Origin: Escherichia phage PECP20
Sequence record: OQ873415.1
Reading direction: 5' to 3' (one strand)
DNA: 64,000 nt
Shown: piece after piece, positions 1 to 64,000 of the stretch
Numbering within the stretch: the first letter of the stretch is position 1
Layout of the letters: every line of letters begins with the position of its first letter
Translations under genes and position numbers: made by a program
The notes under the pieces: generated by a model
Seen by the model: only the letters and a program-made list of their open reading frames with translations
Databases searched by the model: none
What the model was told of the DNA's origin: nothing

Positions 1-164
1 CGCTTGGCGCATGTGACGTTGTCACGTTCAATTATTAACGAGAAGTTGGTCCCATGGATTTTCTCACGTGCTACCCAAACACCAGTAGTCAAACCATTAG
101 TGTAGAGTTTTTCAATAAACTTAGAGTTGTAGTGGTTTTCAAGACTGCTGTATTTCTTAAACAT
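1..164 (-). CDS. rnlB: RNA ligase 2 (Rnl2), N-terminal part; gene continues beyond window start
   Basis: Minus-strand translation from ATG at 164 gives [21 protein letters not shown]...[15 protein letters not shown], matching the T4 Rnl2 N-terminus including the KxHG nucleotidyltransferase motif I. Confidence 0.8.
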
Positions 165-255
165 AAATCACCATTATAAATAATAATATCAAAATAATTA
201 GCAGAGACTCTATCTCCGACCCGATGTTTAATTTGAATGGATAGAACCTAGATTC

Positions 256-281
256 ATTATACCATCAAAAAATGTAAAGCA
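256..281 (-). promoter_or_regulatory. MotA-dependent middle promoter upstream of rnlB
   Basis: Minus strand reads ATGCTTTAC (MotA box, plus 275-281) then 13 nt then TATAAT (plus 256-261); no sigma70 -35. Confidence 0.45.
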
Positions 282-283
282 TA

Positions 284-535
284 TTAGAACTTGATTTCTA
301 TCCAATGACCATCACGTTGGTCGTGATTAATTTTGTACTGAAAGCCATTATCACGTAACCACTGCCCGACTTGCTCGGTGATAGTTAAATCATTCTTTGA
401 TGGATAGTACGTGAATTGTGTCTGGCCTTTGTCAGCGGCTTTCTCTGCCATCACAGAGAAGTTAGTAATAAAATCACTCAACAAATTGGCTTTAATGGCC
501 AGAGCCCTTTCTCTTAATTCCTGTGCAAAACTCAT
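284..535 (-). CDS. hypothetical protein (83 aa)
   Basis: ORF in minus-strand operon upstream of rnlB; 4-nt overlap with upstream ORF; no recognisable motif. Confidence 0.5.
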   Translation of the reverse strand: MSFAQELRERALAIKANLLSDFITNFSVMAEKAADKGQTQFTYYPSKNDLTITEQVGQWLRDNGFQYKINHDQRDGHWIEIKF

Positions 536-732
536 TTCTTCACCTTTTTATTAATCAGACGTTTACGGTATACAACTTTTTCTTTTGCTTTAAACTTTGA
601 CCGAGCTGTCTCGGCTTTAGTCCATAGTAATCCAACTTCTTTAGGTTGTAAACCGATTTTTTGAGCAATTTCTACGAATGAAAATCCCGCCTCATGTAAT
701 GTATAAACTTCAACTTCAGCTCTCATAATCAA
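532..732 (-). CDS. hypothetical small protein with helix-turn-helix-like segment (66 aa)
   Basis: ORF with basic C-terminus and HTH-like stretch LHEAGFSFVEIAQKIGLQPKEV. Confidence 0.45.
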   Translation of the reverse strand: MIMRAEVEVYTLHEAGFSFVEIAQKIGLQPKEVGLLWTKAETARSKFKAKEKVVYRKRLINKKVKK

Positions 733-794
733 TCCAGTATTATTTGGTTTGTGCCATTATATACATCAATCTCAAGTTGTGGTTTATATGCTTT

Positions 795-820
795 AAAACG
801 AAGAAAGGGGCCGAAGCCCC
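795..820 (-). terminator. rho-independent terminator downstream of hoc
   Basis: GGGGCTTCGGCCCC hairpin (807-820) followed on the minus strand by TTTCTTCGTTTT, 6 nt after the hoc stop. Confidence 0.6.
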
Positions 821-826
821 TTACGA

Positions 827-2242
827 TTATGGATATGTATAAATGATACCAGTTTCTAGCGCAGTTTTATGAATGATGTATCCATTACGTGATTCTTGAA
901 CATCAACTTCTGGATAGTCTTTCATCATCTTCTGAAGCGTATAACGATGCAAGTAGTACTTACTACCCGGATCGTCGATTTTCCAATCTTTACCTTCTTC
1001 AGTCATTTTTTGGATTTCATCCATAACCCACCAACCACACCAAATGTAAGCTGAAGTACGGTGTGGAAGAGGATGAACATAAGGTAATTCACCTTCTGGT
1101 TCAATTGGAGTCCGTTCAGCAATAACAACTTCAGCGGTTGAACTAATTGTCTTTGGAGTATAATTATCTTTAGTTAATACTGCTTCAACTTTAATTGTAT
1201 GAGTACCAGCTGAGGAGGTATCAATACTGTAAGTATTGGTAGAATTACTTTCTGCTACGTTGTCTTTCTTCCAAGAATACACAATATTAGTATCACCTGG
1301 AGCACCAGTAACAGATGCTGTTAAAGTTGCAGTTCCACCAACAGTAGTATTAACTGATGGCGGAGATAAAGAAATGGTGGCACTATTAAATGTCGCATTA
1401 TTAGTTACTACTGTTGCTTCTGCTGAAATTTCTTTTGTAACATAATTTGTTGCAGAAACAGATACAGTGCATTTAAGAGTTTTACTTCCGACCTCGGTTG
1501 GAGTGAATTTATATGTAGCAGAAGTTGCATCCGGAATATTACTGTCATCCATTGACCACTGGAATGATGTAGTAGCACCTGAGGGTGCACTAGAGACATT
1601 TGCAGTTAAAGTAATAGGAACACCAAAGACCGTAGTCGGAGACTCAGGCGTAATTTTTAGTGTTGAAGAATTAGCCTTTTTATTTACAGTCAAAGAAACC
1701 GCTGATGATTCTACTGTTTTATCAACGTAATCAGTTGCAGTTACTGTGACGGAGCAAGTTATAGACTTAGTTCCTTCAGATGTTGGTGTATATTCAAAGG
1801 TTGATTGCTTTTGACCATCAGCAGCGACCCCGTCAACTTTCCATGTATAAGCAATAGCAGCACCACTAGGTTGATTACTTACATTAGCAGTGAATGTTGT
1901 TGCTGTTCCAATTTCTACTGCAGCCGGAGAAGCCGGAGTAACAGCGACGGTAGAATTATTTTCTTTCTTATTAACAGTGATAGTTGTTGACGCTTCAGCT
2001 ATTTCCGGATCTCCTGCGGAAAGTGTATTAGTTGCAACCACTTTAATTTTTTTTGTTCCTGCTGGAGAAGCAAGAGTATAATCCATTGTAGCAGCCGTAG
2101 ACTCCTGTGCTATATCATCTACAGTCCAGACGTATGTAATAGTACCATCTGGACTTTCACCTGCAGGTGTAGCAGTGAATGTTTGTGAACCTCCAATAAC
2201 CCCTGTAGGAGTTAAAGGAGATAACGTGACAGTGAATGCCAT
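827..2242 (-). CDS. hoc: Hoc, highly immunogenic outer capsid protein with four tandem Ig-like domains
   Basis: 471-aa Ser/Thr-rich protein with four repeated Ig-like units (recurring ...TxTA.V...Y.W... pattern) and a T4 Hoc-like C-terminal capsid-binding domain (YIWCGWWVMDEIQKM...). Confidence 0.85.
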   Translation of the reverse strand: MAFTVTLSPLTPTGVIGGSQTFTATPAGESPDGTITYVWTVDDIAQESTAATMDYTLASPAGTKKIKVVATNTLSAGDPEIAEASTTITVNKKENNSTVAVTPASPAAVEIGTATTFTANVSNQPSGAAIAYTWKVDGVAADGQKQSTFEYTPTSEGTKSITCSVTVTATDYVDKTVESSAVSLTVNKKANSSTLKITPESPTTVFGVPITLTANVSSAPSGATTSFQWSMDDSNIPDATSATYKFTPTEVGSKTLKCTVSVSATNYVTKEISAEATVVTNNATFNSATISLSPPSVNTTVGGTATLTASVTGAPGDTNIVYSWKKDNVAESNSTNTYSIDTSSAGTHTIKVEAVLTKDNYTPKTISSTAEVVIAERTPIEPEGELPYVHPLPHRTSAYIWCGWWVMDEIQKMTEEGKDWKIDDPGSKYYLHRYTLQKMMKDYPEVDVQESRNGYIIHKTALETGIIYTYP

Positions 2243-2251
2243 AAGTTATCC

Positions 2252-2920
2252 TTATTTTAATGTTACGAAAGAAGAATTACGAGTTTCACGAATTAGAACT
2301 GATCCATCGCGATTAATATAATAAATTAAGCTAAATAATGTTTGGTGAGCAGAAGCATGCACAAAACTCGTTGGGTGAGATTTCCAATCAGGTGTTTCGG
2401 CTATCCATTGATAAATCCACCAAGGAACAGTAACATATCCTGGACCTTTGCCTAATTTAATGAGTGTAGGACTAAAATTTTCAGGCAGAACAAATTTTAC
2501 TTCTTTATTTACCTCTGTCTCAGGCTCTTTTTCAGATTCAACAACCTTAGTAATTGCTTCTTCAAATTTATCATGGTCGAATTCTTTTTCTTGTTCGACA
2601 ACTTCTAATACTTCAACTTGTTCTGTTGGAGAATCAAACAACAGAATAGCTTCTTCTTTAACTTCTTCGTTGGTGAAATTAACACCGTCCACATCATCTG
2701 CGGCAGTAATTAAATCGGTGATAGATAATCCATCAGTTTCAGGTAATGGTTCATCAGCCAGTGCGTTAAGAGCTTCTTCGATATCAACAACAATATTATC
2801 GAATGATTTTGTTTTCTTAACACTAATGCCAAATTGTTTCGCATATTCGAACAGTTTAGCTTTGGCTTCCTTTTTATCGGAAAGAGCACGTAACTCTTCA
2901 ATATAGTCTTTATCGATCAT
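2252..2920 (-). CDS. inh: Inh, inhibitor of prohead protease
   Basis: 222-aa acidic protein at the T4 inh position between hoc and uvsW; C-terminal region resembles T4 Inh. Confidence 0.7.
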   Translation of the reverse strand: MIDKDYIEELRALSDKKEAKAKLFEYAKQFGISVKKTKSFDNIVVDIEEALNALADEPLPETDGLSITDLITAADDVDGVNFTNEEVKEEAILLFDSPTEQVEVLEVVEQEKEFDHDKFEEAITKVVESEKEPETEVNKEVKFVLPENFSPTLIKLGKGPGYVTVPWWIYQWIAETPDWKSHPTSFVHASAHQTLFSLIYYINRDGSVLIRETRNSSFVTLK

Positions 2921-2933
2921 AGTATTTCCTCAT

Positions 2934-2941
2934 TATAAATA
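2934..2941 (+). promoter_or_regulatory. late promoter (TATAAATA) for uvsW
   Basis: Exact TATAAATA 30 nt upstream of the uvsW ATG. Confidence 0.55.
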
Positions 2942-2970
2942 TAACTATATTTATTACATGGTAATTTGAC

Positions 2971-4485
2971 ATGACTGACATTAAAGTACATTTTTATGAT
3001 TTTAGTCACGTTCGCATTGAATGCGACGAAAGTACGTTTTACGAACTTCGTGACTTTTTTAGCTTTGAAGCCGACGGGTATAAATTTAACCCAAAATATC
3101 GCTATGGGCAATGGGATGGTAGAATTCGACTTTTAGATTACAATCGTTTGTTACCATATGGTCTTGTAGGACAAATAAAAAAGTTCTGTAACAATATGAG
3201 TTATTCTATATGGATTGACCCTAAAATCTTTGAGACTGAAGACCTTACCAGGGAAGATTTTGACGCGTGGCTTTCTAAACAAGAAATTTATTCGGGCAAC
3301 GCCAAAATCGAACCACATTGGTATCAAAAAGATGCAGTATATGAAGGACTAGTTAATCGTCGTCGAATTTTAAACCTTCCGACATCAGCAGGTAAATCAC
3401 TAATCCAAGCACTTTTATCTCGGTATTATCTAGAGAACTATGAAGGTAAAATTCTCATTATCGTCCCTACAACAGCATTGACAACCCAGATGGCTAATGA
3501 TTTTGTTGATTATCGCTTGTTTAGTCATTCGATGATTAAGAAAATTGGCGGTGGTGCTGATAAAGCAGACAGAGCTAAAAACGACGCTCCAATTATTGTT
3601 GGCACATGGCAAACGGTAGTTAAGCAGCCTAAAGAATGGTTCTCTCAGTTCGGTATGATGATGAACGATGAATGCCACTTAGCAACAGGCAAAAGTATTT
3701 CTTCAATCATCTCAGGATTAAATAATTGCATGTTTAAATTCGGTTTATCTGGCTCATTAAGAGACGGAAAAGCCAATGTAATGCAGTACGTAGGTATGTT
3801 CGGCGAAATCTTCCGTCCTGTTAGCACGTCTAAATTAATGGAAGACGGACAGGTAACTGAGCTTAAGATTAATAGTATTTTCCTTCGTTATCCAGACGAA
3901 TTCGCCACCAAATTAAAAGGTAAAACATACCAAGAAGAAGTTAAAATTATTACCGGACTAAAACGTCGTACAAAGTGGATTGCTCAACTTTCAGTCAAAT
4001 TAGCCAAGAAAGACGAGAACGCCTTTGTAATGTTTAAACATGTTACACACGGTAAAGAAATATTTGAAGCTATTAAAGAGCTTGGATACGAAAAAGTTTA
4101 TTACGTATCAGGTGAAGTTGATACTGAAACACGTAACGCGCTTAAAGTCATGGCAGAAAATGGTAAAGGCATTATTATTGTCGCATCATATGGAGTATTC
4201 TCTACCGGTATTTCAGTCAAGAATCTTCATCATGTTATTTTTGCCCATGGTGTTAAATCAAAAATTATCGTACTTCAAACAGTAGGTCGTGTGCTTCGTA
4301 AGCATGGTTCTAAAGCTGTTGCTACAGTTTGGGATCTCATCGATGACGCAGGTGTAAAACCTAAATCATTAAATACTAAAAAGAAGTATACTCATCTTAA
4401 TTACTTGTTAAAACACGGTATTGATCGTATCCAGCGTTACGCTGATGAGAAATTTAACTATGTAATGAAAACAATTAATTTATAA
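2971..4485 (+). CDS. uvsW: UvsW DNA/RNA helicase (SF2)
   Basis: 504 aa; N-terminus MTDIKVHFYDFSHVRIECDESTFYELRDFFSF and Walker A NLPTSAGKS, DECH box, strongly T4 UvsW-like. Confidence 0.95.
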   Translation: MTDIKVHFYDFSHVRIECDESTFYELRDFFSFEADGYKFNPKYRYGQWDGRIRLLDYNRLLPYGLVGQIKKFCNNMSYSIWIDPKIFETEDLTREDFDAWLSKQEIYSGNAKIEPHWYQKDAVYEGLVNRRRILNLPTSAGKSLIQALLSRYYLENYEGKILIIVPTTALTTQMANDFVDYRLFSHSMIKKIGGGADKADRAKNDAPIIVGTWQTVVKQPKEWFSQFGMMMNDECHLATGKSISSIISGLNNCMFKFGLSGSLRDGKANVMQYVGMFGEIFRPVSTSKLMEDGQVTELKINSIFLRYPDEFATKLKGKTYQEEVKIITGLKRRTKWIAQLSVKLAKKDENAFVMFKHVTHGKEIFEAIKELGYEKVYYVSGEVDTETRNALKVMAENGKGIIIVASYGVFSTGISVKNLHHVIFAHGVKSKIIVLQTVGRVLRKHGSKAVATVWDLIDDAGVKPKSLNTKKKYTHLNYLLKHGIDRIQRYADEKFNYVMKTINL

Positions 4486-4497
4486 GGGCTTCGGCCC
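4486..4497 (+). other. intercistronic GC hairpin between uvsW and uvsW.1
   Basis: GGGCTTCGGCCC immediately after the uvsW stop and before the uvsW.1 SD; no U-tract, so more likely an RNA stability/processing structure than a terminator. Confidence 0.4.
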
Positions 4498-4510
4498 TTA
4501 GGAGATAAAA

Positions 4511-4744
4511 ATGGTACTTGAATTTAAACAATTTTTATACGAAGCATCTATTGACGAATTCATGGGTAAAATTGCTAGTTGTCATACCCTAGAAGGGCTT
4601 GAAGAATTGGAAGCTTATTATAAGAAACGTATAAAAGAAACGGAATTAAAAGATACAGATGATATTTCTGTCAGGGATGCCTTAGCAGGTAAGCGTGCCG
4701 AACTTGAAGGCGACGATGATGAGGATGTGGAAGAAGACTTCTAA
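4511..4744 (+). CDS. uvsW.1: UvsW.1 small acidic protein
   Basis: 77-aa ORF with SD GGAG directly after uvsW, as in T4. Confidence 0.75.
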   Translation: MVLEFKQFLYEASIDEFMGKIASCHTLEGLEELEAYYKKRIKETELKDTDDISVRDALAGKRAELEGDDDEDVEEDF

Positions 4745-4748
4745 TTAA

Positions 4749-4776
4749 AAAAAGGCCCGACCTTTTTGGAAGGGCC
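4749..4776. terminator. probable bidirectional terminator between uvsW.1 (+) and the minus-strand uvsY operon
   Basis: AAAAAGG-CCCGA-CCTTTTT and GGCCC...GGGCC stems; on the minus strand the hairpin is followed by TTTTTTT. Confidence 0.5.
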
Positions 4777-4802
4777 AAAAACCATAGGCAAAAAAGGTAA
4801 CA

Positions 4803-4970
4803 CTATAGTAAAAGTTGGGTTTCGTTCAATTGCTCTTCTGAACTTTCTGAAACCGGCAATTGTTGTACATAATTATAACAAGGACCAGGATGTGCTGGAC
4901 CTTTGTCTGTTTCAACAACCAATGCAGAATCGATTGGAGTTTTACAGACAACACAAATCTTATCTGACAT
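4803..4970 (-). CDS. small cysteine-containing protein (55 aa), late-expressed
   Basis: ATG at 4970 with SD GGAGG; CxxC near N-terminus (MSDKICVVCK...); own TATAAATA late promoter at 5000-5007 and terminator at 4749-4776; the plus-strand ORF 4766-4972 in the track is its antisense shadow. Confidence 0.55.
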   Translation of the reverse strand: MSDKICVVCKTPIDSALVVETDKGPAHPGPCYNYVQQLPVSESSEEQLNETQLLL

Positions 4971-4999
4971 GATTGCCTCCTAAGTTGAAATTACATATC

Positions 5000-5007
5000 T
5001 ATTTATA
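5000..5007 (-). promoter_or_regulatory. late promoter (TATAAATA on minus strand)
   Basis: Plus-strand TATTTATA at 5000-5007, about 30 nt upstream of the ATG at 4970. Confidence 0.45.
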
Positions 5008-5227
5008 CCACTCGCATGCACATATCGATACCCATATCTTTTGTATAAAAATACTCGTCGATATACCCAGCAAACTTCCCTTTAATATAAAGGACGTCTT
5101 CGCCACAAGGATGGTCTGCCAGGATACGAATATCCTGACGTCGTAGACGATACTTTTCCATTAAGAATTTAATTTCAGTTTCAAATTCTTCATCATTATT
5201 AAAGGCATCTTCAATTGAATAACGCAT
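5003..5227 (-). CDS. hypothetical protein (74 aa), uvsY.-1 position
   Basis: ORF whose ATG overlaps the uvsY stop (TAATG); same position as T4 uvsY.-1. Confidence 0.55.
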   Translation of the reverse strand: MRYSIEDAFNNDEEFETEIKFLMEKYRLRRQDIRILADHPCGEDVLYIKGKFAGYIDEYFYTKDMGIDMCMRVV

Positions 5228-5640
5228 TATTGCCCCGCTTCAAATTCTCGCATATCTTGAATATGTTTAAGTGCAAAACTACGAGACTTGACTGCATCAA
5301 GTGCACCACTACAGAACTCAAGTAAAATTCCCCAGTATTGTAAAGTAGTCTCTATTTTAAGCACATCTTTATCTGCAGCCAGGACAGTTTTCATTTCAGA
5401 TTTCTCATATCGGTCCATACTGAATTCATCACCATCACCTCGTCCCGAGTAGTAGTCTAATCTTGCTTTTAGAGCAGTTTTCTTCTGAGTCTCTATACGC
5501 AACATTTCTTTACGAATAAATGAGTGCTTACGTAGCCATTTGCTGTATAACTTAACATTATTCGCCGTCTCATATTGCAACTTTGTCGTATCAATAGCTA
5601 AGTCTGCGTCTAACTCTTCCTGTAAATCTTCCAGCTTCAT
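5227..5640 (-). CDS. uvsY: UvsY recombination mediator
   Basis: 137-aa product from the internal ATG at 5640 (MKLEDLQEEL...KLQYETANNV...YYSGRGDGDEFSMDRYEKSEMK...) matches T4 UvsY; the 164-aa track ORF is an upstream in-frame extension. Confidence 0.9.
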   Translation of the reverse strand: MKLEDLQEELDADLAIDTTKLQYETANNVKLYSKWLRKHSFIRKEMLRIETQKKTALKARLDYYSGRGDGDEFSMDRYEKSEMKTVLAADKDVLKIETTLQYWGILLEFCSGALDAVKSRSFALKHIQDMREFEAGQ

Positions 5641-5695
5641 AATGTTCTCTCTTTTAACTAATAATCTCCCGGCTGTATCGGAAGGACCTAAAACC

Positions 5696-5720
5696 ATTAT
5701 ACATAGGTTGCCTTGAAGCA
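5696..5720 (-). promoter_or_regulatory. MotA-dependent middle promoter for uvsY
   Basis: Minus strand TGCTTCA (plus 5714-5720), 12 nt, TATAAT (plus 5696-5701). Confidence 0.55.
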
Positions 5721-6119
5721 TTACACTCTATTGCTTGACGCTAACTGAAGTTTGATTTGTTCGATATCATCAGGGTTGTCTACGACCGAAAATCTAATCT
5801 CTACTATAACTGTATAGTCATCATATACTGGCGTTACACTTACAGAAAGTTTGTCGATGCGTGGCTCATAGTTACGAACAGCTGCCTGGATATTACGCTC
5901 AATCGTATTGGCTGTAAGTGGTGTCATGTTCTCGAAAAGTTCATCAACCAAATCGCATCCAAATTCAGGGTCGAAGGGGCGTGAGCCTTTTCTAGTTGTC
6001 ACTATACCAAGAAGACTATTTTTAATAGAACGAAGTCCTACAGAACGAGCAACGTCCTTGTTCCAATCCATACGCATTTCTGGGTCGATATCTGAATAAA
6101 GTTTATTGATATTAGACAT
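5721..6119 (-). CDS. 25: gp25 baseplate wedge subunit
   Basis: 132 aa, T4 gp25-like throughout (MSNINKLYSDIDPEMRMDWNKDV...). Confidence 0.92.
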   Translation of the reverse strand: MSNINKLYSDIDPEMRMDWNKDVARSVGLRSIKNSLLGIVTTRKGSRPFDPEFGCDLVDELFENMTPLTANTIERNIQAAVRNYEPRIDKLSVSVTPVYDDYTVIVEIRFSVVDNPDDIEQIKLQLASSNRV

Positions 6120-6745
6120 TATAGTAACTCAAAGAATTCTTTGAGGCCTCGTATTGTGTGAACGTGTGACGCCCCACATTTGGGACATTTAATAGGGGTT
6201 GCCAGATAAATTGACGGTGATACCAAAAGATTTTTAATATTAATCATGTCATCTTCTGTTATAAGGCCGTAAAGGTCGTTTATTTCTGCTTCAGTTAAAT
6301 CTTCAACAGGGATGGACTCTCCATTGACAAAAACAGCCTCAATACATGAAGCAATCATTAATGCGATATTTTTATCATCAAATAATTTAGGTTGACGGAA
6401 CTTAATTTTAATACCACTGAACGAATACCAGGGATCCGCCTGTTCATCTAATTGAGTGTGCAATAAATTCATATAGACTTGAAATGAATGCCCACAGGAA
6501 CAATTCCAGGTGTGTTCTTGATTCACTTCACCTAATGAATGTGCCCACAGATTTACCAACAATAGCTCGGCTTCTTGTTTAGTCAAGTTTTTAGCATTAG
6601 AGCAATTAGTGATAATATTGTTCACTGCTGATTCAATAGTACCGGTAGCCCGCGCACCTATGAGTCCTAAATATTCTTTTAAAGTAAAGGCTCTACAATT
6701 CACTTCTTTATCGCCTAAACGTACGGTAAACGTATATTTGTACAT
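6119..6745 (-). CDS. 26: gp26 baseplate hub subunit
   Basis: 208 aa, same length and position as T4 gp26, divergent from gene 51. Confidence 0.85.
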   Translation of the reverse strand: MYKYTFTVRLGDKEVNCRAFTLKEYLGLIGARATGTIESAVNNIITNCSNAKNLTKQEAELLLVNLWAHSLGEVNQEHTWNCSCGHSFQVYMNLLHTQLDEQADPWYSFSGIKIKFRQPKLFDDKNIALMIASCIEAVFVNGESIPVEDLTEAEINDLYGLITEDDMINIKNLLVSPSIYLATPIKCPKCGASHVHTIRGLKEFFELL

Positions 6746-6763
6746 GTTAACTCCTTTATTGTG

Positions 6764-6775
6764 TATTTATAAATA
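6764..6775. promoter_or_regulatory. overlapping divergent late promoters for genes 26 (minus) and 51 (plus)
   Basis: TATTTATAAATA: plus TATAAATA at 6768-6775 and minus TATAAATA at 6764-6771. Confidence 0.6.
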
Positions 6776-6792
6776 ATAGAAAAGGAGTAATT

Positions 6793-7545
6793 ATGGCTAA
6801 TATAATTCGTTGTAAATTACCGGATGGTGTTCATCGTTTCAAGCCGTTCACCGTGGCGGATTATAGAGACTTTTTACTAGTTAGAAATGATATCGAACAT
6901 CGTTCGCCACAAGAACAAAAAGAAATAATTGCCGATCTGATTGATGATTATTTTGGCGAGTACCCTAAAACATGGCAACCATTTATATTCCTGCAAGTTT
7001 TTGCAGGCTCTATAGGCAAAACAAAAGTTCCCGTTATTTTCACTTGCCCTAAATGCTCTAAAGAAAAAACTGCACCATTTGAGATATATCAAAAAGAACT
7101 AGTCGAACCTGAACTTGATGTTGCTGGTATAAAAATACGTTTTTCTTTCCCTGAAAAGTTTTATGACAATAAAGCATTAATGATAAGTGAAAACATAAAA
7201 GAAATATATTATAATGATGAATGGTACCCATGGAATGATTTGACTGAAGAGAACCAAATCCAAGTAATAGAAGCAATAGACATTGACTCTCTCGAGAAGG
7301 TTATTGCTTCTATGAACCCTATTAATTTGACCCTTAGATTAGGTTGTTGTGAACGCCATGTTAAAACATATACTGATATCTTAGAGGTTTTTAAATTGTT
7401 AGTTAACCCTGATGAGATTTTTACATTCTATCAGATAAACCATTCACTAGTAAAGAGTCAATACACATTGGATTCTATTATGCAAATGATTCCTGTTGAA
7501 CGTGGTATTGCTTTAACATTAGTAGAAAAGGACCATAAAAAATGA
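6793..7545 (+). CDS. 51: gp51 baseplate hub assembly protein
   Basis: 250 aa at the T4 gene 51 position; contains two CxxC-type pairs. Confidence 0.85.
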
Positions 7546-8714
7546 CAGTATTCCAACGTCCAGGATATCCTAACTTAAGCGTTAAATTATATCAAGATTA
7601 TTCGGCTTGGCAAGAAAATAGATACGTTGAACTCGCTGCAACAATAACAACTTTAACCATGCGAGATTCGCTATATGGAAGAAATGAAGGGATTCTTCAA
7701 TTTTATGACACTAAAAACATCCACACTAAAATGGATGGTAGGCAGATAGTCCAAATCTCTGTTTCAAATTCAAACACACCTCTCCAAGTTAGAACTCGAA
7801 TTTACGGATGTAGACATTATTCTGTGTCTGTGGACTCAAAAGGTGACAATATTATTGCAATTGAGCTTGGAACAATACATTCTATAGAGAACCTTAAATT
7901 TGGGCGTCCGTTCTTCCCGGACGCAGGCGAATCTATACGTGAAATGTTAGGTGTCATATATAAAGACCGTACGTTAATTACTCCGCCAATAAACACTATT
8001 AATGCTTATGTTCCTGATATTCCTTGGACAAGCACATTTGATGATTATTTGGCATATGTCAGAGAATTAGGACTTGCTACAGCGAGTGATAAGTTCGTAT
8101 TCGTATGGCAAGATATTTTAGGCGTAAACATGATTGACTACGATACTCTTATTGGTCAAGAAGGCATTAAGATGATTGTAGGTGAGCCAAATACTGTAGG
8201 TCAGTATATTCAAGAGCTTGAGTATCCATTAGTATGGGATTTTACCTGGATGACTAAAGCCAACCAATTTACAAGAGACCCTATTAAAAACGCCACAATA
8301 TTCGCCCATTCATTTTTAGATACATCTATTCCAGTTATTGTTACTGGCGACGGCGATAATGCTATTCTTGTGTCAAGATCCGGCGGATATTCCGAAATGA
8401 CCTATCGTAACGGATTTGAAGAAGCAAGTCGTCTTCAGACAATGGCTCAATACGACGGTTATGCTAAATGCACTACTACAGGTAATTTTAACATAACGCC
8501 TGCTACTAAAATTATATTTGTTGACCAAAAGAACCAATTCAAATCCGAATTTTACGTGGATGAAGTTATTCATGAGTTATCAAATAACAACTCACAAACT
8601 CATCTGTACATGTTTACCAACTCAATGGTGTTAGAACCTGTTAACCCAGTTAAGGTTAAAAATGAACTTAAATCTGATTCTACCTCTAAAGAAAATAATT
8701 CTACCACAGTCTAA
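7542..8714 (+). CDS. 27: gp27 baseplate hub subunit
   Basis: 390 aa; T4 gp27 length and position; ATGA overlap with gene 51. Confidence 0.9.
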
Positions 8715-9195
8715 TAAAAAGGTAATGATTCCCAAATTAGGGCTCAAACATTATAATCTTTTAAAGGATGTTAAAGGTCCTGATGAAAACATGAAAATCT
8801 TAGCTGATTCTATTTGTAAAAATATGAGTCCTGCTGATTTTGATTTTGCATGTCTACATATATTGGAATTTAATAACAAACTTAAGTCTGAAGTTGAAAA
8901 AGACGGATTCACATATAAACTAGATGACGTCTATGTATGCCAACGAACAGAATTCCAATTCCAAGGCAATACTTTTTATTTTAGACCTCCAGGCAAATTT
9001 GAACAATTCGCTACAATCAGTGAAATGTTATCAAATTGCTTAATAAAAGTTAATGACGAAGAGAAAGAAATTTCTTTCCTTGAGATGCCTGCTTTTGTAA
9101 TCAAATGGGCAGAAGACCTTTCGACAACCATTGCTATTCCAGGCCCTAATGGCCCTATTAAGGGTATAGCAGAAATTATTGGATTGCTTGAATGA
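8662..9195 (+). CDS. 28: gp28 baseplate hub distal subunit
   Basis: 177-aa ORF with SD AAGG; start overlaps the gp27 3' end; T4 gp28 is 177 aa. Confidence 0.75.
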
Positions 9196-10964
9196 AACCT
9201 GAAGAAATGAAATCCATGCGTAGAAATAAGGTCATTGCCGATAATAAACCACAAAAAGTAGCTGCAACAGCAGCTACCGATTCATTAGAAGCATTGAATG
9301 ACATTTCATCAAAACTAGACGATGTCCAAGCCGCGTCTGAACTCACATCACAAAGTGTAGAAGATAAAGGCAATGGAATTATTGAATCAATTGGAGACTT
9401 AAAGAATTCGACAGATAATACTGCTGAAGGCACAGAGCTTATCGCAGAAGTTATTGAAAAACAAACTGAAGTCTCTAAAAGTATAAACGAAGTTTCTAGT
9501 GCAATAAGCTCTAAGTTAGACCGATTAGCTACATTGTTAGAGCAAAAATTACAAGCATCTACCGCTATTCAAAATACAGGAGGCACCTCTCTTGAAGTAA
9601 TTGAGAACGCGATACCTGTTAAAGTGGTTGAGAATGAAACTTCTGATGAGTTGTTTAAAGCATTACCTACACCTGAAAAGATTGATAATAAGCCAGACGA
9701 AGATTTCTTCCCGGTCCCGGTTCAAGAAAGTGCTAATTCTACTTCCGATTCTAAAGGCGGTATTAGCTTTAAATTGAGCGATAAAATTGCAATGCTCACT
9801 AAAACAGTTCAAACCGGGTTTAATAAATCAATATCAATTTCAGACAGAATTGCTGGAATGCTTTTCAAATACACTATAACGGCTGCTATTGAAGCAGCAA
9901 AAATGGCCGCACTTATTCTTGGTATTGTTATCGGTATTGATTTATTGATAGTCCATTTCAAATATTGGACAGACAAGTTCACTTCTGCCTGGGATTTATT
10001 TGATGAAAACTTTACTAAATTCTCCGACGAAGCTAAAGAGTGGGGTAAATTCTTAAGTGATATATTCACTTCTATTGACTCGATAAAACAATTGTGGGAA
10101 GCTGGAGACTGGGGCGGTTTAACCGTTGCTATTGTCAAAGGTGTAGGAACAGCATTAATGAACTTAGGTGAACTAATTCAATTAGGAATGGCTAAACTCT
10201 CCGCGTCTATATTGCGTGCTATAGGTTTTGGTGATACCGCGGACGAAATAGAAGGACGTGCTTTGGAAGGATTCCAAGAAACTACTGGGAACAAATTAAA
10301 GAAAGAAGACCAAGAGAAAGTCGCTAAATATCAAATGAAGCGTGACGATGGGGAATTAGGAACCGTTTCTAAAGGTCTTGATATGTTACAACGCGGCAAA
10401 ACATTCGTTACTAACTGGGTTCGTGGTAATGACAATAAAGAAGAGTTTAGTACAAGTGATGAGCGCGCTGCGGAATCAGCAAAATTAAAAGAGTTACCTG
10501 AAGAGGAACGTAAAGAGGCGTACATAAAAGCGAATGAAACTCGTGCTGCACTGGTTAGATTTGAGGATTATATCGATAAAATCGATATGACTAATCCGGA
10601 AAATGCTAAAAACGTCGAGAAGTCTTATGCTGATTTAAGTAAACTTATTAAAGACCCTGAACTTAATAAAACTCCTGTTGTTAAAAAGGAAATAGATGCT
10701 AGATTTGAAAAGCTAAATAATAAAATGGCTGAAGCCAAAAAGGCTCAGACAACAGTTAAGCCTGAATCTTCGACTAAATCTCCGGAAGCAAAACAAGTTC
10801 AGTCAATAGAGAAAGGACGTGCTTCTGAATCTAAACAACAGCAACCGGTAGCGGCGATTAGTAACACAAATAATGTCGTCAAAAAGAATACCGTAGTCCA
10901 GAATATGACCCCTGTAACAAGTACAACGGCTCCTGGAATTTTCCATGCCACCGGTGTTAATTAA
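9192..10964 (+). CDS. 29: gp29 baseplate hub / tail-length determining protein
   Basis: 590 aa, same as T4 gp29; ATGA overlap with gene 28. Confidence 0.9.
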   Translation: MKPEEMKSMRRNKVIADNKPQKVAATAATDSLEALNDISSKLDDVQAASELTSQSVEDKGNGIIESIGDLKNSTDNTAEGTELIAEVIEKQTEVSKSINEVSSAISSKLDRLATLLEQKLQASTAIQNTGGTSLEVIENAIPVKVVENETSDELFKALPTPEKIDNKPDEDFFPVPVQESANSTSDSKGGISFKLSDKIAMLTKTVQTGFNKSISISDRIAGMLFKYTITAAIEAAKMAALILGIVIGIDLLIVHFKYWTDKFTSAWDLFDENFTKFSDEAKEWGKFLSDIFTSIDSIKQLWEAGDWGGLTVAIVKGVGTALMNLGELIQLGMAKLSASILRAIGFGDTADEIEGRALEGFQETTGNKLKKEDQEKVAKYQMKRDDGELGTVSKGLDMLQRGKTFVTNWVRGNDNKEEFSTSDERAAESAKLKELPEEERKEAYIKANETRAALVRFEDYIDKIDMTNPENAKNVEKSYADLSKLIKDPELNKTPVVKKEIDARFEKLNNKMAEAKKAQTTVKPESSTKSPEAKQVQSIEKGRASESKQQQPVAAISNTNNVVKKNTVVQNMTPVTSTTAPGIFHATGVN

Positions 10965-10972
10965 GGATTATT

Positions 10973-12082
10973 ATGATTAGTGTAAAAGAAATAGTAGTAG
11001 ATGCAAAGGATTTAAATAAAGCAATCCCAGTCTCAGAAAGTGCTGGGCAAAGCACCAAAACCGAAACAACTACTAAAACTTATGTTGCTCAATTTCCTAC
11101 AGGAAGAGCAGCCGGAAATGACTCCACAGGAGACTTCCAGGTAACAGACCTTTATAAGAACGGATTATTATTTACCGCGTACAATATGTCTGCACGCGAT
11201 TCAGGATCCCTAAGAAATTTACGTCCGGCGTATGCCAGGACTTCATCTAATGGTATCTTATCAGATTTAACTGATAACGTGAAAGATGCAGTGACTAAAT
11301 TCTCAAGCGGATTGCTTCCTGCCGGAGCTAATAAATCTACTATAAATAAAACTCCTGTTGCTAATATACTTTTGCCACGTTCCAAATCTGACGTTGATAC
11401 AACTTCACATCGTTTTAATGATATCGGTGATAGCCTTATTACTAAAGGTGGAGGTACTGCTACGGGTGTTTTAAGTAACATTGCTTCTACTGCAGTCTTT
11501 GGTGCATTAGATTCTATTACTCAAGGGCTTATGGCTGATAATAACGAACAGATTTATACGACTTCTCGTAGTATGTATGGCGGTGCTGAGAACCGTACTA
11601 AAGTCTTTACATGGGATTTAACTCCACGTTCGACTGAAGACCTTATGGCTATTATAAACATTTACCAGTATTTTAACTATTTCTCTTATGGTGAGACCGG
11701 TAAATCACAATATGCCCAAGAGATTAAAAGTTATTTAGACGAATGGTATCGTTCAACGTTTATTGAGCCTATGACACCAGACGATGCTGTAAAAAATAAG
11801 ACATTATTTGAAAAGATTACTGCGTCATTAACAAATGTATTAGTTGTAAGCAACCCTACGATTTGGATGGTTAAAAACTTTGGTTATACATCTAAATTTG
11901 ACGGATTAACTGACGTATTTGGTCCATGCCAAATTCAAAGCGTACGTTTTGATAAAACTCCAAATGGGCAATTTAATGGTCTTGCTGTTGCTCCTAACTT
12001 ACCGTCAACATTTACGTTAGAGATAACAATGCGAGAAATTATTACATTAAACCGTTCTTCACTTTATGCGGGGACTTTCTAA
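10973..12082 (+). CDS. 48: gp48 baseplate tail-tube junction protein
   Basis: 369 aa at the T4 gene 48 position. Confidence 0.88.
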   Translation: MISVKEIVVDAKDLNKAIPVSESAGQSTKTETTTKTYVAQFPTGRAAGNDSTGDFQVTDLYKNGLLFTAYNMSARDSGSLRNLRPAYARTSSNGILSDLTDNVKDAVTKFSSGLLPAGANKSTINKTPVANILLPRSKSDVDTTSHRFNDIGDSLITKGGGTATGVLSNIASTAVFGALDSITQGLMADNNEQIYTTSRSMYGGAENRTKVFTWDLTPRSTEDLMAIINIYQYFNYFSYGETGKSQYAQEIKSYLDEWYRSTFIEPMTPDDAVKNKTLFEKITASLTNVLVVSNPTIWMVKNFGYTSKFDGLTDVFGPCQIQSVRFDKTPNGQFNGLAVAPNLPSTFTLEITMREIITLNRSSLYAGTF

Positions 12083-13044
12083 TGTACTCTTTAGAAGAAT
12101 TTAATAACCAAGCTATAAATGCAGATTTCCAACGAAACAATATGTTTAGTTGTGTATTTGCTACCACACCGTCGACCAAATCGTCTTCACTAATTTCGAC
12201 AATTGGTAGTTTTGCTTATAATAACTTAGGGTTGGATTCTGATTGGTTAGGATTGACTCAAGGTGATATCAATCAGGGCGTAACAACCCTGATTACAGCA
12301 GGAACACAGAAATTAATTCGAAAATCGGGTATAAGTAAATATCTGATTGGAGCAATGAGCCAACGTACGGTACAAAGCTTGTTAGGTGAGTTCACGGTAG
12401 GAGCTTATCTGATAGACTTCTTCAATATGGCATATAATAATACAGGTTTAATGATTTATTCTGTAAAAATGCCTGAGAACCGATTATCGTATGAAACAGA
12501 TTTCAACTATAACTCCCCGAACATCCGAATTACCGGCCGTGAAATGGACCCGTTAGTAATAAGCTTTAGAATGGATTCCGAAGCATCTAACTTTAGAGCA
12601 ATGCAAGACTGGGTAAACTCAGTCCAAGACCCTGTAACAGGTCTTCGTGCTTTACCACAAGACGTCGAAGCAGATATTCAGGTTAATTTACATGCACGAA
12701 ATGGTTTACCACATACCGCCGTCATGTTCACTGGATGTATTCCTGTTAGTGTCTCTTCTCCTGAGTTAACGTATGATGGTGATAATCAGATAACAGTTTT
12801 TGACGTAACATTTGCTTATCGCGTTATGCAATCAGGTGCTGTAAATAGACAGGCCGCTTTAGAATGGCTGGAATCAGGACTTATTAGTAGTGTTTCAGGA
12901 ATGTTTGGGAATAATCAAAATGATTCTGGGCTAGGAAGTGCAGTATCAAGACTTTCTAGATTAGGTGGGACTGCTGGAGGTGTGTCTAATATAAACACAA
13001 TGACAGGTATGGTGAATTCTACATCAAGAGTTTTAGGTCTATAA
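12082..13044 (+). CDS. 54: gp54 baseplate tail-tube initiator
   Basis: 320 aa, same as T4 gp54; overlaps the gene 48 stop. Confidence 0.88.
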   Translation: MYSLEEFNNQAINADFQRNNMFSCVFATTPSTKSSSLISTIGSFAYNNLGLDSDWLGLTQGDINQGVTTLITAGTQKLIRKSGISKYLIGAMSQRTVQSLLGEFTVGAYLIDFFNMAYNNTGLMIYSVKMPENRLSYETDFNYNSPNIRITGREMDPLVISFRMDSEASNFRAMQDWVNSVQDPVTGLRALPQDVEADIQVNLHARNGLPHTAVMFTGCIPVSVSSPELTYDGDNQITVFDVTFAYRVMQSGAVNRQAALEWLESGLISSVSGMFGNNQNDSGLGSAVSRLSRLGGTAGGVSNINTMTGMVNSTSRVLGL

Positions 13045-13072
13045 GAAAAAGGGAGACGTTGTCTCCCTTTAG
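13045..13072. terminator. bidirectional terminator between convergent gene 54 and the alt-downstream ORF
   Basis: GGGAGACGTTGTCTCCC hairpin (13051-13067) flanked by A-run upstream and T-run downstream. Confidence 0.6.
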
Positions 13073-13076
13073 GGGT

Positions 13077-13370
13077 TTATTTACGGAATGAAAGAAATGC
13101 TGGTGCTCGGAATGGAGTATCATCTTTAGAGTATTTAACTAATACGACCATTGGTACCTCTGTTTCTAAATGACCTGTCAGTACACCGATAAAAATTTGA
13201 TCAGTGTGTTCAGGGTCACGAAAGTTTTTAAGAGGTTCCATAGCAATATGGAATGCACCTGGGAATACTCGATTCAATTCGTCAATCACAGCTTCGTTAA
13301 AAACATCATCCGCTGGGATAGCATCTTCAACTACTAGTTCTTGACCATTAAAGCGAAGCATAGATTTCAT
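13077..13370 (-). CDS. hypothetical protein (97 aa), downstream of alt
   Basis: ORF from ATG at 13370 with SD GAGGAAA, preceded by an early promoter cassette; the track ORF start at 13442 lies inside the promoter. Confidence 0.5.
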   Translation of the reverse strand: MKSMLRFNGQELVVEDAIPADDVFNEAVIDELNRVFPGAFHIAMEPLKNFRDPEHTDQIFIGVLTGHLETEVPMVVLVKYSKDDTPFRAPAFLSFRK

Positions 13371-13399
13371 AACGTTTTCCTCATGTTGTTGATAGGATG

Positions 13400-13429
13400 A
13401 TAGTATCACACATCCATGTGCTTGTAAAC
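13400..13429 (-). promoter_or_regulatory. T4-type early promoter cassette
   Basis: Minus strand GTTTAC (plus 13424-13429), 18 nt, TACTAT (plus 13400-13405), then CAACAACATGAGGAAA RBS block shared with other cassettes. Confidence 0.5.
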
Positions 13430-15516
13430 TATCCTTGAACAAATTTAAACGGAATCGATTCTAAATCCATTAAAGATGCTAACAATTTCAAACCTTTAGG
13501 TGCACTAGTTTTTTCTACAAATGAAGAGAATGATACCGGCTCATCCGATTCGATTTCACCCGTCATAGCAACCACCTCGCCTGTTTCCATGAGAACATCA
13601 CCATCGTAAATGACCGCTTCATCCAACTGGTCTGAGGACATGACTTCAGCTTGAATAAATTTAAGGTTGGATTCTAAACCTGCACCAGTGTCAGATGACG
13701 CATCTGTAATTTTATTTATCTGCAAGAGAATGCCTCTAGGCAAAATAATTTCTTGCTCATTAGGGTGATTACTCAACTGTCCTGGATAAATCACGTTAAC
13801 TTTATGGGCGCCATCAATAGCCCATCCAACGTTAACACGGATTTGTTCTGGTGCATGCATAGCTGTTCTTACTTGACTAGGAGAAATAGTAACACCTTCG
13901 TCATTATTGTCAATGTTAAGCTCTTTGCGAACTTCTTCAGGAGCAAGTCCAAGGGCAACGTTCTCTTTAAACCCGCCGAAAATAATAGGAGCTAGTGAAG
14001 TAGAAACATAGTTTCTGAAGTAGAATACCTTATTTTTAACCATTGCTTCGTAAATAGGCATTCTGATAGACTGAGCTCTATACAACGTTAGTCCTTCAGG
14101 TAAACGGTCTCCATTTAAAAACGCCGAATCAAGACCATCAATAGCGCGTTTAACTTCATCTTCATCTGCAACATCATAAAAATCCGGTTTATAACGACCT
14201 AACAACATATTATTGATATCGGTATATGCAGAAGAGGCATATTCACGAATAGCTCGTTTTTCAGCAACAGAGTATTGTTTAGGGTCCCGATTCATTGTTA
14301 TATTAAAGGTGCCTCTGGCCGATTCTCGTGCATAAGTATACATCACATTAGACAAGAACGCTGATTTACGTTGTTTCCAAGTTTTTTCAGATACTTCAGC
14401 TAAAACGTCATCAGCCAGTTGGAAATTATCTCGTCTAAAATCTTCAAACCATTCGTCTCTAATAGAGTCTGCAATTTCGTTTGCAGCTTCAACAAAAGCA
14501 GCTAATGCTTTAACAGATGTTGTTTTTTCAGTTTTAATTTTCTTAGCAAACTTTTCTAAAGTCGGCTTAATAACACTACCATAAGAAACTTCATCAGCAA
14601 ATCTAAAGGATTCATCAATACGATTATAAATCTTATTTTCGATATCAGCAACTAGGGTGCCTTTTGCTGTAGACGATGCTTGGGCTAGTACGATTTCATA
14701 TGCTTCAGGAAGTAATTCAGCTGTAGCTGGGCCACTAACTTCTTTAGCAGAATTTTCGTATTTCTGGAATAGCTCACCTTCTTGGCGGTCAGCTTCTAAA
14801 GATTGACTTGCGGCAATAGCGCGACGAGAAATTTTAGTACGAGCAATAACAGGCTTATCTTTACGTTTTTCTTCTACAGCAGCAATAGAACCAGCGATAG
14901 CCGTTTCTTTGGTGACCTTTTCGCCAGTCTTTTTACTCACATAAACTTCACCAACATCAGAATCTACTTTCGTGTACAACTCTGTGTTAATGTTAGGGAT
15001 GCCTTTAATATCTTCAATGTTGGCATTTTTACGAACCATCATCACATATGTGTGTTTACCTGTGAATTGATACATTGCAGACAATACTTTAAAACGACCA
15101 CCAGTTTTAGTAGAAACTAAACGAGCAAGAAGAGTTTGAAGTTGTTGTCCACGTCCTTTCAATTTCTTGGTAGGAAATCGGAACAGAACTGCATCCATAC
15201 GAAGAGCTTTAACCTGTTCATACACTGTATTGAAAATGGTGTTGATTGCATCAATAGGAGCAGGACCAAGGCCATTTTTCAATTCAGCGAGATTACCCTT
15301 TTCAGACAGACTCATAATAACGACATGAGCGTATTTGTCACCAAGTTTAACTTGTTTTACAGCATCGCCTTCGGAAAGGTAAGAGAATAAACGGACTACG
15401 ATGTTTGTATCGATATCACCAATTTTCCAGACTTGTGGAACTTTAGCTTTAGGGTTCAAATTGACGACAGGAAGACTGCCTTCAGATTCAAACACTTCAT
15501 TTAATTGTTCAGACAT
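13429..15516 (-). CDS. alt: Alt, ADP-ribosyltransferase packaged in virions
   Basis: 695 aa at the T4 alt position between gene 54 and gene 30; T4 Alt is 682 aa. Confidence 0.85.
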   Translation of the reverse strand: MSEQLNEVFESEGSLPVVNLNPKAKVPQVWKIGDIDTNIVVRLFSYLSEGDAVKQVKLGDKYAHVVIMSLSEKGNLAELKNGLGPAPIDAINTIFNTVYEQVKALRMDAVLFRFPTKKLKGRGQQLQTLLARLVSTKTGGRFKVLSAMYQFTGKHTYVMMVRKNANIEDIKGIPNINTELYTKVDSDVGEVYVSKKTGEKVTKETAIAGSIAAVEEKRKDKPVIARTKISRRAIAASQSLEADRQEGELFQKYENSAKEVSGPATAELLPEAYEIVLAQASSTAKGTLVADIENKIYNRIDESFRFADEVSYGSVIKPTLEKFAKKIKTEKTTSVKALAAFVEAANEIADSIRDEWFEDFRRDNFQLADDVLAEVSEKTWKQRKSAFLSNVMYTYARESARGTFNITMNRDPKQYSVAEKRAIREYASSAYTDINNMLLGRYKPDFYDVADEDEVKRAIDGLDSAFLNGDRLPEGLTLYRAQSIRMPIYEAMVKNKVFYFRNYVSTSLAPIIFGGFKENVALGLAPEEVRKELNIDNNDEGVTISPSQVRTAMHAPEQIRVNVGWAIDGAHKVNVIYPGQLSNHPNEQEIILPRGILLQINKITDASSDTGAGLESNLKFIQAEVMSSDQLDEAVIYDGDVLMETGEVVAMTGEIESDEPVSFSSFVEKTSAPKGLKLLASLMDLESIPFKFVQG

Positions 15517-15550
15517 AGTGTTTTCCTTTTAGTAATAATTTATATTTATG

Positions 15551-15572
15551 CCAAAAAGAGCCCGAAGGCTCT
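15551..15572 (-). terminator. rho-independent terminator upstream of alt
   Basis: GAGCCTTCGGGCTC hairpin followed by TTTTT on the minus strand. Confidence 0.55.
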
Positions 15573-15760
15573 TAATCCACAATCGGGAGCAAAGTACGAT
15601 AAACTTCAAAATTAGGGCCTTTTTCGTACTTATCAAAATTGTCCATAAAAATATTATAGGAATCGTTATTAGGAAAATCTAATACAATTTGGGAACAAGA
15701 GGTGGAAACATCACCGCCATCTTTATTAGCGACAACTACTGTTTCTAAATAAGCTTTCAT
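15572..15760 (-). CDS. hypothetical protein (62 aa)
   Basis: ATG at 15760 overlapping the ligase stop (TAATG); the track start at 15781 is GTG. Confidence 0.45.
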   Translation of the reverse strand: MKAYLETVVVANKDGGDVSTSCSQIVLDFPNNDSYNIFMDNFDKYEKGPNFEVYRTLLPIVD

Positions 15761-17253
15761 TATAAACCTGTCTGGGACCACGGTCCAAATACGTCTTCAA
15801 ATGAATCCGCTTCTGTTTTATCAAAACGGAACCCTTTAATAATTGGAAGGAAAATACCTACAGTACCTTCACGGCCTTTAGAATGAACCCAACCATTACA
15901 TTCGCAATCAGCAATACGTCCAATCAATTTACCTTCACGAGCTTCAGCCATTAATCGTTCACGGTCTAAATCATGACGCTCATCTAAAGGAATAAGAATC
16001 TTTACACCATCAACTGTTTTATGAGTTGTATCTTTAAACCCTGAACCACAATCGGTTGTAATACGACGACAACGTGATACGAGTTCGACACCACCTAATT
16101 TGTTAGGGTCTTTAGAGTGTTCATAGTATCCTACAACTTCTAAAGCGATATCAATAACTTCTTTAAATTTAATTAGGTTCTTAGAGCGTTTGTTTTCCCA
16201 ATATGAATCACGGTTTTTAAGGATAATACCTTCAAGACCTTGGTCAACATATTTTTTATAAACCACTTTAGCTTCGTCAAGATTACGAACTAACTGATTT
16301 TCAATTGGCTCAATTCGCTTAAAGCCTTCAGCCATATTTTCAAGAGCAGCAAAACGAACATCGTATTTCTGACCTTTAATTTTGCCATCAGAATAGACTT
16401 CATCTAAAGGAACATAGTCCCAGGCTTGAAGAACCATACCTTCCGCTTCTTTAGGAGAAATAGTCCCTTGAAGAGATTTATTTGCTAAACCGTTTGAAGT
16501 GCTACGGTCTGCAACTTGTACTTCTTCGGATTCTTCATTATCGCCAAATAAGAACGACAGGTCATTTCCTGAGCTCACAGCCTTTTTAATATCAAATGAA
16601 TGATAAACTAATTCGCCGTCGATTAAAACCCCATTAGGGTGTCTTTCACGGGCTTCTTTAGTCATTTCCATTAGTTCATCCGCTAATAGAGTAAGACCAT
16701 GGTATTCGTTACCAGCACGAGAAAAGAATTGAACACCATCATCACGAACTTCAGCGAAACAACGAGCACCATCTGCTTTTAATTGGGCGAATGCCGGCCA
16801 TTTAATATTTTTAGTAATCAATTTCTCATCATATGCAGATGCTAACATCTGTGGTTGCAATTGAATAAGTCCAGGCCACACCTTATTCGCGATAGACACT
16901 GAAGCACCTACTTCAAGGTCGCGCATCATTACACGACGAAGGACTTCTACATCATCAGGTTTACCGTCAGCGATATAACCCATGAGCTCTTTAATTGCAG
17001 CATTACCAGTGAGTTTACGAGTGGCTAATGTGAACTCAATAAAATCCAACATGTCATCTAATTCAAGAAGACCATACGCTTGAGACCTTTCACCTGGCCC
17101 AGGCCATTTCTTAATATAATACTGGATACCACGTGCATACGTTAAACGATACACACGTTCAAGTAATTTGTTGTCCTTATTTTTCTTAAGGATTTCCTGT
17201 TTTGTTTTAGTAGAACCGATCGCAGCTATTTGGTTTAAAATATCTAAAATCAT
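15760..17253 (-). CDS. 30: DNA ligase (ATP-dependent)
   Basis: 497 aa; MILDILNQIAAIGSTKTKQEIL...FAQLKADGARCFAEV (KxDG adenylation motif), closely T4 gp30-like. Confidence 0.95.
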   Translation of the reverse strand: MILDILNQIAAIGSTKTKQEILKKNKDNKLLERVYRLTYARGIQYYIKKWPGPGERSQAYGLLELDDMLDFIEFTLATRKLTGNAAIKELMGYIADGKPDDVEVLRRVMMRDLEVGASVSIANKVWPGLIQLQPQMLASAYDEKLITKNIKWPAFAQLKADGARCFAEVRDDGVQFFSRAGNEYHGLTLLADELMEMTKEARERHPNGVLIDGELVYHSFDIKKAVSSGNDLSFLFGDNEESEEVQVADRSTSNGLANKSLQGTISPKEAEGMVLQAWDYVPLDEVYSDGKIKGQKYDVRFAALENMAEGFKRIEPIENQLVRNLDEAKVVYKKYVDQGLEGIILKNRDSYWENKRSKNLIKFKEVIDIALEVVGYYEHSKDPNKLGGVELVSRCRRITTDCGSGFKDTTHKTVDGVKILIPLDERHDLDRERLMAEAREGKLIGRIADCECNGWVHSKGREGTVGIFLPIIKGFRFDKTEADSFEDVFGPWSQTGL

Positions 17254-17519
17254 TTGATATCCTCGATTTTGGTTACGGTTCTATTATAAGCCACTTCATC
17301 TAGAAGCGATTTCATCGTTTTCTGATAAGTGGTAATCCATTTACCGAGTCCTTCAACATAATATTCTGAAATGTAGATGAACCCTTGTTCAACACACTCT
17401 TTAAATATTTCTGCGTCTTTTACTGAACGAAACACCGGCCAGTCTCGAAAGAACATGTTAACATGGCCGTAGTCACGTGTGGTGTTTTTGCCATCTGTAA
17501 TATCATGAACTACAAACAT
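17250..17519 (-). CDS. hypothetical protein, 30.1 position (89 aa)
   Basis: ORF coupled (ATGA) to ligase. Confidence 0.6.
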   Translation of the reverse strand: MFVVHDITDGKNTTRDYGHVNMFFRDWPVFRSVKDAEIFKECVEQGFIYISEYYVEGLGKWITTYQKTMKSLLDEVAYNRTVTKIEDIK

Positions 17520-17528
17520 AATTAGCCC

Positions 17529-18353
17529 TTAACAATTTATAGACCAAGTCCATTTAGACGAATCTAAAGGAAAGTTTTGAATCGTCCACCATGGCTGCAT
17601 ATCGGTTGGTCCTGGGGTTCGCCAGGTATATGGAGTACGTGTTGTCGAGGGGCCACCAATTTGATTAGGCCATGCACCTGGACTTGTTGCACCAGATTCT
17701 TTAAGCAAATCGGCCAATCGTTTTAAAAGGTCTTCACGATCTGAATTTGAATTATGCTCTGGCGGAACCAATCGAGATTCAATATCATCCCACGTGTGTA
17801 CACGTTGTGCAGTGCGAGGAATATCATCACGTTCACCACGAGCCAACCAATAAATCGGTACATTAAGAATTTCTGCCGCATGGTCACAGTGATGAGCTAA
17901 ATCGTCAACGTAACAAATCACGTTATATTTTGTTTTAGCTAGTTCGAATAATTGTTCCTTTGAAGAATCATGACCACACATCATTACTTCAGAGAAAGCG
18001 CCTGGGAACAAAGCATTCAAATTAAATTGTCTATTCAATCGAGCATCAATTGAATCACCTAGCGCCGTCACGGCTACAAAATTATAGTCTTCTTTTAGTT
18101 TATTGATAACTCGAAGAGCATCTGAATAAGGCGCTAAGTAACGAATAAAATCAGAGCTATTATATTTTTCTATTAATTGTTTACCAAGGTTATCGTCGGT
18201 ATTGAATAGTTTACCAGGAGAAATAAATTTTTCGTCCTGAATCATTTTTAAAATATGTTCTAATGGAAGATTATATTTTTGGGCAAAATAAGGAAGTCCG
18301 GATTGCCAACTTAAACATACACCATCAATATCAGTCAAAATAGTAGGCTTCAT
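17529..18353 (-). CDS. HAD-superfamily-like hydrolase, 30.2 position (274 aa), with Trp/Pro-rich C-terminal tail
   Basis: N-terminal LTDIDGV (DxDG nucleophile motif of HAD phosphatases); C-terminal 60 aa rich in W, P and T. Confidence 0.6.
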   Translation of the reverse strand: MKPTILTDIDGVCLSWQSGLPYFAQKYNLPLEHILKMIQDEKFISPGKLFNTDDNLGKQLIEKYNSSDFIRYLAPYSDALRVINKLKEDYNFVAVTALGDSIDARLNRQFNLNALFPGAFSEVMMCGHDSSKEQLFELAKTKYNVICYVDDLAHHCDHAAEILNVPIYWLARGERDDIPRTAQRVHTWDDIESRLVPPEHNSNSDREDLLKRLADLLKESGATSPGAWPNQIGGPSTTRTPYTWRTPGPTDMQPWWTIQNFPLDSSKWTWSINC

Positions 18354-18817
18354 AAAGAGTCTCTTAATAGGTTTAACACATCAATAAATTCAGCTTCAGT
18401 TAGTATTGTATCATCTTTTGTTAGGTGGCTAGCCATGCTGTGCTTCAAAATTTTTCCTTTAGAGGCTTGTAAGGCATCACGAAACCCCTTATTTTGGATC
18501 GCGGCTTCAAAATATGCATTTGTGTATAATTCTTTCCACGCTTCGGAGTATCTTGAAAACGGAACTCCTAACCAGAAGAGAGTTCCACGGTCCTGAGCTC
18601 TTGCATAAGACCTTCCAGCTTGCTGTGCAGCCAATCCAGACAACCCAAATATACGTCTTTGTTGTTCAACATTTTTCACCTTACATCCTTGGAGAAATCC
18701 TTCAAGACCTCCGAATTGAATACCATCCATAACAAAAGGCCATTGAGCAAAGTTACTTAATGCACATGACGGCCACTTGAAATTACTTCTTATTTCTAAT
18801 TCAGACATCTTTAACAC
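18350..18817 (-). CDS. hypothetical protein, 30.3 position (155 aa)
   Basis: ORF coupled to the downstream gene. Confidence 0.6.
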   Translation of the reverse strand: MLKMSELEIRSNFKWPSCALSNFAQWPFVMDGIQFGGLEGFLQGCKVKNVEQQRRIFGLSGLAAQQAGRSYARAQDRGTLFWLGVPFSRYSEAWKELYTNAYFEAAIQNKGFRDALQASKGKILKHSMASHLTKDDTILTEAEFIDVLNLLRDSL

Positions 18818-19013
18818 TTATAATTTCAACATCAGCCCAATGGCCGTAACTAGGCAGACGGTCTTCAATAGATAAACCACCGTCATTTTTAAGCATTTTA
18901 ATTGTCTTGATAAATGGTTCATCCTGTGGATGAATAGGCGAGCAGTCAGTTACACGATAAGTAACTTCGATCATTTCTGTACCAAACAATTTCTGGATTA
19001 GTTTATTCAACAT
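18801..19013 (-). CDS. hypothetical protein (70 aa)
   Basis: ORF in the 30.x cluster. Confidence 0.45.
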   Translation of the reverse strand: MLNKLIQKLFGTEMIEVTYRVTDCSPIHPQDEPFIKTIKMLKNDGGLSIEDRLPSYGHWADVEIISVKDV

Positions 19014-19200
19014 GTTTCAACCCTTTAATAGGAGATAACTCTTTACCCATACGTATGTCAGAAGTCCCATCAACCCATTGAACAGCATACGCTTCATTGA
19101 TAATTACGGCGGCGGTTTTAAATTCATGGAGAACTTTAAAAATCATCCCAGGGATTCCAACACCTTTTAATTGGACTGTTTGTGCTATTAAAAATTTCAT
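19003..19200 (-). CDS. hypothetical protein (65 aa)
   Basis: ORF directly downstream of an early promoter cassette. Confidence 0.45.
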   Translation of the reverse strand: MKFLIAQTVQLKGVGIPGMIFKVLHEFKTAAVIINEAYAVQWVDGTSDIRMGKELSPIKGLKHVE

Positions 19201-19224
19201 ATTTTTCCACTTGCTAAAGAAATC

Positions 19225-19255
19225 ATTATACTCTAATCCGTCCTTGGATGTAAAC
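19225..19255 (-). promoter_or_regulatory. sigma70-type early promoter
   Basis: Minus strand GTTTACA (plus 19250-19255), 18 nt, TATAAT (plus 19225-19230). Confidence 0.5.
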
Positions 19256-19869
19256 TACTTAACGAAATTAATTTCCACCGGATGAACAACAGGTTGAGCA
19301 GTGATATATTGAGTAATTGCTTTCATGACTAGAGCTTCAGAACCAGGATTTTTCTCAACGAATTCACGTGCTTGGTTATGAGCTTCGAGTTCACTCAATA
19401 ATCCGGAACGTTGGCATCCACGGTCTTGAGTACCCTGTTCAGATAAAAAGACGACGATGTATTTTTCATCGTCATACGGTTTAGACGGTTGAGCAAATGT
19501 TCCTTTACTTCCAAAAGGAGAGTTATGACGCCACATCACGCCGTGAGGAGTTTCAACCTTCGTATATTCGTGCGGGCCATTTTTCTTAATTTCTTGATGT
19601 GGAACTTCATAGACCTTAGGGTTAGGACATTCAATAAAATGCTCATCTAAATCGGTCGAGAATATTAAAGTAAAACAATTACTGAATTTACCAACACCTG
19701 CCTGATAAATTTTACCTTCAGAAGTTCTAATTTCACAAACCGAGCCAGCATCAGTAACTTCTAAAACTTCAAAAGGCTCGATAAGGTCATATGAGAACAT
19801 GTTTTTAAGGCGTGGAGTAATATCCCCATTTTTAAAATTCATTTTATAAAAAGTATTAACTTTAAACAT
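19255..19869 (-). CDS. hypothetical protein (204 aa)
   Basis: ATG at 19869 with SD GAGGAAA; the track start at 19899 lies inside the upstream terminator hairpin. Confidence 0.5.
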   Translation of the reverse strand: MFKVNTFYKMNFKNGDITPRLKNMFSYDLIEPFEVLEVTDAGSVCEIRTSEGKIYQAGVGKFSNCFTLIFSTDLDEHFIECPNPKVYEVPHQEIKKNGPHEYTKVETPHGVMWRHNSPFGSKGTFAQPSKPYDDEKYIVVFLSEQGTQDRGCQRSGLLSELEAHNQAREFVEKNPGSEALVMKAITQYITAQPVVHPVEINFVK

Positions 19870-19881
19870 AATTTCCTCACT

Positions 19882-19897
19882 GGGAGCCGAAGCTCCC
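19882..19897 (-). terminator. GC hairpin with GAAG/CTTC loop between accessory genes
   Basis: GGGAGCTTCGGCTCCC on the minus strand just after the upstream stop; weak U-tract, so possibly a partial terminator. Confidence 0.4.
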
Positions 19898-19904
19898 AAT
19901 TAAT

Positions 19905-20270
19905 TTAGATATCAAATTCATTAAGAACTACATCAAAGATTGCTTCGAGATGTTCAGGTTTAGCTCGGTTACTCAGGATATGACGAATCCAGGTTTTAAC
20001 CAGAAGTTTACGATTAACACCATTCCAGCAAGGATGAGTACCTAAATCGCGCTGACGGAAATCATCATCTAATGCAATTTTAAAATTTGAACCTTCCATC
20101 GTGATTGAAACCGTGATGCCATTTTCAAATCGCATATAAACATAATTAGGAGTCATGCACTGTTCGATTTCACAAACTGTACCGTTTTCGTGTTTCCATA
20201 AGCAAATAACTTCAGAAGAACCAGCGATACCGTTAGAAACATATTTACGTTCGAAGTTGATGTAGTTCAT
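19905..20270 (-). CDS. hypothetical protein (121 aa)
   Basis: ATG at 20270 preceded by SD GGAGAA and an early promoter cassette. Confidence 0.5.
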   Translation of the reverse strand: MNYINFERKYVSNGIAGSSEVICLWKHENGTVCEIEQCMTPNYVYMRFENGITVSITMEGSNFKIALDDDFRQRDLGTHPCWNGVNRKLLVKTWIRHILSNRAKPEHLEAIFDVVLNEFDI

Positions 20271-20300
20271 TTTATTCTCCAGATGTTTAAGTTGTTTGTT

Positions 20301-20340
20301 GGTACAGGTATATAATAACATATCCTGTACCAAAGTAAAC
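20301..20340 (-). promoter_or_regulatory. early promoter embedded in a palindrome
   Basis: Minus strand GTTTAC (plus 20335-20340); inverted repeat GGTACAGG/CCTGTACC (20301-20308 and 20324-20331) flanks the AT-rich -10 region. Confidence 0.45.
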
Positions 20341-20344
20341 TGTT

Positions 20345-20713
20345 TTATGCAACTTTAATCCAATTGTCTAAATTTAAAACACCTTTGGCTTTCATTTTTT
20401 CGATCAGGTTATCTGCTGTAATGCGTCCATTTTGATACCATGTAACATCTTCAGAGTAACCAGTTTCTTCGTCAACATATGTTTCTGAGCGAATTTTACC
20501 GGTAATAATAGTTTTTAATTCGTATGTGTCACCTGTGAAAAAGTTTGCTAACACAATTTTCCAAGAGAAATCATTTGAAGGACCTTCAGGGGTCATACAA
20601 CTTACGAACTCAAATTGCTCTTTGTATAACATCCACTGGAATTCTTTAATTTCGATAGCTTTATAACCGTCGTGTTCTTTACATTTGATGTATGAGTTCA
20701 GATTGATTTTCAT
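20345..20713 (-). CDS. hypothetical protein (122 aa)
   Basis: ORF with its own upstream promoter cassette. Confidence 0.5.
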   Translation of the reverse strand: MKINLNSYIKCKEHDGYKAIEIKEFQWMLYKEQFEFVSCMTPEGPSNDFSWKIVLANFFTGDTYELKTIITGKIRSETYVDEETGYSEDVTWYQNGRITADNLIEKMKAKGVLNLDNWIKVA

Positions 20714-20755
20714 TTTATTCTCCAGTTTGTTTTATTGATTAGGTGGTACAAGTCT

Positions 20756-20784
20756 ATAGTAACACATCCTACAGGAGAGTAAAC
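20756..20784 (-). promoter_or_regulatory. early promoter
   Basis: Minus strand GTTTAC (plus 20779-20784), 17 nt, TACTAT (plus 20756-20761). Confidence 0.45.
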
Positions 20785-20810
20785 ATCTTTTTAAACTTTT
20801 TCTGCCCTAA

Positions 20811-20838
20811 ACGCACAAAAGGGAGACCGAAGTCTCCC
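20811..20838 (-). terminator. rho-independent terminator
   Basis: Minus strand GGGAGACTTCGGTCTCCC then TTTTGTGCG; the 24 nt including the hairpin are identical to the gene 32 terminator at 35551-35573. Confidence 0.65.
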
Positions 20839-20843
20839 TAAAA

Positions 20844-21023
20844 TTATGCAACAACCTTTCCAAAACGAGAAGCATCATCTCGAAGAACTGCACGTGCTCT
20901 GCGCATGATCTTCTCAACTGTTTGATTAATACGAGAGTTCGACCCACGCTTGTATCCAGCGCGTTTAGAGGTACCATCAACTTTCTTTTCAACTGCTTTC
21001 TTTGCTTTAGCTTGTTTTGCCAT
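20844..21023 (-). CDS. small highly basic protein (59 aa)
   Basis: Hand-translated minus-strand ORF MAKQAKAKKAVEKKVDGTSKRAGYKRGSNSRINQTVEKIMRRARAVLRDDASRFGKVVA, ending 5 nt before the terminator hairpin; absent from the track because it is under 60 aa. Confidence 0.5.
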   Translation of the reverse strand: MAKQAKAKKAVEKKVDGTSKRAGYKRGSNSRINQTVEKIMRRARAVLRDDASRFGKVVA

Positions 21024-21286
21024 TATAAATTCTCTTTAAATGAAAATGCAGGACTTATTGACATTGCCTGCGCAAGCCCTCATGGGGAACATAGGTTTTG
21101 GATATTTAACGACAGGATAACCATAAACCCGTCATCATACCAACCACGACTTAGACAGATAACCTTTTTCTGACGCGTGATAGTACAAAATACATTCAAG
21201 AGGTACACCGTAAAACTGCCGGGGTCTTAAAACTATAATGATTCGCAAATCATTAATCAGACAATTCGACGGCTCCTCGATTTAAC

Positions 21287-21535
21287 TTACTTCAGGGTAA
21301 TAACAAAATGACGTACTGCTTTACGAGCTGCTGAAGCCAAAGGCTTAGCATATTTCAGTTCATCTTTTGCTTCCAGTTCAGCAGCCAGAGTAGCCTGAGC
21401 AGGATTCAGATGTTTGAAATATCGCAGGATTTCCAGTGCTTCGGCTTCAACATCAATTGAAGCGCCGTAGTTTTCGTGACCGTTATTCCATGCGTTGCGT
21501 TGCAGATCAAGAGCGTGTTGTAGTTGTTTAATCAT
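21287..21535 (-). CDS. rIII: rIII lysis-inhibition accessory protein
   Basis: 82 aa; MIKQLQHALDLQRNAWNNGHENYGASIDVEAEALEILRYFKHLNPAQ, T4 rIII-like. Confidence 0.9.
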   Translation of the reverse strand: MIKQLQHALDLQRNAWNNGHENYGASIDVEAEALEILRYFKHLNPAQATLAAELEAKDELKYAKPLASAARKAVRHFVITLK

Positions 21536-21651
21536 TTTAAATTCTCAATTCGAGATAATATTTAGTAGCCACGTTCGTCTGAATTTCACCTTCTTTCGAC
21601 AAGTCTCTCAGTTGTAGGCTACCGCTTAGAAGAGTGTTCTCTTCATATAGT

Positions 21652-21659
21652 TATTTATA
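21652..21659 (-). promoter_or_regulatory. late promoter (TATAAATA) upstream of rIII
   Basis: Plus-strand TATTTATA at 21652-21659, abutting the gene 31 stop. Confidence 0.45.
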
Positions 21660-21992
21660 TCACTTATAAAGACACGGAATAGCTTTATAGTGGCATGTTA
21701 CGAATTTCTGTTTAATTTCTTTAGGTTGTTTAAGTCCCAAAGCCACAAATGGATGTGGAACATTTCGAATTTGTCCAACTGGTAGTGGAGTCAAATCACC
21801 GACTTCAACAAAACCTTCAGGAACATCAGGACCTACAGAATGAACTACACATAGTTCAGGAACTTCACCTTGAACACGTTTACCAATCACAAGTCCTGAT
21901 TCGGTAACTTCTTCATCACCTGCTTGAGCGGGTTCAGAAACCAGAATGACATATTCACCAACAGCACGAATTGGGAGTTGTACTTCAGACAT
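21660..21992 (-). CDS. 31: gp31 co-chaperonin (GroES analogue)
   Basis: 110 aa; [60 protein letters not shown], near-identical to remembered T4 gp31. Confidence 0.95.
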
Positions 21993-22049
21993 CTTATTTC
22001 CTTGTTGTTTGACGATAGATTAATAATACCATACTATTCGTAAAGCATA

Positions 22050-22358
22050 TTACATAAGAAGCAAACGTTCGACCGGAGTACCATCAACCGAAATTACTTT
22101 ATCAAGGCGGAAAGAACGCCACTGACCTAACTTGGTATCGAATGCTCGAACTGATTCACGAGGTTCATAACGAACTTCTGTTGCCGGATTGTTATTTTCA
22201 TATTTGACTTCAAGTTCATCGCGCGAAGCAAACATAGTGCGTACATCACCGTTAGCCTTTTCAAATACAACACAATGAACGCCTACAGACAGAATAGTTT
22301 TAATACGTTCACGAAGAACCATAGTTTCTTGTTCAGTTAAAATCATATTATTCACCAC
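22050..22358 (-). CDS. hypothetical protein, 31.1 position (102 aa)
   Basis: ORF between cd and gene 31. Confidence 0.6.
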   Translation of the reverse strand: MVNNMILTEQETMVLRERIKTILSVGVHCVVFEKANGDVRTMFASRDELEVKYENNNPATEVRYEPRESVRAFDTKLGQWRSFRLDKVISVDGTPVERLLLM

Positions 22359-22929
22359 AAAAGTTTCGGATTTGTTCCCAATTCAGAGAACGAAGATTAT
22401 TACGAGAGTACTGAATTACTTCAATGCCAGCTTGTTTTAGAATGTCTGCCCAATTTTCAGGAGATCTGTCGTATAATTCTGCGTATACGACCTTTTTAAT
22501 ACCTGACTGCGTAATAGCTTTAGTACAATCAGGACATGGAGAAAGCGTCGTATATAACGTAGCACCTTCAATAGAATTACCTTTACGAGCGGCAAACAAA
22601 ATTGCATTCAATTCTGCATGGATTTCATTATTAGCAGACCATGCACTATGAGCAGCTCGATGTTCTTTGGCTAAAACAAAATTATCTACCCGTCCAAATG
22701 CTGTAGTGCCTTCTTTATGTCCAGCAACGATGACTGGGATTGGTTTATTCTTCAACCAACCATTTTCAGATGCATGTTCGCAACAGTTAACGCCACCTGC
22801 AGGTGAACCGTTATATCCAGTAGAGATAATGCGTCCATCTTTTTCAATGACGGCACCAACTTTCCATGAACAACATTTTGATTCTTGAGAAATCAGATAT
22901 GCAATCTGAAGGTATGTGCTAGCTTTCAT
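22348..22929 (-). CDS. cd: dCMP deaminase
   Basis: 193 aa; zinc motifs HAELNAI and SPCPDC; T4 Cd-like. Confidence 0.95.
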   Translation of the reverse strand: MKASTYLQIAYLISQESKCCSWKVGAVIEKDGRIISTGYNGSPAGGVNCCEHASENGWLKNKPIPVIVAGHKEGTTAFGRVDNFVLAKEHRAAHSAWSANNEIHAELNAILFAARKGNSIEGATLYTTLSPCPDCTKAITQSGIKKVVYAELYDRSPENWADILKQAGIEVIQYSRNNLRSLNWEQIRNFCGE

Positions 22930-23921
22930 TATTGAACCTTATTAATATAAGTTAACAGCTCTTTAGTTTGTTCCCAACTGATGCACGCATCGGTAACGGA
23001 AACGCCATAGGACATATTATCAGAAATTTTTTGATTTCCTTCATGTAGGAACGATTCTATCATAATTCCTTTGACCAAATCATTAGCTGCTAAATTTTTA
23101 CCAATACCAATTTGATTGCTATAATGCCCATCAGCGTTTGCATGGCTACAGTCAACCATTACATAATGATTCAGACCTACTGCCCTTGCTTTGTTAGAAG
23201 CTTCTTGAATATCAGAAGAATGATAGTTCGGACCGTTGGTCCCGCCACGCAATACGATATGCGTATTCTGATTACCTTCAGCTTCAACAATGCCTACAGT
23301 ACCATCGACGTCCATACCCATATACCGATGAGGCCAGGCAGCACTATACATCGCGTCTGTAGCTACTTTAATAGAACCATTGGTTGCGTTCTTGAAGCCT
23401 ACGCACATCGGTAGACCTGAAGCAATTTCACGATGTGTCTGACTTTCAGTCGTACGGGCGCCAATAGCAACCCATGAGAAAATACCAGAAAGATACTTAA
23501 TCGTGAATGGGTCTAATACTTCAGTTGCTAATGGAAGTCCCATACGTAGAAGTTTACGACACAATGTTCGTGCAACTATAAGACCGTGGTTCATATCAAA
23601 ACTTCCGTCAAGATATGGATCATTTACAAGACCTTTCCAACCTACGGTAGTTCGAGGCTTTTCAAAATAAACGCGCATCACTAACAGAACATTAGGAAGA
23701 CGAGTTTGAAGTTCAGCCAGACGTTTGCCGTATTCAACAGCAGCAATAGGGTCATGAATTGAACAAGGACCTACAACAATAAGTTTGCGTGGGTCTTCAC
23801 CGTTCATAATCGAATTAACTTGTTCGCGATGAGAAGCCACTTGTGATGCGTAAGCTTCCGACAAAGGAATAATCTCAGCCAGTTCTTTTGGAGAAATAAG
23901 TTTTCCGACGACAGGTAACAT
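22929..23921 (-). CDS. class-I DAHP synthase (3-deoxy-7-phosphoheptulonate synthase, AroG/F/H family) homologue
   Basis: 330 aa with AroG signature blocks VVGPCSIHD, MRVYFEKPRTTVGWKGL, AIGARTTESQTHRE, CVGFKN, IVLRGG, MVDCSHAN, GIMIESFLHEGNQ; stop overlaps the cd ATG; SD AAGGA. Confidence 0.8.
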   Translation of the reverse strand: MLPVVGKLISPKELAEIIPLSEAYASQVASHREQVNSIMNGEDPRKLIVVGPCSIHDPIAAVEYGKRLAELQTRLPNVLLVMRVYFEKPRTTVGWKGLVNDPYLDGSFDMNHGLIVARTLCRKLLRMGLPLATEVLDPFTIKYLSGIFSWVAIGARTTESQTHREIASGLPMCVGFKNATNGSIKVATDAMYSAAWPHRYMGMDVDGTVGIVEAEGNQNTHIVLRGGTNGPNYHSSDIQEASNKARAVGLNHYVMVDCSHANADGHYSNQIGIGKNLAANDLVKGIMIESFLHEGNQKISDNMSYGVSVTDACISWEQTKELLTYINKVQ

Positions 23922-24041
23922 AACAATCCTTAGGAGATATAAACAGATTCTGATTCAACAATACCTTTAACCGGATTAGACAGGCTAAGTTGGTAGTGCT
24001 CAGATTTATGACCATTCTCGATAGTAATGAGATAGCTCTCA

Positions 24042-24278
24042 TTATAGTGTTCCATATACTCGAGTTGCTTCAACAAGACCATCACTGCCTAATTTAAGAT
24101 TAGTAATTTGGTCACCATCTTTAGGATTAACGATTATGAGAAAAGAACGTGGAGATTCTTGAATAACTCGTAATGTTGCATCTTGGAAACGTTCAGACAC
24201 TTTATTGATGAGTGCTTGAGCAAATTCTTTTACTTTAATCTGAAATTCGTGTACTGTAATTGGGTTTTCACTTAGCAT
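24042..24278 (-). CDS. hypothetical protein (78 aa)
   Basis: ORF upstream of the DAHP synthase gene. Confidence 0.5.
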   Translation of the reverse strand: MLSENPITVHEFQIKVKEFAQALINKVSERFQDATLRVIQESPRSFLIIVNPKDGDQITNLKLGSDGLVEATRVYGTL

Positions 24279-24304
24279 TTCTATTTCCTCATTTTGGTAG
24301 AGTC

Positions 24305-24334
24305 ATCATATCACAACTCTACGGTGTTGTAAAC
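24305..24334 (-). promoter_or_regulatory. early promoter
   Basis: Minus strand GTTTAC (plus 24329-24334), 18 nt, TATGAT. Confidence 0.4.
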
Positions 24335-24610
24335 TTAAATTGCAAAACATTTAATTTCTTGTGAATCGAAATCAACTTCGCACTGAATTACTAGTTCAGC
24401 ATCAAGTCCAAACACAACAATCACATGAGCCGAGCTGGGCAACAGTGTAACGGACACAGAATCCACTTGGTCAGGCACCAGCGTATTCAAAACGTAGAGT
24501 AGTTCAGAGTGGATCTTAAGCTCTGTAGCCGTGTCCAGCTTATCAAAGAAATGATTTGCGATAATCTGACTAAAAACGACCTTTACAATTTCAGAATATT
24601 TAGGGAACAT
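24335..24610 (-). CDS. hypothetical protein (91 aa)
   Basis: ORF in the cd.x-equivalent cluster. Confidence 0.5.
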   Translation of the reverse strand: MFPKYSEIVKVVFSQIIANHFFDKLDTATELKIHSELLYVLNTLVPDQVDSVSVTLLPSSAHVIVVFGLDAELVIQCEVDFDSQEIKCFAI

Positions 24611-24617
24611 AATTACC

Positions 24618-24842
24618 TCAGTGTACAGTATTTACTTTAACTCGAACAACAAATTGCTCGGTCGGTTCGCCTACAGGAACAAACTCTACATGATATTCAC
24701 CTTTGTAACGAGTATTCAGATCATTACGAATTCCTGCGAGTTTGTTGATTAATGTAGGACTCATATTAAGTCCCACTAGTTTACGAAGCATTTTGTATGC
24801 TTCATCTTCGATTTCATGATGTTTATCGTACATAATTTTCAT
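24618..24842 (-). CDS. hypothetical protein (74 aa)
   Basis: ORF in the cd.x-equivalent cluster. Confidence 0.5.
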   Translation of the reverse strand: MKIMYDKHHEIEDEAYKMLRKLVGLNMSPTLINKLAGIRNDLNTRYKGEYHVEFVPVGEPTEQFVVRVKVNTVH

Positions 24843-25013
24843 TTAACCATTCAATTGCCTGGTCGACGTTATCAAATATACCACCGTCCAAACGTTCTTC
24901 ATGCTCATAGTCCAGCACATCAATACCGAACTGTCCATTTACTAAAGGCCAGGCTACAAACAAATATTCTTTATGATGTTCGATGGCCTCAATCACTTCA
25001 TATAATCGTTTCA

Positions 25014-25014
<1 letters not shown>
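24823..25014 (-). CDS. hypothetical acidic protein (63 aa)
   Basis: ORF coupled (ATGA) downstream of pseT. Confidence 0.5.
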
Positions 25015-26100
<1,086 letters not shown>

Positions 26101-26101
<1 letters not shown>

Positions 26102-26400
26102 TATTTGATTCCTAAGAAAGCTTCAAGAATACGAATGTTGAGTTCGCGCCGGTCTTTATTAATTTCAGCAACGTTTTTATTAATTGACGTACTTCTAACG
26201 TTTGAAGAAATAAATTTAATCATATGACTTTTGAGTTGTTGCAAATCCAACCCTTTTTCTTTAGCAGCTTTACGAAGAGCTTTACCTGCTTCATCTAGTG
26301 CCTTTGCTGCATCTTCGTCATAATTGTCAAGTGACATTCCACGGCAGATATCAATATACTCATCCGACCGTTTGATGTAATTCTCTAGTAATATTTTCAT
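26101..26400 (-). CDS. hypothetical protein (99 aa)
   Basis: ORF downstream of an early promoter cassette. Confidence 0.5.
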
Positions 26401-26428
26401 TTAGATTTCCTCAATTATCCATGGGAGC

Positions 26429-26458
26429 ATTATACTCTGCTCCCGAGAGTTTGTAAAC
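26429..26458 (-). promoter_or_regulatory. early promoter with -10 inside a palindrome
   Basis: Minus strand GTTTAC (plus 26453-26458), 18 nt, TATAAT (plus 26429-26434); inverted repeat GGGAGCA/TGCTCCC (26423-26444); about 40 bp near-identical to the cassette upstream of ndd. Confidence 0.55.
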
Positions 26459-26682
26459 TATTTTACTAAAGATTCAATATACTCATGAAGAGCTTTAGTC
26501 GCAACTGCCCACTTGTTCTGATATTCATTTTTCAGATTAGCACGAGACTGAACTAACAAGCGGTCATTAGTCGGAGGCAAAGATTCTAATCGTTGAATCT
26601 GACGGCCGTAAATCATAGCCGCCATTTCAGAGTCATAGATAAGTCCTTTAAGGTATTCATGCTGTTCTTTAGTCATTGACAT
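26458..26682 (-). CDS. hypothetical protein (74 aa)
   Basis: ORF between the spanin pair and the promoter cassette. Confidence 0.5.
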   Translation of the reverse strand: MSMTKEQHEYLKGLIYDSEMAAMIYGRQIQRLESLPPTNDRLLVQSRANLKNEYQNKWAVATKALHEYIESLVK

Positions 26683-26963
26683 TTTTCCTCTTTTAAACCA
26701 CTACGATAATAACATAACATAGTCTTCTGGTCATGTACATATCTTTTTACGTCGTTTAACCAGATACGAAATTCTTGAGAGTCTTCAAATGGCATTCCAA
26801 CCCATGGATTACCATCAATAACCTTTACTTGCCATTTCTGGTTATATTCAACAATAGATTCAGGCCATTGCGGATGTAAAGTTTCTTTAGGGCTTACTGG
26901 CACATCCTGGGCACATCCAGCCAAAATGCCAATAGATAATACAACTGCGGTTAATTTAATCAT
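26673..26963 (-). CDS. pseT.2: o-spanin (outer-membrane lipoprotein spanin subunit)
   Basis: 96 aa; signal peptide with lipobox LAGC (MIKLTAVVLSIGILAGC), Pro-rich mature part; overlaps the i-spanin gene; the T4 spanins map to pseT.2/pseT.3. Confidence 0.8.
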   Translation of the reverse strand: MIKLTAVVLSIGILAGCAQDVPVSPKETLHPQWPESIVEYNQKWQVKVIDGNPWVGMPFEDSQEFRIWLNDVKRYVHDQKTMLCYYRSGLKEEKCQ

Positions 26964-27316
26964 TCTGAGAGCTTCCTGAGGTCTTCTGCAAAGGAATCGA
27001 AGGACCTGTTGATTTGTTTTTCAACCAATCCTGGTTTACTTGCCACCACGTTCTTCTTCTTCGAATCCTTACGGAGCTTTTCATTTTCAGCCTTAAGTTG
27101 GTCAACTAAAACACGGTTCTTATAAGTCATTTCTTCGATTGACTGATATTGAACTTTGAAGTCGTCTAATACTTTAGCATTGTTTTTAGCAGCCTCTTTA
27201 ACAGAAGCCAATTCAGTATTCAACGAATCAACTTTGTTGTTTAAGACAACTATTGTTACAGTAGAAACTAGAGCAAAAGCTGCTACTATAGCATAAATCG
27301 GATTTACTTTAAGCAT
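26960..27316 (-). CDS. pseT.3: i-spanin (inner-membrane spanin subunit)
   Basis: 118 aa; N-terminal TM helix IYAIVAAFALVSTVTIVVL followed by coiled-coil-like charged region. Confidence 0.8.
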   Translation of the reverse strand: MLKVNPIYAIVAAFALVSTVTIVVLNNKVDSLNTELASVKEAAKNNAKVLDDFKVQYQSIEEMTYKNRVLVDQLKAENEKLRKDSKKKNVVASKPGLVEKQINRSFDSFAEDLRKLSE

Positions 27317-27804
27317 GTTTTAATAATCTCAATGATTTCATCTCGGGATAATCCATTGATAAGAACGGTTTTCAAACCATCACACTGGATTTTGTACGAT
27401 TCAAACATTACACACAACTCTTCTGCTGTATGATACGGGCTTGAGATTCCGAGACGGTTGAATTTGTCGGTAAGAGGATCGCAAATAATATAGAATTTGA
27501 TACCTGCGATATGCACGTTAGGCTGGCTAATATTAATGAACACATTAGCGTCATATTTAGTCAAGTTGTTTTGGAGAAATTCTACCATAGCATTAACTGC
27601 TTCCGGCATCGCTTCGCGTTTCTCTTCAGCGTATCGGGTGGAATACTCTTTTTGTTTTACTTTCTTTTTAAGATTTTTGGCCAGAGTAACACGTAGGTCA
27701 GTAAGATAACCAACTGGACGTCCTTTCTTAAAGACTCGGATTCCGTCAGTTGTGTCTCCAAAAGCGGTTACGACCATATCGTTAGTAATCAATTGCATAT
27801 TCAT
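27304..27804 (-). CDS. alc: Alc, inhibitor of host transcription
   Basis: 166 aa at the T4 alc position upstream of the spanins; T4 Alc is 167 aa. Confidence 0.75.
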   Translation of the reverse strand: MNMQLITNDMVVTAFGDTTDGIRVFKKGRPVGYLTDLRVTLAKNLKKKVKQKEYSTRYAEEKREAMPEAVNAMVEFLQNNLTKYDANVFINISQPNVHIAGIKFYIICDPLTDKFNRLGISSPYHTAEELCVMFESYKIQCDGLKTVLINGLSRDEIIEIIKTCLK

Positions 27805-27834
27805 AATTTTCTCCTCGTGTTGTTGATAAAAGCC

Positions 27835-27864
27835 ATAGTAATACCTTCCTTGGTGTTTGTAAAC
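27835..27864 (-). promoter_or_regulatory. early promoter for alc
   Basis: Minus strand GTTTAC (plus 27859-27864), 18 nt, TACTAT (plus 27835-27840), then CAACAACACGAGGAGAA RBS block. Confidence 0.5.
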
Positions 27865-27866
27865 CG

Positions 27867-29000
<1,134 letters not shown>

Positions 29001-29045
29001 TCAGTTAGTTTTTTAAATTGTACCACAATCCTTGTGGTATGTAAA

Positions 29046-29456
29046 CTACTTTTTCTTATGTTGGATATTCCAAGGCGGGTTGAACTTTTTGATAAAAAGT
29101 GGTTCTTCAAGGTCCATTGTTGCAATGGTCATTGAACCAAGTTCGTTAGTGACTGAAAGGTCAAAACATTGGCGGGCCCAGAATTCAACCTTTTTGCCTT
29201 GCATTAAGGCATCCAAAATCATAAGTGATTTTCTTGAATCTGAAGTCTGGTCTTTTCGATTTATGGCTGTTCGATAATAGTTAATGCGTTTCTTTAAATT
29301 CTTGGTTTTACCAATATACACAAGTTCGTCATCTATAGCAATAGCGTATATGACATTTTTCTTATTAGGGGCATCAATGGTTTTAATTGTTGCATCTTCT
29401 AATAGCTCCAATTCTATATATTTAATAAAGGAATATTCGGCGGCAATATCTTTCAT
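29046..29456 (-). CDS. denA: endonuclease II (GIY-YIG)
   Basis: 136 aa; MKDIAAEYSFIKY...NVIYAIAIDDELVYIGKTKNLKKRINYYR...PPWNIQHKKK, T4 DenA-like. Confidence 0.92.
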   Translation of the reverse strand: MKDIAAEYSFIKYIELELLEDATIKTIDAPNKKNVIYAIAIDDELVYIGKTKNLKKRINYYRTAINRKDQTSDSRKSLMILDALMQGKKVEFWARQCFDLSVTNELGSMTIATMDLEEPLFIKKFNPPWNIQHKKK

Positions 29457-29482
29457 AATAAAGTGGGACCGAAGTCCCGTCC

Positions 29483-30661
29483 TTAGAAATATTTTTTGTA
29501 TGAATTGATTACATTTTGGTCTACATCATTATCAATTTGTGCAACAAGATAAGAACTGATTTCAACTTCCTGAGGAGCTGCTTGAACTAAATCAGAGTTC
29601 AGATATTCACGAATCCAAGGATACGGATGCTTGGTCGGAGCGTCAGTGATTGGGCATGGCAAACCGCACTGTTTCATACGAGACACAGTCAAGTAATCAA
29701 CAAAAGCACACATACTCTGAGTATTGATACCTGGACATGTACCATCTTTAAAAAGGTGTGCAGCCCATTCCTTCTCTTGACTATTTACTTCCATAAAAAT
29801 GTCAACTGCTTCTTGTTCACATTCTTTAGCAATTTGAACCCACTCATCACCGTCAGTACCAGATTGAAGTTGACGGATAATGTACTGAGTACCCTTGAGA
29901 TGGAGTTGTTCGTCACGAGCAATGAACTTCATAATCTTTGCATTGCCTTCCATAATTTCCATATTTTTATGGAAGTTGAAAGTACATGCAAATGATACGT
30001 AAAAACGAATAGCTTCTAAGGCGTTGATAACATGCAAACAGAGATAAAGAGACTTCATTAGGTCATGTTTACATTCTTCAATGTGCATAAGACTATTTGA
30101 ATATGCATCTAAATCATATTCATTTTCGGAAAAACACTTAAAAATTTCTTTAGCATTTTCCCATTCACGGGTTTTAATCAAAACGTCATCATAATAACGT
30201 CCAATGGATTCAGCGCGTTTCATAATAGCTTCATCTAATACAATTTCATCAAATACCTTCGATGGATCAGTATAAAGATTTCGCATAATATGAGTATACG
30301 AACGAGAGTGAATAGTTTCACTGAATGTCCATGTTGCGACCCATGTATCTAATGAAGGGTCAGAAATCAGTGCCATAAGTACCGCAGATGGGGCCCTGCC
30401 TTGGATAGAATCTAATAATGATTGATACTTAAGATTGTTTGTAAAGATGTCCTGTTGGAACTGAGGAAGCTTATTGAACTGCGCAGAGTCCAACATCAAG
30501 TTTACCTCTTCTGGACGCCAGAAAAATGACAAGGATTTTTCTATAAGTTCTTCGAAAACTTTATGACGCTGAATATCATACCGTGCGAGGCCAAGACCAG
30601 AACCAAAGAACATCGGTTCATTCAAAACATCGACTTGTTGCGTGTTAAAAACTGTACTCAT
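29483..30661 (-). CDS. nrdB: ribonucleotide reductase beta subunit (intronless)
   Basis: 392 aa, class Ia R2 with di-iron ligand context; continuous ORF with no intron. Confidence 0.93.
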   Translation of the reverse strand: MSTVFNTQQVDVLNEPMFFGSGLGLARYDIQRHKVFEELIEKSLSFFWRPEEVNLMLDSAQFNKLPQFQQDIFTNNLKYQSLLDSIQGRAPSAVLMALISDPSLDTWVATWTFSETIHSRSYTHIMRNLYTDPSKVFDEIVLDEAIMKRAESIGRYYDDVLIKTREWENAKEIFKCFSENEYDLDAYSNSLMHIEECKHDLMKSLYLCLHVINALEAIRFYVSFACTFNFHKNMEIMEGNAKIMKFIARDEQLHLKGTQYIIRQLQSGTDGDEWVQIAKECEQEAVDIFMEVNSQEKEWAAHLFKDGTCPGINTQSMCAFVDYLTVSRMKQCGLPCPITDAPTKHPYPWIREYLNSDLVQAAPQEVEISSYLVAQIDNDVDQNVINSYKKYF

Positions 30662-30716
30662 TATATTTTCTCACTTAGTTATTAACTCATCCATGAGTAA
30701 ATTATAATCAAAAGTC

Positions 30717-32972
30717 TTAAAGCTTACAAGCAGAACAATCTTCAGCTTTAGGTGTTTCTAATTCATAGTCATCTGTACCTGACCCATCACGAGTGTTATG
30801 ATAGTAGAGGTTTTTTCCGCCAAAGTACCAGAAGTAAAGCAGATCGTCAAGCATTACTGACATTGGCACTTTACCTTTCTCAAATACTGCAGGGTCATAG
30901 TAAGTATTAGCAGAAGCAGATTGGCACACCCATTTCAACATGATAGCAACTTGGGTCAAATAAGGTTTATTACCTTTCTTAGCAAGTTTCCACGCATAGT
31001 CATAAAGACCCATGTTGTGTTCAATATTAGGAACTACTTGACGGAAATTACCTTCTTTAGATTCTTTAATACTTACTGGGCCACGAGGTGGTTCAATACC
31101 GTTTGTGCTATTTGAGACCTGGCTGCTTGATTCGCATGGCATGAGTGCAGACAACGTTGAGTTACGAATTCCGTGTTCTTTGAGTTCAGCTCGAAGTTCT
31201 TTCCAGTCGCAGACGTAGTTCGGGGCTGCGATTTGGTCAATCTTTTTATTGTACCAGTCGATAGGTAATTCGCCTCGAGACCATTTAGTGTCTGAATAAT
31301 ACTCGCAAGGTCCTTTTTCTTTGGCGAGTTTGATTGAAGCTTTGATAAGGCCATATTGCAATCTCTCAAACAATTCATGAGTCAAATCGTTAGCGTCTTC
31401 ATATGAAGCAAAGTTAGAAGATAACCATGCAGCATAGTTCGTCACACCAACACCGAGATTTCGACGCTTTTTGGCTTTTAAAGCTTCTGGAACCGGATAG
31501 TCTTGATAGTCTAACAGGTTATCAAGTGCACGTACTTGTACTTCAGCAAGTTCATTAATTTTATCTTGGTCTTGCCAATCAAATTTATCTAATACAAAAG
31601 CAGATAACGTGCATAAACCAATTTCAGCATCAGGGCCATTCACATCATTAGTTGGAATAGCGATTTCACAACATAAGTTACTCTGACGAATTGGAGCTTT
31701 TTCACGAATAAATGGAGTGTAGTTATTCGTGTTATCAACAAACTGTGGATAAATTCGAGCAGTACCAGAACGTTCAGTCATGAACAATTCAAAGAGTTCT
31801 AGTGCTTTGATTCTTTTCTTTCTGATTGTTGGGTCTTTTTCAGCTTTCTCATAAAGCTCACGGAATTTATCTTGATCTTCAAAGAACGAGTAATATAGTT
31901 CGCCTGACATTTCGTGAGGGCTAAATAAAGTAATATAATCATTTTTGCCAAGGCGTTCCATCATGAGGTCATTAATCTGAATTCCATAGTCCATATGTCG
32001 AATACGGTTTTCATCCACGCCTTTGTTATTTTTCAGAACTAATAGGTTCTCTACTTCTAAGTGCCACATCGGATAATACGCTGTAGCAGCACCACCACGA
32101 ATACCACCTTGAGAACAAGATTTTACTGCAGTTTGGAAATGTTTCCAGAATGGAATAACACCCGTATGTCGAACTTCACCCATACCGATCTTAGAACCTT
32201 CTGCACGAAGCATACCAACGTTGATACCGATACCAGCTCGTTTAGAAATATATTCAATAATTGATGCTGAAGTTTTGTTAATAGATTTTAACGAATCACC
32301 AGCTTCAATAACTACACAACTAGAGAACTGGCGAGTTGGAGTACGAGCACCTGCCATAATTGGAGTAGGCAACGAAACTTGATGAGTAGAAACGGCATCA
32401 TAAAAACGAATAATATGTTTCAAACGGCCATGAGTTTCGTCTTGATGTAAGGCCATACCAATGGCCATGATAGCAAACTGTGGAGTTTCATAAATCTTCC
32501 CAGTTGTTTTATCTTTAACCAGGTATTTTTCTTTAAGCTGCATAGCACCAGCATAAGTCAGATCAAAATCTCGCTCATGTTTAATCCGAGAATCAAGATA
32601 AATGATTTCTTCTGCAGAATATCTAGACAACAACTCAGGATCATATTTGCCTTCATTAACACAATACGAGATATGGTCGATAAAAGCAGGAGGTTCAAAC
32701 TGACCATACACATCTTTACGAAGTGCAAACATTAATCCTTTAGCGGCAACATATTGATAATCAGGTTCTTCGACAGAAATCGAGTTAGCTGCAACTTTAA
32801 TACAAATCTTCTGGATATCTTTGGTGCTCATCCCATCAACCAGATGAGTCTTAATTTCTTCATACAATTCGTATGGGTCGATTTGTGTTCCTTCACACTG
32901 CCAAGTTAAGACTTGAATAATTTTCTGTGCATCAAAATTTTGGGATACCCCACTGCTCTTAGTTACTTGCAT
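30717..32972 (-). CDS. nrdA: ribonucleotide reductase alpha subunit
   Basis: 751 aa; class Ia R1 with C-terminal CSACKL-type tail. Confidence 0.95.
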   Translation of the reverse strand: MQVTKSSGVSQNFDAQKIIQVLTWQCEGTQIDPYELYEEIKTHLVDGMSTKDIQKICIKVAANSISVEEPDYQYVAAKGLMFALRKDVYGQFEPPAFIDHISYCVNEGKYDPELLSRYSAEEIIYLDSRIKHERDFDLTYAGAMQLKEKYLVKDKTTGKIYETPQFAIMAIGMALHQDETHGRLKHIIRFYDAVSTHQVSLPTPIMAGARTPTRQFSSCVVIEAGDSLKSINKTSASIIEYISKRAGIGINVGMLRAEGSKIGMGEVRHTGVIPFWKHFQTAVKSCSQGGIRGGAATAYYPMWHLEVENLLVLKNNKGVDENRIRHMDYGIQINDLMMERLGKNDYITLFSPHEMSGELYYSFFEDQDKFRELYEKAEKDPTIRKKRIKALELFELFMTERSGTARIYPQFVDNTNNYTPFIREKAPIRQSNLCCEIAIPTNDVNGPDAEIGLCTLSAFVLDKFDWQDQDKINELAEVQVRALDNLLDYQDYPVPEALKAKKRRNLGVGVTNYAAWLSSNFASYEDANDLTHELFERLQYGLIKASIKLAKEKGPCEYYSDTKWSRGELPIDWYNKKIDQIAAPNYVCDWKELRAELKEHGIRNSTLSALMPCESSSQVSNSTNGIEPPRGPVSIKESKEGNFRQVVPNIEHNMGLYDYAWKLAKKGNKPYLTQVAIMLKWVCQSASANTYYDPAVFEKGKVPMSVMLDDLLYFWYFGGKNLYYHNTRDGSGTDDYELETPKAEDCSACKL

Positions 32973-33007
32973 ATATTCCTCAGTATAGGTTGATAGACAT
33001 TACTCCA

Positions 33008-33059
33008 AACGGGATAGTATTTATCCCGTTAATTTATTATACACTTTTAAACTGAAGCG
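33008..33059 (-). promoter_or_regulatory. probable middle promoter plus 5' leader hairpin for nrdA
   Basis: Minus strand CGCTTCA (MotA-box-like, plus 33053-33059), 11 nt, TATAAT (plus 33036-33041), then 9-bp stem AACGGGATA/TATCCCGTT (33008-33030) before SD GAGGAA. Confidence 0.45.
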
Positions 33060-33062
33060 TTA

Positions 33063-33314
33063 ATTATTCTTAGCAATAATTTCTTTGTATTCTTTAGGTG
33101 TCAAGACTGTGATATTGAAATAAACCAACGGTTCTTTTTCCATACCGTAACCACCACAAAATTCACGATATTCATAAATTCGTTCGTGTGAATGACAAAT
33201 GAATCGTTCACCTTTAACTGTGATTTCACTATTCGGTGAAGGGATATCCAGTTCACTTGGATTTTTCATTTCAAAAATTGTGGTGCCATATGAATTAATA
33301 AAACGTAAAATCAT
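33063..33314 (-). CDS. hypothetical protein (84 aa), nrdA.1 position
   Basis: ATG at 33314 one nt after the td stop; the track ORF extension overlaps td. Confidence 0.5.
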
Positions 33315-33315
33315 T

Positions 33316-34176
33316 TTATACCGCCATTTTAGCTTTGATAGCTGGATGTGATTCGTAATTTTTAAGAATGAAATCACTCGGATTCATATGCTCTGTTACC
33401 CAATGAAGCTGTAATGTCGTGCTCCAATCAGAGAATCCTTCAGGCCAATCAATTTTAAGTTCACACAGTTCTTTAGGCTCACGACGAAGAACTTCTTTGC
33501 ATTGCTCAACATGGTTGCTGTAGATATGCGTGTTGCCGCCTGAGAACACTAAATCACCTGGGATAAGATTACACATCTTAGCCACAATATGCGTCAAGGC
33601 AGCGTACGAGGCAATGTTGAACGGCAGGCCCAAGAAAACATCTACACTGCGTTGATACCATTGTAAATCAAGATGTCCATTACGCACATTAAATTGATAG
33701 AACATATGACAAGGAGGAAGAGCCATTTGGTCAATTTCGGCAGGGTTCCAGGCAGAAACAATTTGACGACGATCAGTTGGTAATTTTTTAATACGGTCGA
33801 TTGTTTCAACTAATTGGTCCACACCACCGAAATCACGCCATTGTTTACCATATATAGGACCAAGTTCACCACTATGATAACCAAGGTCTTTTGCCTGATT
33901 TTCGTAATTATCGTCCCAAATAGTTTTACCTTCAATTAGACTACCATGAGTACGAAGACGTAATTCATTAACATTAGTAGAACCGGACATGAACCACAGT
34001 AACTCGGCAATACAAGCTTTCCATGCTAATTTCTTAGTTGTTACTGCAGGGAATCCTTTAGTCAGGTCCCAACGTAATTTAGTTCCGAACAGGGCAATTG
34101 TTCCTGTGCCTGTACGGTCGTCTGTTTCGTAGCCATTTTCTAGGATATCATTAATCAGGTATTGGTATTGTTTCAT
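33316..34176 (-). CDS. td: thymidylate synthase (intronless)
   Basis: 286 aa continuous ORF with ThyA core motifs (LPPCHMFYQF, active-site Cys context). Confidence 0.95.
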   Translation of the reverse strand: MKQYQYLINDILENGYETDDRTGTGTIALFGTKLRWDLTKGFPAVTTKKLAWKACIAELLWFMSGSTNVNELRLRTHGSLIEGKTIWDDNYENQAKDLGYHSGELGPIYGKQWRDFGGVDQLVETIDRIKKLPTDRRQIVSAWNPAEIDQMALPPCHMFYQFNVRNGHLDLQWYQRSVDVFLGLPFNIASYAALTHIVAKMCNLIPGDLVFSGGNTHIYSNHVEQCKEVLRREPKELCELKIDWPEGFSDWSTTLQLHWVTEHMNPSDFILKNYESHPAIKAKMAV

Positions 34177-34760
34177 TTATATACGCTCTCAGTAATTTCG
34201 GTGAGTTCATCGATTCTGTAGTAATGAGATTCTACCATAGAACGTTGAAGCATAATATCTTGGATGAAATCTTTATCAAGTTGAACATCGGAATTAACAC
34301 GACATTTCTTAATGATTTTAGTCATCACAATTTCATCGGCATAAGGCAGTGCTTGTTTTAATAAGGCAGGACCGCCGATAACAGATACATCAACATGTTC
34401 AGTAGAAAGTTTAAACGGTACGTCTGTTGAAGGGCTGAACAAGTTAATTTCACTACCAGTCACCAGGGTAATAAATTCTGCTTGGGTGATATAGAACCGT
34501 GCAAGTTCATCAGTTTTAGTCCTAGGCAGTTTTCTGGCCATATCAGTGACAACCACATGAGTACGATCTGGTAGTAGACGAGGTAATGATGCAAAAGTCT
34601 TAGCACCCATAACCAATACAGTGTTTTTAGTGCGAGCAACAAAGTTACTCATATCTTGTTTGATATGCTTCCATGGAAGTCCATCACCTAATCCAAAAGC
34701 ATATTCCAGTTTATCATCAACTGTTTTAGATGGTGCGCATGCGAATACTAATTTAAGCAT
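34173..34760 (-). CDS. frd: dihydrofolate reductase
   Basis: 195 aa; MLKLVFACAPSKTVD...FGLGDGLPW...VMGAKTF, T4 Frd-like; ATGA overlap with td. Confidence 0.93.
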   Translation of the reverse strand: MLKLVFACAPSKTVDDKLEYAFGLGDGLPWKHIKQDMSNFVARTKNTVLVMGAKTFASLPRLLPDRTHVVVTDMARKLPRTKTDELARFYITQAEFITLVTGSEINLFSPSTDVPFKLSTEHVDVSVIGGPALLKQALPYADEIVMTKIIKKCRVNSDVQLDKDFIQDIMLQRSMVESHYYRIDELTEITESVYK

Positions 34761-34762
34761 TT

Positions 34763-35011
34763 TTATTTCCTCAGATTTTTCTTAACAACCTTCCAATCAG
34801 CTTTGAACATTTCAACGTCAGAGTGGCAAATCCAGAATCCTGCACTTTCACCATCTTCATAGAGTGGACATCCATCACATTCTTCGTTCCAACCCATTTC
34901 ACGTAAAGCTTCTTCAGCTTGTTCAAGGAGTTCAGCGTCTTTACCGACGATGTTGAAGTACCATTTACCTCTAACTTCAGAATCTTTGATGCTCTGACGT
35001 TGCAATCTCAT
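34763..35011 (-). CDS. hypothetical protein (82 aa), frd.1 position
   Basis: ATG at 35011 with SD GGAGAA; contains a C-x2-C pair (CDGCPLYEDG); the track ORF start lies inside the promoter. Confidence 0.5.
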   Translation of the reverse strand: MRLQRQSIKDSEVRGKWYFNIVGKDAELLEQAEEALREMGWNEECDGCPLYEDGESAGFWICHSDVEMFKADWKVVKKNLRK

Positions 35012-35073
35012 TTTATTCTCCTTCACTTTTGATTTGATAGGGCTACTATAACATAACCCTATCTGATTGTACA

Positions 35074-35466
35074 CTACTTTTTAAAAGTTTTTTGCAAAAG
35101 TTCGATGATTTCGTCGACGTTGGTTTCATCTACGATACAATGGATTTTTGTTACACCTAAAGTTATACCTTCGTTAGTAGTTTGAGGCTTTACTAAATCT
35201 ACCTCAGTAAAGTATTTGAACTCGTCAGGATAAATCTCAAAATAAGTTCCAATTTCACCACCGGCAGAACATACAGTACCATCTTCCATAGTTACACTTA
35301 CTACGTTTGGCGTATCGCTATCATAATCAGGTTCCATTCCGTTTACAACAAAACTAGGCCCATGGAGTTCAATCAATTTTAACATCTTAGCGTTATTATG
35401 TGGTGCTTCTTGAACAAAGTCGTCTTTAAATAAAGGGTTAATGATATAAGATTTTCCGATTTCCAT
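35074..35466 (-). CDS. hypothetical acidic protein (130 aa), frd.2 position
   Basis: ORF with SD GAGGAAA downstream of an early promoter cassette. Confidence 0.55.
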   Translation of the reverse strand: MEIGKSYIINPLFKDDFVQEAPHNNAKMLKLIELHGPSFVVNGMEPDYDSDTPNVVSVTMEDGTVCSAGGEIGTYFEIYPDEFKYFTEVDLVKPQTTNEGITLGVTKIHCIVDETNVDEIIELLQKTFKK

Positions 35467-35492
35467 TTTGATTTCCTCATGTTGTTGATAGG

Positions 35493-35524
35493 TCTATACT
35501 AACACATCCATGGAAGAAGTAAAC
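35493..35524 (-). promoter_or_regulatory. early promoter cassette
   Basis: Minus strand GTTTAC (plus 35519-35524), about 19 nt, TATAGA, then CAACAACATGAGGAAA block; same cassette family as 13400-13429 and 27835-27864. Confidence 0.4.
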
Positions 35525-35550
35525 AACTTTTTCGGCAATTTACAGATACT

Positions 35551-35573
35551 CAAAAGGGAGACCGAAGTCTCCC
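35551..35573 (-). terminator. rho-independent terminator downstream of gene 32
   Basis: Minus strand GGGAGACTTCGGTCTCCC then TTTTG, 6 nt after the gene 32 stop. Confidence 0.7.
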
Positions 35574-35579
35574 GATTTA

Positions 35580-36482
35580 TTATAGACCAGCTAACAGGTC
35601 ATCGAGGTCGCCATCATCAGAGGATGAGGTAGAGCTCATGAAGTCATCTTCAGTTTTTGCAGAACTAAAGGCTTCCATGTCTTTATCAAAATCGTCAAGG
35701 TCAGAAGCAACTTTATCTGCAACAGAAGCTGCTGCGGCTGCTGCACCACCAAGAGCGGCAGTACCAAGAACCTTAGCGAAAGATTCATTTAATTTTTCAA
35801 AGGATTTGAACTGGTCTTTAGCCGTCAAAGTAGTAAGGTCTACCATCTGGTCATATAGTTCTTTCTGGAATGCTTCGTCATTAATACGAGGAATTTCAGA
35901 TTGACCCAAGAATTTAGATTCGTCGTAGTTGCTAAAACCAGAAACCTGCTTAGCTTTCAGAACGAAGTTAGCACCTTCAAACGGACAAGTAACATCAACT
36001 GGAGTTTCACCCATTTCGGTATCAACTGCAATCATTGCATTGATTTTGTCCCAAATCTTTTTACCGAAACGATATTTAAATACTTTACCTTCGTTATCTG
36101 GAGCTTGAGGGTCTTTAACAACCAGAATATTAGCCCAATAAGAAGTTTTACGTTTCAGTTGAGAATATTCAGTTTTGTTGGTATTGTACAGGTCATTTTT
36201 ACTAATGTACTGACATACAGGACAAGAGTCGTAATCACCATGTGTAGAAGAGCAATTTTCAATATACCATTTACCATTTTTCTTGAAACCGTGGTTAACA
36301 AGAATTGCAAATGGTAGTGCATCATCAGTTTTTGCTGGCAAGAAACGAATTACCGCTTGACCATTACCTGATGCATCTAGCTTCAGCTTCCATTCGCCTT
36401 TATCTTCTGAAGAGAAACCTTTGTTACCGTTCAGTTTAGCCATTTGAGCAGCGAGGTCAGCAGTAGATTTACGTTTAAACAT
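35580..36482 (-). CDS. 32: gp32 single-stranded DNA-binding protein
   Basis: 300 aa; [36 protein letters not shown]... and acidic C-terminal tail [22 protein letters not shown], near-identical to remembered T4 gp32. Confidence 0.97.
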
Positions 36483-36560
36483 TATATTTACCTTTATTTA
36501 AATTATTTAATTTATTTACAGTTGGTTGCTACGACACTTATACCTCGTAGCTGGTATGAT
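36483..36560 (-). promoter_or_regulatory. gene 32 autoregulatory translational operator (hairpin/pseudoknot plus A/U-rich tract)
   Basis: Leader reads CCAGCTACGAGGTATAAGTGTCGTAGCAACC (7-bp stem) followed by AAATAAATTAAATAATTTAAATAAAGG before the ATG, matching the known T4 gene 32 operator organisation. Confidence 0.6.
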
Positions 36561-36562
36561 TT

Positions 36563-36570
36563 ATTTATAA
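36563..36570 (-). promoter_or_regulatory. late promoter (TATAAATA) upstream of gene 32
   Basis: Plus-strand TATTTATA at 36563-36570. Confidence 0.45.
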
Positions 36571-36598
36571 AGTAATTTTAACACACAAGAAATAAAGC

Positions 36599-37252
36599 TT
36601 AATACTTACATGATTTGATTGTTTCTATGAACAATTTCTTAGCAGCATTTCCATCGATTTGAAGTATTTTTCGATATGCCTTTAATTTGGTAGAATAATT
36701 TTGCCAGACTAAATTGTCGGTGAGTTCGTCGTGCTTATCTATAATATTCAAGAATGAATCCAACAACAAGAAGGTTTCAAATGAAATTATATTGCTTTGT
36801 AGCAATTTAAATATGTAGCTCGACTGAACTTTATTATTATAATCAAATATCTCTTGAAGCGCACTAACTTCCACTTTCTTACTGAAATAGTAGATGTTAC
36901 GTACATCTTCAGCAAACGTCTCCTTGGCTTGTTTGAGACGTCCAATATATTCCCTATAGAAAACTAATGCATCAGCGTCTGATATCTCACCAATCCACGC
37001 ATCTTGGTTAGCAACTAAGTTACTGATGAATATCAAGGTGAGTTCCTTTAACTTATATTTCTCTGCTAGTTTCTCAAAGAAATATTTATCTCGGCGTTTT
37101 TGATACGCATTATCCGAAACACGCATGCACCAGTTATATTTGATTACGTCATACCGACCATTAAAATGTTGTTTGCACATCAAGTATAGTTTGTATACCG
37201 ATTTTCCGTTAATATAACGTTCTCCGTCAGGAGGCATGCGTATTTTAATCAT
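36599..37252 (-). CDS. 59: gp59 helicase-loading protein
   Basis: 217 aa; MIKIRMPPDGERYINGKSVYKLYLMCKQHFNGRYDVIKYNWCMRVSD, T4 gp59-like and same length. Confidence 0.95.
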   Translation of the reverse strand: MIKIRMPPDGERYINGKSVYKLYLMCKQHFNGRYDVIKYNWCMRVSDNAYQKRRDKYFFEKLAEKYKLKELTLIFISNLVANQDAWIGEISDADALVFYREYIGRLKQAKETFAEDVRNIYYFSKKVEVSALQEIFDYNNKVQSSYIFKLLQSNIISFETFLLLDSFLNIIDKHDELTDNLVWQNYSTKLKAYRKILQIDGNAAKKLFIETIKSCKY

Positions 37253-37587
37253 AATAAGAAATCTAACGTATTAGTTTTTTCGCCACGAGCAACTGATGGG
37301 CGAAGCATGTTTTCGTCAATTGCTTCGCTTGTAATTTTTTCAACAATTCCTGTAGGAATAAATTTAGCAAATTGTGTTTCTGGAATAGAATTTTCTTCCA
37401 AGAAAGCAGTTGTTGCTTCTAAATAAGACATACCAAATTGTTCAACCATGGATTCGATAATGAATCCGTTTTCTTGGCGGTCAAGCAATTTAGCGATATC
37501 ATCTTTATCGTGTTTTACTGCTAATTCTTGTTCAGATAAACCGGTCTCATCAACCGGTTTAATATCACTTAGTGAAAACTGTGTCAT
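37249..37587 (-). CDS. 33: gp33 late transcription co-activator
   Basis: 112 aa at the T4 gene 33 position; ATGA overlap with gene 59. Confidence 0.85.
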   Translation of the reverse strand: MTQFSLSDIKPVDETGLSEQELAVKHDKDDIAKLLDRQENGFIIESMVEQFGMSYLEATTAFLEENSIPETQFAKFIPTGIVEKITSEAIDENMLRPSVARGEKTNTLDFLL

Positions 37588-37834
37588 AAAGCTCGACTAC
37601 CTCTTCGTTTTCAGCTTCAAATTGGTCACGAGCATCTTTATGATAAAGAGCTAACAAACGATTAAACATTTTTCCATCGACACCAAGCTCTTCTTTAGCA
37701 CGAGTACGAATGTCTTTAATCAGTTCATTATAACCAGAAATTTTAAGTTTGTTATCGGAAGCTTCCTTGACTAGTTTAGCCAGTTCTTCACCATGCACAT
37801 CTTGATTAAATTCAACTGCTTCTTTCTTAGCCAT
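37565..37834 (-). CDS. dsbA: DsbA double-stranded DNA-binding protein
   Basis: 89 aa at the T4 dsbA position, overlapping the gene 33 start. Confidence 0.8.
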   Translation of the reverse strand: MAKKEAVEFNQDVHGEELAKLVKEASDNKLKISGYNELIKDIRTRAKEELGVDGKMFNRLLALYHKDARDQFEAENEEVVELYDTVFTK

Positions 37835-37841
37835 GTTTACC

Positions 37842-38759
37842 TCAGAATTCGTTAATTACACTTGTTAATTTAGAAAGACCCGATTTTACAAAGTATGAAT
37901 AAATCTTGCCTTTAGGTTGTTGTTTATACGAGTTATAATACTCTATAATGGTTGAAGCAATATTATCAGGGATATAATCAAAATCAATGAGAACCAAATT
38001 TTCTTGATACCGTTTATATTCTTCTGCACTTAATAATACTTCAGCTTGAGAACGGTCATTGGCAATTGCTTCAATAATCGTTGTTTTCATGCTTGGAGTT
38101 CGTTCGCCTTCAACTCGAGTAAACCAGAAGTCACCACGAACTCGAACAGACGCAACACCATCTTTACGGTCGCCTTTAAGAATTTTAGTCATGCAATCAA
38201 TTTCAGCAGAACCATTCTTAATTTTAACCCATTTTTTCTGCGGTGGCGACCACTGTTTAACGTTAGGGTACTTGTGTAATTGTGTAAAGTCACCATCTGA
38301 TGCAACAATACACACCTTATGACCAGCTAATGACAAATATTTAGTTAATACACCGATATGGTCATCCGCTTCGTATTTGTCAATATCCATTACAACGTAT
38401 GGCATATATTTCTTAATCTCATCAACAACTTGATGAAGTGCAGTAAAATATCCTTCCCAATCCCACTTTGAAGCTTCACGATCGGTTTTACGATTTTTCT
38501 TATAATAGTAAGCAAAGTCACGACGCCAATATCCAGAAGTAGCGTTATCCATGCACAATACAAATTTTGTATAACCTTGCTTACGGAACATCACTACGTT
38601 TTTACGAATTGAATTCAAGACTACATGGCGAACCATCGGAACAGTAATTTTATCACCGTCTTCAAAGTTGTTTAATGCAGCTGCCAATGCAATGTTACTA
38701 AAGTCGGCAAGTGCAATACCTTCTTTGTAATCTTCATTCAACATCATTTCTAAATCCAT
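37842..38759 (-). CDS. rnh: RNase H (5'-3' exonuclease, FEN-1 family)
   Basis: 305 aa, T4 Rnh length and position; acidic active-site clusters. Confidence 0.9.
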   Translation of the reverse strand: MDLEMMLNEDYKEGIALADFSNIALAAALNNFEDGDKITVPMVRHVVLNSIRKNVVMFRKQGYTKFVLCMDNATSGYWRRDFAYYYKKNRKTDREASKWDWEGYFTALHQVVDEIKKYMPYVVMDIDKYEADDHIGVLTKYLSLAGHKVCIVASDGDFTQLHKYPNVKQWSPPQKKWVKIKNGSAEIDCMTKILKGDRKDGVASVRVRGDFWFTRVEGERTPSMKTTIIEAIANDRSQAEVLLSAEEYKRYQENLVLIDFDYIPDNIASTIIEYYNSYKQQPKGKIYSYFVKSGLSKLTSVINEF

Positions 38760-38792
38760 ATGAACCTCTTGTTCAGTTAGTCAACTTGGACT

Positions 38793-38822
38793 ATAGTAAC
38801 ATACTAGTTCGAAAGCGTAAAT
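38793..38822 (-). promoter_or_regulatory. early promoter for rnh
   Basis: Minus strand TTTACG, about 18 nt, TACTAT (plus 38793-38798). Confidence 0.4.
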
Positions 38823-38837
38823 AGTCTTTTACTCGTT

Positions 38838-38845
38838 TATAAATA
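38838..38845 (+). promoter_or_regulatory. late promoter (TATAAATA) for gene 34
   Basis: Exact TATAAATA 35 nt upstream of the gene 34 ATG. Confidence 0.6.
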
Positions 38846-38879
38846 GTAAAATAGAACACATAATGATAAGAGGACTACC

Positions 38880-41800
38880 ATGGTTGACATCAAACGTAAG
38901 TTCAGGGCCGAAGATGGTCTTGACGCAGGCGGTGATAAGATAGTTAACGTTGCGCTTGCTGACCGCACAGTTGGCACCGATGGCGTGAACGTTGACTTTT
39001 TGGTGCAAGAAAACACCGTACAGAATTATGACGATACGCGCGCGTATACAAAAGATTTTATTGTTCTTTATGATAATCGTTTTTATCAAGCTTTAAGCGA
39101 TATTCCAGCTCCGGCAGGCCCTTTCTCTTTGGCTAAATGGAAGGCAACTCGTACAGATGCAGAATGGATTACAGTTCAAGGCGGAGATTTCCAATTATCA
39201 GTAGGTAACTCTATTGCGGTTGATACTTCAGCTGGCACTGATATTAATTTCACTTTGCCTAAAAATCCTTTAAATGGCGATACAGTTATTTTGTCTGATA
39301 TTGGCGGTAGAGTAGGCTATGTAAAAGTTCAAATTACTGCAGAGGCTCAAAGTATTGTAAACTTTAGAGGACAACAGGTTCGTTCAGTTTTAATGACGCA
39401 CCCAAAATCTAAAATGGTCTTCATTTTTAGCAACCGCCTATGGCAAATGTATGTTTCTGATTACGAACGTAATGCAGTCACAGTAACTCCTGCTAAGCCA
39501 TATCAGGCGCAACCTAACGATTTTATCATTCGACGTTTTACATCAGCCGCTCCTATTAATATTACATTGCCTCGCAATGCTAATAATGGCGATATTATTA
39601 ATTTAGTTGATTTAGACAAATTAAACCCGTTATATCACACAATTGTCAAAACTTACGATGATACAACTTCTATACGAGAAGCCGGTGTTCATGTAGCAGA
39701 AGGACGTAATACTGCGGAAGCATTCTTTGTTTATGATTCTGCTAATAGCTTATGGCGTGTTTGGGAAGGTGACCAGAAATCTCGTTTACGTATAGTTCGT
39801 AATGATACTGATTTACGCCCTAATGAAGAAGTTCTTGTTTTTGGAACTAATAATGATACAATCTCGACGGTAAATCTTACTTTGCCTACAGATATTTTGT
39901 CTGGTGATACTGTTAAAATATCGTTGAATTATATGCGTAAAGGGCAAACTGTAAAAATTAAAGCTGCTGAAGGCGATACAATTGCTAGCAGTATTTCTTT
40001 ATTACAGTTCCCAAAACGTTCAGAGTATCCACCTGATGCACAATGGGTTTCTGTTAGTGAGCTGGAATTTAATGGCGATACTTCGTATGTACCTGTACTT
40101 GAGTTAGCTTATATAGAAGATTATTCATCTGAAACAAAATATTGGGTAGTTCAGCAAAACACTGTAACCGTCGAACGAGTCGATGCATCGAGCAATACAA
40201 CTCGAGCTCGTTTAGGTGTTATTGCTCTTGCTTCTCAAGCGCAAGCAAATGTCGATTTAGAAAATGCTCCTGGTAAAGAACTTGCTATTACTCCGGAAAC
40301 ATTAGCAAATCGTACAGCAACTGAAACTCGTCGTGGTATTGCTCGTATTGCAACAACTGCACAAGTTAACCAGAATACCGATTTTGCATTCCAAGACGAC
40401 TTGATTATTTCTCCTAAGAAATTGAACGAACGTACAGCAACTGAAACCCGTAGAGGTGTTGCTGAAGTTGCAACTCAGGATGAAACTAATGCTGGCATAG
40501 ATGATACCACTATTATTACTCCTAAGAAATTGGATGCCCGTCAAGGTTCTGAAGTTTTATCTGGTATTGTAAAATACACATCTACGACTGGTACTACAGC
40601 GGCTACTGTTCGTGGTAATGCTGGGACTAACGTTTATAACAAAGCCGTAGATAATTTAACTATTTCTCCAAAGGCTCTTGACCAGTATAAAGCTACCCCT
40701 ACTCAACAGGGCGCAGTAATTCTTGCTATTGAAAGTGAAGTTATCGCTGGTGAATCACAAACCGGTTGGGCTAATGCTGTAGTGACCCCTGAAACACTAC
40801 ATAAGAAAACTTCTACTGATGGACGTATTGGTTTAATTGAAATTGCTACGCAAGCAGAAACTAACACTGGAACTGATTATACTAGAGCAGTAACGCCTAA
40901 GACGTTAAATGATAGGAAAGCTACGGAAGGATTATCCGGCATAGCCGAAATTGCTACGCAAGTTGAATTTGATACTGGAACTGACGATACTCGTATCTCG
41001 TCTCCACTGAAAATTAAAACTCATTTTGATTCTTCTGACCGTACCAGTGTTAATTCTGATTCCGGACTTATTGAAGAAGGAACCTTGTGGAACCATTATA
41101 CTCTTGATATTTCTAAAGCAAATGAAACACAACGTGGTACACTTCGCGTAGCGACTCAGGCAGAATCTAATGCCGGAACTTTAGATGATGTTCTTATTAC
41201 TCCTAAAAAACTTTTAGGGACTAAGTCCACTGAAACGTCTGAAGGCGTGATTAAGGTTGCTACTCAGGCTGAAACTGTAACAGGAACTTCTGCTAATACT
41301 GCTGTATCGCCTAAGAATTTAAAATGGATTGTCCAGGATGAACCAACATGGGCTGCTACTACGGCAATTCGTGGATTCGTTAAAACTTCATCTGGTTCTA
41401 TTACATTCGTTGGTGACGATACTCAAGGTAGTACCCAGGACCTGAATCTTTACGAGAAAAATAGTTATGCTATTTCTCCATATGAATTAAACCGTGTACT
41501 TGCTAACTATTTGCCATTGAAAGCTAAAGCCGTAGATAGTAATCTGTTAGATGGTCTAGATTCTCTTCAGTTCATCCGTAGAGACATCGACCAGACGGTT
41601 AATGGTTCTTTAAGTCTTACTAAACAGACCAACCTGAGTGCTCCTTTAGTATCTACAAGCACTGCTTCTTTTGGTTCCGAAGCATCTGTTACTCGTAGAT
41701 TAACTCTTAATGACTCTAGCGGTTCCGAAATAGTTTTCACTAAAGGAACTCAATCTCTTAGTAATAAAGAGAATTTCGTTGTTAGAGCATGGGGTAATAG

Positions 41801-42713
41801 CGCTACAGATGGTGCCCGTGATACAGTATTTGAAGCGGGTGACGAAACTGGATACCATTTCTATTCTCAGCGCGCTTCTGATAATAAAGTATCATTTAAT
41901 ATTAATGGAACACTTTATTCAACAGGCATTGTTTCTACAAATGGATTAAACGTTACAGGTGTTTCTACCTTTACCGGGCCTATTAGTGCTACAGGCGAAA
42001 TTGTTTCTAGTTCTCCTATTGCATTCAGAGCTATTAACGGTAACTATGGTGTTATGCTTTATAATGCTGGTAACAGTTCTTATATTGCATTAACTAACTC
42101 AGGTGACCAGACCGGGACGTTTAATAACTTACGCCCGATCACGATTAACAATGCCACAGGCCTAGTTCGTCTTGACAACGGTGTTCAAATCACAAGTGGT
42201 GCAACAATAACTACCGGTGGGTTAACTGTAAATAACAGGATTATTTCTAACGGCGTTAAAACTGCCACGGTTTATACCGATAAACCAACAGCTTCTACTG
42301 TAGGTTTTTGGTCTATTGACATTAACGATTCTGCTGTATATAGCCAATTCCCTGGATACTGGACGCGTGATAACAAAGGTAACCGTGACCAAGAAATTAA
42401 ATATCCTGGTACTTTGACTCAATTTGGTAATAGCTTAGATTCGCTTTATCAGGATTGGATTTGTTATCCTACAGGTGCAAATGGTGGTAGTATTCGTTAT
42501 ACTCGTACCTGGCAGAAAAATAAAGATGCTTGGACTTCATTTGCAATGGTATTTGATAGTGGCAACCCACCTTCACCTAGCGATGTCGGTGCTATCCCGT
42601 CTGATAATGCTGTTATTGGAAACCTTACTATTCGAGACTTCTTACAATTAGGAAATGTGAGAATTGTTCCAGACCCGGTTAACAAAACAGTTAAATTTAT
42701 ATGGGTTGAATAA
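38880..42713 (+). CDS. 34: gp34 long tail fibre proximal subunit
   Basis: 1277 aa with repeated fibre motifs; T4 gp34 is about 1289 aa. Confidence 0.95.
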   Translation: MVDIKRKFRAEDGLDAGGDKIVNVALADRTVGTDGVNVDFLVQENTVQNYDDTRAYTKDFIVLYDNRFYQALSDIPAPAGPFSLAKWKATRTDAEWITVQGGDFQLSVGNSIAVDTSAGTDINFTLPKNPLNGDTVILSDIGGRVGYVKVQITAEAQSIVNFRGQQVRSVLMTHPKSKMVFIFSNRLWQMYVSDYERNAVTVTPAKPYQAQPNDFIIRRFTSAAPINITLPRNANNGDIINLVDLDKLNPLYHTIVKTYDDTTSIREAGVHVAEGRNTAEAFFVYDSANSLWRVWEGDQKSRLRIVRNDTDLRPNEEVLVFGTNNDTISTVNLTLPTDILSGDTVKISLNYMRKGQTVKIKAAEGDTIASSISLLQFPKRSEYPPDAQWVSVSELEFNGDTSYVPVLELAYIEDYSSETKYWVVQQNTVTVERVDASSNTTRARLGVIALASQAQANVDLENAPGKELAITPETLANRTATETRRGIARIATTAQVNQNTDFAFQDDLIISPKKLNERTATETRRGVAEVATQDETNAGIDDTTIITPKKLDARQGSEVLSGIVKYTSTTGTTAATVRGNAGTNVYNKAVDNLTISPKALDQYKATPTQQGAVILAIESEVIAGESQTGWANAVVTPETLHKKTSTDGRIGLIEIATQAETNTGTDYTRAVTPKTLNDRKATEGLSGIAEIATQVEFDTGTDDTRISSPLKIKTHFDSSDRTSVNSDSGLIEEGTLWNHYTLDISKANETQRGTLRVATQAESNAGTLDDVLITPKKLLGTKSTETSEGVIKVATQAETVTGTSANTAVSPKNLKWIVQDEPTWAATTAIRGFVKTSSGSITFVGDDTQGSTQDLNLYEKNSYAISPYELNRVLANYLPLKAKAVDSNLLDGLDSLQFIRRDIDQTVNGSLSLTKQTNLSAPLVSTSTASFGSEASVTRRLTLNDSSGSEIVFTKGTQSLSNKENFVVRAWGNSATDGARDTVFEAGDETGYHFYSQRASDNKVSFNINGTLYSTGIVSTNGLNVTGVSTFTGPISATGEIVSSSPIAFRAINGNYGVMLYNAGNSSYIALTNSGDQTGTFNNLRPITINNATGLVRLDNGVQITSGATITTGGLTVNNRIISNGVKTATVYTDKPTASTVGFWSIDINDSAVYSQFPGYWTRDNKGNRDQEIKYPGTLTQFGNSLDSLYQDWICYPTGANGGSIRYTRTWQKNKDAWTSFAMVFDSGNPPSPSDVGAIPSDNAVIGNLTIRDFLQLGNVRIVPDPVNKTVKFIWVE

Positions 42714-42721
42714 GAGGTTAT

Positions 42722-43846
42722 ATGGAAAAATTTATGGCAAGGTTTGGACAGGGATACGTCCAAACGCCGTTTTTATCGGAAAGCAATTCAGTTAGATTTA
42801 AGCTAAGTATAGCGGGTTCATGCCCGCTTTCAACAACTAATCCGTATATTTTGTTCCAAAACGAGCCTTTAGGGTTGCAGTCTTTTGGTATTGGACTAAA
42901 TGTTAGGGTGATAAATCCGGAAAATGGAACTATAGTTGATAGTAAATTATACAATTTTGCGCCTACAAATAATGCAACTTCAGCTGCATTTATTTCGTTT
43001 GTTAATACATACGCGGATAATTTCATTTTCGCATTTATTTCTAATAACAAATTTAATTTGCCACCAGAAATAATTGAATGGTTTAAAGCTGCTGGGAGTT
43101 CAGTTATACCGTCAATTGAAGTTGCTAGTCTTGTTGATATTTCATATTCAGCGTTTTATGTTTCAGGTAAAAATACTATTGCATTAGAACACATAAAATA
43201 CAGTAATAAGAAAACAATTTCTGATTACGCAACCCCATTAGATATTGTATATGACTCTATTGCTGATATAGGTGCTACCGGCTATCCTAGACGTACATAT
43301 GAAGCTTTAGAAACGTTTTTATCTCCTGTTGGAGGAACTAACAATGAAATAAAAAGGATGCCTACGTCATCCCTTGTTACTCCTATCGCAAACTATGGAT
43401 TAAAGCCTGCAGATTTTCTTTATTTGAAATTTCAATTAATGGCTGATGAAGAATTATTAGAGGAAGGAACCACAAGACTTTCAATTCGTTTCTTTAAGTC
43501 TCCATCTAGCTCTCCTATATCATCTAAAGATATAAACTTTGATGGAACTGCCGGGGAGTGGAAGTTATATGAAGAATACGTTGAAATACCAGCTGAAGCT
43601 GATGGCTTTACAGTATATTGTTACCGTACGGCCTCAGTCGGTCAAGGTGGACTAAGAAATGTTATTTTCACTGAAGTATCATGTAACGGAAGTATAGCAA
43701 AACCCGCCGAGTTTGGCCTAAACGGTATTCGTGCTAATTACATCGATGAATCATTAATCGGTAATGATATAATGGACTTGCCTACCCAGTTATCTAACGA
43801 CACAGGTAAGGTATTTGGGCAGGAATTTAAAGAGTACACAGAATAA
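42722..43846 (+). CDS. 35: gp35 long tail fibre hinge
   Basis: 374 aa directly after gene 34. Confidence 0.88.
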   Translation: MEKFMARFGQGYVQTPFLSESNSVRFKLSIAGSCPLSTTNPYILFQNEPLGLQSFGIGLNVRVINPENGTIVDSKLYNFAPTNNATSAAFISFVNTYADNFIFAFISNNKFNLPPEIIEWFKAAGSSVIPSIEVASLVDISYSAFYVSGKNTIALEHIKYSNKKTISDYATPLDIVYDSIADIGATGYPRRTYEALETFLSPVGGTNNEIKRMPTSSLVTPIANYGLKPADFLYLKFQLMADEELLEEGTTRLSIRFFKSPSSSPISSKDINFDGTAGEWKLYEEYVEIPAEADGFTVYCYRTASVGQGGLRNVIFTEVSCNGSIAKPAEFGLNGIRANYIDESLIGNDIMDLPTQLSNDTGKVFGQEFKEYTE

Positions 43847-43868
43847 AGGAGACTTCGGTCTCCTTTTC
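43847..43868 (+). terminator. rho-independent terminator after gene 35
   Basis: GGAGACTTCGGTCTCC followed by TTTTCGCG. Confidence 0.6.
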
Positions 43869-43871
43869 GCG

Positions 43872-43879
43872 TATAAATA
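43872..43879 (+). promoter_or_regulatory. late promoter (TATAAATA) for genes 36-37-38
   Basis: Exact TATAAATA 27 nt upstream of the gene 36 ATG, SD AAGGAG. Confidence 0.6.
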
Positions 43880-43905
43880 CTTTAATATTAATAAGGAGAC
43901 ACGAA

Positions 43906-44562
43906 ATGGCCGATTTAAAAGCCGGAAGTACAGTTGGTGGTTCCGTCATATGGCATCAAGGCAATTTTCCTTTAATGCCAGCTGGCGATGACATCCTATA
44001 TAAAACATTTAAATTATACACCGAATATAACAAGCCAAAAGCGGCTGATAACGATTTCGTATCTAAAGCAAACGGTGGGACATATCTCAAAAAGGTAATC
44101 TTTAACGAAGGTGTTGCAGTCAAAACAGCAGATGACCAAACGAATGGTATTTTTTCTGGTGGTGGTGACGCCGCGACATTCGACCAAACAAACATGGATA
44201 TTGTTTCGTGGTATGGTATTGGGTTTAAATCATCTCAAGGTACAGGTGAAAGAACCGCTGTAATTGATACTCGCACCGGTAATATAAGTTCTAAAGGCGT
44301 TATTGAAGCATCTCAATTCAGAGCCACAACGTTAGCACCTTTAAATAATTACGACCTTACTCGCAAAGATTATGTTGATAGTCAAATAAATACAGTTAAT
44401 GCTAATGCAAACAGTCGTGTACTCCGTTCAGGAGATACGATGACCGGCGCGCTAACCGCCCCAAACTTTTTCTCACAGAATCCTGCATCTCAACCCTCGC
44501 ATGTTCCACGATTTGACCAAATTGTTATTAAGGATTCTGTTCAAGATTTCGGCTATTATTAA
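43906..44562 (+). CDS. 36: gp36 long tail fibre distal connector
   Basis: 218 aa at the T4 gene 36 position. Confidence 0.88.
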   Translation: MADLKAGSTVGGSVIWHQGNFPLMPAGDDILYKTFKLYTEYNKPKAADNDFVSKANGGTYLKKVIFNEGVAVKTADDQTNGIFSGGGDAATFDQTNMDIVSWYGIGFKSSQGTGERTAVIDTRTGNISSKGVIEASQFRATTLAPLNNYDLTRKDYVDSQINTVNANANSRVLRSGDTMTGALTAPNFFSQNPASQPSHVPRFDQIVIKDSVQDFGYY

Positions 44563-44570
44563 GAGGACTT

Positions 44571-47500
44571 ATGGCTACTTTAAAACAAATACAATTTAAA
44601 AGAAGCAAAACTGCAGGAGCACGTCCTGCCGCTTCAGTATTAGCCGAAGGTGAATTGGCTATAAACTTAAAAGACCGTGTACTTTTTACTAAAGATGACC
44701 AAGGAAATATTATTGATCTAGGTTTTGCTAAAGGTGGTAGTATTGACGGGAATGTTATTCATACTGGCAATTACAACCAAACTGGTGATTATACTTTAAA
44801 TGGCGTCTTCACACAGACGGGTAATTTTAATTTAACTGGTATTGCTCGAGTAACTCGCGATATTATTGCCGCCGGGCAGATTATGACTGAAGGCGGTGAA
44901 CTTATTACAAAAAGTTCAGGCACAGCACATGTTCGTTTTTTCGATAACAATAGTCGCGAACGCGGAATCATTTATGCCCCGGCTAATGATGGTTTAACTA
45001 CACAAGTACTTAATATCAGGGTTCAAGACTATGCCGCTGGTAGCGAAAGCACTTATGCATTTTCAGGCAGTGGACTATTTACTTCACCTGAAGTATCAGC
45101 ATGGAAATCTATTTCGTCTCCACAAATTCTAACCAACAAAGTCATTACTAATAATAAATCTACGGGTGATTATGACATCTATTCGATGGCAGACAATGTT
45201 CCATTGTCTGAAAGCACTACTGCTATTAATCATCTTCGTGTCATGCGTAATGCCGTTGGTTCTGGTATTTTCCATGAAGTTAAAGATAATGATGGAATAA
45301 CTTGGTATAGTGGAGATGGATTAGATGCTTATCTTTGGTCATTTACCTGGAGCGGCGGAATTAAATCAAGTCACTCAATTTCTATCGGTTTAACACCAGG
45401 TAATAAAGATTATTCAATATTAGGACCATCTAGCATTGCTTTAGGAGATAATGATACTGGATTTAAATGGCATCAAGACGGATATTATTTCAGCGTTAAT
45501 AATGGAACAAAAACGTTTTTATTTAATCCTAGCGAAACAACTAGCCTAAGAAAATTTGTAGCTGGATATTCTACTAATGGAACCGATTTAACTACTCCTC
45601 CAACTGAAAACTATGCTCTTGCTACTGTTGTGACATATCACGATAATAACGCGTTTGGAGATGGTCAGACTCTTTTGGGATATTATCAAGGCGGTAACTA
45701 TCATCATTATTTCCGCGGCAAGGGTACTACAAACATTAATACTCACGGCGGTTTGTTAGTTACTCCTGGTAATATTGACGTTATTGGCGGTTCTGTAAAT
45801 ATAGATGGTAGAAATAATTCTTCTACACTAATGTTTAGAGGCAACACAACAGGATACAGCTCGGTTGATAATATGGATATTAAAGTTTGGGGTAATACGT
45901 TTGTTGATCCAAGCGGAGGTATCCGTAAAAACATTATGGAAATTTCTGATGCAACTAGCTGGATGAGCTATATTCAAAGACTTACTACTGGCGAAGTAGA
46001 AATGAACGTTAATGGTTCATTTGAATCATCTGGTGTTACTGCTGGAGATAGAGGAGTTCACACAACAGGTGAAATTTCATCTGGAGCAATGAATGCACTT
46101 CGCATTTGGAATGCAGATTATGGAGCCATTTTTAGACGTTCAGAAGGTAGTCTTCATATTATTCCAACTGCTTACGGTGAAGGCAAAAATGGTGATATCG
46201 GTCCACTTCGCCCGTTTAGTATGGCTTTAGATACCGGTAAAGTTACTATTCCAGATTTACAATCAAGTTACAATACGTTCGCAGCGAACGGCTATATTAA
46301 ATTTGTTGGTCATGGCGCTGGCGCAGGTGGATATGATATTCAATATGCCCAAGCGGCTCCTATTTTCCAGGAAATTGATGATGATGCTGTAAGCAAATAT
46401 TATCCTATTGTTAAACAGAAGTTTTTAAATGGTAAAGCCGTTTGGTCTTTAGGTACTGAAATTAATTCGGGTACATTCGTTATTCATCATCTGAAAGAAG
46501 ATGGATCACAAGGCCATACGTCTCGTTTTAATCAAGACGGTACTGTTAACTTCCCAGATAACGTTTCTGTTGGCGGCGGTGAAGCTACTATTGCTCGCAA
46601 TGGTAATATCTGGTCTGATATCTGGAAAACGTTTACTTCTGCCGGTGATACTACAAATATTCGCGATGCTATTGCGACTCGTGTTTCGAAAGAAGGCGAC
46701 ACGATGACCGGCACTCTTTGGATTAATAAAGATGCCGCTGGAATAGTTCTTAATCCTCCTTTGACCAGTGATTCATCATTTATTCGTTCTGATACGGCCG
46801 GGGCCAATAATTGGTATATTGGTAAAGGCGGTGCCGACAATGGTCTAGGTTTTTACAGTTATGTTACACAAGGCGGTGTATATATAACAAATAACGGAGA
46901 AATATCACTTTCTCCTCAAGGCCAAGGAACATTTAATTTTAATAGAGACCGCCTCCATATAAACGGTACACAATGGGCCGCACACCAGGGCGGTGGTTGG
47001 GGAAATCAATGGAATCAAGAAGCACCGGTATTTGTAGATTTTGGTAATGTTGGTAATGATAGTTATTATCCTATTATTAAAGGAAAATCCGGTATTACTA
47101 ATGAAGGATACATATCTGGTGTAGATTTTGGTATGCGACGCATTACTAATACATGGGCACAAGGTATTATTCGTGTAGGTAATCAGGAAAACGGTTACGA
47201 CCCACAAGCTGTATATGAATTCCATCATAACGGTACTTTTTATGCTCCAAGCTTACTTAAGAGCAGTAGAGTATCAGCTGGTGGTGGTGACCCTGCATGG
47301 GGCGGGCCGTGTATTGTACTTGGAGATAACGATACCGGTTTGCTTTGGGAAAACGATGGTATTTTCAACGCATATGCAAACGGCCAAGGTGTGTTTAGTT
47401 TTAGACCTGGTTTAGCTCAGACATTCGGTGATGTTAACTTCCACTGTAATGCAGGTATGTATGTTCGTGATAACATTGATGTTAATGACGTTTATATTCG

Positions 47501-47822
47501 TTCTGATATTCGTTGTAAGTCGGAAATTAAGCTTATTAAGAACGCTCAAGAGAAATCTAAACTATTGGGCGGTTATACTTATCTGCTTAAAAACTCTGTT
47601 ACAGACGAAGTTAAACCGTCCGCAGGTTTAATTGCTCAGGAAGTTCAAGAAGTATTACCTGAACTTGTTTCTGAAGATAAAGAGACCGGACTGCTTCGTT
47701 TGAACTATAACGGTATTATTGGTTTAAATACAGCTGCAATAAACGAGCATACAGATGAAATCAAGGAATTGAAATCTGAAATTACCGAATTGAAAGCATT
47801 AATTAAATCATTGATAAAATAA
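44571..47822 (+). CDS. 37: gp37 long tail fibre distal subunit with C-terminal intramolecular chaperone (peptidase S74-like) domain
   Basis: 1083 aa; conserved N-terminus MATLKQIQFKRSKTAGARPAASVLAEGELAINL; C-terminal about 114 aa (VYIRSDIRCKSEIKLIKNAQEK...coiled coil) resembles self-cleaving chaperone domains of T5 pb1, endosialidases and T2/S16 gp37. Confidence 0.9.
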   Translation: MATLKQIQFKRSKTAGARPAASVLAEGELAINLKDRVLFTKDDQGNIIDLGFAKGGSIDGNVIHTGNYNQTGDYTLNGVFTQTGNFNLTGIARVTRDIIAAGQIMTEGGELITKSSGTAHVRFFDNNSRERGIIYAPANDGLTTQVLNIRVQDYAAGSESTYAFSGSGLFTSPEVSAWKSISSPQILTNKVITNNKSTGDYDIYSMADNVPLSESTTAINHLRVMRNAVGSGIFHEVKDNDGITWYSGDGLDAYLWSFTWSGGIKSSHSISIGLTPGNKDYSILGPSSIALGDNDTGFKWHQDGYYFSVNNGTKTFLFNPSETTSLRKFVAGYSTNGTDLTTPPTENYALATVVTYHDNNAFGDGQTLLGYYQGGNYHHYFRGKGTTNINTHGGLLVTPGNIDVIGGSVNIDGRNNSSTLMFRGNTTGYSSVDNMDIKVWGNTFVDPSGGIRKNIMEISDATSWMSYIQRLTTGEVEMNVNGSFESSGVTAGDRGVHTTGEISSGAMNALRIWNADYGAIFRRSEGSLHIIPTAYGEGKNGDIGPLRPFSMALDTGKVTIPDLQSSYNTFAANGYIKFVGHGAGAGGYDIQYAQAAPIFQEIDDDAVSKYYPIVKQKFLNGKAVWSLGTEINSGTFVIHHLKEDGSQGHTSRFNQDGTVNFPDNVSVGGGEATIARNGNIWSDIWKTFTSAGDTTNIRDAIATRVSKEGDTMTGTLWINKDAAGIVLNPPLTSDSSFIRSDTAGANNWYIGKGGADNGLGFYSYVTQGGVYITNNGEISLSPQGQGTFNFNRDRLHINGTQWAAHQGGGWGNQWNQEAPVFVDFGNVGNDSYYPIIKGKSGITNEGYISGVDFGMRRITNTWAQGIIRVGNQENGYDPQAVYEFHHNGTFYAPSLLKSSRVSAGGGDPAWGGPCIVLGDNDTGLLWENDGIFNAYANGQGVFSFRPGLAQTFGDVNFHCNAGMYVRDNIDVNDVYIRSDIRCKSEIKLIKNAQEKSKLLGGYTYLLKNSVTDEVKPSAGLIAQEVQEVLPELVSEDKETGLLRLNYNGIIGLNTAAINEHTDEIKELKSEITELKALIKSLIK
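47478..47819 (+). other. gp37 C-terminal intramolecular chaperone / autoproteolytic domain
   Basis: Motif YIRSDIRCK (Ser-Lys dyad context) followed by a predicted coiled-coil tail. Confidence 0.55.
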
Positions 47823-47827
47823 TAAAA

Positions 47828-47841
47828 GGGCCTTCGGGCCC
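47828..47841 (+). other. GC hairpin between genes 37 and 38
   Basis: GGGCCTTCGGGCCC directly after the gene 37 stop and before the gene 38 SD GGAGG; no U-tract. Confidence 0.4.
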
Positions 47842-47852
47842 TGGAGGTTTAT

Positions 47853-48632
47853 ATGGCAGTAGTAGGAATCCCTGGTTGGATTGGGACTTCAGCCGTTGCT
47901 GAAACGGGACAAAGATGGATGACGGCTGCTTCAAGGGAACTTCGTTTAGGAAACCCTTCATGGATGTCCCAATTCGCGGGCCGTTCAAGAGAAATAATTC
48001 ACACACTTGGAGCAGACCATAACTTCAACGGTCAATGGTTCCGAGATAGATGTTTTGAGGCAGGTAGTGCACCTATAGTGTTTAATATCACCGGAAATTT
48101 GGTATCATATAGTAAAGATGTTCCATTATTCTTTATGTATGGCGATACGCCAAATGAATATGTTACTTTGAATATTCATGGTGGAGTTCATATGTGGGGA
48201 CGAGGTGGTAACGGTACTGTAAACGGAAACCCAGGCACTAATGGTGGCGATGTAATCCAAAATGATATCGGCGGAAGACTTCGTATTTGGAACTATGGTG
48301 TTATTGCATCAGGCGGTGGCGGAGGTGGTGCAGTGTCATTACAGAATAGCTGGGCGCCAAATGCTACAGCAGGTGGCGGTGGTGGTAGACCATTTGGCAT
48401 CGGCGGAGGTGGAGTTAATTGGCCGGGTGGTAATGCTAGTTATGACGCCCCGGGCGGGGCCGGTTACACTTCCCAATTCGGCGGAGGCAATGGCGGTGAT
48501 GCTGGAGGTCGTGGCGGAGATGGATGGGGTAATCACTTATCTAGATCTGGCGGTGGTGCTCCTGGCAGAGCAGTATTCGGAAGTTCACCGTCATGGGGTG
48601 CTACAGGCACAATCTACGGCTCCTGGATTTAA
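47853..48632 (+). CDS. 38: gp38 T2-type receptor-binding adhesin
   Basis: 259 aa; N-terminal gp37-attachment region [23 protein letters not shown]...[43 protein letters not shown] is T2 gp38-like; C-terminal half has glycine-rich motifs separated by variable segments. Confidence 0.9.
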
Positions 48633-48650
48633 ACGATAATACCTCTCAAT

Positions 48651-48658
48651 TATAAATA
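48651..48658 (+). promoter_or_regulatory. late promoter (TATAAATA) for holin gene t
   Basis: Exact TATAAATA about 8 nt upstream of SD GGGAGG. Confidence 0.6.
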
Positions 48659-48665
48659 TTGATAA

Positions 48666-49337
48666 ATGGGAGGTAATATGGCAGCACCAAAAGTATCATT
48701 TTCGCCTAGTGATATTTTATTTGGGTTGCTAGACCGCATTTTCAAAGATAACGCCTCTGGAAATATTCTTATTTCAAGAGTTGCTGTTGTAGTTCTTTTG
48801 TTCCTAATGGCACTAATATGGTACAAAGGGAATATTTTTATGGATTATTACGTGAGGTCGAAATATGATACTTACACAGAAGTAATTCAAAAAGAAAGAA
48901 ATACACGATTTGAATCTGCGGCTTTAGAACAACTACAAATAGTCCACGTCACATCAAGGGCGGATTTTAGTTCGGTGTATTCTTTCAGACCTAAAAATCT
49001 AAATTATTTCGTCGACCTTATTGCGTATGAAGGTAAGTTACCTAGCACAGTAACTGAAAAATCTATGGGAGGATTTCCTGTTGATAAAACGACAGCAGAA
49101 TATTCGGTCCATTTAAGTGGACTTCACTTTACTTCTAAAACAGATTTTGCTTTCTTACCTACCAAATCAAAAACTCCGGAACTGGCGTATATGTATAGTT
49201 GTCCTTACTTCAATTTGGATAACATATATGCGGGAACTGTTTCTATGTATTGGTATAAGGGATCGGATGTGCTAAATGAAGAACGCTTGGCTGCAATATG
49301 CAACCAAGCAGCAAGGATATTAGGGCGGGCTAAATAA
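48666..49337 (+). CDS. t: holin T
   Basis: 223 aa; single N-terminal TM (VAVVVLLFLMALIWY) and large periplasmic domain; T4 T-like throughout. Confidence 0.93.
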   Translation: MGGNMAAPKVSFSPSDILFGLLDRIFKDNASGNILISRVAVVVLLFLMALIWYKGNIFMDYYVRSKYDTYTEVIQKERNTRFESAALEQLQIVHVTSRADFSSVYSFRPKNLNYFVDLIAYEGKLPSTVTEKSMGGFPVDKTTAEYSVHLSGLHFTSKTDFAFLPTKSKTPELAYMYSCPYFNLDNIYAGTVSMYWYKGSDVLNEERLAAICNQAARILGRAK

Positions 49338-49610
49338 TTAGTTGTTAGAATACATCGTCAAATGGCGATAAATATTTTCAAAACCTTCATTGAATTCACT
49401 AATCAGTGTTTTCTTTTCTTCGGCAGTTAAATTTGTAATTAGTTTTCTGAACGAATTCTGATTTAGCTGCCGACCATCTTTTTTAATTCCAATCTCATTC
49501 AAGAATCCGATGAAATTTGCTCGGTCTTCAACAATATCTTCCCTAGAGAATTTAATCAAAATAGAAGCAATAGTAATAATTTCACGTACGATTTCAATGT
49601 CTTTATTCAT
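49338..49610 (-). CDS. asiA: AsiA anti-sigma70 factor
   Basis: 90 aa; MNKDIEIVREIITIASILIKFSREDIVEDRANFIGFLNEIG, T4 AsiA-like and same length. Confidence 0.9.
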   Translation of the reverse strand: MNKDIEIVREIITIASILIKFSREDIVEDRANFIGFLNEIGIKKDGRQLNQNSFRKLITNLTAEEKKTLISEFNEGFENIYRHLTMYSNN

Positions 49611-49644
49611 AACGTTTTATTCATTCCACTTAATTGTTAGGAGT

Positions 49645-49674
49645 ATAGTACCATTATCAGTGTTGATTGTAAAC
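49645..49674 (-). promoter_or_regulatory. early promoter for asiA
   Basis: Minus strand GTTTAC (plus 49669-49674), 17 nt, GTACTAT. Confidence 0.45.
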
Positions 49675-49818
49675 GGCTTTTTCTACACTTTTAACGTAAT
49701 CAGTGTAGTCTTCCTGTTCGTACGAGTGTAAGGCCAAGAACGTGGCTAATAGTTCATTATAGACTAAAGCCTCACGCTCACGTTCTGCCTCTACTACGTT
49801 CTGAAGATTATGGCTCAT
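49657..49818 (-). CDS. hypothetical protein (53 aa)
   Basis: ATG at 49818 with SD AAGGA, 1 nt after the upstream stop; the track ORF start is further upstream and overlapping. Confidence 0.4.
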   Translation of the reverse strand: MSHNLQNVVEAEREREALVYNELLATFLALHSYEQEDYTDYVKSVEKAVYNQH

Positions 49819-49819
49819 A

Positions 49820-50107
49820 TCATTCCTTATAACTATCAATGTAGTCCTGTATGTCAAAGAACGACATTTCATATTCTAGGACATTAAGAGCCCGTTCTTC
49901 AGTATAGTCAGAACCAAAGACGATAGTGATTTCACCAGGCTTCATATGATTGAAATCAACGCTAAAAGGAATACGAGAACATACTTCGTCTGCCATATCT
50001 ACGATAACACTACGACACACTTCTCGGTTAACCTGATAAAGCTCTGCAAGTTCTTCACAACGAATAACAAGTTCAGTGGCAGGATTTTCTTTGATTTTAG
50101 TAAACAT
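49820..50107 (-). CDS. hypothetical protein (95 aa)
   Basis: ATG at 50107 with SD AAGGG; the track ORF extends upstream. Confidence 0.45.
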   Translation of the reverse strand: MFTKIKENPATELVIRCEELAELYQVNREVCRSVIVDMADEVCSRIPFSVDFNHMKPGEITIVFGSDYTEERALNVLEYEMSFFDIQDYIDSYKE

Positions 50108-50190
50108 AGTCTTTACCCTTATGTTTTTGTTTACGCTTAGATTGAAGTTCTGATTTCTTCTTGTCCTTATGGACAGAAGCCTTATTGAAA

Positions 50191-50409
50191 TCATGTTTTG
50201 CTACAAGATTGTTCATAATGATTTATAACCTCGTTTAAACATTTGTCTGTGAAAGAAAACTTTTTAGCCACAGAACATTCGATAATGTGCTCTTTCAAAT
50301 CTTTAGAGTCAGTATAACCCATCTCAGTAATAAAGTGGCGAATTAAAGCTTTATTCTTATCATTAACAGAATTAAAATAATCTGCTTTAGAATCAATTAT
50401 TCTCATCAT
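50191..50409 (-). CDS. hypothetical protein (72 aa)
   Basis: ORF in the asiA-motA accessory cluster. Confidence 0.45.
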   Translation of the reverse strand: MMRIIDSKADYFNSVNDKNKALIRHFITEMGYTDSKDLKEHIIECSVAKKFSFTDKCLNEVINHYEQSCSKT

Positions 50410-50674
50410 CTAATTTCCTTAATTGATATTGCAACGAGCTAATAATTTCTTCGTTCATTTTAATATACATGTCACGCAAGAAAGGTTTTAACCCATCACG
50501 AATAATTGCTAACGTATCACCTTTACATAAATTAACCAAATAAGGATGATCTAAAGCGTCCCAACCAGGCTGATTAGCATACATACCATAGTTTTCTTCC
50601 ATCATATGATTAAGACGTTTGATATCTTGGATACGTGATTCAATAGCATCTTTCTGGAGTTGTTTAATATTCAT
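50393..50674 (-). CDS. hypothetical protein (93 aa), acidic C-terminus
   Basis: ORF in the asiA-motA accessory cluster; overlaps its neighbours. Confidence 0.5.
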   Translation of the reverse strand: MNIKQLQKDAIESRIQDIKRLNHMMEENYGMYANQPGWDALDHPYLVNLCKGDTLAIIRDGLKPFLRDMYIKMNEEIISSLQYQLRKLDDENN

Positions 50675-51135
50675 TAATAAAGGTCCTCTGAATAAAGTTC
50701 TTTCTCACTTCCGCCACGTTCAATACGTACCTGTCCAGCATACGTTGCAATAATCATTGCTTCTTCACGTGTCCAGTAATTAGAGTATTGGTCAATAAAG
50801 CCTTGGTCGTCACCACAAACTTGTTGCGAGACTAATTGAGGACCGACTATGTCAAGTACTTCAGCCATATCTTTAGAGTAATGACGAACTCCAGGAATAA
50901 CCAGAGTTCCACCACTCTTCAATTTAAACCTATTAGCTGCACATACTATAACACGTTGAACTTTTTGGTCATTGTTCCAATAGCACGTTTGCCAACAGAT
51001 TTCAGGAACTTCATTCATTATATCATCAGCAGAATAATTATAACCGTAGGACTGGAATTTTTCTGCTAGACTTTCAGGAGTCTCACGAGACAAGGCTAAA
51101 TCTAATAGCTCTAAACGTTCTTTAAATGATTTCAT
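50674..51135 (-). CDS. hypothetical protein (153 aa)
   Basis: ORF in the asiA-motA accessory cluster. Confidence 0.55.
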
Positions 51136-51461
51136 TTAAACCATTCCTTAATACGTTGCCAAATAGATTTTTGTGCTTGTTTATTTACACCAATCGAACG
51201 AATAACCGGTTGTGACTGCTGATATTCTTTATAATCTTCTTTATAGATTTCGTAAGCTGCATCAACAAATGAACTGATCGCTGCCATGTAGTTTTTACGA
51301 AGGCCAAATGGCGCGTCATTATTTTCACGAATAACCGTATATTGGCCTGCTTTAATCTTTACAATTGTCCCTAAATAAGCCCCGTGGTACCAAATATCCC
51401 ATCCTTCCTGAGTAGGTTCTGCACATTTACGAAGTTCGTTAATAATATTCAGCTTATTCAT
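51132..51461 (-). CDS. hypothetical protein (109 aa)
   Basis: ORF coupled (ATGA) upstream of the 153-aa ORF. Confidence 0.55.
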
Positions 51462-51471
51462 TATGTATTCC

Positions 51472-52104
51472 TCACAGTACGTTAGTTACAAGGGTAATGA
51501 TTTCTTTGGACACATTAGGGAAGTCAATGTAAGTATATTTACCACCGATTTTAATCTTAACATCATTTTCAAGAGAAGTAAACAGCTTTGATTCAGTTTC
51601 TGACATGTTGTATGCAAAGATTCTAAGAGCGCCATCTCGTCGAATTTCAATTTGGCGAATGCCTAGAACTCGTTTAGCGAATCGAACTTCTAAGTTACTA
51701 CGGTTTTCACCAATTTCTTTAACTTCAACTTTATCTTTAATATTTTCAAAAACAAAGTTCGCTAGTTCATGCATTTCAGGAGTAACTCCACGTGCTTTTC
51801 TGGTGTTACGTTTCTGGAGAAGTTCTGGAGCATTTTCTTGAGCAAATAGGTCTGCAGCTTTTTGGATAATATCCATTGCTTCGCCGGTTGCCACAAGTCC
51901 ATCACCGGATTTTTCGACTAAACCTTTTTTAATCAATACACCAATGTTAGAGTTAACAACCGATGCATTGTATTCCGCTTTCAGAGCTTCACGGACATTG
52001 GCAGCAGTGGTGAAGTTGTTCTTAATGATATAAACCATTATTGCAGCAGTTTTTTCATTCAGAGCGTTTTCAGAAGCTTTGATGATGTAAGTAACTTTAG
52101 ACAT
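51472..52104 (-). CDS. motA: MotA middle-promoter transcription activator
   Basis: 210 aa; MSKVTYIIKASENALNEKTAAIMVYI...NSNIGVLIKKGLVEKSGDGL, T4 MotA-like. Confidence 0.92.
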   Translation of the reverse strand: MSKVTYIIKASENALNEKTAAIMVYIIKNNFTTAANVREALKAEYNASVVNSNIGVLIKKGLVEKSGDGLVATGEAMDIIQKAADLFAQENAPELLQKRNTRKARGVTPEMHELANFVFENIKDKVEVKEIGENRSNLEVRFAKRVLGIRQIEIRRDGALRIFAYNMSETESKLFTSLENDVKIKIGGKYTYIDFPNVSKEIITLVTNVL

Positions 52105-52140
52105 TTTATTTCTCCAAATTAGTATTTGTTTGATAGGTCT

Positions 52141-52169
52141 ATAATATCATGTTTGAAGCAAAAGTAAAC
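52141..52169 (-). promoter_or_regulatory. early promoter cassette for motA (copy 1 of a tandem pair)
   Basis: Minus strand GTTTAC (plus 52164-52169), 17 nt, TATTAT (plus 52141-52146). Confidence 0.55.
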
Positions 52170-52206
52170 TTTATTTTGGGCTCTTTTTCAAAAGCCCTGG
52201 TAAAAT

Positions 52207-52422
52207 TTACAAACTCATTTCTTTAATAAGGCTAATAAGTTTTGCCTTTTTAGAACGAAGCTTTTCTAAATGATGTCCATTTGAACCGCGAACCACTAAA
52301 GAATTGATTTCAACTTCTAAGAAATTTAATTCTTCAACAAGTGCTTTACGGAGAGCATTCATACCAGGTTTAACTTTACCGAAACGAGTAGTTGTGTTTT
52401 GGGTTAATTTCATTTTAGACAT
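52207..52422 (-). CDS. hypothetical basic protein (71 aa)
   Basis: ORF flanked by the two near-identical promoter cassettes; its start context GACATTTTATTTCTCCAA is duplicated from motA. Confidence 0.5.
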   Translation of the reverse strand: MSKMKLTQNTTTRFGKVKPGMNALRKALVEELNFLEVEINSLVVRGSNGHHLEKLRSKKAKLISLIKEMSL

Positions 52423-52461
52423 TTTATTTCTCCAATTTGGTTGTTTTGTTTTGATAGGTCT

Positions 52462-52490
52462 ATAATATCATGTTTGAAGCACATGTAAAC
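52462..52490 (-). promoter_or_regulatory. early promoter cassette (copy 2 of the tandem pair)
   Basis: Near-identical repeat of 52131-52169 (TGATAGGTCTATAATATCATGTTTGAAGCA...GTAAAC). Confidence 0.55.
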
Positions 52491-52510
52491 TGTTTTGTGA
52501 GAAAAAAATG

Positions 52511-52533
52511 CACAAAAGGGAGCTTCGGCTCCC
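52511..52533 (-). terminator. rho-independent terminator downstream of gene 52
   Basis: Minus strand GGGAGCCGAAGCTCCC then TTTTGTGCATTTTTTT. Confidence 0.6.
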
Positions 52534-52609
52534 TAATCATGTTTGTCCAACCAATACAGCCAAATCACTAGTGCAGCTATTGCACCGAGAAATCCTAAGG
52601 CTAGGGCAC

Positions 52610-53935
52610 TCAAAGTGCCTCCAAGTCTTTAGTGTACTCTGACACAACATCAGTAGACTTCCAATACTCATTTTCTTCTTTCTTAGCTTTAGCTTCTTCT
52701 GCTAGTTTACGTGCTTCGTCAGAAGTGATATGGAAGATGTTAAGACCTACCAATTTATCGATATGTTCTTTATACATTTCGATTTGTGCTAGCTCTTCAG
52801 TCAAAGCTTTACGAGTCTTGCCTTGAATCACAATTTCGCCACTGATAACTTTTTTGATGAAGTGTGCCTTAGCAAAAGCCAGTTTAAATGCTTTTTCAGA
52901 TTCAATGATTTTGTTATCAATACGTTTCTGAACGTAAGTCTTACGGACTTCAACAAAATCTTTGATTAAGTCCACTACGTTATCGTAGACCGTTAATTTA
53001 CCCTTTTCATTAATCACTGTGATGTTTTGTGAACGACGTTCGATGAGACTAAAATCTTTCATGATTTTTTCATGACGTAGCTCTTCATCATCAGGAAGCG
53101 AGTACTCTTTACGGAACTTCACCTTAAACCCAAAACCGTGTTCACCACAATCATCTTCCCATGAGATTAGACCTTTGTCTTCCAACGGGTCAAGAACCTT
53201 ACTCACATACGTTTCACGGTCGAATTTATATGGGATTTCAGTTATCTGCATTTGAGTGCGAGATGTGAACTTATATGTTCCGTGAATCTCATAACGCCCA
53301 TCAACTTCATGCACTTCACCGCGGAATTCCGGGAATTCAACTTTTGGTTTAGTGACATTTTTACCTTGAAGAGCTTGTAATACAGCCTTTTTGACCGATT
53401 TAAAACTATGAGGCAGAATATTTGTTGCGTAACCGGTTGCAATACCAGAGACACCGTTCAAAAGAACTGTCGGAATAATAGGAAGATAGAATTTTGGTGG
53501 AACGTGTTCTTTATCTTCATGAGCTGGAGCATATTCGGTATCTTTATAGACATTATAGAAATTTTTGCTTACACGAGCAAAAATATAACGAGATGCTGCA
53601 GCTTTTTGGACTGTTCGAGAACCAAAGTTGCCTTGACCATCTAATAGTGGATAGTTGTTATTCCATGTGTTAGCCATCAATGCACCTGCATCTTGTGCAG
53701 AAGATTCACCATGGTGATAACCTAAATCTGCAACACCGCCTGCAATTGACGCAAGTTTATGAAATTTTTCTTTATTACCACGAGCCAAATCTAATGCACG
53801 ATGAACCACAAAACGTTGAACCGGCTTAAATCCATCAATCATGTTTGGGATTGCACGGTTTTCAACGGTGTACATAGCATATGCTAAGGCTTCGTTATCA
53901 ATAATACTTTTTAGATTACGAGAATTCAATTGCAT
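52610..53935 (-). CDS. 52: gp52 topoisomerase II medium subunit (GyrA-like)
   Basis: 441 aa; MQLNSRNLKSIIDNEALAYAMYTVENRAIPNMIDGFKPVQRFV, T4 gp52-like; T4 gp52 is 442 aa. Confidence 0.95.
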   Translation of the reverse strand: MQLNSRNLKSIIDNEALAYAMYTVENRAIPNMIDGFKPVQRFVVHRALDLARGNKEKFHKLASIAGGVADLGYHHGESSAQDAGALMANTWNNNYPLLDGQGNFGSRTVQKAAASRYIFARVSKNFYNVYKDTEYAPAHEDKEHVPPKFYLPIIPTVLLNGVSGIATGYATNILPHSFKSVKKAVLQALQGKNVTKPKVEFPEFRGEVHEVDGRYEIHGTYKFTSRTQMQITEIPYKFDRETYVSKVLDPLEDKGLISWEDDCGEHGFGFKVKFRKEYSLPDDEELRHEKIMKDFSLIERRSQNITVINEKGKLTVYDNVVDLIKDFVEVRKTYVQKRIDNKIIESEKAFKLAFAKAHFIKKVISGEIVIQGKTRKALTEELAQIEMYKEHIDKLVGLNIFHITSDEARKLAEEAKAKKEENEYWKSTDVVSEYTKDLEAL

Positions 53936-53939
53936 ATTT

Positions 53940-54080
53940 TCACCATATTAATGAACGAATAACCATTATAACATCTGAAATGAAAAGCACTACTTGGATT
54001 AGTCCAAACATCACACCGTAGTACAGAATCGTAAACAACAACAAGAGCCCGAAGGCTCCTGCTAAGATTTTCTTAATCAT
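53940..54080 (-). CDS. small hydrophobic membrane protein (46 aa)
   Basis: Hand-translated MIKKILAGAFGLLLLFTILYYGVMFGLIQVVLFISDVIMVIRSLIW; start overlaps the upstream stop (TAATG); ac-like position. Confidence 0.4.
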   Translation of the reverse strand: MIKKILAGAFGLLLLFTILYYGVMFGLIQVVLFISDVIMVIRSLIW

Positions 54081-54226
54081 TACTCGCCTTTTAACACGTT
54101 AAGAAGAGCTAAGACCGCTAAGGTACCTTGTGATACGGCCTGTTGAAATACCGTTGTTTCGCCTGTAACTAAAGTGTTAACGAATAAAAACGACCAACAC
54201 AACAATGCAATAATCCATGATACCAT
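54080..54226 (-). CDS. small hydrophobic membrane protein (48 aa)
   Basis: Hand-translated MVSWIIALLCWSFLFVNTLVTGETTVFQQAVSQGTLAVLALLNVLKGE with SD GAGGT. Confidence 0.4.
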   Translation of the reverse strand: MVSWIIALLCWSFLFVNTLVTGETTVFQQAVSQGTLAVLALLNVLKGE

Positions 54227-54278
54227 TTTAATTACCTCACAAATAAATTAAAGGCCTAACTTAATAGGCCTGTATAAA

Positions 54279-54725
54279 TTAGTAACTCTGCAGAATAAAT
54301 TTGAAATTATCTGCCAGAAGACGGTTCATTTCAGTGAGTGTTTGATATTCTGATGTATGGTTGCGAGTGAATGCCAGAGCCAATTGACCTTTACCATAAC
54401 CAGTAGTCAGGGGTTTCATGTTCTTGGCTGAAACAAAGATTACGTCATATTCAATATTATTAGTGCCCATGGTACGGGCTAGTTGCGAACGGCCTTGACG
54501 AATGTGAGAAAGAATTGCATCCAACCCTTGTTTAGAACGTTGACGTCCTACAAAGAATCGTGCTGCTACTTGTCGCCAGTCAGATGAACCTTTAACAAAG
54601 AAGTAAAAACCTTCACGAGAACGAAACTCTTTAGAAACTTCAGAACCGTATTCGCCATTACGAACTACTGCAACAACTTCACCGCCAACTGCCAGAAGGT
54701 CTTTACGAGTTAAATATTTGGACAT
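54279..54725 (-). CDS. ndd: Ndd nucleoid disruption protein
   Basis: 148 aa; ...[47 protein letters not shown]...[41 protein letters not shown]4 Ndd-like. Confidence 0.9.
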
Positions 54726-54769
54726 GCTAATTTCCTCAATTGATTAATGTTTTTGTAATCCATGAGAGC

Positions 54770-54798
54770 ATTATACTCTGCTCTCAAGAGTTTGTACA
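54770..54798 (-). promoter_or_regulatory. early promoter for ndd with -10 in palindrome
   Basis: Minus strand TATAAT (plus 54770-54775) inside inverted repeat GAGAGCA/TGCTCTC; near-duplicate of the cassette at 26423-26458. Confidence 0.5.
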
Positions 54799-54801
54799 AT
54801 T

Positions 54802-55017
54802 TTATTCGGCCATATCAGAACGTTCAAAAAGCTCTTCAACAGTTAAACATTCAGTGTCATCCTCGATAAAGAATCGGGTCCAACACGTTGGGGCGATGCA
54901 GTTATGAGTTTGTCCAGCTATAGAAGCTACACGAATAAGCTGCTGTCCATTATTCAGGACAAATTTTTCACCAATTTCAACATCTTTAAAAAGCTTAGCC
55001 ATTTTTGTATTCCTCAT
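54802..55017 (-). CDS. hypothetical protein (71 aa)
   Basis: ORF with ATG at 55017, downstream of an early promoter cassette. Confidence 0.45.
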   Translation of the reverse strand: MRNTKMAKLFKDVEIGEKFVLNNGQQLIRVASIAGQTHNCIAPTCWTRFFIEDDTECLTVEELFERSDMAE

Positions 55018-55023
55018 GTTTAA

Positions 55024-55061
55024 GTAGGACTACTATACCATAATCCTACTGTGTTGTAAAC
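55024..55061 (-). promoter_or_regulatory. early promoter with palindrome
   Basis: Minus strand GTTTAC (plus 55056-55061); inverted repeat GTAGGA/TCCTAC (55024-55049) around the -10. Confidence 0.4.
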
Positions 55062-55252
55062 AATTAAATTACATTAAAATATGTTAAAGCCAACCATGTT
55101 CCAGTGAACGAACATGCAATGTAAAAACCGTATCACAAAATGTTCTTAGTACAATAAGAAGTGCATTTTTCATAAGTACCTCAACACAATTGAAAATATT
55201 ATACAAATCATTGGGATACTAAGCAACCATATTCCTATCCACATTTTAGAGC

Positions 55253-55516
55253 TCATATCTCAACTTCCGTGAGTTCCATATATCCTTTGTTGATAACCTC
55301 TTTAAGGTCTTTAGAAAGAATAACACCAAAATGGTCGTTCATATGTCCATTAACTAAACGAGTTATTTCGGCTTCAGATGACATATAAGGCACGTCTGAG
55401 TCCCAATGAGATAGACCTAAATGGGTATAAATCATCCCTTCGTCATCTGCCGTGTTGTACATTGAAACAAATTCGCCTGTTACTTTATGTTTTGCGTAGA
55501 AAAATTTAAATTTCAT
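55253..55516 (-). CDS. hypothetical protein (87 aa)
   Basis: ORF with ATG at 55516, downstream of an early promoter cassette. Confidence 0.5.
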   Translation of the reverse strand: MKFKFFYAKHKVTGEFVSMYNTADDEGMIYTHLGLSHWDSDVPYMSSEAEITRLVNGHMNDHFGVILSKDLKEVINKGYMELTEVEI

Positions 55517-55534
55517 GATGTTATCCTCTTTTAG

Positions 55535-55572
55535 ATAGGACTACTGTATCATAGTCCTACTTAGTTGTAAAC
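55535..55572 (-). promoter_or_regulatory. early promoter with palindrome
   Basis: Minus strand GTTTAC (plus 55567-55572); inverted repeat TAGGACT/AGTCCTA (55535-55558). Confidence 0.4.
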
Positions 55573-55584
55573 ACTTTTATGAAA

Positions 55585-56142
55585 TTAAAGATGAAGATAC
55601 CACCCGTTGTAGTTGCTCTTGCGGACGATTTTCTTTAGGTCTTCATGGTCTCCCACGAACTTTATAGAATAAGAGAAGACGTCAGGTGAGGTTTCTTTGA
55701 CATTCAATATAATAATACAGTCAGCGACTCGATGATTAAGGAAGGGCCCTATGTTGATTCCGTTGCCACCCGGATAATCACCACTGTATCCTGTGGTAAC
55801 AGAAATCCATTTAGAATCCATCTGATGTGTCTTGACTTCGACACGCAACCCGCAGTATTTAGGATGAGCTAACACGTCCCATGCATACGTATACGGGTCT
55901 TCTACATCTTCAATACCTTTATTAACATATCCGTCTAGCCAATTTGCTACTACATACTCTGCAAAGACTGCAACCTTACAACGTCGAACTACATCTTCTT
56001 TGTTTTGGTCAGGATTTTGGCTCAACGAATATCGAGCAGTGTCAGCAATCTTCACCTTCATTTCACTAGTCAAAAACTCATTCGACAGGATAAATGTCGG
56101 AAGATTCTTCAGCCTCAACAGTCCCAAGTTCGTCTTTACCAT
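55585..56142 (-). CDS. denB: endonuclease IV
   Basis: 185 aa from ATG at 56142 (SD GAGG), matching the T4 DenB length; the track ORF extends 21 codons upstream. Confidence 0.6.
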   Translation of the reverse strand: MVKTNLGLLRLKNLPTFILSNEFLTSEMKVKIADTARYSLSQNPDQNKEDVVRRCKVAVFAEYVVANWLDGYVNKGIEDVEDPYTYAWDVLAHPKYCGLRVEVKTHQMDSKWISVTTGYSGDYPGGNGINIGPFLNHRVADCIIILNVKETSPDVFSYSIKFVGDHEDLKKIVRKSNYNGWYLHL

Positions 56143-56365
56143 AGATACCTCTGATGTGTAGTTCGCCAAAATAAATGCGGTCTCCTTCTTCAAGATATTC
56201 TGCATCTACAGGCGGGATTTCAATAACAACTTCGTCGCATTCTAACCAGCCGTAGTGTGCATCACCAGGATGTTTTACCAATTTAGCACAATAAACTGAT
56301 TTACACTTATGATGACCACGAAGATTAGCAATTTTGGATTCTGATACGTCAAATGGATGAATCAT
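56078..56365 (-). CDS. hypothetical protein (95 aa) with Cys/His cluster
   Basis: ORF with SD; HHKCKSVYCAK...HPGDAHYGWLECDE; its 3' end overlaps the proposed denB start. Confidence 0.4.
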   Translation of the reverse strand: MIHPFDVSESKIANLRGHHKCKSVYCAKLVKHPGDAHYGWLECDEVVIEIPPVDAEYLEEGDRIYFGELHIRGIYGKDELGTVEAEESSDIYPVE

Positions 56366-56382
56366 AATTACCCCTAAAGAAA

Positions 56383-56398
56383 AAAGGGGACCGAAGTC
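56383..56398 (-). terminator. hairpin terminator downstream of rIIB
   Basis: Minus strand GGGGACTTCGGTCCCC then TTTTTTC. Confidence 0.55.
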
Positions 56399-56406
56399 CC
56401 CAATTA

Positions 56407-57342
56407 TTATTCTGCAAATAATTCAGTAACGTCTGAAATTACTTCATAACGACAAGTACGCATCTTAGCATCACCGTAGTCAACCGGGATGGATACAACA
56501 TCACGTGGATGAACTTTAACCTTAACAACTTTATCTGAGCTTGAACCAAAGTGGCGAATATAAGATTTAGCACAAACATGGAGACCGCGAGAACAGGTTT
56601 GAGTATCATCGTCGTTAACTCGAGTACGAGGCATTGAAACAACTTTACCTGGGGAGTTATCAAATGTACCACTATAGCAGTCTAAATAGTCCTTACGAAC
56701 TACTTTCCATGCATAGAAATACCCATCTTCAGTGATTTCAATATCGTTTGCAACCAAGAAGTCGAATAAACGTTGTACAGCTTTTTCGCTTGGGTTTTCT
56801 AACAGGTTTTCAAGGAACGGCAGATAGAATTTAAAGTCTTCGCCTTTTTCCATAGAATCAATAATACGATTAACCAGGCCAGAACGAATCTCTATACCTT
56901 GATAAAATAAACTACCACCTTCAATAACAACATTACCATCAACAAACTTACTAATAGCTTTCTTGATGTTAATAAGTTCGACAGCTTTACTAAGGTTTCC
57001 TGCGACCAGATTAGCTTTAATTTCTTCAAAATTTGCATGACTTGATGGGGTCGCATTGTATGCTACGCGTCCTTCAATAATTGAAATAAATTTAGATGAC
57101 GCGTTCCATACGATTTCTGGACGATGTCCGCCAATAATAGGTTCATCATTTTCTTGGACTTGTTCTTCGTCTTCAAATTCAGCGGCTTTCTCTTCAGCTT
57201 TAAAATTCTTAACAATCTTACGAAGAGTGTCAGTGGAAATATTGAAGTAATCAGCAATTTCCCGACGGGTCCATTTGCCTGATTCAACCAGGCCGTAAGC
57301 TTCTAACTGTTCTTCTTGGGACAAGCATTTGATATTGTACAT
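56407..57342 (-). CDS. rIIB: rIIB membrane-associated protein
   Basis: 311 aa immediately downstream of rIIA; T4 rIIB is 312 aa. Confidence 0.9.
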   Translation of the reverse strand: MYNIKCLSQEEQLEAYGLVESGKWTRREIADYFNISTDTLRKIVKNFKAEEKAAEFEDEEQVQENDEPIIGGHRPEIVWNASSKFISIIEGRVAYNATPSSHANFEEIKANLVAGNLSKAVELINIKKAISKFVDGNVVIEGGSLFYQGIEIRSGLVNRIIDSMEKGEDFKFYLPFLENLLENPSEKAVQRLFDFLVANDIEITEDGYFYAWKVVRKDYLDCYSGTFDNSPGKVVSMPRTRVNDDDTQTCSRGLHVCAKSYIRHFGSSSDKVVKVKVHPRDVVSIPVDYGDAKMRTCRYEVISDVTELFAE

Positions 57343-57351
57343 AATGTTTCC

Positions 57352-59565
57352 TTATTTGGCCGCTTCCACGGCCTTCATGAATTTAACGATTTGAGCGACC
57401 TGTTCTTTAGAAAGAGTACCACGTCGTCCCATGTATTCTGACACAATATGATAATTGGTTTCGAATTCAATAACCATTTTATCATCATTATCGTAAGCGT
57501 TATCTTTAAGCTTATCGAAAATTTTAGCACATAGTTCTAACTTTTTATTCAGTTCTCTGTTAGTAGCACCTGAGAATCGATTCCATCCCCAACGATTATT
57601 TACTGTTGAGAGTTTTGCAAAATCTTTACTGATTTCTTTGTTTTTAAAGCTAAAATACTTACTAAGGAAGTTAAGCTCTTCATTACGAGTAATATGATTC
57701 AAATAAGGTTGAGCTCTACGACTTGGTGATACATACTCATCATAATCTACTTTATCGATTAGCATAATATAGTCGTTAATTGATTTTTCAAACAAACACT
57801 CTACTTCACCAAGTTTACGAACTTTCTTAGCAATCTGTTGGCGAACTACAGTGAACTCTTTAATACCTGACAAATCGGCAATACGAGTCAAGAAATTAGA
57901 ATCATAGTTCAACCAACCTTTATCTGCGTCAAGACATTCAGCATTAGAACGATTACGAACTATAGCATAACCTTGGATTTCATCTGCTTCACTTGCCGAA
58001 ATAAAGAGGTCTTCTGATACCCAAACATCGTTTTCATTCTTAAAGAATCGATGAGCACTTGGCGATTTAGGACGAGGCTCATTAGTCCGTTTCCTGACTT
58101 CAATCCATGGCTTAACGATTTGTAAAAGCTCTGAAGTCTTGTACATGTTAATGTTGTCGCCATCAAAGATAACTTTAAGGCGTTCCAGAAGTTTCATTGC
58201 ATCTTCGTCTGTAGGGTCAACGAATAGTACACTTTTACCAAAACCGCGTGGAACTTTACCAGTTAATTTAACCTCGTCTTTAGACATTTCAATTGAATTA
58301 AGAGCTCGCATTAATGGAACGCGTCCCTTAACGTCGTCAATAACAATTTCAACGTTTTTAATGTTAATGCCAATCAAACTGTTAATTGAAATGGTTGTCG
58401 TTGAGCTACCACTTTCACGAATACGACGAAGACGAGGGGATTCAACGATATCGTATACGACGCCAAGATTACACCACTCAGGCCCCATTTTAAAACGTTT
58501 GTACAACTCAGAATAAGTTAGTTGTTCTTTAGAGTATTTCAGTGATTCAATATTGGACCCGGCCTTTTCCATGTATTTACGAGCGGTATAGCCAAGAGAA
58601 TCAATTTCACGGAACACATGGCGTGGGTATTTACAATCAATCCATTTCTTAGAATCTTCAGCGAACAATTTAGCATCGATTTCTGCAACACGTTTATGGA
58701 TATTTGCTACTGTACGTTTATCAAATGACAATGCTTCACGAGACGGGGCTACATCTAGTTCACCCATAGGGAATTTAATATAAGCTGTAGTGCATCGCGT
58801 CATCATCCATGTTTGTTCTTTAATAACACTTCCGATCGGATATACAATACCACCATAAACAGCCATGATATTACCACGTTCACCCCATGGAGCTTCCTTG
58901 GCCAAATATACATCGTCAAATTCCGGGAAGTATTTGATATCTTTAACACCACGAACTTCTGCAATATCACCTAGAGGACGCATAACATATGCAATTTCGG
59001 ATGCAAACTTTTCAAAATCTTCCGGGTTAACCGGTACGACTACTTCTACACCCGTACGGTCATCAGGACCCATCTTATCTACAAAGGTCGGCTTAATTTG
59101 TGGACCCGTGTCATCTTGGTAGATTACGTAACCACGAACTTCACCATTGTGATAAGACGTAAGGTTAAACGTATCGGTATATGCTAGCGGAGCTTTAGAG
59201 CCGAGTCCGAATCCACCGATGAAATCGTTACTCGATGTTTTAGTTGAAGCAAAATATGAGTTATAGATTCCTGGCTCTTCGTCATTACCTCTAATGGTGA
59301 AATCACTCATACCAGGACCAAAGTCTCGAACTACAAAACGTGGGTCTAAACGACCTGGAGCCTGAACAATAAACTTATCAGTGCAACCGTTAAGAATTTG
59401 TCCATCGATACAGTTTGTAATTAATTCACGTACACAAGCCAATTCTTTGTTTGTATAAAGGTCATTAGACAAAATCTTATAAACTTTGCTATTGCCTTGA
59501 ATAGTGAATGCTGTGCTCTTACCGCCTGAACCAATAATCGTTTCTTTAGCCGTTTCAATAATCAT
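57352..59565 (-). CDS. rIIA: rIIA
   Basis: 737 aa; MIIETAKETIIGSGGKSTAFTI...VRELITNCIDG...FGPGMSDF...GGFGLGSK (GHKL-type ATPase motifs), T4 rIIA-like. Confidence 0.95.
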   Translation of the reverse strand: MIIETAKETIIGSGGKSTAFTIQGNSKVYKILSNDLYTNKELACVRELITNCIDGQILNGCTDKFIVQAPGRLDPRFVVRDFGPGMSDFTIRGNDEEPGIYNSYFASTKTSSNDFIGGFGLGSKAPLAYTDTFNLTSYHNGEVRGYVIYQDDTGPQIKPTFVDKMGPDDRTGVEVVVPVNPEDFEKFASEIAYVMRPLGDIAEVRGVKDIKYFPEFDDVYLAKEAPWGERGNIMAVYGGIVYPIGSVIKEQTWMMTRCTTAYIKFPMGELDVAPSREALSFDKRTVANIHKRVAEIDAKLFAEDSKKWIDCKYPRHVFREIDSLGYTARKYMEKAGSNIESLKYSKEQLTYSELYKRFKMGPEWCNLGVVYDIVESPRLRRIRESGSSTTTISINSLIGINIKNVEIVIDDVKGRVPLMRALNSIEMSKDEVKLTGKVPRGFGKSVLFVDPTDEDAMKLLERLKVIFDGDNINMYKTSELLQIVKPWIEVRKRTNEPRPKSPSAHRFFKNENDVWVSEDLFISASEADEIQGYAIVRNRSNAECLDADKGWLNYDSNFLTRIADLSGIKEFTVVRQQIAKKVRKLGEVECLFEKSINDYIMLIDKVDYDEYVSPSRRAQPYLNHITRNEELNFLSKYFSFKNKEISKDFAKLSTVNNRWGWNRFSGATNRELNKKLELCAKIFDKLKDNAYDNDDKMVIEFETNYHIVSEYMGRRGTLSKEQVAQIVKFMKAVEAAK

Positions 59566-59577
59566 ATTTTTCTCTCA

Positions 59578-59778
59578 TCACAAGTTACGTTTAAAAATTT
59601 CTGCTACTTCAAGAAGTTCTTCTTTAGTAGCTGTATCGGTTTGTATTTTATATCGAATTTCTTTAAAGCGTTCTTTAAAGGACTCTGCTGATTCGATATC
59701 AAAAAATCTTTGGATAAGCCGGAATTCCCGGAGCACTGCTTTATCAAAAAGTTCCAAGTCCACGTTATACGTTCTCAT
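59578..59778 (-). CDS. rIIA.1-position small protein (66 aa)
   Basis: ORF directly upstream of rIIA. Confidence 0.6.
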   Translation of the reverse strand: MRTYNVDLELFDKAVLREFRLIQRFFDIESAESFKERFKEIRYKIQTDTATKEELLEVAEIFKRNL

Positions 59779-59802
59779 AATATTCTCTTCAGTAGATTCC
59801 TA

Positions 59803-59857
59803 GGGCACTATTACTAAAGACCATATAATCTATCATCTTATGTGTAATAGTGCCTCA
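59803..59857. repeat. 11-bp perfect inverted repeat with about 30-nt AT-rich spacer
   Basis: GGCACTATTAC (59803-59813) and GTAATAGTGCC (59845-59855) in the intergenic region between the glycosyltransferase gene and rIIA.1. Confidence 0.6.
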
Positions 59858-59870
59858 GGCGATTCAGGAT

Positions 59871-60971
59871 TTACGCTGTGAAGATTTTATCCCACATCGC
59901 AACAACTGCATCTCGGTTATACTTCTTCCATACGGCTTCAGCACGTTTAACTCGAGCTTCGTATGTGTCAGTGAATTCTAATACAGCTTTTGTGTAAAGC
60001 GCAACTACTTCTTTCTTAGGAGTAGAGGAATCAATTTCTACACGCACAGTATCTGGGTCATATTCGAATGTCGCGTGCGGATAATCCTTAAAAACTAACT
60101 GAATCACAGGGACACCTTTAGAGATGGCTTCAATAGAACTATTCTCTACCGTACCCGTGTCAGGACACGTATTGATAAGTGCTTTAGCTGTTTTAAGACG
60201 TTCCATGATTTCACTGTGTGGAGCATCAATAATAACAGGATACTTAGCCGGTGGTGCCCATTTACTAGGACAGTATCCTGCACCATTTTCGCCTAGTGCT
60301 TTAATCGCTTCAAGAGCAACATCAGTACGACGCATTTTAGTGTCATAACGTTGTGCACTAATAATCAGATCAGTCGCCGGAAGAACTTCAGGTTTCTCAT
60401 TCAAACAAATAACCGGATAATCTTCGGCTTCAAACAACGGATTTGCTCGCCAATAATCATAATCAATTTTGTCAGTCAGACCTGAAGTCATATAACAATA
60501 TTTGCGTTCAAATTCACGGAAGGCTTTAGTAGGAGCATAACTCTTACCACCGTTCTTATGAATTTGAATAGTCTGGTCCCAAATTTGAACAATACCACGA
60601 GATACCGGTTCAAATGGTGTTGCCATAAAATTCTTATGAACTTTAGAGAGACCTGCGTCTTTAATTGCCTGAACGGTTAGTTTGGTCGGTTCCATTGTAA
60701 CAACGAAATCGTACTCATTAATGCCGGCTAGTTCAACAATCTTACGAGCCATAGTATAACTCATACCTAGACTGAATTTAGTCAGATGACCAACAGGATG
60801 ATGATTAACCTTCCAATCACCAAATGTGTCATTATCAAAACCGATATAATCAATATCGGCACCGATAGAAACTAAATATTTCAACACATTTAAATGTACT
60901 GCTTCAAGACCACCTTGTACACGTTCAGGATTAAATGGGACTGCACGAGATGGGATAAACATAACTTTCAT
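59871..60971 (-). CDS. GT-B fold glycosyltransferase (GT4-like); candidate DNA sugar-modification enzyme
   Basis: 366 aa; N-terminal MKVMFIPSRAVPFNPERVQGGLEAVHLNVLKYL and C-terminal ...TCPDTGTVENSSIEAISKGVPVI resemble the GT4 donor-binding region; no resemblance to T4 alpha- or beta-glucosyltransferase; located between rIIA.1 and gene 39. Confidence 0.65.
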   Translation of the reverse strand: MKVMFIPSRAVPFNPERVQGGLEAVHLNVLKYLVSIGADIDYIGFDNDTFGDWKVNHHPVGHLTKFSLGMSYTMARKIVELAGINEYDFVVTMEPTKLTVQAIKDAGLSKVHKNFMATPFEPVSRGIVQIWDQTIQIHKNGGKSYAPTKAFREFERKYCYMTSGLTDKIDYDYWRANPLFEAEDYPVICLNEKPEVLPATDLIISAQRYDTKMRRTDVALEAIKALGENGAGYCPSKWAPPAKYPVIIDAPHSEIMERLKTAKALINTCPDTGTVENSSIEAISKGVPVIQLVFKDYPHATFEYDPDTVRVEIDSSTPKKEVVALYTKAVLEFTDTYEARVKRAEAVWKKYNRDAVVAMWDKIFTA

Positions 60972-60984
60972 AATTAAGCCTTAT

Positions 60985-61015
60985 TAAAATTAAAATGAAG
61001 CTCCTAAAGGAGCTT
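60985..61015 (-). terminator. hairpin terminator at the gene 39 stop
   Basis: Minus strand AAGCTCC-TTTA-GGAGCTT then CATTTTAATTTTAAT. Confidence 0.45.
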
Positions 61016-62831
61016 AGGACATCCATTCTTTACGAAGTTCTGAATCATCACCCAACAACATTTCAAAGAGTTCTTTCCAATTTTCAGGAAGTTTAACTAC
61101 GTCGTACACAGGGTTCTGAATCATTTCACGATACTCTGACTTTTCAAGGGAGCCTAATCCCTTGATGTATCGAATACTATGCTTAGGCAGTGTATCTTTA
61201 ACTTCTTCATACTCAGCTACAGTATAAAACCATTTTTGAGTTTTGCCAATTTGTGCAATAATTACAGGTGTTTTAACAAAGCGAATACGTCCTTGTTCAA
61301 ACAATTCAGGCCAATTACTAAAGAAAGCAAGCAAAGCCGGATAGATACTTCCAAGACCGTCATGATCGGCATCGGTCATAATTGCAATATTACGATAGTT
61401 CGTATTCTCTGCCTTTTCACCAAGAATAAGACCTGTGATAGCACAGATATCGAATAACTCTTTGTTCTTCATCATATCAGCATATGACATACCCCAGCTA
61501 TTCATCACCTTACCACGTAATGGGAATCCACCGTGTAGTTCACGGTCACGAACATCAATGAGATATCCAATTGCCGAATCACCTTCTGTTAAGAACAATG
61601 TCGTATCTGCATCTTTACCACATTGGTTAGCTTTAATATGCTTATGAACCTTAGCTTTAGTTGCCTTTTTAGCTGCTTTAGTTTCTGCAGCCTTTTCTGC
61701 TGCCAATTTACGAGCTAATGCTGCTTCAACAATAGGCATAATCAAGGCTTCGTTTTTAAGAAGTGCCTGGGCAATTTTCTTAGCATCTAATTGGATATGA
61801 TTACGAATATCACCATACGTTGACGTTAAACGTTCTTTAGTCTGAGAATCAAAACGCATGTTGCTCATGTCTCGAATAAACATCAACATTGTGAGGCATT
61901 CTTTAACACGAGCTTTAGTGACTTCAATACCCTTATATTTCTTTTTAATACCTGGCAAAAGATGTTCGCAGATATCATCCATTACACATTCAACATGATG
62001 ACCACCATTTTTAGTATGGATGTTATTCACATAAGTTAAATGACGGAAGCCATCTGGTGATGTTGTGAATGCTATAGAGACTTTATCATTTTCTTGAATG
62101 ATGTTATCTTCACCAAATTGTTTAGCAAATCGTTTAAAATTACCATCGACCTTTTTACCATTAAATGTGAACTTGATATCAGGATAAACGACTGCCAATG
62201 TTTGAAGTCGATCTAAAGTAATATCTAAATAAATTTGAGATAAATTATGCTCTTCAAATGAAGTGAAATCAGGAGTGAAGATTACTTTAGTGCCTTTACC
62301 TTTAGATTTCTTAGAAGACCATGATTTGTTTTCCATTCCGTTTGAACAGTTAACAGTGATTTCATTTTCGCCATCTGACGTGATGCCTGTAAACAACGTA
62401 GAGAAGATATTAGTTAAACTACTCCCGACGCCGTTCATACCACCAGTCTTGCGTTCAGAGTCATCACCAAAGTTACCACCGGCCTTTGGAATAGTCCAGG
62501 CTGCTACAGGCCCAGGAATTTGTTCACCTGTTTGGTCGGTAACTAAACCTTGAGGAATACCACGTCCGTTATCTTCCACCGAAACTTGATTATTTTTAAT
62601 TTGCACATCAATTTTATTTGCAAACTTAAATGATGTACGAATAGCTTCATCAACCGAGTTGTCAATAATCTCATCGATTAATTTAACCAGGCCAGGAACA
62701 TATTCAACTTGTTGATATTTACCAAACAAAAAACGCTCGTGGGCTTCTTTAGCAGAAGAACCAATATACATACCACTACGTTTCTTAATATGTTCTACAT
62801 CTGACAATACCTTAATTTCATTTTTAATCAT
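61014..62831 (-). CDS. 39: topoisomerase II large subunit (GyrB-like), single fused 39+60 equivalent
   Basis: 605 aa with GHKL ATPase and TOPRIM regions in one ORF; T4 splits this into gene 39 (516 aa) and gene 60. Confidence 0.93.
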   Translation of the reverse strand: MIKNEIKVLSDVEHIKKRSGMYIGSSAKEAHERFLFGKYQQVEYVPGLVKLIDEIIDNSVDEAIRTSFKFANKIDVQIKNNQVSVEDNGRGIPQGLVTDQTGEQIPGPVAAWTIPKAGGNFGDDSERKTGGMNGVGSSLTNIFSTLFTGITSDGENEITVNCSNGMENKSWSSKKSKGKGTKVIFTPDFTSFEEHNLSQIYLDITLDRLQTLAVVYPDIKFTFNGKKVDGNFKRFAKQFGEDNIIQENDKVSIAFTTSPDGFRHLTYVNNIHTKNGGHHVECVMDDICEHLLPGIKKKYKGIEVTKARVKECLTMLMFIRDMSNMRFDSQTKERLTSTYGDIRNHIQLDAKKIAQALLKNEALIMPIVEAALARKLAAEKAAETKAAKKATKAKVHKHIKANQCGKDADTTLFLTEGDSAIGYLIDVRDRELHGGFPLRGKVMNSWGMSYADMMKNKELFDICAITGLILGEKAENTNYRNIAIMTDADHDGLGSIYPALLAFFSNWPELFEQGRIRFVKTPVIIAQIGKTQKWFYTVAEYEEVKDTLPKHSIRYIKGLGSLEKSEYREMIQNPVYDVVKLPENWKELFEMLLGDDSELRKEWMS

Positions 62832-62894
62832 GTTGTCTCCTCGTTATGAAGGTATTCTATCATCCGAAATCTAAAGCAAAAAGGGCCGAAGCCC

Positions 62895-63317
62895 TTATTT
62901 AAATTTAATTTTCTGAAGTGCATCAATTGCAGCCAAACGCCCTTGTTCACTTTTAACCGTAATGACCACATCACCTGATACGATCACTGAACCATCAACA
63001 AATTCTATAGAGCCTTTTTTGAAATCGACAGCTGTATCTGATTCCGGAACTTCTTCAAAGAATTTAAATTCTGCACCATAAATCAGAATATCACCTTGCA
63101 TACTAATGATTGTACGTCCAGGTCCATCGGTTTCAGCGGCAATCATTGAAACACCGTAGCCAATCATCTCTTCTACAATAAAATCTCTTGATAATAAAAC
63201 TGTATGCAGAGTAGTGTTAAGACGTTTACCAGTTGTATTAAGAATTCTCAAGAAATTATCTTCTTGACCTTTGATAATACGATATTTCTTACCAACTTCA
63301 AAACCTTTAAAAGCCAT
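62895..63317 (-). CDS. hypothetical protein (140 aa), goF/39.x position
   Basis: ORF at the position of T4 goF; identity to goF not verified. Confidence 0.5.
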   Translation of the reverse strand: MAFKGFEVGKKYRIIKGQEDNFLRILNTTGKRLNTTLHTVLLSRDFIVEEMIGYGVSMIAAETDGPGRTIISMQGDILIYGAEFKFFEEVPESDTAVDFKKGSIEFVDGSVIVSGDVVITVKSEQGRLAAIDALQKIKFK

Positions 63318-63319
63318 AA

Positions 63320-63499
63320 TTATCCCTTCTTAAGTAAGTCGTAAAAACCACCATTCACATGTTTAGGAGCAGAAACCCGACGAGTAGACAGACGATGACA
63401 TTCAGGGCAAACATCGTTTTCTCGTTCAGAAATCCTTTTAATTTTTTCATATTCATGGCCACAATCTTCAGATTGACATTTATAGTCGTATAACGGCAT
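63320..63499 (-). CDS. small zinc-ribbon protein (59 aa), FmdB-like
   Basis: Hand-translated MPLYDYKCQSEDCGHEYEKIKRISERENDVCPECHRLSTRR... with CxxC(18)CxxC; tightly packed between neighbours; under 60 aa so absent from the track. Confidence 0.5.
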   Translation of the reverse strand: MPLYDYKCQSEDCGHEYEKIKRISERENDVCPECHRLSTRRVSAPKHVNGGFYDLLKKG

Positions 63500-63501
63500 T
63501 A

Positions 63502-63906
63502 TTATTCCTTAAAATGTGCTTTCAACATTTGATACAAAGACCATGCCTGGTCGTTATTTTCGATAGTAACTTTCATTACTGGGAATTCTGTGAAATCTTC
63601 TATCTGTTCTTGCTCTTCAGATGCTTGATATGGATTTCCAACTTCATCAAAAAACTCTGCTTCACTAGTAGAGAGCCAGATAAAGTTTTCATCAAGAATA
63701 TCACCACCAGTTGCGTATCCAACCATGCCAGTAGATGTCACAATTTTAGTAGGTCGTCCAAGATGGTCAACATCTAATACTTTAAATGGTTCCATGCCAA
63801 GACGTCGTGCATAAATCCCATTATCAGTGTGGTTTTTAATAAACTCTTCTTGGGCACGTTTATCTTTAAATTGGTACCATGAGTTAACGCGGAATTTATT
63901 AGCCAT
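63502..63906 (-). CDS. hypothetical acidic protein (134 aa)
   Basis: ATG at 63906 overlapping the upstream stop (TAATG). Confidence 0.5.
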
Positions 63907-64000
63907 TAGTAAGTTTCCTTCCAATAAGTTGTACCGTTTTCAGTGATTTCACGGAAGATACCATAGATAGGCATTTCATCACCGAGTTTTTCGTAAACGT
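63906..64000 (-). CDS. hypothetical protein, C-terminal fragment (gene continues beyond window end)
   Basis: In-frame minus-strand coding ...[30 protein letters not shown] ending at a TAATG junction. Confidence 0.4.

Follow-up and report, generated by a model that had tools for sequence, protein, structure and literature searches.

A UUCG hairpin repeated after genes 32 and 30.9 of an RB69-type phage: very probably a Rho-independent terminator in PeSL-type cassettes

The DNA analyzed, here called the window, is 64,000 nucleotides (nts) of Escherichia phage PECP20 (OQ873415.1). Its genes run in the order hoc, uvsW, baseplate genes, alt, gene 30, 30.1 to 30.9, rIII, 31, cd, pseT, rnlA, nrdAB, td, frd, 32, 59, 33, rnh, 34 to 38, t, asiA, motA, 52, rIIB, rIIA, and 39, which is also the order in the annotated relatives ESh27, APCEc01, phiC120, p000v, PhAPEC2, and T4. 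The early genes are mostly on the minus strand. From 34000 to 38000 the sequence is 97 to 99% identical to that of many Escherichia and Shigella phages filed as Mosigvirus (RB69-type) or Tequatrovirus. The window is a segment of the genome of a T4-like, RB69-type (Mosigvirus) phage.

A search of the window for the string CAAAAGGGAGACCGAAGTCTCCC gave exact matches at 20816 to 20838 and at 35551 to 35573; no match turned up when the window was shuffled with its dinucleotides preserved. A preliminary description of this DNA had reported a 24-nt identity beginning at 20815. The identity between the two loci is exact, but it is 23 nt long and its first copy starts at 20816. The bases bordering the two copies differ (A/T upstream, T/G downstream). 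As had been described, the first copy comes after a small basic open reading frame (ORF), a gp30.9 homologue at 20844 to 21023 on the minus strand (59 aa, pI 11.4), and the second lies just past gene 32 (35580 to 36482, minus strand). Read on the minus strand, which is the sense strand for the adjoining genes, the 23-mer is GGGAGAC-UUCG-GUCUCCC-UUUUG.

The gene 32 hairpin (35551 to 35573, minus strand) consists of GGGAGAC-UUCG-GUCUCCC plus UUUUG and begins 6 nt past the gene 32 stop codon. Its predicted RNA fold is −13.4 kcal/mol, and PhAPEC2 has a 100% match to the 64-mer around it, with a terminator annotation. The 30.9 hairpin (20816 to 20839, minus strand) reads AGGGAGAC-UUCG-GUCUCCCU followed by UUUG; it folds in context at −20.3 kcal/mol (z = −3.8), and its orthologue in PhAPEC2 is an annotated terminator as well. 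The stems at the two sites have 7 to 8 bp, with 5 G-C pairs, and start 4 to 6 nt past the stop codons of genes 32 and 30.9. The U-tracts, UUUUG at both copies with 4 to 5 T's among the first 8 nt, are short, so termination may be partial.

Similar hairpins occur throughout the window. Defined as C-TTCG-G with a stem of at least 5 bp and at least 4 G-C pairs, they number 13; 200 dinucleotide shuffles averaged 0.01, none exceeding 1. The shuffle counts (no match to the 23-mer; 0.01 hairpins expected versus 13) ruled out chance as the origin of the repeat. TTCG or CGAA is the loop in 26 of the 38 strong C-N4-G hairpins, both strands being counted. All 13 UUCG hairpins are intergenic or overlap just a stop codon or a doubtful small ORF, all have stems of the form RGGG(R)(N)C-UUCG, and their predicted RNA stabilities range from −9 to −16.5 kcal/mol. 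UUCG is on the sense strand, i.e., the strand of the flanking genes, in 12 of the 13 (binomial p = 0.0017); the exception, at 52517, has CGAA. It is in RNA that C(UUCG)G is known to be especially stable (PMC4371310), so this strand bias points to selection at the RNA level.

The 5′ arms of these hairpins (805 to 62896) are all purine-rich, RGGGRNC. Seven of the arms contain GGAG, which is both the core of the Shine-Dalgarno sequence and the motif of the T4 RegB endoribonuclease.

A U-rich tail follows nine of the 13 hairpins, and to judge from their sequences these nine look like intrinsic terminators. In addition to the two focal copies and the gene 52 hairpin described below, they are the hairpins after hoc (805 to 822, minus strand), which has the same sequence as its T4 orthologue; after alt.1 (15556 to 15573, minus strand); after gene 35 (43845 to 43866, plus strand), with the stem AAAGGAGAC and then a late promoter, TATAAATA; after rIIB (56386 to 56401, minus strand), followed by UUUUUUCUUU; upstream of gene 39 (62881 to 62896, minus strand); and at 54039 to 54064 (minus strand), where an 11-bp stem-loop is followed by UUGUUGUUU and the last bases run into a GTTTAC hexamer. 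The remaining four have no contiguous U-tract directly 3′ of the stem and end 0 to 10 nt ahead of the Shine-Dalgarno sequence or start codon of the next gene. The one at uvsW (4483 to 4500, plus strand) overlaps the uvsW stop codon and abuts the uvsW.1 Shine-Dalgarno sequence; that at 19879 to 19900 (minus strand) follows the 30.7 homologue (19905 to 20321) and abuts the Shine-Dalgarno sequence of the ORF at 19255 to 19869; the others lie between nrdB and denA (29465 to 29478, minus strand) and between genes 37 and 38 (47827 to 47842, plus strand), the latter again abutting a Shine-Dalgarno sequence. These four are probably intercistronic RNA stabilizers or insulators rather than terminators. 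The eight hairpins that had been listed besides the repeat and its variants are all real (805 to 822, 4483 to 4500, 15556 to 15573, 19879 to 19900, 43845 to 43866, 47827 to 47842, 54039 to 54064, and 56386 to 56401), but the list had overlooked those at 29465 to 29478 and 62881 to 62896.

Two further sites, at 13045 to 13067 and 52511 to 52533, had been described as close variants of the repeat with the same flank. The second of these is the gene 52 terminator (52517 to 52534, minus strand), AGGGAGC-CGAA-GCUCCCU followed by UUUGUGCAUUUUUUU. The flank, CACAAAAGGGAG, is indeed present there, at 52511 to 52522, but the stem is AGGGAGC and the loop on the transcribed strand is CGAA instead of the UUCG found in most relatives. 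At the first, the reverse holds: the stem is that of the focal copies (GGGAGAC/GTCTCCC), but the flank is GAAAAAGGGAG and the loop GTT(G), so the claim of a common flank fails. This hairpin, AAAGGGAGAC-GUU-GUCUCCCUUU at 13048 to 13070, lies between the convergent genes gp54 (plus strand) and alt.-3 (minus strand) as a bidirectional terminator, and PhAPEC2 carries a terminator annotation on both strands at this site. We considered the CACAAAAGGGAG flank as a sign of shared ancestry and rejected it: past the stem and U-tract it adds GTG only. At two sites the flank pairs with upstream bases, lengthening the helix.

Downstream of each focal hairpin, at a distance of 25 to 35 nt, is a strong early promoter of the form GTTTAC-N17-TA(C/G)TAT, followed by a Shine-Dalgarno sequence and the next ATG. 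The sigma-70-type promoter at the gene 32 site (35496 to 35524, minus strand; GTTTAC-N17-TAGTAT), 31 nt past the hairpin, drives frd.2 (35074 to 35466); the one at the 30.9 site (20756 to 20784, minus strand; GTTTAC(T)-N17-TACTAT) drives 30.8 (20345 to 20713). The gene 52 site has GTTTAC(A)-N17-TATTAT at 52462 to 52490 (minus strand), inside a 57-nt direct repeat (52443 to 52499). A second copy of this promoter region, at 52122 to 52197 (minus strand), holds a promoter at 52141 to 52169 and a GAAA-loop hairpin at 52178 to 52197. The cassettes at the 30.9, 32, and 52 sites have AAAAAG(N)T ahead of GTTTAC and end in GGAG or GAGG plus ATG. Intergenic minus-strand DNA of the window contains 13 early promoters of the GTTTAC-N17-TAnTAT type; the analysis thus annotates the window with 15 regulatory hairpins and 13 early promoters.

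The focal hairpin together with its promoter is the published PeSL, an insulated terminator-promoter cassette. In a PeSL (promoter-early stem-loop), a stem-loop terminator immediately precedes a sigma-70-like early promoter, and the cassette ends in a Shine-Dalgarno sequence and start codon; the promoter consensus for T4/PST is TTTACW-N17-TAYWAT (PMC4122927), from which the gene 32-site promoter, GTTTACT-N17-TAGTAT, departs by one mismatch, in the −10 element. In phage RB49, PeSL stem-loops terminate transcription in reporter assays, and recombination between cassettes gave deletions and mini-circles, one mini-circle crossover being mapped within the stem-loop (PMC2839356).

The hairpins are conserved in position and structure. 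Seven of those in the window (after hoc, gp54/alt.-3, alt.1, 30.9, nrdB/denA, 32, and 35) have PhAPEC2 orthologues annotated as ARNold terminators. A hairpin within a few bases of the gene 32 stop codon, followed by a T-tract, was found at 28 of 29 T4-like loci identified through gp32. Its stem varies (AGAAGGAGCC, GGGGACC, GGGAGAC, AAGGGGACC, AAAGGCUACUC, AAGGACUC, and others), and its loop is mainly UUCG, otherwise CUAGA, CUAGU, UCCG, UACG, or UUUG. Likewise, a hairpin follows the 30.9 homologue at 24 of 24 related loci, with differing stem sequences. Among 17 distinct gene 32 terminators, both-sided (compensatory) changes occur at 7 of the 8 stem pairs, and 96% of cells are paired, a percentage inflated by our having picked the best hairpin downstream of each stop codon; 0 of 500 shuffles reached this level, and slid controls were 43 to 63% paired. 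Thus the position of the hairpin is old and its sequence free to vary, which argues for selection on structure. At gathering thresholds, an Rfam scan of the whole window matched no family.

The T4 gene 32 terminator region (locus L131, 6912 to 6992) is also found in three conjugative plasmid records, twice in each, with 98.6% identity over 74 nt. These occurrences are consistent with use as a portable terminator, as in engineered omega-type interposon cassettes. Our searches of the literature on T4 3′-end mapping, phage hairpin loop inversion, and the omega interposon yielded nothing usable.

From the sequence, structure, position, strand bias, conservation with covariation, and cassette architecture that we observed, it is very probable that the 23-mer is a Rho-independent terminator and 3′-end-stabilizing RNA hairpin of a T4-like (RB69-type, Mosigvirus) phage, set in PeSL-type cassettes. 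Termination and RNA protection are what these features predict in vivo. The hairpin would form in the nascent RNA behind RNA polymerase as the enzyme stands at the U-tract, the transcript would be let go, and the same hairpin would afterwards stop 3′-exonucleases; one copy would in this way end the gene 32 transcript and the other the gene 30.9 transcript. The earlier proposal that these hairpins are terminators or RNase-protection structures is borne out by their location just past stop codons on the sense strand, their G+C-rich stems and, mostly, U-tracts, their conserved positions, the compensatory changes, and the annotation in PhAPEC2. The repeat is a known type of element (T4-type UUCG hairpins, PeSL cassettes) in a known type of phage. 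It is real but not new, and as the main finding it carries little weight: a textbook feature has been met again.

The hairpins had also been proposed as recombination hotspots, with synteny breakpoints between related phages expected at them. Megablast comparison of the window with five close relatives revealed about seven distinct events. Within hoc, a domain indel at 1102 to 2114 fits a variable number of domains; APCEc01, p000v, and PhAPEC2 lack this segment or have another in its place. A replacement affects the two ORFs that come after the 30.7 homologue (19003 to 19200 and 19255 to 19869), at 19017 to 19863 or at 19184 to 19905, and its right end (19863 or 19905) is 5 to 16 nt from the hairpin at 19879 to 19900. 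A small replacement lies in the 30.9-rIII spacer (21141 to 21287), and the tail fiber genes are mosaic. Many relatives have a second, tandem frd.1-like ORF of 249 bp at 34763 that is absent from the window; it accounts for the ∼240-bp length gap of the gene 32 region versus most relatives, which we had considered as a candidate and rejected since this ORF does not adjoin the hairpin. Between the gene 32 cassette and frd.2, phiC120 and T4 have a frd.3-like ORF that the window lacks, and the junction is in repeated 5′-untranslated-region (5′UTR)/Shine-Dalgarno sequence at 35464 to 35489 (versus positions 36757 to 37045 of locus L230). Lastly, the ORF at 52207 to 52422 (71 aa, between gene 52 and motA) is absent from ESh27. 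In the window it is bracketed by the 57-nt direct promoter-region repeats (52122 to 52178 and 52443 to 52499, 86% identical), of which ESh27 retains a single copy, as expected for an insertion or deletion of the textbook PeSL type. Another indel endpoint, at 47852, is likewise within 5 to 16 nt of a hairpin.

Cassettes are therefore involved in three of the approximately seven events (the frd.3-like ORF, the ORF at 52207 to 52422, and the replacement ending at 19863 or 19905), but in two of these three the crossover maps to the promoter/5′UTR repeat and not to the hairpin. The pattern fits the PeSL model, but about seven events are too few to tell it from a general intergenic bias. In general the hotspot proposal agrees both with the published PeSL work (PMC2839356, PMC4122927) and with the three indels that end in or beside cassettes; it is reasonable and in substance already in print, but the basis given for it is weak.

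The loops of the hairpins differ between relatives in an unusual way. In five window hairpins the loop is the exact reverse complement of that in near-identical phages, with the stem and ∼45 nt of flanks (100 nt where aligned) unchanged. The loop at 13048 to 13070 is GTT in the window and in phiC120 and AAC in p000v. UUCG in the window is replaced by CGAA at 19879 to 19900 in APCEc01, at 43845 to 43866 in phiC120, and at 20820 to 20839 in JM10, and the CGAA at 52517 to 52534, identical in RB69, is replaced by UUCG in APCEc01, SF, and UKE1. Inversion frequencies over the phage collection were estimated from identity bands, with alignment checks for JM10, SF, and UKE1 only. On this basis the inverted loop occurs in 0 of 151 records at the gene 32 site, ∼3 of 150 at the 30.9 site, and 2 of 44 at the gene 35 site; the window's CGAA orientation at the gene 52 site is apparently shared by ∼30 of 118 records. 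In other lineages, the GNRA loops of the gp54/alt.-3 terminator (GAAA, GUGA, GCAA) flip between close relatives. Loops are reverse-complemented in the locus pairs L220/L221, L238/L239, L244/L245, and L246/L247. Overall, the flipped pairs are UUCG/CGAA, GUU/AAC, GAAA/UUUC, GUGA/UCAC, and GCAA/UUGC.

Point mutation could not produce the reverse complement of four bases, so strand switching or a cruciform-type inversion at a perfect palindrome is the likely cause. Given such flips, the sense-strand bias implies that UUCG is selected in RNA. T-even terminator hairpins may then be dynamic palindromes whose loops flip frequently and precisely, with selection in RNA restoring or keeping UUCG at critical sites, and whose stems are homogenized within genomes, a combined picture to which we would assign somewhat less than an even chance. 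If stems are homogenized, a "house" terminator would characterize each lineage, with GGGAGAC for the RB69-type phages and GGGGACC for T4. In the literature that we searched, neither loop inversion nor stem homogenization was reported for phage terminators, a weak sign of novelty. Only these inversions and the possible house stems may be new. The loop polymorphisms amount to a natural experiment on the share of the UUCG orientation in termination or mRNA stability in vivo, and from them one could gauge how often palindromes switch strands in a phage that recombines very actively.

In roughly half of the early promoters, the −10 hexamer sits inside a perfect inverted repeat of 5 to 8 bp, e.g., GGGAGCA-gagtataa-TGCTCCC. 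Such repeats are at 55543 to 55572, 55032 to 55061, 26429 to 26458, 24305 to 24334, 13400 to 13429, and 20312 to 20340, all on the minus strand, and in T4 (locus L236) at 23294 to 23321. Transcription probably starts downstream of the 5′ arm, so that this hairpin cannot form in RNA made from the same promoter. Exactly within one such promoter loop (Pe133295), the T4 RefSeq entry carries the remark "inverted complement of previously reported sequence." Loop flipping was looked for across relatives at two of these promoters and rejected: at 26412 to 26475, all but 1 of 149 records have at least 95% identity, and at 24288 to 24351 no identity band fits an inverted loop.

How the two focal sites came to have the same hairpin is a separate question. 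The preliminary description took identity beyond the stem as a sign of copying by recombination rather than convergence, an argument that does not hold. What is shared past the stem is TTTTG alone, the U-tract of the terminator; the match ends with that G on one side and with the 5′ edge of the stem on the other. A scan of viral contigs in IMG/VR for the 18-nt hairpin found it exactly at no fewer than 122 places, in at least 95 distinct upstream contexts; among the matches listed, a T-tract (at least 6 T's in 10 nt) follows 86%, and just 3 of 120 loci have other homology with the window. With the 18-mer in so many unrelated contexts, an independent origin is plainly possible and the argument for copying is weak. 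The focal identity spans only the functional element and reflects either selection from a small repertoire of stems with a purine-rich 5′ arm and a UUCG loop or short-patch copying. Under the former explanation, selection for a very stable, short terminator draws on that small set of stems, and two sites happen to coincide. We hold this to be slightly less likely than not. The IMG/VR matches favor it, as do the common form of the 13 window stems and the fact that orthologous sites retain structure and not sequence, but the sharing of one stem, by four sites in the window and three in T4, exceeds what simple independent draws would give, although the evidence for this excess is marginal.

That sharing is the starting point for the copying explanation, in which the identical stems, really four GGGAGAC sites in the window, were homogenized by short-patch ectopic gene conversion or template switching (concerted evolution). 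The window has (G)GGAGAC at the sites after gp54, 30.9, 32, and 35, whereas T4 has (G)GGGACC after gp54, 32, and 35 and GAGGACUCC at the 30.9 site; the probability that the T4 three-site family would fall by chance inside the window's four-site family, given nine shared sites, is 0.048. Distant phages (∼65% gp32 identity) have GGGAGAC at the gene 32 site but other stems elsewhere (AAGGGAGCC or AAGGGAGAGC at gp54, AGGGACUCC at 30.9), and in a second distant lineage, contig 2974666281, one hairpin, ATGGGAGAC-UUCG-GUCUCCCAU, is shared by the 30.9 and gene 32 sites. Sequence sharing of this kind across nonhomologous sites suggests homogenization within genomes; in addition, the exact loop flips show that strand switching occurs in these palindromes at the DNA level, and the PeSL mini-circle crossover lay inside a stem-loop (PMC2839356). 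On the other side, the identity halts exactly at the functional element, the homology on offer is merely ∼18 to 23 nt, the 18-mer occurs in those at least 95 unrelated contexts, and the 30.9 and gene 32 stems are unlike in most genomes examined. Moreover, a repertoire of about a dozen stems would yield one or two within-genome matches among 14 genomes by chance, and a lineage-specific selective optimum predicts an equal pattern. A scan of gp35 relatives for a fourth site of concerted evolution gave only one locus. All told, homogenization is a credible explanation, but somewhat less likely than not and slightly less likely than convergence.

It is very improbable that the hairpins are chiefly DNA-level signals (recombination hotspots, cruciforms, or protein-binding sites) whose terminator activity is incidental. 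The loops do flip in DNA, some indel endpoints (19863/19905 and 47852) are 5 to 16 nt from a hairpin, and Arbiol et al. speculated about a protein targeting GGGG...CCCC stems (PMC2839356). Against this reading stand the bias of UUCG toward the sense strand, the orientation of the gene 32 loop, inverted in none of 151 records, and the location of the hairpins immediately 3′ of stop codons and with U-tracts; moreover, two of the three cassette indels crossed over in promoter/5′UTR repeats outside the hairpin.

Small inversions of hairpin loops are familiar from chloroplast noncoding DNA. As there, the loops described here are reverse-complemented between perfect inverted-repeat arms, recurrently and in close relatives; unlike there, the hairpins are phage terminators, and selection at the RNA level seemingly favors the UUCG orientation. 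With the intrinsic terminators of E. coli and its phages, the focal hairpins share a G+C-rich stem, a short loop, a 3′ U-tract, and ARNold predictions on identical or orthologous sequence, but their U-tract has just four U's, and the loops across the window are nearly all UUCG. The C(UUCG)G tetraloop was first found in T4 mRNAs (Tuerk et al. 1988, recounted in PMC4371310), and the window hairpins resemble those of T4 in loop, C-G closing pair, intercistronic position on the sense strand, and phage group. T4 has hairpins at nine orthologous positions, five of them with a UUCG loop; the stems, however, differ at eight of the nine shared sites, and the loop of the terminator after T4 gene 32 is CUAGA, with a longer U-tract behind the stem. 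With the PeSLs (Arbiol et al. 2010, PMC2839356; Comeau et al. 2014, PMC4122927) the window shares the hairpin-promoter-Shine-Dalgarno-ATG layout, the intergenic repeats, and indels that end in cassettes. It differs in that several of its hairpins, in late-gene regions, have no promoter beside them, and in that PeSLs were published for RB49/phi1, T4/PST, and KVP40/nt-1 and not for RB69-type phages, to which the PeSL picture now extends.

Follow-up and report, generated by a model that had tools for sequence, protein, structure and literature searches.

The distal subunit gene of the long tail fibre of the T2-like Escherichia phage PECP20 raises the question of whether its product, gp37, reaches the virion at full length or is synthesised as a precursor whose C-terminus is a chaperone that cleaves itself off before the tip is capped by the product of the following gene, gp38. 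The locus was analysed within a window of 64,000 nucleotides of the sequence record OQ873415.1, in which it corresponds to the following reading frame:

44571..47822 (stop codon included), plus strand: gene 37, long tail fibre distal subunit precursor (ORF of 1083 aa, 117.0 kDa)

The identity of the gene is supported by a full-length match of gp37 to PHROG 1699, “long tail fiber protein distal subunit” (1336.7 bits), and by the DNA identity of the locus with Escherichia phages CCU7 (99.6%) and CAU_ECP01 (99.2%), where its counterparts carry the annotation “long tail fiber distal subunit”. We consider it highly probable that gp37 is a precursor bearing an S74-type, self-cleaved intramolecular chaperone (IMC) at its C-terminus, with the cut placed between Arg977 and Ser978.

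A Peptidase_S74 domain at the C-terminus of gp37

The original prediction proposed that roughly the last 114 residues of gp37 form an autoproteolytic chaperone domain ending in a coiled coil, and suggested a hmmscan for Peptidase_S74. Positions 47478-47819, read in the frame of gp37, encode residues 970-1083 (DVNDVYIRSDIRCKSEIKLIKNAQEK...IKSLIK), identical to the peptide quoted in that prediction. The Pfam family PF13884 (Peptidase_S74, “chaperone of endosialidase”) was found with the whole gp37 at residues 978-1033 with 45.5 bits (E 9.6e-12), above the gathering cutoff of 22 bits, and with the 114-aa piece alone with 51.2 bits (E 1.5e-13), the match spanning model positions 1-57/58. The presence of this domain at the extreme C-terminus of the 1083-aa protein is therefore confirmed:

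47502..47819, plus strand: intramolecular chaperone domain (gp37 residues 978-1083, 106 aa, 11.8 kDa)

The domain opens with an alpha/beta portion that contains the motif GLIAQEVQEVLPELV and continues into a long C-terminal heptad-repeat helix. The coiled-coil tail was correctly anticipated, as a continuous helix is predicted over about residues 1046-1082, with a heptad pattern in which one core position is occupied by Ile and the other mostly by Leu. A homologue search with the 114-aa piece returned 19 matches, mostly short gene-call fragments, which served alignment depth only. A profile built from 17 relatives and compared with the six-frame translation of the window matched only the gp37 C-terminus (E 3.5e-53; next best E 0.1) and gave no sign of a further S74 domain in the window.

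Predicted fold and structural relatives

The AF2 monomer model (pLDDT 85.5) consists of strands followed by a helix at model residues 93-129, which correspond to the C-terminal helix at about gp37 residues 1046-1082. When this model was submitted to Foldseek, the best match was the ICA domain of MyRF (7DC3, E 4e-6, TM 0.68), and the chaperone of the K1F endosialidase (3GW6) was retrieved with a probability of 1.00. Among sequence searches against the PDB, single-sequence phmmer found gp37 of phage S16 (6F45, E 1.4e-24) and, weakly, 7DC3, with no others, and the 17-sequence profile found 6F45 (E 3.5e-36) and 7DC3 (E 3.5e-17), together with the tail fibre 8JOV, the GA-1 chaperone 3GUD and the L-shaped tail fibre 8HQZ. 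The phmmer match to S16 and the Pfam score concur in assigning the gp37 C-terminus to the S74-type chaperones. Neither phmmer nor the 17-sequence profile reached K1F 3GW6 or T5 4UW8 in the PDB, and the K1F link consequently rests on Pfam and the fold search. The ties to both structures are drawn from the Pfam family, the modelled fold and T5-like homologues.

Cleavage motif and predicted site of autoproteolysis

The S-D-x-R-x-K motif announced by the original prediction was recovered at the start of the domain in the alignment of relatives, and occurs once across all six frames of the window:

47502..47519, plus strand: autoproteolysis motif S978-D-I-R-C-K983

Ser978 is encoded by TCT (47502-47504) and Lys983 by AAG (47517-47519). 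Lys983 is invariant (17/17 aligned relatives), and Ser978 and Asp979 are kept in every aligned relative covering them, including T2, STP4-a, T5-like, rV5 and cyanophage sequences. From this conservation, Ser978 is predicted to be the catalytic, scissile serine and Lys983 the general base.

In the K1F/T5 mechanism, an upstream arginine from a neighbouring subunit and an aspartate constitute the folding sensor and the oxyanion hole. Sequence comparison yielded no placement of either residue in gp37: Arg966 and Arg977 are candidates for the arginine, at positions which are not conserved among the window, S16, T2 and RB51; the residues preceding the motif serine also vary among these four.

The bond predicted to be cleaved is Arg977-Ser978, within DVYIR^SDIRCK, on the basis of the start of the S74 model at residue 978, of the alignment with S16 and the Yersinia fPS phages (PMC7917993) and of the scissile bond of T5 (PMC4690869). 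This differs from the mature end “near residue 970” first proposed, Arg977 being instead the predicted last residue, and the released piece would count 106 residues (Ser978-Lys1083) rather than about 114, because the domain proper begins at Ser978:

44571..47501, plus strand: predicted mature gp37 (residues 1-977, 105.3 kDa, ending ...NIDVNDVYIR)

A cut one residue further, between Ser978 and Asp979, would make the serine the C-terminal residue of mature gp37 and leave the domain and its function unchanged. It appears improbable given that the mature proteins of T5 pb1 and K1F lack the serine (PMC4690869), that the 3GUD chain, the domain released from GA-1, opens with SDERHK, and that the S16 cut is reported to lie before the motif serine (PMC7917993).

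The adjacent gene 38 and the type of fibre tip

Gene 37 is followed by a short spacer and gene 38:

47828..47843, plus strand: GGGCC-UUCG-GGCCC tetraloop hairpin of the 37-38 spacer, directly 5' of the gene 38 Shine-Dalgarno
47844-47848, plus strand: gene 38 Shine-Dalgarno GGAGG, read from the sequence
47853..48632, plus strand: gene 38, tail fibre adhesin of the T2 type (259 aa; gp37-attachment domain at the N-terminus, motifs rich in glycine)

The product of gene 38 matches the Pfam families PF05268 (GP38, 279 bits) and PF21721 (Gp38_N, 74.2 bits) as well as PHROG 2056, “tail fiber protein; host specificity”. It is 91% identical to its counterpart in RB51, 52% to that of T2 and 51% to that of STP4-a, and its poly-Gly blocks are conserved in the alignment with the latter two. 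Similarity with T4 gp38 is absent. In close relatives, gp38 is labelled “long tail fiber assembly chaperone” in GenBank, which the adhesin reading corrects.

That label is what would favour a fibre whose S74-like domain stays in place as a trimerisation module and does not cleave, with full-length gp37 in the virion and gp38 either attached at another site or serving solely in assembly. We regard this as very unlikely: the name is inherited from T4, whose chaperone gp38 is unlike the present protein, a member of the adhesin family PF05268; the catalytic Ser and Lys of the gp37 domain are intact and conserved; and the homologous gp37 of T2 and S16 are reported as cleaved (PMC3157838, PMC7917993). 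A T4-type tip, with the receptor-binding needle on gp37 itself and gp38 merely as a folding chaperone, can be dismissed, since the homology of gp37 residues 1-640 to T4 gp37 (34% identity) ends at about residue 640, the Collar and Phage_fiber domains of T4 gp37 are missing from this protein as S74 is from T4 gp37, and the two gp38 are unrelated. The same comparison, with T4 gp37 lacking S74 and T4 gp38 being unrelated, upholds the T2-type rather than T4-type tip initially proposed, and by analogy the receptor specificity of PECP20 would be placed in gp38, not in gp37.

The spacer hairpin has a folding energy of -12.3 kcal/mol with a z-score of only -1.0, and is identical, together with the Shine-Dalgarno, in Salmonella phage STP4-a. 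A role as terminator was rejected, as it is not followed by a T-run and abuts the Shine-Dalgarno of gene 38. Scans for tRNA and Rfam families gave no matches in the window.

Proposed maturation of the fibre tip

By analogy with T2, S16, T5 and K1F, from which the chaperone role, the cleavage and its exact bond, the release of the domain and the capping by gp38 are transposed, the following sequence of events can be proposed for the self-cleaved precursor. gp37 would be synthesised as a 1083-aa precursor whose last 106 residues form the Peptidase S74-type chaperone. Three copies of the chaperone would join through their C-terminal helical bundle, and the resulting trimer would nucleate the trimerisation of gp37 and the folding of its distal beta-structured tip, starting from the C-terminal side. 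After correct folding of the trimer, the hydroxyl of Ser978, activated by Lys983, would cut the Arg977-Ser978 bond in each chain. The chaperone trimer would then dissociate and uncover a flat tip built of the ...DVYIR strands, which would finally be capped by the adhesin gp38. The ...NIDVNDVYIR end of the predicted mature gp37 is presumed to be the docking strand for gp38.

Module boundaries and practical meaning

Up to around residue 880, gp37 and its RB51 counterpart share about 95% identity. Over about residues 900-1040, a stretch that takes in the final turns of the shaft, the predicted cleavage site and the initial half of the chaperone, the value falls to 35-55%, while it recovers to 87% in the coiled-coil tail and amounts to 91% for gp38. 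In the comparison with STP4-a, identity rises to about 85% exactly at RDN(I/L)DVNDVYIR. One tentative reading, which we hold to be somewhat less probable than its contrary, has the chaperone's alpha/beta half co-evolving with the tip it folds and being swapped along with it, so that the helical bundle and the DVY[IV]R dock for gp38 would be interchangeable constants. If true, it would provide a usable rule for choosing cut points in T-even fibre engineering.

The S74 family, the way its domains work and the fact that T2-type gp37 carries one are already known (PMC3157838, PMC7917993, PMC4690869), and the gp37 domain described here is real but ordinary, opening no new question. In practice, the mature form of gp37 is best modelled as residues 1-977, and fibre chimeras should keep the DVYIR^SDIRCK junction with a compatible chaperone for the tip to be able to fold.

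Comparison with known systems

Among the closest known systems is that of Salmonella phage S16 (PDB 6F45), in which the IMC of gp37 is reported to be autocleaved at DLNVS^SDRRIKK and to uncover the docking surface of gp38 (Dunne et al. 2018, as cited in PMC7917993). In both phages gp37 ends in an IMC and its gene precedes the adhesin gene 38; they also share a gp38 of PF05268/PF21721 architecture and an end-to-end alignment of the 116 C-terminal residues of gp37, where xxxxS^SDRRIK faces DVYIR^SDIRCK. They differ in the shaft and tip sequence ahead of the cleavage site, in the P1 residue (Arg here, Ser in S16) and in the length of the IMC, 106 aa here against 113 reported for S16. In the S16-like phage STP4-a, the IMC is 83% identical to that of PECP20, but gp38 just 51%.

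T2 shares with PECP20 the genus-level genome context, the gene order 36-37-38-t, the adhesin gp38 and an S74 domain in gp37 (57.6 bits) with the junction NVYIR^SDIRLK, and the C-terminal proteolytic processing of T2 gp37 followed by capping with gp38 is described (Drexler, Riede & Henning 1986, as cited in PMC3157838). Unlike in PECP20, the C-terminal helix is shorter in T2, its gp37 is longer (1341 aa by annotated coordinates) and the two IMCs are only about 37% identical. In the Yersinia phages fPS-2, -65 and -90, an Arg/Ser cleavage preceding gp38 docking was predicted at DVYIR^SDGRLKI (PMC7917993); the DVYIR strand right before S-D-x-R-x-K is identical to that of PECP20, while the motif reads SDGRLKI instead of SDIRCKS, the comparison concerning the junction alone.

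K1F (3GW6; S74 in MEROPS and Pfam) and T5 pb1 belong to the same Pfam family and display the Ser...Lys(+5) dyad where the domain begins, the domain itself lying at the C-terminus of a trimeric fibre or spike. In T5 pb1, a Ser/Lys mechanism cleaves Thr1263-Ser1264 and the substitution S1264A abolishes the release (PMC4690869). T5-like fibre proteins are homologous to the gp37 domain with 37.6% identity. The link is remote, the structural alignment with 3GW6 giving 12-13% identity, and the T5 domain counts 133 aa against 106 here. The T5 chaperone has long beta-hairpin “tentacles”. The client domains of K1F and T5, an endosialidase beta-helix or a bullet domain, are unrelated to the gp37 tip. 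Finally, the best fold match, the ICA domain of MyRF (7DC3), is described as a member of the same family, an auto-processing domain acting as intramolecular chaperone, but it belongs to a eukaryotic membrane-bound protein in which the cleavage frees a transcription factor, not a fibre.

Identification of a C-terminal intramolecular chaperone in gp37

The large ORF located below was identified by sequence comparison as gene 37 of a T-even phage.

44571..47822, + strand: gene 37, distal long tail fibre subunit (gp37), large ORF of 1083 aa

PHROG 1699 ("long tail fiber protein distal subunit") covers gp37 from end to end with 1336.7 bits, and the DNA of genes 37-38 shows 99.6% identity with Escherichia phage CCU7 and 99.2% with CAU_ECP01 (Straboviridae), where the gene order around the locus is rnh / 34 / 35 / 36 / 37 / 38 / t / asiA. 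Positions 47478-47819, translated in the gp37 frame, give DVNDVYIRSDIRCKSEIKLIKNAQEK...ELKALIKSLIK (residues 970-1083), exactly the peptide for which the original prediction had proposed a self-cleaving chaperone domain on a T2-type fibre tip.

Several independent lines of evidence establish that the gp37 C-terminus is an S74 intramolecular chaperone. Residues 978-1033 belong to the Pfam family PF13884 (Peptidase_S74, "Chaperone of endosialidase") and span positions 1-57 of its 58-position model; the whole protein scores 45.5 bits and the fragment alone 51.2 bits (curated cutoff, 22 bits). PDB 6F45, the S16 "long tail fiber distal subunit", can be aligned over the C-terminal 116 residues with no large gap (E 1.4e-24). 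A profile of 17 relatives, including T2, STP4-a, a T5-like phage, rV5, a cyanophage and metagenomic proteins, matches the MyRF ICA domain 7DC3 (E 3.5e-17), as well as the tail fibre 8JOV, the L-shaped tail fibre 8HQZ and 3GUD, the released chaperone of the GA-1 neck appendage, whose chain starts with SDERHK. In the corresponding alignment Lys983 is invariant, Ser978 and Asp979 are found in all relatives spanning these positions, and the GLIAQEV...LPE core is likewise conserved. The AlphaFold2 model of residues 954-1083 (mean pLDDT 85.5) displays a small alpha/beta unit followed by one long helix with heptad repeats, in agreement with the coiled-coil tail previously proposed. Searched against the PDB with Foldseek, this model retrieved the MyRF ICA domain first (E 4e-6, TM 0.68), then the K1F endosialidase intramolecular chaperone 3GW6 (probability 1.00), all further matches being noise. 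The domain is in terminal position with its Ser/Lys dyad intact; the S-D-x-R-x-K motif claimed for it is unique among the six translated frames of the window, where the profile search likewise found no second S74 copy. The original prediction was thus supported in every computable respect. Among 1820 phage records, comparison at the protein level retrieves this chaperone subtype with an identity of at least 80% in only about 52.

Position of the cleavage site and proposed mechanism

Cleavage of T5 pb1 takes place at Thr1263-Ser1264; the serine, activated by Lys1269, departs with the chaperone (PMC4690869). For S16 gp37, PMC7917993 gives the site as DLNVS^SDRRIKK, and an Arg/Ser cleavage is predicted at DVYIR^SDGRLKI in Yersinia fPS phages (PMC7917993), which share with gp37 an identical strand, DVYIR, before the motif serine. 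The 3GUD chain also begins at this serine. Since all four cases point to a cut before the motif serine, the predicted cut in gp37 lies, by alignment, between Arg977 and Ser978; a bond located after the serine, as formerly modelled for phi29, is a minor alternative beside them. With the cut before Ser978, predicted mature gp37 comprises residues 1-977 (105.3 kDa) and the predicted released fragment residues 978-1083 (106 aa, 11.8 kDa), close to the mature end near residue 970 and the chaperone of about 114 residues initially proposed, both slightly off. The upstream positions at which an Arg/Asp would complete the catalytic site differ among the window, S16, T2 and RB51.

By analogy with T5, K1F, S16 and T2, three chaperone domains would bundle through their helices and act as a folding template for the trimeric tip; once the tip is properly folded, the catalytic site would be in place, every chain would cut its own 977-978 bond, the chaperone trimer would depart and gp38 would then dock onto the DVYIR platform and bind the receptor. 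T-even fibres also require the general chaperone gp57A, and the S74 domain is therefore probably not the only folding aid.

Mosaicism of the fibre tip

Compared with RB51, gp37 is about 95% identical as far as about residue 880, falls to 35-55% between about 880/900 and 1040 (window ~47210-47690), a patch that takes in the final turns of the shaft, the predicted cleavage site and the chaperone's first half, and returns to 87% in the terminal helix, gp38 being 91% identical. With Salmonella phage STP4-a the tip similarity is modest and rises to about 85% precisely at RDN(I/L)DVNDVYIR. This uneven identity agrees with the modular exchange already known for fibre tips and gives a hint that the chaperone's alpha/beta half may move together with the tip it folds.

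Two other domain matches were observed among the fibre genes. Residues 453-550 of gp37 (window 45927-46220) match Gp34_trimer (PF21446) with 30.3 bits for a cutoff of 27, which T2 gp37 also exceeds (32.9 bits) and T4 gp37 does not reach (25.5 bits), raising the possibility of a trimerisation module common to the proximal and distal half-fibres. Residues 58-131 of the hinge protein gp35 (window 42722-43846) match ILEI (PF15711, "Interleukin-like EMT inducer"), an unexpected family in a phage fibre hinge, with 30.2 bits, barely above the cutoff of 27.

Transcription and translation signals around genes 36-38

38838-38845: T4-type late promoter box TATAAATA, just upstream of gene 34
43872-43879: T4-type late promoter box TATAAATA, just upstream of gene 36
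47828-47843: GGGCC-UUCG-GGCCC tetraloop hairpin in the 37-38 spacer (window 47826-47852)
48651-48658: T4-type late promoter box TATAAATA, just upstream of gene t
48666-49337: gene t, mechanical ORF call

Boxes precede genes 36 and t and none precedes gene 37 or 38, so genes 36-37-38 probably form a single late transcript; the 12 boxes counted across the window do not significantly exceed the shuffle mean of 7.9. Gene 37 ends in two stop codons (TAA TAA), and the 30 nt between these and the start of gene 38 contain the hairpin (-12.3 kcal/mol; z only -1.0 vs shuffles), directly adjoining the Shine-Dalgarno GGAGG of gene 38. Hairpin and Shine-Dalgarno are unchanged in STP4-a, though the coding DNA on either side has diverged. 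A terminator-like role was rejected because no T-run follows, and the hairpin may serve to stabilise the mRNA or to couple translation. The mechanical start of gene t lies merely 8 nt past a box; the CAU_ECP01 annotation places it at the equivalent of 48678 (MAAPKVSF...), a more plausible holin start.

Comparison with known fibre tips

The adjacent gp38 (window 47853-48632) is of adhesin type, with an attachment domain, and shares 52% identity with T2 gp38 and 51% with STP4-a gp38, poly-glycine blocks included, whereas similarity with T4 gp38 is not detectable. T2 gp37 likewise carries S74 (57.6 bits; junction NVYIR^SDIRLK), while T4 gp37 aligns only with residues 1-640 (34% identity) and carries Collar and Phage_fiber domains but no S74. 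These comparisons support a T2-type rather than a T4-type tip, as originally proposed. T2 gp37 is reported to undergo C-terminal proteolysis before gp38 caps it (PMC3157838), and in S16 chaperone autocleavage is reported to uncover the gp38 docking surface (PMC7917993).

Several close GenBank relatives label this adhesin "long tail fiber assembly chaperone" or "distal long tail fiber assembly catalyst" (e.g. CAU_ECP01, DNA record L001, 9283-10062 in its own coordinates). The "assembly chaperone" label is a carry-over from the unrelated T4 gp38, at odds with the PF05268 adhesin match; correcting this unfit, T4-derived label in some relatives' records is the sole useful amendment.

Nothing of substance in the S74 finding is new: Pfam and MEROPS both have curated entries for the family, and GenBank includes near-identical phage genomes. 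T2 gp37 processing has been known since 1986 (PMC3157838), the structure of the S16 tip appeared in 2018 (cited in PMC7917993), and work from 2021 dealt with the identical DVYIR^SD junction (PMC7917993).

Follow-up and report, generated by a model that had tools for sequence, protein, structure and literature searches.

The window analysed here, a 64,000-nt stretch of Escherichia phage PECP20 (OQ873415.1), carries the gene order gp37-gp38-t, with gp36 (43906-44562) lying upstream of gp37. gp38 is a single ORF of 259 codons plus a stop (47853-48632, plus strand), and a GGAGG Shine-Dalgarno sequence can be read 5 nt upstream of its ATG (47843-47847, plus strand). The preceding ORF encodes gp37, the distal subunit of the long tail fibre (44571-47822, plus strand), which has Pfam matches to Gp34_trimer and Peptidase_S74 and, at 1083 aa, the same length as the 'long tail fiber distal subunit' of phage CAU_ECP01. 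The gp37 trimer forms the structure whose tip is capped by gp38. The Peptidase_S74 match (aa 978-1033) begins exactly at S978, within a DVYIRSD motif at aa 973-979 (47487-47507), and by analogy with phage S16 and the fPS phages (PMC7917993) gp37 is predicted to cleave itself after DVYIR977|S978, which would remove the last 106 residues, a C-terminal intramolecular chaperone (aa 978-1083; 47502-47819, plus strand), and expose the docking surface for gp38.

Two further elements flank the gene. A predicted stem-loop, GGGCC-UUCG-GGCCC with a UUCG tetraloop (47828-47841, plus strand), follows the gp37 stop and precedes the gp38 ribosome-binding site; folding of 47820-47856 gives a predicted dG of -12.3 kcal/mol, and the hairpin may be an RNA-stabilising or processing element. 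Beyond gp38 lies an exact T4-type late promoter motif, TATAAATA (48651-48658, plus strand), upstream of holin t; in the record of phage fPS-2 a late promoter is annotated at a similar distance beyond gp38. The holin gene (48678-49337, plus strand; Pfam Phage_holin_T, 5.6e-89) lies within a mechanical ORF beginning at 48666 (MGGNMAAPK...); in relatives the annotated start is the ATG at 48678, which gives a CDS of 660 nt, as in CAU_ECP01, and is likely to be the true start. The gene is approximately 100% identical to that of RB69 and phiC120.

The family to which gp38 belongs is identified by Pfam matches to GP38 (PF05268; 4e-83, 279 bits against a cut-off of 25) and Gp38_N (PF21721; 8e-21, 74 bits, cut-off again 25), the NCBIfam scan returning no family match for a protein that Pfam already covers. 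Sequence matches in the PDB are to the adhesins of PP01 (9v85, 3e-73) and S16 (6f45_D, 2e-48), and an AlphaFold2 model built from a 75-sequence alignment (mean pLDDT 87.4) was matched by Foldseek to the same two entries, with E 2e-25, a TM score of 0.91 normalised to the target and an rmsd of 1.6 Å for 9v85, and E 3e-23, TM 0.84-0.88 and 2.5 Å for 6f45_D; besides these gp38 structures, the search of the PDB found no fold below E=4. The original prediction of a T2-type gp38 adhesin that determines host range is thus supported by both Pfam families, by the gene order and by the fold match. That PECP20 gp38 might instead be a T4-type assembly chaperone or catalyst, absent from the virion, as the GenBank label 'long tail fiber assembly chaperone/catalyst' for CAU_ECP01, Shf125875, RB69, Bp7 and others would have it, can be rejected as having practically no chance of being right, since all Pfam matches at E<=0.01 are to adhesin families and the predicted fold equals that of the virion-bound adhesins of S16 and PP01, while gp37 ends in a Peptidase_S74 self-cleaving chaperone rather than the T4 needle tip and the RB69 record's own note calls the gp38 of the T2 subfamily an unrelated adhesin. 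As an observation on annotation, the records of CAU_ECP01, Shf125875, RB69, Bp7, OLB35 and KMB38 mislabel the adhesin with a name carried over from the unrelated gp38 of T4.

The model predicts a three-domain fold, comprising a helical attachment domain with three Trp prongs, a beta-helix and a polyglycine-II (PGII) sandwich. The N-terminal attachment domain (aa 1-46; 47853-47990, plus strand, as for all gp38 elements below) is covered by Gp38_N over aa 1-42 and is modelled as a three-helix bundle, with helices at 10-18, 23-29 and 38-40 that are each preceded by a tryptophan (W9, W22 and W37). It is followed by aa 47-115 (47991-48197), which open the beta-helix domain and where strands and a capping helix at 60-69 are modelled with a pLDDT of 93-96, in agreement with the beta-helix and alpha4 of S16 gp38 (PMC6851490). 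The original prediction had taken the N-terminal 110 residues as the gp37-binding part, which holds for approximately aa 1-46, the portion that docks in the S16 structure and matches Gp38_N, but not for aa 47-115, with which the beta-helix begins. Further along, the model contains a long high-confidence stretch with neither alpha nor beta assignment, the appearance that a PGII lattice has in DSSP, and this agrees with S16 gp38 (PMC6851490); the structure described in the literature has ten PGII helices.

The specificity domain is organised into glycine-rich motifs (GRMs) and hypervariable segments (HVSs), a layout defined by Trojet et al. (PMC3157838), and the literature count of five GRMs and four HVSs is also what column entropy delimits in an alignment of 75 gp38 family members. 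GRM1-3 have mean column entropies of 0.07-0.39 bits against 2.0-2.7 bits for HVS1-4, insertions and deletions within the 75 homologues cluster in the HVSs, and invariant glycines fall within 116-121, 154-159, 174-185, 212-221 and 235-238, as the five-GRM layout has it. Alignment with T2, K3, Ox2, S16 and PP01 had been proposed as the way to delimit the variable segments; the comparison with individual gp38 proteins took in T2, PP01 and S16 of these plus closer relatives, and alignment with relatives gave HVS1-4.

From the N-terminal side, GRM1 (GRGGNG, aa 116-121; 48198-48215) has invariant G116, R117, G118, G119 and G121 and a mean entropy of 0.23, and leads into HVS1 (TVNGNPGTN, aa 122-130; 48216-48242; entropy 2.0), an indel hotspot that corresponds to loop-A of PP01 (W119-I124). 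Conserved beta-helix rungs follow at aa 131-153 (48243-48311; entropy 0.7), with many invariant columns and model strands at 135-137, 143-147 and 150-152. GRM2 (GGGGGG, aa 154-159; 48312-48329; entropy 0.07) aligns with the GGGGGGGG run of S16, which forms PGII helix 3 in that protein (PMC6851490), and HVS2 (aa 160-173; 48330-48371; entropy 2.66), the equivalent of PP01 loop-B, is the lowest-confidence block of the domain, with a pLDDT of about 63. In GRM3 (aa 174-185; 48372-48407; entropy 0.39) G175-G178, P180, G182 and G185 are invariant and G174, R179 and F181 are conserved in at least 90%; HVS3 (aa 186-209; 48408-48479; entropy 1.96) contains Q208, to which we return below. GRM4 (aa 210-221; 48480-48515; entropy 1.23) retains invariant G214 and G215, with G212, G218 and G221 at 90% or more, HVS4 (aa 222-232; 48516-48548; entropy 2.37) has an indel hotspot at 225, and GRM5 (GGGAPGRAV, aa 233-241; 48549-48575) has nearly invariant G235, G238, A240 and V241. 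The C-terminal strands that would close the beta-helix (aa 242-259; 48576-48629) are modelled at 241-243, 247-250 and 253-255, with conserved P246, W248, G252, I254, Y255 and G256. The receptor loops A, B and C of PP01, as defined in PMC12892980, fall by alignment at HVS1, HVS2 and the beginning of HVS3.

The interval to which the original prediction drew attention, 48190-48632, comprises only the C-terminal 147 residues of gp38, 48190 being the second base of codon 113. Four poly-Gly blocks had been described there, and these are present exactly as written, at aa 116-133 (48198-48251), aa 154-161 (GGGGGGAV, 48312-48335), aa 174-187 (48372-48413) and aa 210-226 (48480-48530). Glycine motifs separated by variable segments are therefore real, but the division into four blocks is not, there being five GRMs and four HVSs, and the first block takes in GRM1, HVS1 and the beginning of the conserved region that follows. 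Glycine makes up 34.7% (51/147) of aa 113-259 against 11.6% of aa 1-112, and the DNA of the C-terminal half has a GC content of 54% against 37.7% for the whole window. Two ORFs overlap this region in other frames, at 48262-48639 (plus strand, 125 aa) and 48339-48536 (minus strand, 65 aa), and were rejected as hidden genes as neither is conserved as protein: both are open in all relatives compared, which is explained by GGN-rich sequence being free of stop codons, but where the gp38 of the relatives has 0-2 amino-acid changes they have 4-22. Only the gp38 frame is conserved, and so the glycine-rich pattern is real and no compositional accident.

The original prediction had further named the variable segments as the part with the best chance of being peculiar to this phage, and this does not stand. 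It had given identity of these segments to a characterised gp38 as what would speak against it, and RB69 and RB51 show just that identity. The gp38 gene is 100% identical at the DNA level to the CAU_ECP01 CDS (XLQ29182.1), whose product has no difference from that of PECP20 and is annotated, wrongly, as an assembly chaperone, and 99.6% identical to that of CCU7, within a surrounding 20 kb that is 98.8-99.1% identical to these two phages. The exact protein occurs in NCBI (EEZ6272105.1 and others) on 10 contigs and falls into a 90%-identity cluster of 123 members; among the 13 full-length members listed, the query aside, seven have no difference in aa 113-259. With the C-terminal half as a tblastn query, identity over aa 132-259 reaches 99% or more in 28 phage records, among them RB69, RB51, RB68, phiC120, phage 132, EO1, EC128 and G2540. 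HVS1-4 are identical in PECP20, RB69, RB51, phage 132, phiC120 and CAU_ECP01, and a codon-level comparison of aa 113-259 with RB69, RB51, phage 132 and phiC120 finds 0 amino-acid differences against 11-25 nucleotide differences (dS 0.10-0.24, dN 0-0.006), from which it follows that the HVSs within this allele are under strong purifying selection. 'Hypervariable' segments, in other words, vary between alleles and can be frozen within one.

A reading in which the HVSs are peculiar to PECP20 and confer an as yet uncharacterised receptor specificity could draw on the high entropy of the HVS columns across the family (2.0-2.7 bits), and on aa 113-259 being only 50-57% identical to the adhesins of T2, PP01 and S16. 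It is nevertheless highly improbable, given the shared HVSs and the recurrence of the exact protein described above, and given that the receptors of identical or near-identical alleles are known, RB69 and RB51 both having been shown to depend on OmpF. Published work already covers the gene, its fold and modular logic and, for exactly this allele, the receptor, and PECP20 gp38 is neither unique nor new in these respects.

More distant alleles give a measure of how far the family diverges. T2 gp38 (FadL/OmpF), which gave the 'T2-type' adhesins their name, belongs to the same Pfam family and has the same GRM/HVS layout, is 54% identical to PECP20 in aa 113-259 and 38% in aa 47-112, and T2 is reported to target FadL; the gp38 proteins of M1, T6 and Ac3 appear as database matches at 53-64% identity. 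PP01 (9V85, OmpC) and S16 (6F45, Salmonella OmpC) share the three-domain architecture and PGII sandwich predicted for PECP20, and their GRMs align with it, but their loops are different, with 61-69 amino-acid differences in aa 113-259, and so is the receptor; PP01 also has an extra insertion with the loop-E contact Y230, which is absent in PECP20. Within the cluster itself, a second sub-allele is seen in the members P0003, P0006, P0123 and P0124 (e.g. UGJNEcP4, MN04 and UPEC01), carrying the changes T122S, N126S, A168P, P169A, A171S, I183L, A199G, A203G, Y205N and R220A/W, all of them in HVS1-3 except I183L (GRM3) and R220A/W (GRM4).

The closest functional guides are RB69 (AAP76154.1) and RB51 (ACP31167.1), which share the gene order gp37-gp38-t and are identical to PECP20 throughout aa 113-259, including all GRMs, all HVSs and the switch glutamine, with 1-2 residues differing in aa 47-112. 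Both phages require OmpF and were also reported to depend on FhuA and a full-length LPS core (Trojet et al., PMC3157838), and for RB51 genome-wide RB-TnSeq again assigned OmpF (10.64898/2026.04.02.716166). The same preprint showed, by mutagenesis in both directions, that RB51 Q206L is necessary and sufficient for a change from OmpF to OmpW, so single substitutions in the specificity domain can change the receptor. By alignment, RB51 Q206 is Q208 of PECP20 (codon CAA, 48474-48476). Among near-identical alleles, Bas38 (AugustSocin) and Bas47 (AlbertHofmann) have I183L and R220W as their sole differences in the C-terminal half, and Bas46 (ChristianSchoenbein) has I183L alone; with these one or two substitutions, in GRM3 and GRM4, the three phages are OmpF-dependent, the BASEL supplementary table giving OmpF as the primary and LPS (deep core) as the terminal receptor. 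FL33, with five differences in aa 113-259, uses OmpF, as do FL31 and FL34, each with a minor, one-log effect of TolC (Lutz et al., PMC12032242), and fPS-2 and fPS-90 use OmpF plus LPS core in Yersinia (PMC7917993).

All characterised carriers of this domain thus depend on OmpF, and because the PECP20 loops are identical to those of RB69 and RB51 and position 208 is Gln, OmpF is predicted as its receptor. Judged from the sequence, the gene very probably specifies a gp38 adhesin of the RB69/RB51 allele in a Mosigvirus-like T-even phage, with OmpF as the primary receptor. A primary receptor that can be predicted from sequence alone helps cocktail design, and with OmpF as the predicted receptor, resistance would be expected through loss of ompF or ompR. 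O157:H7 strains served as hosts in the isolation of CAU_ECP01, the phage closest to PECP20.

The adhesin may not act through OmpF alone, or the FhuA, LPS and TolC effects may be indirect, and this sets up the better of the competing explanations, that binding is multivalent or context-dependent, involving OmpF together with FhuA, TolC or the LPS outer core, or mainly another porin such as OmpW. Pointing in that direction are the reported need of RB69 and RB51 for FhuA and a full LPS core besides OmpF, the one-log TolC effect for FL31, FL33 and FL34, the LPS core needed by fPS-2 and fPS-90, and the ease with which a single Q-to-L change gives OmpW, the fPS-2 sequence having an ambiguous base in exactly that codon. 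Against it, RB-TnSeq gives simply OmpF for RB51, with LPS secondary and attributed to gp12; BASEL likewise separates OmpF, as primary, from LPS, as the other, terminal receptor; LPS, tolC and fhuA effects can arise indirectly through porin expression, a caution that Trojet et al. voice for LPS; and PECP20 has Q, not L, at 208. We therefore consider multivalent or OmpW-directed binding unlikely, and retain OmpF as the primary receptor, with the qualification that a different gp37 or attachment module in PECP20 may modulate receptor use despite the identity of gp38.

Variation at codon 208 was looked for more widely. An exact 20-mer around this codon, in its Q or L version, was not found among the IMG/VR viral contigs; one of the inspected cluster members has Q208R and none has L at this position. 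In the fPS-2 record (LR215722.1), the only ambiguous base of gp38 (N; nt 623, locus position 923) gives a codon CNA at the position of Q208. This base is homologous to 48475 of PECP20 and to the base of RB51 at which an A-to-T change gives the switch from OmpF to OmpW; a mixed population at a hotspot for host range may lie behind the ambiguity.

On the basis of the homologous structures and the receptor studies above, attachment could proceed as follows. The gp37 trimer would fold and its C-terminal chaperone (aa 978-1083) cleave itself off after R977, as the S16 and PP01 structures suggest, leaving an exposed tip to be capped by one gp38 monomer through the three-helix domain (aa 1-46), in which W9, W22 and W37 would serve as hydrophobic prongs docking on the gp37 tip. 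Residues 47-259 would form the beta-helix, with two long excursions folding into a PGII 'sandwich' built from the GRMs, and HVS1-4 would be the distal loops presented to the extracellular loops of OmpF, the probable primary receptor from experiments on the adhesins of RB69 and RB51 and on seven others that are nearly identical. Once several long fibres had bound reversibly, the short fibres (gp12) would be released and attach irreversibly to the LPS core.

The two ends of gp38 have had different histories. Among carriers of this specificity domain, aa 1-46 fall into three types that are 10-21 residues apart: that of PECP20, common to CAU_ECP01, Bas38 and Bas47; a second, found in Bas46, fPS-2, FL33, phage 132 and phiC120; and a third, found in RB69 and RB51, separated from that of PECP20 by 19-21 differences and two extra residues, and also in PP01, there with a different, OmpC-specific C-terminal domain. 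The original prediction of a conserved, T2-type N-terminal 110 residues is accordingly imprecise, aa 1-46 being the most variable portion of gp38 in the clade and aa 47-112 only 38% identical to T2, below the 54% of the C-terminal half. Each N-terminal type is paired with a distinct gp37 C-terminal chaperone sequence, giving three combinations, that of RB69 and RB51 being different from, though related to, the PECP20 type, and this co-variation could reflect physical linkage or functional matching.

Binned nucleotide identity to RB69, RB51, phage 132 and phiC120 places a sharp breakpoint near 47990, at gp38 codon 46/47: upstream, identity is 49-80%, and over the rest of gp38 it is 80-100%, mostly 91-100%. 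Past the gp38 stop, to about 49385, identity is approximately 100% with the Mosigviruses RB69 (holin and downstream DNA alike) and phiC120 but 60-80% with the Tequatroviruses RB51 and phage 132, and PECP20 is therefore Mosigvirus-like, an assignment that fits a GC content of 37.7% and AlbertHofmann as the closest classified relative. Across Mosigvirus and Tequatrovirus, at least three attachment-domain/gp37-tip modules are found coupled to the specificity cassette, aa 47-259. This cassette has been exchanged between the genera almost unchanged and under strong purifying selection, and the attachment domain moves by recombination along with the gp37 tip and chaperone. Recombination in this clade thus reshuffles the attachment end, an inverted variability in which a frozen specificity cassette is coupled to a mosaic attachment end. 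This inversion and the single-codon hotspot at Q208 are the only points of the locus that are instructive, and mildly so.

A stronger version, which we offer only tentatively and consider unlikely, is that aa 47-259 constitute an 'OmpF module' that moves horizontally, has swept recently and is subject to unusually strong purifying selection, with position 208 as a natural escape hotspot. The latter proposal derives from the ambiguous base of fPS-2, the Q208R of one metagenomic relative and the Q-to-L change that gives OmpW. Were this stronger version correct, a single mutation would separate PECP20 from a change of porin, and recombination would favour joints at the module boundaries near 47990 and 48600. 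A separate observation concerns the switch codon in the RB phages: the GenBank gp38 entries of RB68 (KM607004 / AIT75709.1) and RB51 (ACP31167.1) are one identical protein, but the RB68 of the 2026 preprint carries Q206L and targets OmpW, so that either the stocks or the deposited sequence differ.

Follow-up and report, generated by a model that had tools for sequence, protein, structure and literature searches.

The arn operon of an RB69-like phage, with a predicted Arn-fold protein and an antitoxin-related module in Arn.3

What do the small genes packed between asiA and motA contribute to a T4-like phage? We addressed this question in Escherichia phage PECP20 (OQ873415.1), using a window of 64,000 nucleotides, the whole stretch of DNA analyzed here. 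In this window, asiA (49338–49610) and motA (51472–52104), both confirmed by Pfam, flank six minus-strand ORFs of 53–153 aa. A preliminary description had likened these ORFs to the arn region of T4 and regarded them as a prime place for uncharacterized anti-defence factors. All six are present at the coordinates given there, and they are not chance reading frames, as each matches one PHROG family with an E value of about 1e-31 to 1e-70. Comparison with sequenced phages identifies the window as RB69-like Mosigvirus DNA and the interval 49657–51461 (minus strand) as the RB69-type allele of the T-even arn operon. The locus is 97.8–99.7% identical at the DNA level to RB69-like phages, and the stretch 49300–52200 has matches in 727 phage records, of which 147 cover 80% or more of it. 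The correspondence to T4 is borne out, the locus equating to T4 asiA.1, arn and arn.1–arn.4. The cluster is already known, having been annotated in RB69 since 2003 as arn.1–arn.4 plus two ORFans, so that all six ORFs carry annotation there. Beyond that annotation, we describe a predicted Arn-like protein (ORF-B), a two-part Arn.3 and a seventh gene, of family DUF7230.

In the direction of transcription, the genes are arn.4, arn.3, arn.2, arn.1, the DUF7230 micro-gene, the diverged arn and an asiA.1-like gene. This seven-gene string directly adjoins motA, downstream of it, and asiA, upstream of it, with the same order and strand as in T4. By sequence comparison, four of the six listed ORFs are clear orthologues of T4 arn.1–arn.4, with 41–76% identity in pairwise BLASTP (E values of 4e-22 for Arn.1, 1e-20 for Arn.2, 9e-88 for Arn.3 and 3e-37 for Arn.4), and a fifth is a putative, weak asiA.1 homologue. 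No check that we made casts doubt on the orthology. This comparison, which the preliminary description had suggested, does not reduce the cluster to characterized genes of unrelated function: to our knowledge, Arn is the only arn-operon product with a known function, and that function is anti-restriction. As of June 2026, the functions of arn.1–arn.4 were still described as unknown (bioRxiv 10.64898/2026.06.19.733364).

The asiA.1-like gene (ORF-A, 53 aa, MSHNLQ...; 49657–49818, minus strand) corresponds to RB69ORF258c and encodes an acidic protein (pI 4.7). It matches phrog_5245 (E 5e-31), the alignment starting at residue 19 of a longer 71-aa ORF. With T4 AsiA.1 it shares 32% identity over 40 aa (E 2e-4 in a nine-sequence BLASTP database), an MSHNL start and a position adjoining asiA. 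Proteins at the asiA.1 position of Klebsiella and Erwinia phages were considered as DUF2829/Tad2-like but found no Pfam support. The arn.1 gene (72 aa; 50191–50409, minus strand) is 74% identical to T4 Arn.1 over 42 aa and matches phrog_4452 (E 3e-40); arn.4 (109 aa; 51132–51461, minus strand) encodes a basic protein (pI 9.2) that is 75% identical to T4 Arn.4 over 67 aa and matches phrog_1594 (E 2e-52). Both are full length with ATG starts in the window, in contrast to T4, where annotated arn.1 (43 aa) and arn.4 (68 aa) correspond to the C-terminal parts. T4 and Bas38 both conserve the N-terminal extension of arn.1 as an open frame, and upstream of T4 arn.4, 41 codons are open yet contain no ATG.

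When all ORFs were searched against Pfam, NCBIfam and PADLOC, only asiA, motA, DUF7230 and a CmdA-like segment were matched. PADLOC matches of Arn.2 to Hp1 (E 2e-3) and of Arn.4 to REase_II (E 2e-3) were weak and treated as noise, and PDB sequences gave no meaningful match to Arn.1–Arn.4 or ORF-B. The earlier statement that the six ORFs lack motifs is borne out by the Pfam and NCBIfam copies used; it fails for Arn.3, whose close homologues carry PF26092 and whose residues 1–30 match the PADLOC profile PD-T4-9_B.

The gene count of six also needs revision, to seven. An unannotated minus-strand ORF of 39 aa (MNNLVAKHDFNKASVHKDKKK...; 50097–50216), lysine-rich with a pI of 10.1, fills the 83-nt "intergenic" gap between ORF-B and arn.1, overlapping the 3' end of arn.1 by 26 nt and the start of ORF-B by 11 nt. 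Its product matches Pfam PF23876 (DUF7230) with 49.3 bits (cut-off 27, E 5e-13) and phrog_1359 with an E value of 6e-22. By tblastn the ORF was found in 1,412 phage records, in 1,280 of them near full length. It is an annotated CDS at the same position in T4-like phages of Klebsiella, Aeromonas and Vibrio, and about 1,300 phage genomes carry it intact, while T4 and RB69 carry no annotation for it. We also considered an ArfA-like ribosome-rescue factor and rejected the idea (BLASTP E 0.79, profile score –0.6 bits). Otherwise, adjacent cluster genes overlap by 1–17 nt or are separated by 1 nt. Such overlaps, in which stop and start codons run into each other, and the close spacing of seven small genes are consistent with translational coupling.

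A consensus scan and motif search point to a candidate promoter upstream of motA (52141–52168, minus strand), a sigma-70-like site overlapping a MotA-box core, TTTTGCTTCA. This is likely the start of a motA–arn transcript. The one other MotA-box core within 49300–52700 lies inside asiA, the spacing from motA to arn.4 is only 10 nt, and transcription of the seven arn-operon genes probably begins at this candidate promoter. A terminator-like hairpin downstream of asiA (49284–49310, minus strand) has a 12-bp stem followed by a T-run. An Rfam search of 49000–53000 returned no credible RNA family. RNA data for T2 reveal one transcript spanning arn.4 to arn, with the arn.2 mRNA as a target of ArcZ (bioRxiv 10.64898/2026.06.19.733364). 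Neither the ArcZ pairing site nor the RNase E motif described in T2 is conserved in the window, the pairing site in arn.2 being degraded (–9.4 versus –23 kcal/mol). Moreover, the T4/T2 operon has a 70-nt spacer between arn.2 and arn.1; in the window these genes overlap, and hence the spacer is missing.

T4 Arn is a DNA mimic that inhibits McrBC, a modification-dependent nuclease, and it binds H-NS as well. In place of arn, the window has a sequence-unrelated version, ORF-B (95 aa; 49820–50107, minus strand), which corresponds to RB69ORF259c and whose stop lies four codons before that of its 99-aa relatives. ORF-B is strongly acidic (pI 4.4, calculated as 4.37; net charge –11), as is T4 Arn (92 aa, pI 4.55, net charge –9). 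No sequence signal connects the two: ORF-B leaves DM_Arn (PF22134) unmatched at E ≤ 1, whereas T4 Arn itself scores 8e-56, and hhalign gives a probability of 2.4%. The likeness is instead one of predicted fold, size, charge and position. An AlphaFold2 model of ORF-B reached a pLDDT of 86, and in a Foldseek search of the PDB its sole match at E ≤ 1e-3 was 3WX4, the crystal structure of T4 Arn (TM 0.77/0.75 over 92 columns, 14% identity, Foldseek probability 1.00). Runners-up scored TM of about 0.33, none above 0.5. One caveat here is that the model was built from seven near-identical sequences and that the PDB used to train AlphaFold included 3WX4. ORF-B is rare, with only six close homologues among 5.8 billion proteins. 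In the T-even phages of the BASEL collection, the arn position is occupied by T4-type Arn or by ORF-B, never by both. A 92-aa protein at the arn position of a Klebsiella phage has 27% identity to Arn and aligns collinearly with ORF-B in pairwise comparison; as a bridge between the two it was set aside, since its support is pairwise only and the families are unlinked at database scale. We also dismissed a match of ORF-B to the PP7 coat protein among PDB sequences (E 4e-4), as the score was summed over two repeats of a tandem coat-protein dimer. These data lead us to predict, on the strength of the model, that ORF-B, encoded where T4 has arn, has the Arn fold despite very strong divergence. Such a protein would probably act as a DNA-mimic decoy that blocks some DNA-binding host protein.

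The preliminary description had pointed to a different protein as a possible Arn-like mimic, the 93-aa product of 50393–50674 (minus strand) with its acidic tail. Its size is indeed Arn-like and it ends in DDENN. It is, however, the orthologue of T4 Arn.2 (41% identical, E 1e-20; phrog_1844), it gives no pairwise BLASTP alignment to T4 Arn, and with a net charge of just –3 (pI 5.3) it is only mildly acidic, while another gene of the cluster, ORF-B, is the one with the strong acidity and the predicted Arn fold. We consider it highly improbable that Arn.2 is the mimic. A question closer to ORF-B is which protein it might block. Its DNA mimicry could be directed not at McrBC but at a nuclease of the GmrSD or BrxU type that attacks glycosylated hmC, or at H-NS. 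A non-McrBC target would account for the alternation of two sequence-unrelated versions at the arn position, and it fits a protein with the fold and charge of Arn yet just 14% identity to it. The mutual exclusivity of the versions and the presence of ORF-B also in the glucosyl-hmC Tequatroviruses Bas38 and Bas42 point the same way. Mosigvirus DNA carries arabinosyl-hmC (PMC6024577, PMC8594841). Against a non-McrBC target, the distribution of the versions does not follow DNA modification type, and the present data discriminate between no targets. We regard such a target as a possibility worth keeping, though on balance a doubtful one.

The second candidate for an anti-defence role is Arn.3 (153 aa; 50674–51135, minus strand), which appears to be modular, with a CmdA-like N-module, a linker and an α/β core (T4_Y16D, PF26092; approximately residues 45–153). 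Residues 1–30 (51046–51135, minus strand) form the N-module and are homologous to the N-terminus of CmdA, the antitoxin of CmdTAC (PD-T4-9). They match PADLOC profile PD-T4-9_B with an E value of 1.9e-7 over profile positions 1–30 of 77, and 16 of 30 (53%) are identical to CmdA of E. coli N2250, ungapped from Met1 (BLASTP E 1e-7); the shared segment comprises these 30 residues only. In Erwinia and Klebsiella phages, identity of the module to CmdA rises to between 19/30 and 20/29. The predicted model of Arn.3 has helices at 4–16 and 20–29, and the linker between this pair and the core is of low confidence. CmdA is likewise described as having two N-terminal helices, followed by a disordered tail, and it folds and neutralizes CmdT (PMC11618068). 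The rest of the comparison brings out differences. CmdA has a chaperone-addiction tail with a ClpXP degron (LAA), and its gene lies between those for CmdT and the SecB-like CmdC. Arn.3 is phage-encoded, its neighbors are arn.4 and arn.2, and in place of tail and degron it has the T4_Y16D domain, the profile match stopping at residue 30 and the folded remainder ending in SEDLY.

The core was assigned to PF26092 through a precomputed family assignment that takes in cluster P0001 (98% identical) and 118 of the 119 other listed Arn.3 homologues. This widespread domain has no solved fold relative. Its invariant residues, among them RH and QGF.D, include polar ones of the kind that mark active or ligand-binding sites, and it resembles an enzyme or a binder of ligands. 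Divergence is much faster in the N-module (45–77% identity) than in the core (83–97%), and the module is found in only about 24 of 120 homologue clusters, in one of them as a tandem double copy. Most T4_Y16D proteins lack it or have unrelated N-termini. A fusion search of ten long T4_Y16D homologues found no Pfam domain in their N-terminal parts, and the genomic contexts of distant homologues were uninformative.

We suggest that Arn.3 is a fusion of a fast-evolving, CmdA-homologous two-helix module to a conserved T4_Y16D core. The N-terminus of CmdA is presumably its toxin-binding part, and the module would most likely let Arn.3 dock onto an ADP-ribosyltransferase toxin of the CmdT type, or onto some partner related to it, making Arn.3 an orphan-antitoxin-like device free of the degradable chaperone-addiction tail. 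There is a precedent in AdfN, a T-even orphan antitoxin-like protein that counters the ADP-ribosyltransferase toxin DarT1 (PMC11257639). The likeness is one of concept, in that AdfN (T4 gp30.3, against DarTG1) is a T-even protein related to the antitoxin of an ADP-ribosyltransferase-toxin system (PMC11257639); as a complete NADAR enzyme, AdfN undoes the modification, whereas Arn.3 shares just a short binding-type module with CmdA.

How far can this be pushed? In its boldest form, Arn.3 would be a stabilized CmdA decoy, a tail-less toxin-binding head with a T4_Y16D effector, and, separately, the DUF7230 peptide would be a partner of the acidic mimic. We think this unlikely. If true, the decoy would re-neutralize or act on CmdT-family mRNA ADP-ribosyltransferases after degradation of the host antitoxin, and the head would owe its rapid turnover and tandem duplication to an arms race against CmdA/CmdT pairs of enterobacterial prophages, which are just as variable. 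A less specific reading, which we find quite plausible but still short of probable, is that the N-module is a generic two-helix adaptor or oligomerization element sharing CmdA ancestry, and that Arn.3 is unconnected with CmdTAC. The core would then do a nucleotide, RNA or host-takeover job while the module tethers a phage or host partner, which could be a phage ADP-ribosyltransferase needing a folding helper, as CmdT needs CmdA. One phage phenotype favors this reading: Bas46, whose Arn.3 is 100% identical to that of the window, is still restricted by CmdTAC of ECOR22 (EOP 3e-5). Further observations count against a CmdT-docking Arn.3. Bas36, whose Arn.3 matches CmdA at 17 of 30 positions, is restricted too. 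No distinctive Arn.3 allele unites the two CmdTAC escapers, Bas35 and Bas38, so that among BASEL phages the allele was rejected as a correlate of escape. T4 mutants escaping CmdTAC mapped to alt.-3, not arn.3 (PMC11618068). A generic adaptor also suits the polar residues of the core and the many T4_Y16D proteins in which the module is missing or replaced. Against it, CmdA sequences reportedly differ greatly even from one homologous CmdTAC system to another (PMC9519451), which makes an identity of 53–69% to E. coli CmdA remarkable, and fast evolution and duplication are easier to reconcile with an arms-race interface than with a housekeeping tether. For the cluster as a whole, one might argue that these are dispensable early genes tuning host transcription or physiology, with no defence role. 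They appear to be co-transcribed with motA and adjoin asiA, and no defence-related family was matched except the 30-residue CmdA segment. Yet the T4 protein at this position, Arn, has a proven anti-restriction function and a fold that ORF-B is predicted to share, and allelic replacement together with rapid divergence of the N-module is typical of anti-defence loci. A host-tuning role alone therefore strikes us as improbable.

We favor the reading that the RB69-type arn operon acts as a counter-defence and host-takeover cassette, with a predicted Arn-fold protein in ORF-B and a predicted modular Arn.3, and hold it to be probable. The anti-defence role in the window is one we infer. Since an Arn-fold protein and an antitoxin-like module are present, the locus is a credible anti-defence locus; in this respect the preliminary description was right, its novelty being the part that annotation of all six ORFs in RB69 takes away.

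Hundreds of sequenced T4-like phages carry the arn operon. The DUF7230 gene and the coding nature of so-called intergenic regions mean that the reference annotations of T4 and RB69 need correction, and they bear on how the ArcZ/RNase E transcript model of T2 is read. If the link between Arn.3 and CmdA is true, the orphan-antitoxin idea would cover a binding module as well as an enzyme such as AdfN. Finally, the predicted Arn-fold ORF-B in RB69-type phages would account for an apparent hole in their anti-restriction kit.

The stretch from 49300 to 52200 is 99.7% identical at the DNA level to Escherichia phages CCU7 and LF82-4, both Mosigvirus, and 97.8% identical to RB69 of the same genus; 727 phage records matched it in a DNA search. 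The genes around it are those of the distal long tail fibre (gene 37), gene 38, holin t, asiA, motA and topoisomerase gene 52. On the minus strand, motA (51472-52104; Pfam MotA_activ, E 2e-39) and asiA (49338-49610; Pfam AsiA, E 7e-33) enclose a cluster at 49657-51461. All six ORFs placed there by the preliminary description are present, although two start sites needed correction. Based on PHROG alignments, we set the start of ORF-A, the 53-aa ORF at the asiA.1 position (49657-49818, minus strand), at MSHNL and that of ORF-B, the 95-aa ORF at the arn position (49820-50107, minus strand), at MFTKIK. Each of the six matches a PHROG family (E 1e-31 to 1e-70), and hence these are conserved genes rather than chance ORFs. 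They are tightly packed, with overlaps of 4 nt (arn.4/arn.3), 1 nt (arn.3/arn.2) and 17 nt (arn.2/arn.1), 1 nt between ORF-B and ORF-A, and only 10 nt between motA and arn.4. A candidate promoter upstream of motA (52141-52168, minus strand) combines an overlapping sigma-70-like site with the sole MotA-box core found by motif scan in the region, apart from one inside asiA. A terminator with a 12-bp stem is predicted after asiA (49284-49310, minus strand). RNA data for T2 place arn.4-arn.3-arn.2-arn.1-arn on a single transcript (bioRxiv 10.64898/2026.06.19.733364).

The cluster is not new. RB69 (AY303349) already annotates all six genes, as arn.4, arn.3, arn.2, arn.1, RB69ORF259c and RB69ORF258c, and T4 carries arn.4, arn.3, arn.2, arn.1, arn and asiA.1 in the same place. 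In pairwise BLASTP against the T4 proteins, identities were 76% for Arn.3 (E 9e-88), 75% over the 68 T4 residues for Arn.4 (E 3e-37), 74% over the 43 T4 residues for Arn.1 (E 4e-22), 41% for Arn.2 (E 1e-20) and 32% for ORF-A versus AsiA.1 (E 2e-4); ORF-B had no sequence match among the T4 proteins of the locus. Given these counterparts and the RB69 annotation, what had been described as an accessory cluster is the arn operon in its RB69 form, a variant of the T-even operon that is known and annotated and for the most part uncharacterised. A June 2026 preprint on T2 still gives the functions of arn.1-arn.4 as unknown (bioRxiv 10.64898/2026.06.19.733364).

Two stretches of the T4 locus (L003) taken as "intergenic" are open, conserved coding sequence, and the T4 annotation needs correcting there. 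The 70 nt separating arn.2 from arn.1 (L003 2007-2076) correspond to the N-terminal part of the 72-aa Arn.1 (window 50323-50409), and the 133-nt motA-arn.4 gap (L003 3035-3167) to that of the 109-aa Arn.4 (window 51336-51461). T4 lacks an ATG at either longer start, with ATA replacing ATG in the case of arn.4. The BASEL record for Bas38 gives a short arn.1 despite an intact 72-aa ORF. In this Tequatrovirus (L005 2965-3982), Arn.1 is identical to the window's and arn.2 differs by one residue, while ORF-B and ORF-A, ∼90% identical to the window's, are set among T4-like arn.3 and arn.4. This pattern shows mosaic exchange, by recombination between genera, inside the operon. In Bas42, the ORF-B variant has 104 aa and arn.1 is absent.

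Although the genes downstream of it are unrelated, the 83-nt gap separating arn.1 from ORF-B has 85-89% identity to the T4 sequence. A seventh ORF of 39 aa, MNNLVAKHDFNKASVHKDKKKSELQSKRKQKHKGKDYVY (50097-50216, minus strand; pI 10.1), spans this gap; it starts inside the 3' end of arn.1, and its stop codon overlaps the start of ORF-B. This ORF scores 49.3 bits against Pfam DUF7230 (cut-off 27) and matches phrog_1359 (E 6e-22). By tblastn it occurs in 1,412 phage records (1,280 near full length), more than the 727 with DNA matches to the 2.9-kb stretch. The T4 and RB69 records leave it unannotated. Among the tblastn records are Klebsiella, Aeromonas and Vibrio Straboviridae, in which the ORF is annotated between topoisomerase gene 52 and asiA; Klebsiella pKp20 and Aeromonas avDM9 have asiA annotated beside it, and in Vibrio V07 the topoisomerase gene alone is named. 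A suspected resemblance to ArfA was unsupported on comparison. Within the arn.1/ORF-B gap, the ORF also contains a conserved hairpin, GCUUCUGUCC-AUAA-GGACAAGAAG (50150-50180); the 96-nt fold is weak (z = -2.3), and coding sequence alone may account for its conservation.

An ArcZ sRNA pairing site has been reported for T2 arn.2 (bioRxiv 10.64898/2026.06.19.733364). The site at the 3' end of T4 arn.2 is strong (GGCCAGGGAAAU; 12-nt seed, -23 kcal/mol); that of the window (50385-50420) is down to ∼7 bp and -9.4 kcal/mol, and GCAUU, the RNase E motif proposed to lie ahead of the short arn.1 start, is replaced by CCACUU. The weak site and altered motif make the mechanism doubtful for this arn.2 allele, to which it probably does not apply.

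Between motA and gene 52 lies a basic 71-aa ORF (52207-52422, minus strand; pI 10.4; phrog_6200), on a ∼320-nt insert absent from RB69. Direct repeats of ∼85 nt flank it (52096-52178 and 52414-52499, 86-93% identical), each carrying the beginning of motA (first codons, MSK) together with its early promoter and ribosome-binding site. This looks like a gene insertion of the promoter-cassette (PeSL) type.

The 93-aa protein had been proposed as an Arn-like DNA mimic. It is Arn.2, with a net charge of only -3, and the Arn fold is predicted instead for ORF-B, which exactly occupies the arn position. ORF-B (95 aa, pI 4.37, net charge -11) is comparable to T4 Arn (92 aa, pI 4.55, net charge -9). Only six close homologues (at least 80% identity) were found among 5.8 billion proteins. 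Pfam DM_Arn does not match ORF-B, whereas T4 Arn scores 8e-56, and profile-profile comparison of ORF-B with Arn gave a probability of just 2.4%. We searched a template-free AlphaFold2 model of ORF-B (pLDDT 86.4) against 350,542 PDB chains. The single match at E<=1e-3 was 3WX4, the crystal structure of T4 Arn (E 9e-4, probability 1.00; TM 0.77/0.75 over 92 columns, 14% identity); runner-up matches had TM ∼0.33, with none of those listed above 0.5. Nine BASEL T-even loci carry one version or the other at the arn position, not both: T4-type Arn in Bas35, 36, 37, 39, 40 and 41, and ORF-B, which the BASEL records already call "Arn", in Bas38, Bas42 and the Mosigvirus Bas46. Klebsiella phage pKp20 has a third acidic protein there (92 aa, pI 4.3). 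It shares 27% identity with Arn (pairwise E 1.6e-4) and aligns collinearly with ORF-B at 19%, but as a link between the two it fails at database scale. ORF-B is, we conclude, an Arn-fold protein that has diverged very far, and we infer a role as DNA-mimic decoy. At its 3' end (49820-49834), a CGA or CAA to TGA change has removed the last four residues, where 99-aa relatives go on R/Q-Y-E-P/S.

Arn.3 combines two modules. Residues 1-30 (the head) match positions 1-30 of the 77-position PADLOC model PD-T4-9_B (E 1.9e-7). PD-T4-9 is CmdTAC, in which CmdT is the toxin, an mRNA ADP-ribosyltransferase, CmdA the antitoxin and CmdC a SecB-like chaperone (PMC9519451, PMC11618068). We located a cmdTAC locus in E. 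coli N2250 with a published primer as query; its CmdA aligns with Arn.3 ungapped from Met1, with 16/30 residues identical (CmdA segment MLSFEQRMALLNKALQQYNPESLYEKLSSY; BLASTP E 1e-7). In Erwinia phage FBB1 the head shares 19/30 residues with CmdA, and in Klebsiella phage Marfa 20/29. Such identity stands out, since CmdA is reported to be "widely variable" even across homologous CmdTAC systems (PMC9519451). In the AlphaFold2 model of Arn.3 (pLDDT 88), two helices (4-16 and 20-29) are followed by a linker of lower confidence and then by a compact alpha/beta core (pLDDT 92-98). The core belongs to Pfam T4_Y16D (PF26092), with invariant AA, RH, QGF.D, R, A and Q and a near-invariant C-terminal L.SE.LY. 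Members of this large family (4,630 cluster representatives at 50% identity, E<=1e-3) mostly stand alone at 90-110 aa, or else form the C-terminal domain behind unrelated N-termini; the CmdA-like head occurs in only ∼24 of 120 homologue clusters. One of these clusters, P0004 (203 aa, 170.6-kb contig), has two different heads in tandem before one core. Across T-even phages, identity is 45-77% in the head and 83-97% in the core. The head's modularity, fast divergence and duplication fit a specificity-determining interface. Weak Foldseek matches of the Arn.3 model (BFVD A0A6J5LG11, A0A6J5LI71 and A0A6J5SNR6; E 3e-3 to 1e-2, 19-26% identity) sit inside phage "large polyvalent proteins" (767-1,354 aa), a class that probably bundles counter-defence domains.

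Effective inhibition of CmdTAC by Arn.3 would predict that escape goes with the Arn.3 allele. We checked this prediction by comparing the arn loci of nine BASEL phages with efficiencies of plating (EOP) on cmdTAC from ECOR22, taken from the source data of PMC11618068. Bas35 (EOP 0.85) and Bas38 (0.32) escape; Bas36 (5e-6), Bas37 (6e-7), Bas45 (8e-6) and Bas46 (3e-5) are restricted (PMC11618068). Bas46 is restricted even though its Arn.3 is 100% identical to the window's, as is Bas36, whose head is 17/30 identical to CmdA, and no Arn.3 allele unique to the two escapers was found across the nine loci. The window's Arn.3 therefore does not defeat ECOR22 CmdTAC. T4 escape mutants map to alt.-3 (PMC11618068). 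There is precedent for an orphan antitoxin-like counter to an ADP-ribosyltransferase toxin in T-even AdfN (gp30.3), which acts against DarT1 (PMC11257639). Antitoxin mimicry by Arn.3 could hold only against other CmdT variants or as a weaker effect, and we regard it as an unlikely, minority reading.

The anti-defence role suggested in the preliminary description is reasonable and now has the support of one structural homology (ORF-B to Arn) and one sequence homology (the Arn.3 head to that of CmdA). The Arn candidate named there was the wrong gene, and the functions given for the cluster are inferred ones. Three un- or under-reported features extend the annotation of this known cluster: an antitoxin-like module on T4_Y16D, a diverged version of Arn, and the DUF7230 micro-gene.
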